Below the pieces are notes generated by a model. That model ran no database searches, had not been told where the DNA came from, and saw only the letters and a list, made by a program, of their open reading frames with translations. A DNA stretch of 29,843 nucleotides from Microthyrium microscopicum (lineage: Eukaryota): contig MU004231.1 of assembly GCA_010405405.1 (NCBI GenBank), positions 2,681,860 to 2,711,702 on the forward strand, given 5' to 3'. The first letter of the stretch is position 1; the number at the start of each line of letters is the position of its first letter. The translations under genes and the position numbers were made by a program. This document shows, piece by piece, positions 1 to 29,843 of this stretch.

Positions 1-1486
1 GTTATTATATCCTTATTTTTTCTATAACCTAAGGAAGTTATTATAAAGCTTCTAAGAATAGTATTAACTTAATTTAATTATCTAAAACTTCTTAAAAGTA
101 ATATATTCTTACTTTATAAAGTAGCCTAAATAGCCTAGTATGTAGTTTTAGACTACTTACTATATCTTTTAGAATCTTAAGTCTTAAGACTTCTTATAAA
201 GGATAAGATTATTTAATCCTATTTATAATAGCTCTTTCTTAAGCTAATTATATCTATAAATATACTAGTAGAATTATTAATTATAGGTACTCTTCTAATA
301 AAAGGGTTTAATAAACTTCTATTTAATATTATTAACTTAGAATATATATTCTTAGAGACTCTTCCTCTTATAAGGCTTTATTTTAGGCTTATCTTAGTTT
401 AAAGGTCCTAAGAGGGTAAAAGCTTAGCTTAAAAGATACTAATTAAGTCTTATTACGTTAACTTAGCTAAAGTTCTTTAACTCTTAGGTAGTTTTAAGCT
501 TACTAAACTAAATTGCCCTAGTTTTTACTATTAGCTCTTATACTTTAAGCTCTAGCTTCTTTTTATTAATAAACGTATTAAGTTTCTTTTTATAACGTAT
601 TATAAAGTTATTTTAAGTCTTTTTAGGCCTAAGTAGGTTAGGGTTAGCTAGTTTAATATTAAATAGATCTAATAGACTTCTAAATATATTAATTTAGGAT
701 ATAATAAGTACTAGTAACTCTTAGCCTAATAATTAAGGCTACCTAAGTTCTATCTAGGCGTTAAGGTCTAAATATCTATTATTAGATATAGTTTCTAATT
801 AAATAAAAGATAAAAATAATTTCTTTAAGTACTTAAGGGTTAAGAAGTAATTACTATATTAGAAATAGGTTATTCTAAGTAGGTAAAGACTATAATTATT
901 ATAGTTTAAGTAGATATATAAAAATAGAGATAAGAGTAATTACTAGGAAGTTACTTAGATCTCTATAATTCTTCTTCTTTATTACCTAGAGCTATAAGGA
1001 CTTTATTAAGCTATTTATATTTATAATAGGTCGTTATTAGTTAATCTAACTAATAACGCTTTATTCTACATAGATATATCCTATTAGTAGTTATCTTAAA
1101 CTAGAGGTTTCCTAGTTCCTAACAGGCGTTTTATATCTTCTACCCTTACTAACTCTATAAAACCTTAACGGATTTAGCTAGTTCTTTTAAAATACCTATG
1201 AAACCTATAATTTATACGTATAGGCGATATGGTAATAGCTACATTAGGCTAGATAGCTAGTAATCTATAAGGGAAGGTTAGACTTAGAGAATCTTATTGT
1301 TAGTTTTAATGTTCCTTGCTAAGCTAAGATCCCTATTAACTCCTACTAAAATTTGGCTCCCATCTAAGTAGTCCTAGCAGTCCTGGCAGTAAAGTACAAT
1401 CCGATAAGATTAGAGATAGACTAACGTCCAACGGTCCTAGTAGGGTCCTAGTAGGACTGCTAGCTAACCTAAACTTTTACCGATGT
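1..1486 (-). mobile_element. Unidentified RIP-mutated element; its right terminus interrupts the Helitron Rep frame
   Basis: Segment ~1180-1486 is less mutated (retains TG/CA, GG/CC), has repeated GTCCTAG(C/T)AG units, and ends where Helitron-like codons begin (~1500). A degenerate minus-strand frame seems to run from ~1150 to the window start but no family motif was recognised. Confidence 0.45.
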
Positions 1487-1499
1487 AGTTTAGTTAAAA

Positions 1500-4400
1500 T
1501 TTTAACTTTAGTTTAAACTATAAGTAAAAGGTCTTATTCTTTACTATAGAGGCAAATTTATTTATTATCCTATTTTTTTCTTCTTAATTTTTAATACTAT
1601 CTAAAAAGATTTAGTTAATACTATTACTTTTTAGAAGTTATCCTTATTAAGCCTATAAAAAATTAAAAATATTTTTTAAGATTTAATACTAGAATAACTT
1701 AAAGTAGTAAAGACTAAACTTATAGACTTATATATTATTAGTAATTTAACTATTTTATTATTACTTTAAGAAGTATTAAGTTATTTTAATAAATAACTAT
1801 TATCTAATAAAAGTTATATTTATATATATAAATAAATTAAAGTAATCTATATAAAAAATAATTTTCTAGGCATCTAGTTTACTATTAACCTAAATAATAT
1901 TAATAATATTATAAAATTATAGCTAGTAATATTCTAAGATTAAATATTATAATAAGTAAATAAATTTATAAAGAAATTAGAGACTAGTATAGAATAATTC
2001 TAAATTCGTATAAATATATAATATATACTAAACTTAGTTATATTTATATAATTTTTTTAAAAAGAAATAGAGCTCTTCTTTAAGTATTTTATTAAGATTA
2101 AGGATAATTTAGTTTTTAGTTATATTAATTACTATTTCTTAGTAATAAAAACTAATAAATAAGGATCTCTTTATACGTATAGCTTTATATAGTTTAAAAG
2201 TAACCTTTATTTTCTATTATTAGTAGAAACTTTATAGAATATAAATAATATAGATTTTAAAGATAAGTTTATTTAGTTTATTAATAAGTTAATATCTAAA
2301 TTAGTTATTCTAAGTATAGTAATAGCCTTAAAACGTATCCTAATAAATTTATTTAGAGACTAAAGGAAAGTTAATAAGTTTATTATAAACCTAAGTTACT
2401 TATCTATGTAATTTAAATTAGAAGTAAATCTATAGGCTAATAGTATCTAGATATATAAGTATATAAAAACTTATATAAAATATACTTCTAAAGCTATTAT
2501 ACTAGAAGTAGTTAGGACTAAATAGTAACTTTATAAATTCTATTTTTTTTAGCTATTATATAAGAATATAATAATTAAAGATAAAGTACTAAAAGTTATA
2601 TAAAATAATAATAGAGTAAATAAATATAATCTATTAATAACTATTAGCCTTTACTATAATATAAATATATTATTTATCTTATTTAAAGGTTATAGGCTAT
2701 TAATATTATTTTATATAATAAATTATACTACTAAAACTATAATACTAACTTAGAAGTACGTAGTAGTTATATAGGAAATATATATACTTATTAAAGAAGA
2801 AAGAAAAATAATTAAAAATAGGAAGATAACCTTATAGATAGTAAGATATATAATAATAAAGAGAGTAGTTACTACTAACTATATTATAGAGTTATCTAAC
2901 TTCTATTTACTTTCTTTAAAAAGTTATAAATTAGCTTACTATAGATTATTTAGTTTTATTTATAAAAGTTTATAACTTTCTTCTTAGTTATAGAATATAT
3001 TTTTTAAGCGTAGAAAATATAACTTAGTAATATATCTTACTTAACTTAGTACTCTATTAGAAAATTTATTATAAAAGTACTTTATTTATAGAATAAATAT
3101 ACTTAAAAATAAATATAAAACCTTAAGTTAATTTAAGTATTAGTATTAGAAAGATTAGTAAAATCTTACCTCTATTAATTATCTATAAAAACTATAGTCT
3201 AATATTTATAGTGCTAAATCTTTATAATTATACTATACGTATTAAGGTTATTAAGAAGAAGAAAAATAGGCCTATAATAATTAAAGATATTAATTTTTTA
3301 CTAAAGTTTATAATAGGATAAGAATAAACGTAAAGAATAATTCTATTTATAAAACTTTAAATTATTATCTTAAATAGTATTATATTCTATTTACTTAATA
3401 AACTATAAAATAATAAATATTACTAGAAGTATATTTAACTTCTTAATAATATTAAAGAAAAGCTAATAACTATATAGAAATATAACTCTTTATTTAGTAT
3501 TATTTATACTATAGAAAAAGTTTTTAGTCTTTAATCTCTTAGAGCTAAATATCGTTTAGATAAGTAAAAAGGAATTACTAAGTCTAAGAGTCACCTTTTA
3601 TATAGAAAATATTAAGAATCTTAGGAAAGCTAAGGAAGCTACTATAATAAACTATAACCTTTAGAAAGTATAAATAAATAATAATAGCATAAATTCTAGC
3701 TCTAAGAATTATAGTATATATAGTAATAAAGTCTTAAATATTCTTAACATTAATAATATTATAATTTTAAGTATTATAGTAATTTAAAACTAGCTATTAT
3801 AGTCTTTATAACTAAGAAACTTAGAAGCTAATTTCTTTACTATTTATAGTTTTATAGGTAAGCTTAATTCTACTATAGATAACCTTTATATATCTTTTAG
3901 TAGTATAGATATTATATAATATATAAGAAAGTTCTATAATAAAGTAGATCTTAATACTACTAGATTAGCTAAGACTATATTAGATAGAATAAAATTATTA
4001 AAAAGAGTATAGAATAAACTAAACTAAAGCGTTATTATATAAAATAATAAAGAAGGAATTAAAGATACTATTTAAAATTAACTTATTACTTATTTATTTA
4101 GACCTCTAAGTTCTTTAAGACTATAAAATATAATATTAAAGTTATATATAAACTTTTTTAATAATTATCTTAACGCGTTAATTAATAGCTATAAAAGATA
4201 AGGTCTTAATAAATTATAAAGCTAAGCTATAATAACTATCTTTTCTTTTTTATATTAGTACTAAATAAAAAAAATTAAGATTAAGGATTTATATAAATAA
4301 CTTTTTATATATATTAGTAGTACTAGTAAAATAAAAAAATTATAAGTTATTAATGCTATCTAAGATATTTTTAATAAGTTAAAGCTTTAAGAAGAAATAA

Positions 4401-5820
4401 TAATTACTACTTCTACTAGAAGTATAGTAGCTAATATTTAAAATTTAACTATTTATTTAGTATTAGGTCTTTTATTTAGAGATACTAGTAATATATTAAC
4501 GCAATATAACTAAGAAAATAAGCTAAGTAAATAAATAAATACTATTTCTATTACTTAATTAGCTAAAAAATAAGTATAGGAGAAACGTAAACTTCTTATT
4601 ATTAATAAGATTAGTATAATTAGTAAAAAAACTTTTTAAAGTATTAACTTAAAATACTACTTACTAGGTAAGAAGCATATTTTATTTAGAGAGATTTCTA
4701 TTATACTTCTCTATAGTAATTTCTATTAATTTTTACTAGTTAGTTCTATAAGTATAATGTAGATAAGTAGTAATAGTTAAGTAGTAGAATAAAACTAAAA
4801 AGTATAACTATTTTATTAATTTAATAACGTTATTATACTTATAAAATAAGTTTATATATAAAATTATTAAATACTCTTAGGAATACTTAAAAGGCTATAA
4901 AATAAGCAATAAATAGACGTAGACTATAATCTTCTCTTAGAAAAGATAAAATATTCTTAAAATTAAGACTTTATAACTAAACTTCGTATAATTATAGTAA
5001 TAAATAAACTAAAAGTAATTTTTAATATTAAAGTAGCTATTTAATACTTAGAGAAATATTAGCTTCTTTTTTTAATTTTCTTCTTAACGTATACGTAGAA
5101 AGATATTTCTAATTTAGAAACCTAAGTACTAATTACTTATAACTTAATAAATACTACTATTAAAAAATATCTTAATAAGACTAGTATTAAAGTCTTACTA
5201 TACTTTATATTTATACTAAATATCTCTATTATAACTATAAATAATATTAATATTAGCTTAATATTTATAAATAGAGCGTAATTTATAACTATTATAATTA
5301 TTCTAGATAAGAGTTATTTAAGATATCTAATTTCTAAGCTTATTATAATATATTTTAGTCTACCTATAGCGCTAGTTATAAAATCTAAAGATACTAAGAA
5401 CCTATAGGTTAGACTTCTTTTGCTAGGAATTATTATAATAATACTAGAATCTACTATTTTTATAATAAAGGATAATATTAAATATATAAGGAGAAAACTA
5501 CTATATATTTCTTTATTTAGCATAATAGTATATAAAGCTTAAGGGTATATATTTTTATAAACCTTTATTAATTTACTATATAGTAAGAATTTATAAGGAA
5601 ATATAGTAAGATATAAATCTTCTATTCTTAGGACTAAGAAGTCTAAATTACCTAGATTTTATAGTTTTTATATCTAGCTATCTTAAGCTATAAGTTAGGA
5701 AGATATATAGATTTCTAACTTATTAAGTTAAGAGGCATTTAAAAATTATAAAATACTTAGGTTAGTATTATAAAATATTTAACTTTTAAATAACTATTTA
5801 ATTTAGACTTTAAAGGAATT
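1500..5820 (+). mobile_element. Helitron Rep/helicase pseudogene (HUH endonuclease + PIF1 helicase), RIP-inactivated
   Basis: De-RIPped by eye, one frame gives HGGKFARHP (~1545-1571), GIWFTINPND (1869-1898), VETNERGSLHAHGFVW (HUH motif, 2145-2192) and FYxTNYATK (2709-2735). A second frame gives Walker A GGAGGTGKS (4316-4342), TASTGSAAANI (~4403-4437), Walker B LLIIDEISM (4592-4618), PFGG...GDFYQFPPV (4682-4741), TVYKAQG (~5525-5545) and YVQLSRA (5669-5689). Order matches Helitron RepHel proteins. Confidence 0.9.
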
Positions 5821-6387
5821 TATTAAAAAATGCTCCTAGTCTAAATATAGAGTACTTTATAAATAGTATTACTAATACTAAACAAAATTAAAAGATAATA
5901 TTTAACGTTATAGTAAGAAGATACTTAAAGAGATAAAAAATATAGAATATAAGTTATTATTTACTACTTCTTTTATATTTATGCTTAGGCTAGTTATTAA
6001 TTATCTTTAGTTAATCTATTCTATTCTCTTCTATTACTTATCCTTATTATTTTTATTCTTATTCTTATTTCTTTTTATATTATAAAGTATAGTTCCTTTT
6101 ATTATATTTTATACGCGCTAGGTTCTAAGAGTCTTAGAAGTTACTTATAAACTATAACTTATATTATTTAATATACTAATAGACTTTAAAGGTCTTAGTT
6201 TTTTTAAAGTCTATAAAGAAATTAGTAAATTAAGTTATTTATAAGGATTAAGACTTCTAAAAGACTAAGATTATTATATAGACTAAGTAATAATAAAAGA
6301 ATTTATATAAGTTATTATAGATTAAGGAGATAAAATAAAAGAATTAGTTCTAATAAGGCTTAAGGCTATATCTTAGAAATATTAAGC

Positions 6388-6490
6388 TAAATTAGTACTA
6401 GTAAAACTTAGTACTATACTTTAAACGTAATAAAGTAAATTAGTACTAGTAAGACTTAATACTATACTTTAAACGCAATAAGGTAAATTA
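6388..6490 (+). repeat. 48-bp tandem duplication (2 copies plus a partial)
   Basis: 6388-6435 and 6436-6483 differ at only 4 positions, all transitions; unit length is a multiple of 3. Confidence 0.9.
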
Positions 6491-9400
6491 CTTCTTAGTA
6501 TTACTAATAAATAAATATTACTAGACGTTAGAGCGTTACTATAGCTACTATAAGGGAAGCTATCTATAGTTAAGTTAATAATAGTAATTTAAGAACCTTA
6601 ATAAGAACCTAAAGTTTAGTTATTTTATAAGTTAAGTAAAGGTAGAATATAATAGTAAGTAGTAATAGAGCTAAGAAAGTTTAAAGAATTAGTATTTTTA
6701 GTAATATTAGTATTTTTTACTATACTATATTAAGTAGATAAAAATAAATCTCTTATTAAGTCTAAGACCTCTATATATCTAGTACTAGAATTAGTAGAAT
6801 ACTATTTTAAAGCTATTATTTTACTTTATAGTAGGTAAAATTTTAGTAAAGAATTATAGAATAAAAGAAAGAAGAAAAGAAGAAGTTTAGAGAATAAATA
6901 TTAGAATAAGCTATAGCGTCCTTAGGCTTCTATATTTTTAAAGTAATCTCTCTTCCTATATTAGTACTATTAATATAACTAATAACTATTTATAAATAGC
7001 CTCTAAAATATACTTACTATAATAAGAAAGAAGTATAACTAACCTAATACCTAAGATTTAAAAGTATAAAATAATCTAATTAATAAATTAGAAAGTTTAG
7101 CTTTATACGTAAAAATTAATAGCGCTAGCTCTTAACTTTATCTAATTAAAAAAACTTTAATAATTAGCCTTATAACTATTTACGTACTTATTAAGCGCTA
7201 AAGCTTCTACTATAATAAACTAATTATAATTTCTACGCTTAATAACTCTTACTAATAATTTATTTATACTTTACTAAATATAGATATTTTAGTAGAGTAC
7301 TTACCTTTTTAAAGTAAATTTAATAGATAAAATATTAAATAATATTACTTACTTATAATTATATAATAATAAGCTAGTTATAGCTTCTAACTACGTAATC
7401 TTATAATTAGAACTTAGTATTATACCTTTCTTTCTAATTTTTTAAGCTTCTATCTATAATAACCTACTTTTATAGAGACCTAAAGTAATATCTAAGCTTT
7501 TAGTTATTTTACTTCTTTACTACTTCTATAAATTTAAATATCTTACTACTCTTCTTTCCTTCTTCTTCTTCTTCTTTAACTTTAATCTATATATCTTATA
7601 TAGCCTACTATTATTAAGATTATATACTTTCTACTACCTCTCTAAGTTCCTTAGCTATTCTTAACTTTAATTCTTTACTTAATAATCTACTAATTTACCT
7701 TACTATAAGTACTAATTACGTTTTTTTTTAGTAAACTAATACTAATATTCTAATAAGTAATATAGCGCTATTATTTATACTAACTTCTTAAGGTAGTATT
7801 TCTATACTAGCTACTAAAGCTAGTCTTATAGATTAGATGCCTAGCTAACTCTTTATTTATAACTTTACTATCTATTCTACTACTAGCGCTAGTATTAAAG
7901 AAGTTATTATTTTACTTAATTAACTATTTTAGTTTCTCTATACTTCTATTATATATGCTTCTTACTTAAAGAAAGATACTATATAATTAAAGTACTCTCT
8001 AGATAACTTTCTTATAAATTTTTCTTCTAGTATTGCCTTAATCTATATTATTATTAAATCTATATATAAAGCTATTATAGATAGCTATCTCCTTTTTTAT
8101 AGTAAAGCTCTTTATAGCCTTTAGGTTATTACTTAAGCTATATTAGATACTCTAGTTAGTACTATCTTTAGTATAAGTAAAATAAATTTTATAAGTATTA
8201 TATAACTAAATTTTTTTGCTAATAATTTAATAGAACTATAACTACGCTATAATAAACTTCTTTACTTATAAGTACTTCTTTATTACTATATACTAAGATA
8301 ATATTAATAAAAATAAGTACTTAGGATATACTAATACTATTTTTAATAATAAAGTTCTCTATTACTCTAGCTAAATAACTATTATTAGTAGTAACTTACC
8401 TTATAGTAATTCTAAGGAGGACTTTATTAAAATTAATTAATTTCTTTTATAGGTTCTCTTATTTAAATTAATAAGAAATATTACTAGAATAAGTTATTAG
8501 TTATCTAAATAAATTATATCTAAGCCTTTTGCCTATAAGCTTTAAGCTCTAAGTTCTTTTCTTTATAGAAAATTAATAAATTCCTTTACTATAAATATTA
8601 TATCTACTTTATATACTTTATAACTTTCTATAAATTTAATTTGCTTATTAGTAATATAAAAATCTTATATTCTTACTTAGAAAGTATATAAGTTAAAAAA
8701 AAGGTAATTACTATAATACTACTTAAAAATATAGCTATACTATAAAATAGTATACTTATAGTTTATAAAGAATAAAACCCTACTTATAGCTATTAGTAGT
8801 AAAATATTATAGATAAGTAAAATAAGCTATAATATATTTAGCGTAACTATAACGTATTGTAATTATTATAACTATTTAGAATACAAAACTACGTAATTAA
8901 AGAGTTAATTTATCCTAAAAGCCTACCTATTTCTACTCTCTATAATAATACTAGAGAAATAAATCTATAAATAAATATACTATAAATTACGTTTAGTTAT
9001 TAATATAATCTATATTTTATACTAAAAAGTTAAAGTATTAAAATATATAATTAAAATAGGAAGGATTATATAAAAATAAAGAGGAAAAAGTAAATAGGAT
9101 AATACGTTTATTATTAGTATAACTATTTATAGCGTAAACTCTTAATATTATGACTTCTATAAAAATATAGAAAGTTAATAAATATATATACGTTTACTAT
9201 AGATAGAAGCTTAAACTACTAAGGAGTAGTAATAAATTACTTACTTACTAGTTACTAATTTACTCTTTGCTTATAATAATAAAAAAATACTTTATAAATA
9301 CTTCTTTACTAACTATAACTTATACTCTTCTACTATTATTAATATATAAAGTAGTCTATTAAGACTATTAGCCCTTACTAATAGCTTCTCTAAAGCTAAC

Positions 9401-10728
9401 GTTACTATAAAATAGTAAACTACTATACTATATAAATTAGGCTAGTAGAAAGGAAAAGAAGTCTAATAATATATACTAATATAGAAGAATATTAATCCTA
9501 TTTCTTAAGATTAATAAAATTATTATATAAGTCTATATTAGCTAGTGCCTTAAAAATTTATAAGTTTAATAATACGTAATAAAATTAGTAAGTATATCTA
9601 ACCTTAAATAATAGAAGGTTAAAATATTATAATAGTTTAAAATATATTCTTAGAGTAAAATATTTCTAATTACTTACTAATATATTTACTTTTACGTAAA
9701 TAAGATAGCTATATTTAATAAGTAAAGATAAGTAGTTTTTATAAGTTACTAGGTATTTTACTTTCTTTTCTTATACTATATATAATAATATTTTATAAAA
9801 TAGCTAATATTACTATATTTTTAGAACTTACTAAAATATAGAGAATTAAGCCTTAAATAGATTCTTTTATATAAAAACTTACTATATTAGAGCTTTTCTA
9901 TAAGATTTGCTACTAAATCTTTTATAACTAAACTATTATTTAATATTTTTCTAAGAGAGATATAAAAAGATACGCTAGTAAGTAAGAGCTTTATTTATAA
10001 TACTAGGTATATAACTAATATAGTAATAGATTTATAAAGAAAATAAAAGTAATAACTCTTTACTTAATTAATCTAAGTAATTATTTTAACTATATATTAG
10101 ATACTACTACTTATATATTTCTATTAAAGTCTCTATATACTAATATCTAATAGTAGAATTATTAAAAATACGTACTTATAATATAAATATATATAATCTT
10201 AGATATTATTTATTAGATATTAAAAAGTTAGGAAGACTAGTTAACCTTTATATAGAGCTAGCTTTAATACTATAATACTAAGATATAAAAGATAGTAATA
10301 GTATAGATAATAATAAGGTAGAAGAAGAGAAAAAGGAAACTAATAATAACTTTAATAATTAATATTAGTAATTAGTAGTAGAAATATATAATAGTAATAA
10401 AATAGTTAATATAATTAAGATAGTTAATAATAATTAATATCTTTAGTAAGTTAAACCTTAATTAATAGCTTATAGCTTAAAAGGGACTAAAGGATTAAGA
10501 TAGTAAAACTAATTAAAGGTCTTACTTTAGGAATTAATTAGAAAGACGAAAGAATAATTAATTAAAGTATAACGTAGGGCAAATCCATTTCTAGGTAGAA
10601 AACTTACTAACCTCCCTTTTTCCTTTTTTTACTAATACTATCCCTTCCAAACCTATAGAGGTTCTTCCAGGCATATGAACGCGAACAACAACGCAAGGGA
10701 TTGTCTCTTTCAACCTAGCTCCGGGTAG

Positions 10729-11153
10729 TGCCAAGACCCCAGCGCAGCTTAACGTCTGTTTAGCGTCTCCATGTGGCCACTTTGATTGGCTGGACTCGGC
10801 AGTTTTTCCGCATTTTCCGCAACTTTGCGAAGGTGGCCAATCAGCAGCATCATCTTTAGCTCTAGTGATCGTCCACAGTGCATCATGAAGCAACGAGCGA
10901 TACTGGGTGCCATCCCTGAATAAATCAATTTACACTAGATGGTTGATCTCAGAACGCCACTACAACTTGGAAGACTGTTTTCAATCGAGTGTATGACTTC
11001 TGATTGAACGTCTTGAGATCTGCACCAAGAATGGACGTAAAAACACCAATTATATCTATCTCAAGGTTCTGTTGAACAGAAAAAGACACCCTAAAGATCC
11101 GCGTTCTAGCTTCCACATATTGAATGTTATAGGGATGACACCAACTTGCCAAG
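10729..11153 (+). promoter_or_regulatory. Candidate regulatory motifs upstream of the ABC transporter (2 PacC-type GCCAAG, tandem TTTTCCGCA, inverted CCAAT pair)
   Basis: TGCCAAGA at 10729-10736 and TGCCAAG at 11147-11153; TTTTCCGCA twice at 10804-10821; TGATTGGC 10783-10790 and GCCAATCA 10836-10843. Short motifs that could occur by chance. Confidence 0.3.
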
Positions 11154-11448
11154 TAGGACATCTCGATAGCGACTTACAGTAAATCAGCATACTCGATTGC
11201 ATGCAGCCTTGTGAGCCTGAAAGAGGTGTGTGCAGAATGTTCTGACTGGTCAGCTCCGGATGCCGAATCGCAGTTTTGAGGAGCTCGTTAGGGACAGCAG
11301 AACAACAACAGGAGACGCAAACTTGCAATTGTATGCTTTAAATAATCCGTGCCAGCCTTCGGTGGGCTCTTGATGCCATATTCCATACACTTTTGTAGTA
11401 TAACTACCTAATCTATAACACCACAAGAGCACGATCAATTTGCTCAAA

Positions 11449-14400
11449 ATGTCACTTCCACCTGCAGCTATCACCGAGCCTGGTGAGTGCTTGAACATGC
11501 AACAGGATGTGATTGGCTCCGAGCCGGCGGAACTACCCGTAGGTCGCAACAGCCGCGTTGGCTTTTTCTCGATATACATGGTAAACTCACCCTCGATGCG
11601 CTCTCCCGGCAGATTCTAGGTACATAGTACTCATTCAATGGCAGACTTTAATACGGCTTGCATCCGTCGGAGAGTCTCTGCTCTATGCCCTGGCTATACT
11701 ATGCTCCATTGGCGCCGGAACAATATTACCATTGATGACACTTATTTTTGGAAATACCGTCACGGTGTTTACAAATTTCGCCGTTGGATCCATTGATGGA
11801 GCCGAGCTTAGATCCAAGATAAACCATTACACGTATGTTGCTATGAGCCACACCTCACAACTGGTGACCAAGCTAATGGAATTAGTCTCTACTTTATTTA
11901 CCTTTTCATTGCCCGAACTGGACTTACATACATATCAATGCTTCTCTTCTCCGTTGTTGCAACCAACATCACCGCCTGCCTTCGAAAGCGATATCTCAGC
12001 GCTGTCCTACACCAGAGCATCACTTTTCACGAAACGTCCCTTAGCTCTGGCGAATTCAGTCTTGCGCTTTCCACCCATTCCAATTCTGTTCGGACCGCTC
12101 TTGCCGAGAAGTTCGGCATGTCGCTCAAATGTATTTCGACAATAGTTGCCGCCTTTGTTGTTGCACTCCATTCTCAGTGGAAGCTCGCTCTCGTCACATC
12201 GACTGTTATACCCGCTGCTGTTGTCGCCATCAGTTTCACTGGAGCCATGGATGAAAAGAAAGAGACTAGTCTCAACAATGTAAAGGCCGCAGCTGCGACT
12301 TTGGCTGAAGAACTGTTCAGCTCTATTCGAACAGTCCGCTCCCTAGGCGCTGAAGGCAAGCTTTTCGCCCAGTACAAAGGGCTGCTCGATCAAGCTTCGG
12401 CAATTGCTTGGTCTAGGCTTCCAATTGTCGGCACTCAGGTCGGCAGCTACATGTTTGCTCTCTACGGTGCCTACGCGCTTGCATTTTGGTATGGCATGCA
12501 CTTGTACGCCAGGCACGAGACGAAGAGCTCCGGTGCAGTTATCACAGCCTTGTTTTCCATCATGATCGGCATCAACGCTTTCTCGGAGCTCGCAACTCAT
12601 TTGGGCACTTTCATGAAACTACGCTCATCGGGAGAGGAGCTGATCAAGATCATTAACTTGGAACGCAACGTTGCGTCGCGCTCTTTTCCTGGTGGAGGGA
12701 AAGGTGCATCATCAGTTGCCGAGGAGAAATGCCTCGACCTTTTCCGCCGAGATATCCTGCTGGAAAACGTCTCATTCCACTATCCCACTCGCCCTAAAGT
12801 TCAGACATTGAAGGACTTCTCTTTGACTCTCCAAGCCGGCAAAACAACAGCACTGGTTGGACCCAGTGGTTGTGGGAAGTCAACTATTGTGGGGCTAGTC
12901 TTGGGCTGGTACAGAGCCTCAGCGGGTGAGGTCAGATTTGGCGATTGTGTCATGGAGGATATTCCAATCGAAACGATCCGAAAGAACATAGGTCTTGTGC
13001 AACAGGTACGTTCTCGTCCGACTTTACTTAGCTTACCTTGTCTAATAGTGGCTAGGAACCTTGTCTTTTTACTGGGACTGTCTTTGAGAATGTTGCGTAC
13101 GGCCTTTCCGGTACTTCTTTTGAAGAAGTTTCTGAATCAGAGAAACGAGAGATGGTCATTAAGGCATGCACTACGGCTAATGCACACGAGTTCGTCATGC
13201 GACTTCCCCAAGGATACGACACAGCCATTGGAAACCGAGGAACCTCACTTTCTGGCGGCCAGAAGCAACGACTCGCTATCTCCCGAGCCATCATCAAAAA
13301 TCCACCCATTCTTATTCTCGACGAAGCGACAAGCGCCTTGGATGCTCAATCTGAAGCCGTGGTGCAGCACGCATTGGACAATGCGCAACATAATCGCACC
13401 ACCATTTCAATTGCCCATCGCTTGACGACTATCAAATCAGCTGATCAGATAGTAGTCATGCGCAACGGTTCCATTATTGAGCTTGGAACGCACAATAGCC
13501 TCCTGGACACTGACGAAGGAATTTACAGACGGCTTTGGGAAGCTCAACTAATTCCCGCCCTTATATCTCATCATAGTCCCGACTCTGACGAAGACATCTC
13601 TACAAAACTTCAGGTATTGGAAAAACCAATAACTGAACGATTCGTGGATACGCCTGGCTCCGACAATGAGGCTTGCAATCACCCTAGTATTAAACTTACG
13701 ACACTACTTTCTACAATCTTCAGAGCTCAAAGGCGGTACTGGTGGGCATATCTGCTTCTTTTGGTAGGTAGCATTATTGGTGGTCAGTACCTGATAAAGC
13801 TCTTTAATTTTCCATCCATCTAACTTGAACAGGTGCTCTATTTCCCTTGCAGGCCTATCTGTATGCGAAGCTAGTCACAACCTTCCAGCTCACAGGTGCT
13901 GCCCTTGTGTCTCGCAGCAATTTCTGGGCATTGATGTGGTTCATTGTTGCGCTAGTTGTTGCGGTAGGGTACTTCATCGTAGGCGGTGTTGGAACCGGAC
14001 TCGGCGAGGTAAGTAGTAGACGTCGACCTCTCTAAAAGGGTTGAAATCATGCCAACATATCGCAGTCAATCGCGCAATACTACAGGTTCCAGTACTTTGT
14101 CTCTCTTGCTTGGAAGCCGCTTTCATACTTCGACTCCGAATCGAATGCCCCCAGCGCCATTCTCAATCGCCTCGCCACCGACCCGGAAAATATCAATTCT
14201 TTCGCCGGAAGTAACCTTGCTGTGCTCGTCACGATCCTCGTTTCGCTTATAAGCACCATCACCCTGGCTCTTGCGGTCGGCTGGAAGCTGGCCTTGGTCG
14301 TCATCTTTGGTGGATTGCCCTTCATCTTCAGTGCTGGAGTCTTTCACGAAAGAATGGAAAATGGTTTCGAAGAAAAGTCTGCCAAAGCCTTTGAGGGCAG

Positions 14401-15692
14401 CGTCGGCTTCGCAAGCGAGTGCGTTGGGATCCTCAAGACCGTCTCTGCTCTCAACATGGAGCCACTCGTAGAGAAGAGGTTCGCAGCACTACTTTCGGAG
14501 CATTGTACAAATGTGGCCCGCTACCAGATAGTTGCTATGATCTGGTTTGCGCTTAGCGAATCTATCGAGCTGTTGTGCATGGCATTGGCATTTTGGTATG
14601 GCATACTGCCTGAAAATATACTCTGCTAACTGTTCAAAAGGTATGGGGGACGTCTCATGTCTTTTCACGAATACAACACGACTCAGTTCTTTACTGTTTT
14701 CGTGGCCATTATATTCGGGTCGCAGTCAATGGGGCAGTTCTTTGCCCATAGTTCCGGTATGTCGCTCTCAAAGTGCTTATATGTGTCAATCCTCTAAACA
14801 TACACACTGTCCAGACATGTTCAAAGGCCTTAGTAGTGCTAGAACAATTCTTTCGCAGTCTGCGGCTCCTCACAACCATACTGCAAAGCTACCGCTTCCA
14901 CAACTAGACGCACTGTCTTCAAACACGCCCTTGATCGAATTCCGAAATGTCTGTTTCTCTTATCCTACTCGGCCAACTATCCCCATCCTGCGCAATCTCA
15001 ATCTGAAAATCTATGCGGGGCAGTTTGTTGCGCTGGTCGGCTCTTCCGGATGCGGCAAAAGCACCGTTCTTCAGCTTCTCGAGCGCTTCTACGAAGTAGA
15101 AAGTGGCGACATTCTAATCGGAGGCGTCTCAGTGAAGAACCTTGAGGATTCTGATGTCCGCAAGCTCTACTCCCTCGTCAGCCAGGAGCCGACGCTGTAC
15201 TCCGGAAACGTTCAATACAACACCTCACTCGGCGTAAGCGGTTCGCTTGACCGCGAGAAGCTGGATCAAGTGCTGAAGCAAGCCCAGCTCTCAGAATTCA
15301 TATCCTCCCTCCCAGAAGGTATCAACACCGAAGTCGGTGCCAGAGGAACCGCATTGAGCGGTGGACAGAAGCAGCGTGTTGCGATTGCTCGGGCTCTTGC
15401 GCAGGATTCTGCTATTCTGCTGCTGGACGAAGCAACGTCTGCTTTGGACAGCAACTCGGAGCGAGAGATTCAAAAGGCAATAATCAACGGGCAAAATGGT
15501 GGTTCTTCGGAAGTGGCTGTAAAAAGGACGGTGATTGCGGTTGCCCATCGACTGTCGACCATTCAGCATTCTGATTGCATTTTCGTTTTCGACCAAGGAC
15601 AGCTTGTCGAGACAGGAACTCACCATGAGTTAACAGAAAAGAAAGGGGTTTATTGGTGTCTCTGCAAAGCTCAAACAGGGTGGATAGAATGA
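11449..15692 (+). CDS. Full-length ABCB (MDR/P-glycoprotein-type) ABC transporter, ~1288 aa, 8 exons: 11449-11580, 11645-11832, 11886-13005, 13056-13782, 13833-14008, 14066-14595, 14641-14756, 14815-15692
   Basis: TMD-NBD-TMD-NBD layout; IGAGTILPLMTLIFG in TM1; Walker A GPSGCGKST and GSSGCGKST; LSGGQKQR twice; LDEATSALD twice; AHRL switch twice. All seven introns are GT-AG and the joined length (3867 nt) keeps frame. Confidence 0.93.
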
Positions 15693-16348
15693 TAATCTCT
15701 AGTATTCAATCGATGTATATGGTACACAGTCGATGATCGTTCTAGACATTTTCGATGCTACTTGGTTGAGCATCAAGAGAGGCGTAAGAGGCGTTTGATT
15801 TTGTGCAACAGTGCTTTTGAATTCCGGAAAGCGTGTACAGTTAGTGACAGAGGCAAGTTTTAGTTCAAGTTGTATCAGTCTATCAGAGCACGAGAAGTTT
15901 GGACTGGTATACCCCAATGGATGTCACGTCTTGTCTCATGTGATGTGACTTCTAAAACTTGATTTTCGATTGACAGAAACCGACCATTCTCAGAATCTAC
16001 ACTTTCACCTGATGACAATATCGTATTCAGGAGTGATTTGTCCGATCACGGAGTGCGTCCGGCGACCTAGTGAGGCATGTTATACTAGGTAGGTATGTAA
16101 AGAACTAAAGTCGAGTCTTTTCTTGACTAACATCAATCTACTCTGTATTGTGAGATTGCAGAAGTGGGTGAGTTAGTCTATCAGAACGAAAAAGCCGGAC
16201 ACCGATTGTGCAAGGCACTTGTAGTGTACATAGGACCATTCAGTCCCTTTCTATCTGCAAACAAAGCCACAATGAGCCCAGTATCCGGCGATCCGAACAC
16301 CCACCCAATTCGCTATGCAAATGTGGTACTACTTCTATAAAACTTTGA

Positions 16349-18520
16349 TCACTGCCATCCACCACTCTCAACGACCATCGGCTTCATCCCCATCAACCTC
16401 CGTAGCGATAGCCAGGACTCATAGACACTCAACTTGAGTTCAACCCTCGCATATCTCGCAAACGCACTGAGGAAGCGCAGCAGATTACGCGGCCACAAGA
16501 CACTGCCTGATATACCTTCTAGTTCCTCCGAGTAGACACACCGCGAGGCGTAGCGGCCGAGAATTAGAAAGGTACGGGCGGAACCTTGGCGGGTATGGAG
16601 GTTGTCGTCTAGTGATCGCGCTGTAAATTGTCAGTATTTGTTGTTCAAATAGATGCTGGTAAAAGGGTTTTTGTGGGAAAGATGCGTGATGGGAAGGAGG
16701 CTGTGCGGATGAGGACGAATCTGATCCGCTGCCATCCGAATGGTGTTGCGGTGCATTGGATAAAGCTCTGTATGCCAGAATCGAGTGACACTGTAATAAC
16801 TGCCAATTGATCCGCAAGCATTCCCAGGGACTACGCATTGATAGTCCAACAATGCTGCTAACGCGCCGCCATCCACAACAGCATCAAACCTCCTCAACCT
16901 AGACCACTAAAGAACGAGAGGGACAACTTACTCAAATCATTCGTCTTCAGCACCAACAACAGCACCCTCGGAACCTGCGCCAACAACCTCGTCAACTGAC
17001 TCAACAACCCACCCTCTCCAAGTGCCTGCCCCATCGCCTTCTTCTCATCCTTCTCTCGCACACTCGTCACCCCGGCCCCCGGATCGCTCAACACACTAAA
17101 GTCTCTTCCAGTAATCGCACTAGCAAACAACTCAAAGTGCTCATCGCTAATACCCGCAACCTCCTTAGCATAAGTACGCATCCTCGGTACATCATTGTCC
17201 AGCACGGCCAGCCAGAGACGCGCATACGCATGTCTCAATTGACTGGGCAATTCGCGGTATAAGCCATGGTCGTAGAGAACAACGTCAAAGTTGGCTTTTT
17301 CACCCCAGCGCTTCCGTCGATGGCGGATGGCGATGTTGCCGCCGTGAGGGTCGCAGTGCAGTGGTGCGCCTTCGCCAAAAATCATTTCGTTGAATATGCG
17401 TGCTAGGGCGGCGGAGACTTCATCGCGGTCGATGGAGTGGGAGTCTAAGAAGTCGAGATCGTCGGGTCTATGGCCGGGGACGTACTCCATGACGAGGATA
17501 CGGCGCTGGGCCCAGAGGACGCGGGGGATTATGACGGGTGCGTCGGGCACGTGGGAAAAGTATTCGCGGGCGACGGTCGCGTTGTGGGCTTCGTGGGCAA
17601 AGTCGAGTTCTTTGGGGAGACTGACTTCCATTTCTTCCGAGAGCCAGGTAAGGTCATATTCGGGGAACCAGTAGGCGAGAGATTCAAAGGAGAAGCGTGT
17701 GAGAGCGAGGTCAATGTGTGCCCATTCGTCTAAGGTGGGATGTTGGACTTTGACGGCGACGCGCTCGCCAGTTTCGCGAATGGTCGCGCGATGGACTTGG
17801 GCGAGGGAGGCGGCGCCGATGGGGAAAGGTTCGAATTCAGAGAAGAATTCGTCGAGGGATTTGCCAGTATCTTTAAGGACCATGGCTTTTATGCTGTCGA
17901 GAGAAGAGACGGGACATTTATCTTGGAGTGGTATGAAAGTATCACACCACTCTTTCGGAAGCAGATAGTTCATGCTGCTGAGATGTTGACCCAATTTGAT
18001 GAAAATCGAACCATTCTTCTCCAACGCCGAGAGTGTTCTTTCCGCGCTCCTCTTATGACATGCTTTAAGTAGCTCTTCAAACTCCTCTGGCGACACTTTC
18101 TCGTCCATCTTCAGTGTCTTGCGATAACTGCAAACCCCGTATGATTAGCCTCCAGTTCCTCTCAAGAAATCGACCAACCTACTCAGAAATACACCAAAAC
18201 AACGTATCCATAACCCTCCAAGTCCTCACACCTGCGCGCGAATAATGTCTCCCGGGTTCAGTAAACGCAACCAAGCTCGCCACTCCTATTCCACCACCCA
18301 GTATCAGCACCCATCGCCACAGCTTGCGATTCTCGCGAAACAATGCCTCTATGCGATCGCGCGAGACTTGAAAGTCGGCCGCTCGTATACTAATCGATCT
18401 AGTTTGTTTAGTGCGGGAGAGAGGAGGCCGTGTCCAGACGGTTGCCCGATTGCGCAAAAGACATGTTCGGCATGTCCACATGGACGAGGAGGAGAAGAGC
18501 GGTTTGAAGGACGGTGGCAT
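16349..18520 (-). CDS. ABC1/UbiB family atypical kinase (ADCK1/Mcp2-like, probably mitochondrial), ~601 aa, exons 18520-18183, 18127-16932, 16620-16349
   Basis: Motifs FIKLGQ, LQDKCP, GAASLAQVHRA, VAVKVQHP, ELDF, HCDPHGGN, YDHGLY; Arg-rich N-terminus. Splicing gives SDYRKT and KTNDLTRSLDDNL junctions; joined length 1806 nt. Confidence 0.92.
16694..16895 (-). ncRNA. Candidate intronic structured RNA, H/ACA snoRNA-like
   Basis: Within a 311-bp intron: four successive hairpins, an ANANNA box (ACACCA, 16746-16741) between the last two, ACA (16704-16702) directly after the last hairpin, and a flanking GAGGAGGUU/AGCCUCCUU stem. Confidence 0.5.
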
Positions 18521-19128
18521 TTCGAGCAGGGTTCGTTTATATCATGGTTTGCAAGTTTGTATGTCGGTCCTGATTCGTTTTTCGTCAGTTGGAGTGGGTG
18601 ATGCTATGTTTCTGTTTTGAAGAAAATGTTGGAGAGAGGTCGAGGCCGACTTTTTCCATTGAGGCTCGGCCTCGGAAGCTGCAATCAGCCGCATCAAATG
18701 TCAACCAACCATGTATGATGATATCACCATCAAAGAGTAAATCCATGGAAAGGAAAGACTGAATCAGAATTTAATATTTATTTGTTTATTGGCTTTGAAT
18801 TCCAGTATTGGGTATACAGTTAAATGCAACCGAAAGAGGCGGTACTAAAAAATCAGCCGTCTAAAGTCCTCCATAATTCTTCACATATAACAATCCATCG
18901 CATTTAGCAGTCATGAAAATCATCAAACGCATATTGGCACAAACATAACATGCTGACCAACGGTCTACAGCAAGAGACGTGAAGGAAAAGTGGTATCTTA
19001 AACATTTGAAAATCAAAACATGCCAACCAAGGCAAAGCGAGCTTGAAGCTCGTAGAGAAAGGAAAGAAATCAGGCTATGAGCCTGCCTGGGCAAGGAAGA
19101 AAGAGGAATATCAAGAATCATGACACGA

Positions 19129-21297
19129 TCATGGACCGACGTCGCTAACCCATCCATACTGTGGGCCTGCGTCTGACGATTGGCCATTCCATTGCTCCTC
19201 GTCTTCATATTCGCTAGCATCAAACGAACTGCGTCCACTATGTGCGTCTTCAATCTCATCTGGACCATTCGAAGGCAAATTGTCCCAGATGCCGCCCAAA
19301 GTTGGATATTGCTGGAGTAGTGCCGCAGGTAGGCGAACTTGCATTTGAGGTGGAATTGCCATACCAGGCTGAAATTGGCCAGGTTGGGAAACATTGTATG
19401 AAAAGCCACCGGCTGGACCCATCATCTGCTGTTGACCTGGCATAGGCATAATAGGAATACCAAGCTCAGAGCCTGGTTCAGCCTGTGGCTGGTGGCGTTC
19501 CAGAGCCTCTTCGTCCATAAGCGGCTTAATACAAACACGTCCCGCCTCACTTCTGAAATGGCGACCGAGAGCATCGGCGCGGGCAAATCGGCGTCCACAG
19601 CCCCAGTTGTTGCCATCCTTGAGATTTCCTCGGCATACGAACTTCTTTTCGCCGGAATGGAGTCCTTCGTGACGTTTGCGATCGTGTTGGCGTGCAAAAG
19701 CCTTGCCGCAGTGACTACATACAAATGGGCGCTCATCTGTATGAGTGCGCAAATGCGATCGCAAGTTGTAGGCTCGAGTAAATCGCTTGGGACATAAGCT
19801 GCACTGGAATGTTGCGGGATGTTTTTGAGTGCGTTTTGTGGCGCTTCCAGACTCGTTGGAATTTGCTGATGCGGGACGGGATGGGTCGGCAAGATCGAGG
19901 ATGTAATCGCGGTTTCGGACGTCAGAGGCAGATGATCGACGAGTCTTGTTCGAAGGTGATGGTGAGCGAGACCCCACACCAGCTCTGGCTGGGGACAATA
20001 GGTCGCGCTGGACGTCTCGGCCGGGAGTTGAGCCTCGAGAGCTAAATGGGTCGGACTTGGCACGGCCACGAGCTATAAAGTGTGAGATAAGGCCATCAAG
20101 CAAATGCGAATTAAACTTACACTTCTCTGGAGGACTTAAAGCGTCAGCGACTTTGCCTTCTACTGGTGGCTCAAAGCTAGCTTGTCTTGATGGTGGAGCC
20201 AATTGAAAAGTAATCTCAGGAGGTGTCATGGCATCAGCATGATTTGGATATTCCTGATGATTCATGGTTGGCTGTCCCATGTTGGTATAGTCTCCGCCGC
20301 TTGAGCTTGGAAGAACGTATTGTTGAGGAGGCATCAAGCTAAAGTTACTTGTATCAGGGTAGGATGGGATGGAATGCTGTGTAGGAAGCAAAGCGGGAGA
20401 GATGTGAGGACTATGAGCTGGGCTTATGTATGAAGCTGCGGCCTCTGAGAGAGAAACATGTCCAATGCCCATGACATCGTGGAACATGTTGGGGTCCTGA
20501 GCATTGAGGTTGGGAGAATGGTCAATAGTCTGGCCAAAGTTATCGGAAGCCGGAAGATATGGTGATTGATGAGCGGAAGAGATTTCTGAATGGGCATCCG
20601 AGTATGTTCTTCGGTGACCTTGGAAGGCAGCACTGCCGCCCCACTCTCCTTGTCCTTGAGGGAAAGCCGCACTCGAAGGGTCAAGCGACTGCTGTCGCGA
20701 GTGTGATGGTGGTGGCGTTCGAAATTGGCCTTGGTTCATTGCTGGTGAGCCGTGAGGGCTGCTATGCTGGCGATGCATGTTGGGCGCAAGAAGATGTGGT
20801 GGCGTAGGGGCAGAGGTGGTTGCCATTTGATCAGAATTGGATTGTGAGAGGGATTGCGAAGGTAGCTGTGGGTCGAGCAGGGCAGGATCCAAGACACTCG
20901 AATCTATAAATGAAGAATTGTCTGTAGCGGGCGCGAACAATGGACCATCGAAGGTAGAGTCACCGAGCACAGCGTTCGCGTCGAAGTTGATAAAGTCGGG
21001 AAAGGCAGTATTGCCTTGTCCGTTGATACCCAGGGTGTCGGCGGTGGAGGTCTCAGGGTAGAGACTGGTATCAAAGCTTCCGTTGAAAGAAGGCTGCTGT
21101 TGTTGCGAGGCAGAGGGAGCAGCGAATGGGTTGTAGTCGTTACCGACGGTCGCAAAGGATGTTGATTGAAGGTCAAGAGAGGTGCCGGCGGTAGTAAAGG
21201 GATGATTTCTATAGACTGGAGCAGGTGATGCAGCTGGAGTATGCCTTGCTGAATGATGACCGGCTGAGGGAGATCTTCCCCTCTGTGAACCCTCCAT
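19129..21297 (-). CDS. crzA: Calcineurin-responsive C2H2 zinc-finger transcription factor Crz1/CrzA, ~706 aa after removing a 48-nt intron (20073-20120)
   Basis: Diagnostic fingers [35 protein letters not shown]...[25 protein letters not shown]; Ser-rich regulatory region; PxIxIT-like PEITFQ calcineurin docking motif; GTAAGT...TAG intron. Confidence 0.95.
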
Positions 21298-23926
21298 GGC
21301 GGAGGATTTATATAGGATATAAGAGTGAAGTCAGAAGAGTTGAGGCTGCGGCGGTAGGCTTCTTTTCTTAGAGGCCGGAGAACGGGAGAACTAAAGGGCG
21401 CTCGGGCCGTATAAACGGGCAATGGAGCTTGGTCGCAGAAAGAGGTACTGTATTGTGACGTCTGATAGTAGCCAGCGAATGCACGTCGAGTATCAAGTAG
21501 ATCGGACGAGGATGGGGAATATTGGGTAAAGGAGGCTGAGTAACTATCTACAAAGAGAAGAGTGGGCAACTGGGCATGCACGATGGAGGTGATGGGGGGC
21601 ACTGGGGGCACTGGGGGAAGTAGCGACCAAGAAGCCCAACAACGAGATTGGAAGGCGGGAGGGAGGTTTTGGCGGTCCGTGTTCCTGGTCTAAAAGGCCT
21701 GATACGAGCGAGGGTTCAAAGTGCCCTTTCAGAAAGAGGTACCTCTCATTTGCTACATCATACACACAAGACAGAGGTACCAGTTTCGCACAGAATACGG
21801 AGGCATTTGGAGGCAGGTCGTTGTTGCTGCGCCCCGATGCTGCGCCTTCTCTTTAAACTACCACTACGAATACTTTGAAACACTCAAAACACCGATTTTA
21901 ATCTTTCTATCCATGAACATAAACGCCATTGTAGTTAAAAAAAGAATCACTTTGATTGTCTGCTCAAAGCTCTTTCAAAATGTTATTTTTACAGCCATCG
22001 CAATTGCAGTTTCATCAGTCATGCCACCTCTGTCAAACGTTCTTGATGCTATTTTGTGCTTACTACCTCAGCTCTGTGCTCTTACAGGTAACAAGTCAGT
22101 GGGGGCCGAAACCAACTACTTCCTAGCTAATTATCCCCCGAAGACTAGAGTTAAAGGTAGCGTGGCAATTATCACTCGTGGCCAACAACTCCATTAGCCT
22201 TCCCTGACTTTGATACATCATACAACTTCACTTATGCGGTGAGAAGATCTGCCATTGTGAGAATGATATCCTAGTCAGGCTGGTCCAAATCGCGTGCCAT
22301 CTCCAACCCTTTCTGATTGACCGGCTTGCCCCATCTAATCAGCCAGTGATAATTATTTAGTTCCTACATCAAATGGTACACAAAACGGTGTAAGACTAGA
22401 CATGCGTGCCAATCGCTCAATCATACATTTCCAAACCAACCGTCCGGGAACCACAAGTGCACCGCGCCTCAAACCGAACCCTTCCAGAAAAACCCACTAT
22501 GCAAATCGTCAAGGTACCAAGCTGTAGCCCTGGAGATGTTGTGTACGATAACCACAAGCCATGGATATCGTGCAGAAAGTGAAGCATGGACCCCCAGAAA
22601 GCTGTGCTCAGCCTCACTCGAAATGGCAGCAAAAAATATCGACCGTTGGGCAAATTAGCTTGATCGCTCCCCTGGGGGCTACGGTGATTGGTCAATAACC
22701 TGGAGCATGACAGCTAAATTAACCCGTTTGGGGAGCAGTCTTGTTCCAATTTTGGATCATGGACCTTGCTGGTGATCGTGGCCATGAACATTTGTCGTTG
22801 TGTGTTTCCAGAAACAGAACTGGTATCTAGTCATTCGGGCTAGAAAGCTTCTTTCCTCGGCTTACGGATGGGTTCGGGGTGAGTGGAATGTTCGGTCAGC
22901 TCTGACGAATTGAGGAATTGCTCACGCATGAATTGTCGCTGGATTCTTTGCGTCTGCAGATGTAGAGTAATTGGGATTTCTGTGATTCTGCCTTAGCACC
23001 GCCACACATATTCAATAATTGCTCAAATTCGTATGAATGTAGAGCCAAAAGAGGCGCTAGGCAACCAGGTATCTGTGGCTGCTAGTTTTCTTATCGTTCT
23101 ATTGGTAGGTTGTTGGTGTACGTGTTGGTGCTTGACCGCTCCTTGGAGGTTGGACTCCCTCAACGTCCTTGCAAAGATGCGGTATGATGCTGTTGTCTGT
23201 CGCATTACTCTCCCTTCTTCAATGCATCATATCTTGTGGATATTCAAACATCTGGATACTCTGACCTGGACATCTAGATATCCGAAAACTGCCTTGTCCT
23301 ACGACATTCCATGATATTCGGTCAACGGTCCTCATCAGCTTGAATGGTTCGTAAGGCATCTGTCACCACATATCCCATGCTGCTCTTTTATTGAATCAGG
23401 AACTTGCAAACCTTGCTTCAGCTCCAATGGTTCACAAGGCATTCGTGGGAACCTGATTCATTATCGGATCCTGCCGAATCCACGCCCTCTCTGCAGACTG
23501 TCCGAGATTCGAGATCTTTGTATGGTTGAACACTACTCTTTGGGCTTTCGCTATCGACGTACACTACAGACCGTTAAAAGGCAGTCTGCAAATCTTTATG
23601 ATGCCAAGTCCATATCCAAAGTTGGCTGACATGCTGTTAGATCATGGATTCAGAGAAGCATTGCAGTACAGCCCGTATCATTTTATGCCTTGGCCTTGTA
23701 CTCTGGACTCGTTTGCTTGAGGAGAACCATAACATCCCCCTTTCGTCTATTACTCGGGAAGATTTACCTACTATACGTTATGATACGGTAAAATGGGGTA
23801 TCATAGGCTGGATTGTTCGTAGTCGCTGGCAAATGATACGACCTTTCCAGAGGAAGCTCTTCAACTTCTTTATCTCGAATTGGAAAAGATGGAAAATGAG
23901 CACGCTACCTACCTGACAAAAGCACT

Positions 23927-24112
23927 ATGCGCACATCAATGGAACCGAGTAGAGAGTACATGCACACGCCGCTCGGAAAGTCACAGTTTCGGCTCTTGAG
24001 GCTTTGTTCGCGTCTAAGCCGAAGTGGATTACTGCAATGCGAGTTTTCGTCAATCTCTTTCGAAGACCAGACATTGAAAAGCCTTGCATACAAATGCTGC
24101 GTCTTATGAATC
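23927..24112 (+). pseudogene. Truncated, frameshifted HET (heterokaryon incompatibility) domain N-terminal fragment
   Basis: YMHTPLGKSQFRLLRL...LQCEF resembles the YxPL...IRLLxL...IxCxL lead-in of HET proteins; removing one A near 24092 gives YNAASYE where YxALSYxWG is expected; no continuation follows. Confidence 0.5.
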
Positions 24113-24170
24113 ACCTAGCAATATAGACTTCTAAATATTCTCCAGGAATACAGAGTCCATGGTGCAAGTG

Positions 24171-24338
24171 GTAGCATATATGCTATCACGTTAATGGACC
24201 GAGTAAATAAGCCGCAACCAGATAGCGCTACCCGTATATAGCTTTAGATTAAGCTCGGCTCAGTATTGTTCAGTAAAACAGATTTTAAAGTTCGAATAGT
24301 AGCATATATGCTGTCACTTCCATCGATGGAGCGAGTAA
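24171..24338. repeat. Dispersed direct repeat pair with a palindromic core
   Basis: GTAGCATATATGCT(A/G)TCAC at 24171-24189 and 24299-24317, each followed shortly by ATGGA(C/G)CGAGTAA. Confidence 0.8.
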
Positions 24339-24428
24339 TGACATGAGATAAAGATACCTCTAGCATTGAATCGAAATGTGGTCATTAGCCAACTCGCTAA
24401 ATTCTGGATTATCAAAGCTATGCAACGA

Positions 24429-27017
24429 TTATGAGAACTTCATCCCCTTCGCAGGATTCCATCCCTTCTCCCCACCACCCTCCGGCCCACCCGGCGCGCC
24501 TCCAAATCGAATACCCATATCAGGCGCCCACATACCCGACGCATGCGAGGCCGCACGCGTAGGTTGTGGAGCTGCTAGCGGAGCATTATTTGCTGGGCTA
24601 GCTAGCGGTAGAGCCGGTGAGTTGCGGGACTCGGTCTGTTTCTGTTGGTGAAGCGAAGCCGCGGTGTTGAAGTTCATGGCGGACATTCCAGAGACAAGTT
24701 CACTAGGATAAAGTTAGCATTGGAGCAGGGTGGCGGGAAGGGTAGTCATACGCTTCTTGCTGGGTAGCATCTGCACGGCGCTGGAGGACAAAAGTCCTAC
24801 AATCATCGCGGAATTTTGAAACGACTTTCGCAAGATCATTGTAGAATTTGCGGCCAGCTTCGAGATTTGAGATTATTTCCTTGTATTTGAAGTAGGCGTT
24901 TTCCAGACTCTGTAATGCTTTCTCTCTCTCTTTGGTTGAGGTGTCGCCTTTTCTAGCTTGTACGAATGCGTTATTGGCATCCTGTAGTTTTTGCGAAAGG
25001 CGGGCCTGATCGGTCTCTTCTGGGCCCATATCTTTATCTGATGTGTATATTTCAAGTCGTTTTTCAAACAGTTTCTGAAATTGTGATATATCGACTTTCT
25101 GCATTGGAAACTCTCGTTCAAGCCTAGCAGCTTCTCGAACGAGTTCCGGTTCTAGTGTTCGTGTCAGTCATGTCGTCAGTTGTGATCGTAAATATGAATG
25201 ACCTACCAATATCATCTTGCTTGACTTTGGTGAATAGAGCTTCTAGTTTTCGCTTTCTACGCGCTTCTATACGAGTGACGTCGTTTAGACACGCCCTCAA
25301 CTTGTTAGCTGCAGACTCTAAAGCTGGAGTCATGGCAGCTCGTCGACTACTCGGAACGAATTGTTCAAGATCGCGATCTCTTCCTGCAAGGAGCAGAATA
25401 AGACTTTCGCTTTCTGCAAGCTTTTTCAGAACGACTTCATCGCTTTCATGAGAATGACCCAGATATCCATCAATCTCTTGTACCTGTGCGTAGAGTTTAG
25501 GAGCTGCTTGCTGTGGTGGTGGTATTGACCATCTGTCAGTTCCATGCTTTCGGCGTAATCGCTCATCTTCTGAGGCTTCCATGCGTAACATGTCTCTACC
25601 TTCTTGAAATATACCGCGATCATTAGATTTGACCCGTTCAGTTTCCTGTATCGACCTTTGGAGTCGGCTGGGGCCATCCTGTTGTCGAATCTCTTCAGCA
25701 TGCTGGATAAGTCCTGCCGGCAACCCAAGAGGTTTTTCGATAGCTTGTAATGCTCCAGGAAGGTTGAGTGACTTTAACAGATCATGTAATTTGTTTGTTA
25801 GACCTTCCAATTCTTCTATGGTTTGATTGACCACACCATCTTTTCTTTCGCCGTAGTTGAGAGCAGCTTGGTGAACAGCATATGGAACTAATTTTGTGAA
25901 AAGAGGTCGACCAAGTTGCCCGTTCTCTCCCAGCATAGAAACAGGATCGGCTACTTCCGGTGGAACTTTTGCAGATGCCATGGAGATTGGTTCGATAGTC
26001 TTGAGTTCCCCTTTGGTTGGTACGGGCATCAAATATATCATGTCATTGTCTTTCTCTGCTCGTTTCAAGTCTTCCTGGGTGCGTTCTTTCAGAGCCTGCA
26101 AGTCCGCCAGGACAGTCTGGTTGATGTATCGCGACTCTTTTAGTGCTTCTGTCACACAACTGAGACCATCCTTCAATCTTGCCACTTCCTCGCCGTATCT
26201 CCGCTTATCCAGACAGTCGCAAGCAGCGCGATATTGTGTAGCCGCAGCAAAATGGTAGTGCTTGGCTTTCATGTGGTGGATCCACTCGCTTTCAACAACA
26301 TCGGATTTGGCTCCGAACTCAGCGGCCGCCGCGTAGTAATCAGAGACTTTTGCTGCAATCCGAGCGATCGACATGTCTTTCATCCCATCCTTTACTGCCT
26401 TTTGCCAAACACACTCTTGGGCTTGCGCAAGCATGAGCTGCTCCAAGCATTCCAGGGTTACAACATCCATATCTTCTGGTGGCGGTGCTCTCATATCAGG
26501 AATTGCGCTCGATGACAAGTGATGCAGAATGCCGGCAGCTTGACAGTAATGGCTACATGCGGTTTTGAGAGCGTCGGGTGTACTGCGACTACCAAGAGCA
26601 AGTTGTGAATACATCGCAGCAAGGTTGAACAAGACATTGATGAGTTCGAAATGAAGGTTGGTGGAAGTCTCTGGTCTTGTTTTATTGTATCCTATGGCTG
26701 GATACCATGGAAACTCTACACCAATATCTATGGGGAACTTTCCGCTCATCCATACTAGTTGGGCAGCATATGCCTGAAGCTTCTTGATTGCGCTCGCATG
26801 CGGGTCAACAGACTGTACAGCGGCAGTTCGAAGCTTATCAATGGCCTCCAGGTCTTCAGCGAAAGCACCGGGGTGCTGATCGTATCTTTTGGATATGTAT
26901 TGCTTCAGAGCATCGGATAGGGAGATGATGGGGCTGCGCCGGAATGGCAGGGTGAGCATATTTCTGGGAGAATGTTAGCAAAAACACTTCAGAGAAATAC
27001 TTGACTTACGAAGCCAT
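24429..27017 (-). CDS. palA: pH-response regulator PalA/Rim20 (BRO1 + ALIX V domain), ~812 aa, exons 27017-27010, 26963-25207, 25151-24752, 24702-24429
   Basis: Spliced start MASNMLTLPFRRS; KFPIDIGVEFPWYPAIGY; LEQLMLAQAQEC; AEKDNDMIYL; LNLPGALQAIEKPLGLP; NLEAGRKFYNDL; short Pro-rich tail ending GMWAPDMGIRFG...WNPAKGMKFS. Three GT-AG introns with CTAAC/CTGAC branch sites; joined length 2439 nt. Confidence 0.93.
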
Positions 27018-27178
27018 AATCAGTAGCGCTGCGAGCTTGGAGTTGTTCTGTTACGGTTGTTGTCACCTTATGTTTACAGCGGGGCATGCTCAGATTTTGA
27101 GTTGAGACGAGATCTGGATTCTGGTGACGGAATACGGTCCGTGCAGCTCAGGGAATGCAGAATCGGTGAAGGGAACAT

Positions 27179-27421
27179 TAAAGAATCTAATTAACTAACT
27201 ACTACAATAACTACGGTATTTATACCCCGTTAAAGACGTAAAACGTATCTTCTTAAAGCCTAGAATTCAGGCTATAATAGAGATAAAAGTAATATATAGA
27301 AAAAGGTAGAAAAGGCAAAAAGATATAATAGCTAATAGAGGCTAAATTTTAGTATTTTTACTTCTTAATCCTAAATTAAGACTAGCGCAAATCTAGAGTT
27401 TAGAATAAACCTTTTATTATA
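27179..27421 (-). repeat. Probable 3' LTR of the Copia relic
   Basis: Lies downstream of the pol stop; preceded on the minus strand by a purine tract (AAGAAG, plausibly RIPped GAGGGG) and bounded by TA...TA (RIPped TG...CA); ends at the sharp AT/GC boundary. The partner LTR is outside the window, so boundaries are inferred. Confidence 0.45.
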
Positions 27422-29843
27422 CTTCTTAAGTTTTTAACCTATAAATCTTAAGATATACTTAGTATTAAGTATAAAGGAATATTAATTTTTAGGTTTTCTA
27501 AAACTAAGCTACTAAAATATTAAAACTAGTTAAAATAGGAAATAAAAAGTACTATTAGGTAGCCTTAGTATAGAAGATTTAGCTTATATAAAAATATAGG
27601 AGATTTAGCAATTTATAGTAGTAATAAGAGTATTTATAGCGTTCTAGGGAGAATCTTCCTAAGCTAGCACTAAGTACTCTATATTTACTAAATTTAGCAT
27701 CTTTCTAAACTTTTCGTATTCTTATAGAGAAAGAGCTTTTATTAAACTATTTACTAGTATCTTGCCTATAAGAACCTATTTAATGAAGATGTAGCCTTTT
27801 ATAACTTCTTAATAAAGCTAGAACTAATATATATTAATATATTTTAATCTAGAAAATAAAAGCTAAGCCTATTTCGTCATAATACCTATTATTTAAGTAT
27901 TATTATTTAATATTAGTATTTTAATATTAGGATTAAACTTAAGCTATAAGAAGAGGCATTAGATTAAGATTAGCTCTTTTAAAGCGTTTAAGAGGGATAG
28001 AAGTTCTACTTTTATTATAGATATTAAGACTATTTTCTAGTATAAAGATTACTAGCTAATAAGTTCTCTAAATAGGTTAAATAAGAAGCTCTAAATTAAT
28101 CTTTAAGTCTCCTAATTATCTATAAATATAGTATTATAGGCTATAAGAAATACTTCTTTGCTAGTAATAAGTGCTTTAGTAGTTCTATAATACTTAAGCG
28201 TAAAGTATTTTATTACTTAAAGATATAGAATAGTTTTCTTAATCTTGTAATAGTAAAGCTTAGAAGGATTCTAGTTAAAGTAGCTTAAATAAGAGGCTAT
28301 ATAATAGATATCTAGCTTATATACTATTATAAGGTAAATTATAAAGCTATAACGTATTTAGAAGGCGTAGATCTAATCTTTAGATATCTATTCTTTATTT
28401 AAAACGAGTTTGATAAGATTTAAGATAGGAATAATGTATTTAGTCTTCTTTGTAATATTAAGCTAGAATTTAGCGCTAATTTTATTAATATACTAGTTCT
28501 ATAAAATTTAGAGCTTTTAATTAGCTTAATCTTAAAGTATTTAAATATTAAGAAAGCTTTTTAGAATATTTAAATCCCTTATAGTATAGCGTATACTAAG
28601 TTTATATTTTATCTTATCTACTTTTACTTAATATACTTTTAATAAGAGAAGGAGGAAGTTATTAACGTAATAAAAAAAAAAAATAGGATACTAAATATAT
28701 TTAAAGAGGTAAAAATCTTCTAAAATAAGCTTAAACTTTATTATATAGAGGGTAGCTCTTATATCTTAATACTATAGTAATAAAGATCTTAGTAGTCTAT
28801 AGAGGGTATAGCGAAGTAGTAAGACCTTTCTAAGAATATTAAAACCTTTAAGGCATTAAACTAGAACTATTTTATTTAGAATAGTATTTAGAAAGGTATT
28901 TATAGCGTTAAATTAGTAAAGATCTAGATTAAATATAGCTATTAGCATAAGAATTATGCATAATATATAGTAAGCTTTAGTAGTAGTATAAATCTCTAGT
29001 TCTAAATTTTAGTACTATAAATCTCCTTTTATATAGATTCTAGCCTTATATTTAAGAAGGAAGCTATTTAAATCGTATTTCTCTAAGAATACTTACTTTA
29101 AAGATAGAATAGGCTTATTAGTTTAAAGGGTATAGACCTTTTTAAATGTACCTTATTTTTAAAGTGTTTTAATTTTAATTCTAGTAGCTAAAAGATACTA
29201 GTCTTAATTAGGGCGTTTTATTATTTTAAACTACGTTTTTAATAATTCTAGCATATCTCTTTTATAGTAGCGTTAAACTAAAGCTATAGAAAATATATAA
29301 TATAATAAGGTAAGGAGGTAAAGTTTATAGAGTGCTAGATTAGTAATCCTTAAAGATTATAGAATATAACTACTTTTTATAGCGTGTATAGAAACATTTT
29401 AAAAGGCTTAGATCTCTCGTTCGTACTTAGTAATATATTATTGTTTTAGGTAAGCTATTAAGGTAGCTAGTAGTAGTACTAGTAGAATTATAAGAGTAGG
29501 ATCTTCTAAAGTATTTTCTCTTAATTTAGTATAATCTTAAGTAAATAACGGACTTATAAAGAGTATTAAATATTATAAAGAAGGCTAAGATAGTAGTAAT
29601 AGTATAGGATTAGGCGTTATTAGCTAGTCGTTAAATATAGGTTAATTAGAATTGTTTTTAGAAGTCTAATAGCTATCTTATTTTTACTATTAAGTACATC
29701 GTGAAAAAATTATCATTGATTTAAGTTATCCAATAACACTATAACTACTTATTACTATAATACGTAGTCCTATATCTAAGTACTTAACTTAACATCTAAT
29801 TCGTTTAAAATATATAGAATAATTAAAATAAATTTACTAATTT
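27179..29843 (-). mobile_element. Ty1/Copia LTR retrotransposon relic (RT and RNase H), RIP-inactivated, runs off the window end
   Basis: De-RIPped minus strand: LKWVF...KYKARICVKGDLQ (~29015-29105), HQFDAINAFLN (~28885-28918), ALYGLPRSPLLW (~28772-28807), YVDD as TAC GTT AAT AAC (28669-28658), SDAAFADD (~28115-28140), HIDIHQFWLRQE and MPADGLTKAL (~27731-27760), stop ~27659. Confidence 0.93.

Follow-up and report, generated by a model that had tools for sequence, protein, structure and literature searches.

Long introns of Saccharomyces, those of RPS17B, RPL7B and others, carry zipper stems (Rangan et al., 2025; PMC12350175), and according to the same work not every yeast intron stem promotes splicing. 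Introner-like elements exceed regular introns (50–55 bp) in length and show stable predicted structures, as described in two van der Burgt/Collemare reports (PMC3609843 and PMC4457414), the latter of which also records parallel gains at sites occupied in other species. The symmetrical sister (stw)introns, of ~93–207 nt, pair their two ends according to Fekete et al. (PMC8469720). Intronic box H/ACA snoRNAs of fungi follow the order hairpin, ANANNA, hairpin and ACA on the transcribed strand, and orphan H/ACA RNAs restricted to a genus or a species are on record among them (Canzler et al., 2018; PMC5824354).

The intron analysed here belongs to a gene for an ABC1 atypical kinase (Pfam PF03109 ABC1, E 1.6e-69) encoded on the minus strand of a 29.8-kb window, that is, the whole stretch of DNA under analysis (29,843 nt). 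The product of this gene is 100% identical to an annotated protein (P0001, 601 aa) whose source is named by NCBI as Microthyrium microscopicum, a Dothideomycete. An RNA-derived contig (run X1) joins 16932 to 16620, skipping exactly 311 bases (CT..AC on the plus strand), and P0001 reads ...LKTNDLTRSLDDNL... across the junction, in agreement with the contig. The presence of a 311-bp intron at this place in the ABC1-kinase gene, as claimed from the sequence, was therefore confirmed both by the contig junction and by the protein. A second piece of contig (16165–16620) extends the transcript past the stop codon to ~16165. Run X1 carries the same species label and consists of contigs, none of which covers 16629–16871, and no RNA data set was listed for sequence words of the intron; both results are uninformative on small RNA.

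The intron interrupts a Thr codon, starts with GTAAGT, carries the branch-like motif TACTGAC at 16636–16630 and finishes with CAG. The features of a U2-type intron were thus all found, namely GT...AG borders, a branch motif close to the 3′ end and loss of the intron from the mature RNA. Because the donor-like site and the branch-like motif are both single in the whole 311 nt, this is one canonical intron, and a stwintron (nested introns), in which an inner intron with a donor, branch site and acceptor of its own splits a splice signal of the outer one, was rejected on the same grounds. It is a genuine and exactly spliced intron of unusual length, ~6 times the usual one; the range of 45–64 bp claimed for all the other introns of the window held for the sole other intron checked. 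The coordinates of the gene, the intron and the elements discussed below are shown in Table 1.

Table 1. Features of the ABC1-kinase gene and its second intron (positions in the window; MFE helix positions in intron numbering).
Feature	Position	Strand	Basis or remarks
Last exon, coding part including stop codon	16349..16620	−	ORF 16349..16630; tblastn of P0001 residues 512–601
Second intron, U2-type spliceosomal, phase 1 and 311 nt long	16621..16931	−	Splice motifs; contig; protein
Branch motif TACTGAC (16636–16630) and 3′ strand of terminal helix (16632–16623)	16623..16636	−	Sole branch-like motif; MFE helix
C/A-rich 3′ arm, partner of 5′ arm	16640..16701	−	MFE fold; 50-nt-block composition
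ACA triplet, one base past hairpin D	16702..16704	−	Intron has 9 ACA triplets
Hairpin D (33 nt), putative 3′ hairpin whose sole internal loop is 2x2	16706..16738	−	−13.0 kcal/mol isolated; no pocket
ACACCA, fits ANANNA	16741..16746	−	Intron has 3 ANANNA matches
Hairpin C, putative 5′ hairpin of H/ACA RNA	16746..16817	−	−17.4 kcal/mol isolated; internal loop 25 nt from H-like box
Local hairpin containing hairpin B (16847–16828)	16817..16856	−	MFE stem 76–91/98–115, mean pair probability 0.88
G/U-rich 5′ arm, four helices with 3′ arm	16865..16915	−	Mean pair probabilities 0.39–0.60
5′ strand of candidate zipper stem, partner 16652–16670	16886..16905	−	Published zipper-stem definition (PMC12350175)
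5′ splice site and 5′ strand of terminal 10-bp helix, partner 16623–16632	16922..16931	−	MFE helix 1–10/300–309, mean pair probability 1.0
Exon 2, ABC1 atypical kinase gene	16932..18127	−	PF03109; contig piece 16932–18127; tblastn of P0001
Other intron of the gene, 55 nt	18128–18182	−	Skipped by contig of run X1

The predicted folding energy of the whole intron exceeds chance, with z values of −2.65 for global shuffles, −2.6 for shuffles in 60-nt blocks and −2.35 for those in 30-nt blocks, and with 0–2 of 200 shuffles as stable as the intron. When 39 other segments of 311 nt from the window were folded, no z value of −2.4 or lower was obtained (minimum −2.23, median −0.28). The apical 151 nt gave a z of only −1.44, and in the modelled fold the excess stability resides in long-range pairs and not in the apical hairpins. 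In the MFE fold, the 5′ third, rich in G and U, and the 3′ third, rich in C and A (composition by 50-nt blocks), are joined through the helices 17–25/284–292, 27–46/262–280, 47–60/238–251 and 62–67/231–236 (intron numbering), and the helix of highest certainty, the terminal one, contains the 5′ splice site itself. Pairs spanning at least 150 nt amount to 52 in the intron compared to 18 ± 9.6 in global shuffles, only one of which (1/200) reached that number. Even with block shuffling, which preserves the G/U-to-C/A gradient, 33–38 long-range pairs were obtained, with 52 reached by 3–13 of 150, and therefore base composition alone accounts for much of the end-to-end pairing. The G-U pairs had also been claimed to work on the transcribed strand only, but by energy both strands behave alike (−94.0, z −2.40 for the minus strand vs. 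−97.3, z −2.60 for the plus strand).

Within this fold, a 17-bp stem whose linkers measure 26 + 21 = 47 nt (mean pair probability 0.57) agrees in position with the published definition of zipper stems. Some zipper stem appeared in 33 of 200 shuffles and one as stable as this in 8 of 200; the Microthyrium stem is a prediction. As reported for the zipper stems of yeast, its sequence is not conserved among relatives. Unlike the Saccharomyces cases, the host is a filamentous Dothideomycete with usual introns of ~55 nt, the gene does not encode a yeast ribosomal protein, and the pairing consists of five helices that reach the splice sites themselves.

Among the orthologous metagenome loci, 7/17 have an intron at the identical codon and phase and 10/17 have none. 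These orthologous introns measure 59 nt (L001 and L002), 101 nt (L003–L006) and 52 nt (L017, counted by hand). When the 311 nt were compared by blastn with all 19 loci, nothing better than E 3.2 was obtained, the orthologous introns being unrelated in sequence; the relatives are distant, as the loci compared share 59–75% protein identity and the nearest available relatives 75–79%. Conservation was absent from the seven orthologous introns at this site (52–101 nt), and the extra sequence of the Microthyrium intron is absent from the relatives found.

On balance, and with modest confidence, we favour an ordinary U2-type intron that was lengthened in this lineage and in which pairing from end to end would bring the splice sites close to each other. 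The intron site would predate the lineage and the intron would have grown here to 311 nt, its 5′ and 3′ thirds pairing into a putative rod with a branched tip, and it would give no separate RNA gene product. By analogy with Saccharomyces, from which the helper role is taken over, the fold may form in the cell and aid splicing. One option of the sequence-only reading, a structured element controlling splicing, fits, in its structural part, the above-chance end-to-end pairing, whereas a role in control is what we infer from it.

In canonical H/ACA RNAs, 14–16 nt separate the top of the pocket from the H or ACA box downstream of it. The pocket matches the surroundings of a uridine of rRNA or snRNA in two parts, and the RNA accumulates as a discrete species together with Cbf5, Nop10, Gar1 and Nhp2. 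The sequence-only reading had put forward an RNA of this type, and all 17 motifs it listed are present where it placed them, including GAGGAGGUU/AGCCUCCUU at 16895–16887 and 16702–16694; its hairpins A, B, C and D also fold as claimed when isolated (−12.7, −7.4, −17.4 and −13.0 kcal/mol, respectively). Inside the whole intron, however, hairpin A gives way to long-range pairs and hairpins C and D are weak, with mean pair probabilities of 0.22–0.45 (0.22 for hairpin D). We regard it as very improbable that 16817–16698 encodes a lineage-specific intronic box H/ACA-like RNA (hairpin C, ACACCA, hairpin D and ACA), which would be freed once the excised intron is debranched and trimmed. The boxes and hairpins do stand in the correct order on the transcribed strand, as in the intronic box H/ACA snoRNAs, with a single layout of two hairpins, ANANNA hinge and ACA on the minus strand and none in the plus-strand scan, and such a layout is not trivially expected, because hairpin-ANANNA-hairpin-ACA with an equally low summed energy was found in only 5 of 300 shuffles. 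The box matches are nonetheless cheap, because ANANNA occurs three times and ACA nine times in the intron, and position 2 of the H-like box is C, in contrast to the G of ~80% of fungal H boxes (PMC5824354). Moreover, the 120-nt candidate does not fold better than its shuffles (z −1.56, 14 of 200 being equally stable). Its pocket is also misplaced with respect to known intronic H/ACA snoRNAs, since in the modelled fold 25 nt separate the H-like box from the sole internal loop that is large enough. The 3′ hairpin, of 33 nt, is too short and lacks a pocket; opening the 5-bp helix 16807–16803/16759–16755 would provide hairpin C with a pocket of 10 + 12 nt at 17 nt from the H-like box, close to the canonical value. 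Neither a family match nor conservation was found, and the orthologous introns are too short to contain an RNA of this kind. Rfam gave 0 matches in the whole window at the gathering threshold and, in E-value mode (E<=10), no match on the transcribed strand inside the intron; the sub-threshold matches (four in 16400–17100 and four with the intron alone), to mir-238, Lambda_thermo and archaeal sR2/sR30/sR41, were far under their gathering scores and were read as chance. In the literature on snoRNAs in introns of Dothideomycetes, no intron RNA of an ABC1-kinase gene was among the matches listed, and for Microthyrium microscopicum nothing on introns or snoRNAs was among the matches listed. A snoRNA inside the intron is thus not supported, as nothing tested demonstrates one. 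A box C/D snoRNA (C box RUGAUGA and D box CUGA separated by 55–220 nt, with a terminal stem closing the structure) was rejected as well, the minus strand having no C-like box at <=1 mismatch and the plus strand having C-like boxes only at 35 and 12 nt from its single CUGA. A tRNA-derived SINE was likewise discarded, as ARAGORN found no tRNA in the window.

A different origin appears unlikely, namely the decay of a self-propagating intron or an inserted mobile element that left the whole intron, or just its additional ~250 nt, with the fold as a relic; candidate sources would be introner-like elements and the symmetrical 'sister' introns known from Dothideomycetes and Hypoxylaceae. The host belongs to the class in which introner-like elements were first described, and the intron resembles both kinds of element in being a canonical U2 intron that is longer than regular ones (311 vs. 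55 nt), more stable (z −2.35 to −2.65) and with stable predicted end pairing; being long, folded end to end and dissimilar to the short introns that its relatives carry at this site, it would also fit the parallel gains at occupied sites mentioned above. However, a site common to 7/17 orthologs is not a new position and favours an old intron, and 311 nt exceeds the reported elements, being far above the 'about twice as long' given for introner-like elements in PMC3609843. Nested splice signals and a significant terminal inverted repeat are also missing, the best alignment of the arms being a 10-nt terminal match equalled by 434 of 1000 shuffles. The inverted repeat of sister introns spans ~45–55 nt when such an intron is aligned to its reverse complement (PMC8469720), and nothing comparable was found here, where that alignment scores 17, a value equalled or surpassed by 255 of 300 shuffles. 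Numerous near-identical copies in unrelated genes of one genome are the hallmark of both kinds of element; within the window, no second copy or fragment was detected (best E 0.32). A MITE-like insertion was rejected because inverted repeats in 16600–16950 are of just 9–11 nt and the arm alignment is not significant, and a duplication of nearby sequence because there is no match elsewhere in the window. A Microthyriales-specific functional RNA module, either an orphan H/ACA-like RNA with a short non-canonical 3′ hairpin that is processed from the excised intron or the founder of a new, unusually long self-pairing introner-like family in this little-sampled order, is in our opinion quite improbable. 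Regarding function, little credence is given to the structure acting as a brake and not as a helper, with splicing being tunable and retention yielding a transcript with an early stop at 16894–16896. The terminal helix, with its pair probability of 1.0, covers GUAAGU and the branch adenosine, the exon 2 reading frame would stop 12 codons into the intron if continued (ORF list), and yeast too has intron stems that do not promote splicing (PMC12350175); but the one RNA-derived contig examined was fully spliced, near-consensus splice signals are involved in 6 of the 10 pairs of the terminal helix, and the 5′ splice site is transcribed ~300 nt ahead of its partner and therefore U1 could probably bind first.

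With a lengthened ordinary intron as the favoured reading, no new RNA class is added by this locus. What it offers is a documented fungal intron of ~6 times the usual length that is still exactly spliced and whose ends are predicted to pair, and hence a test case for whether the 'zipper' logic of yeast serves filamentous fungi with very short introns, which bears also on how old introns lengthen. If the small-RNA or the introner reading were true, the intron would represent a snoRNA specific to the lineage or a new family of introners, respectively, in an order from which just one genome has been sequenced.

As shown in the table below, the 601-aa protein of the ABC1-kinase gene maps back to the window as three exons. 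The protein search returned it at 100% identity, under the NCBI name of a Microthyrium microscopicum ABC1-domain protein, with a second-best match at 79%. In the upstream open reading frame (16894..18144), Pfam recognises an ABC1 atypical kinase (PF03109, E 1.6e-69). A 2053-nt contig from X1, an RNA-derived set listed under the same species label whose data kind is given as a guess, omits exactly 16621-16931 (311 nt; CT..AC on the plus strand) and also a second intron of 55 nt (18128-18182). As both introns are absent, this contig was derived from spliced RNA; therefore, the 311-nt intron and its exact borders are real, and are demonstrated rather than inferred. The minus-strand sequence across the intron is ...AAT GAT TTG A|GTAAGT ... 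TACTGAC AATTTACAG|CG CGA TCA..., so phase 1, with a Thr codon cut after its first base, and the protein reads LKTNDLTRSLDDNL over the junction. The sequence-only reading, which had placed a 311-bp intron in an ABC1-kinase gene, thus agrees with both the spliced contig and the annotated protein; as an observation it was largely right, and all 17 of its motif strings were found where it had located them.

Coordinates of the host-gene exons, predicted hairpins, same-site introns of relatives and neighbouring features
Feature	Position	Strand	Length	Remark
Exon 1	18520-18183	minus		ABC1 kinase
Exon 2	18127-16932	minus		ABC1 kinase
Exon 3	16620-16352	minus		ABC1 kinase
Hairpin A	16886-16850	minus		-12.7 kcal/mol alone
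Hairpin B	16847-16828	minus		-7.4 kcal/mol alone
Hairpin C	16817-16746	minus		-17.4 kcal/mol alone
Hairpin D	16706-16738	minus	33 nt	-13.0 kcal/mol alone
Same-site intron, L001 and L002			59 nt	
Same-site intron, L003-L006	about 3943-4043 (L006: 1596-1696)		101 nt	strongly C-rich; loci near-identical
Same-site intron, L017			52 nt	manual count
Stretch with a seeming extra short intron, L017	about 1085-1183			by eye
ABC transporter frame	14541-15692	plus		C-terminal nucleotide-binding domain
C2H2 frame	19129-21330	minus	733 aa	three zinc fingers near C-terminus
AT-rich blocks	1-10500; 27500-29843			GC 0.17-0.30 per kb

The ABC transporter frame, with Walker A and signature motifs in its translation, runs towards the ABC1-kinase gene. 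X1 contigs of opposite strands share 30 nt (16165-16194), a 4284-nt plus-strand contig stopping at 16194 and the 2053-nt ABC1-kinase contig at 16165, so that the two convergent genes seem to overlap at their 3' ends. The C2H2 protein presumably resembles calcineurin-responsive factors of the Crz1/CrzA type. The AT-rich blocks flank a gene island of ~17 kb (GC 0.45-0.55), contain all 20 of the direct-repeat families listed for the window, and look like decayed, RIP-like repeat DNA.

Taken whole, the intron has a modest but genuine excess of structure, with z -2.65 against global dinucleotide shuffles (0/200 equally stable), -2.6 against 60-nt block shuffles (2/200) and -2.35 against 30-nt block shuffles (2/200), and none of 39 other 311-nt minus-strand segments from the gene-rich part of the window was at z <= -2.4 (minimum -2.23, median -0.28). 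The excess structure is outside the parts needed for an H/ACA RNA: the apical 151 nt reached z -1.44 (17/200 shuffles equally stable) and the 120-nt module from hairpin C through ACACCA and hairpin D to ACA + 3 reached z -1.56 (14/200). The comparison with shuffles, named earlier as one that could refute the reading, favoured the whole intron but not the module. Each of hairpins A to D forms its described pairings when folded alone, but when the full 311 nt are folded (minimum free energy, minus strand, -94.0 kcal/mol, z -2.40), hairpin A is lost because its strands take other partners, and the mean pair probabilities for hairpins C and D are 0.22-0.45. The fold of the plus strand is no less stable (-97.3, z -2.60), so that the energies do not carry the claim of a structure specific to the transcribed strand.

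The predicted fold is a rod, five helices joining intron positions 1-67 to 231-309, with 52 pairs (6 of them G-U) spanning at least 150 nt. Global shuffles gave 18 +/- 9.6 such pairs, 52 being reached in 1/200. The intron has a G/U-rich 5' half and a C/A-rich 3' third, and block shuffles keeping this gradient already yield 33-38 long-range pairs, reaching 52 in 4/150 (60-nt blocks), 3/150 (30-nt) and 13/150 (15-nt); therefore, base composition accounts for much of the rod and the remainder is modest. Within the predicted fold, a 17-bp stem (16905-16886 with 16670-16652, linkers of 26 and 21 nt) agrees with the rules for zipper stems, known from long Saccharomyces introns, in PMC12350175, which describes the yeast stems as poorly conserved in sequence. 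Some stem of this kind was present in 33/200 shuffles and an equally stable one in 8/200.

When metagenome contigs were scanned with the protein of exon 2, 19 loci were obtained. Of these, 17 are orthologous, with identities of 59-75%; both flanking exons were placed on them by tblastn and the junctions then read. An intron is present at the identical codon and phase in seven and absent from ten. The structured intron was not conserved among these 17 loci, the seven introns being unrelated to it and 52-101 nt long; the 101-nt form is roughly double what is common for fungal introns. Blastn of the 311-nt intron against all 19 loci gave nothing better than E 3.2, and its extra ~250 nt were not seen in any of the 17, a comparison with distant relatives (the next protein in a large database is at 79%). 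Short introns at the same site, including the 59-nt form of the two closest loci (75% identity), argue that the site predates the lineage. In L017, a small exon is seemingly left between the shared-site intron and the extra one, which seemingly ends just upstream of the site.

The sequence-only reading had proposed an intron-encoded H/ACA-like RNA. Rfam at gathering thresholds returned no match in the whole window; E-value mode yielded four weak matches within 16400-17100 and four when the intron was searched by itself, all far below gathering scores and none on the transcribed strand inside the intron. A scan for hairpin-ANANNA-hairpin-ACA found a single layout on the minus strand, the plus strand having none; some layout occurred in 37/300 dinucleotide shuffles and one of equally low summed energy in 5/300, the best point in favour of that proposal. 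Box matches are cheap in the intron (three ANANNA, nine ACA). The canonical distance from pocket to box is 14-16 nt, and in the predicted fold the one internal loop with room for a guide pocket sits 25 nt away from the H-like box; opening the 5-bp helix 16807-16803/16759-16755 would give a 10 + 12-nt pocket at 17 nt (manual count), which apparently comes close without fitting. Hairpin D has a 2x2 loop only and no pocket. Position 2 of the H-like box is C, whereas in fungal H boxes it is G in nearly 80% of cases (PMC5824354). With no Rfam family, an unexceptional module, a displaced pocket and no similar intron in relatives, an H/ACA RNA is unsupported and improbable. A box C/D snoRNA was rejected, no C-like box being found on the transcribed strand at up to one mismatch. 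Antisense to the intron, weak sub-threshold matches on the plus strand (16675-16746) to archaeal C/D sRNAs sR2, sR30 and sR41 and to mir-238 were read as chance because C-like and D boxes are merely 12-35 nt apart.

Regarding other origins, the intron is not a nested (stw)intron, as it has just one donor-like and one branch-like motif; no tRNA-like element was found in it, nor any copy or fragment of it in the rest of the window (best E 0.32). Symmetrical sister introns of Hypoxylaceae are marked by terminal inverted repeats of 45-55 nt (PMC8469720). In contrast, gapless inverted repeats within 16600-16950 are only 9-11 nt, aligning the 5' 80 nt to the reverse-complemented 3' 85 nt recovers only a 10-nt terminal match (equalled by 434/1000 shuffles), and the whole intron scores under the shuffle mean against its own reverse complement; as these alignments are no better than shuffles, such repeats are absent at the DNA level. 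The introner-like elements of Dothideomycetes, multi-copy, stably folded and about twice regular intron length according to PMC3609843 and PMC4457414, are loosely matched in length and fold.

The alternative proposal of a structured element fits the pairing of the whole intron above chance; that the fold forms in vivo and benefits splicing is what we infer. Its most certain helix, which takes in the 5' splice site, could instead act as a brake by competing with U1. Most likely, an old intron was lengthened in the Microthyrium lineage, and we interpret it as a long self-pairing spliceosomal intron, a fresh instance of an already-known type.
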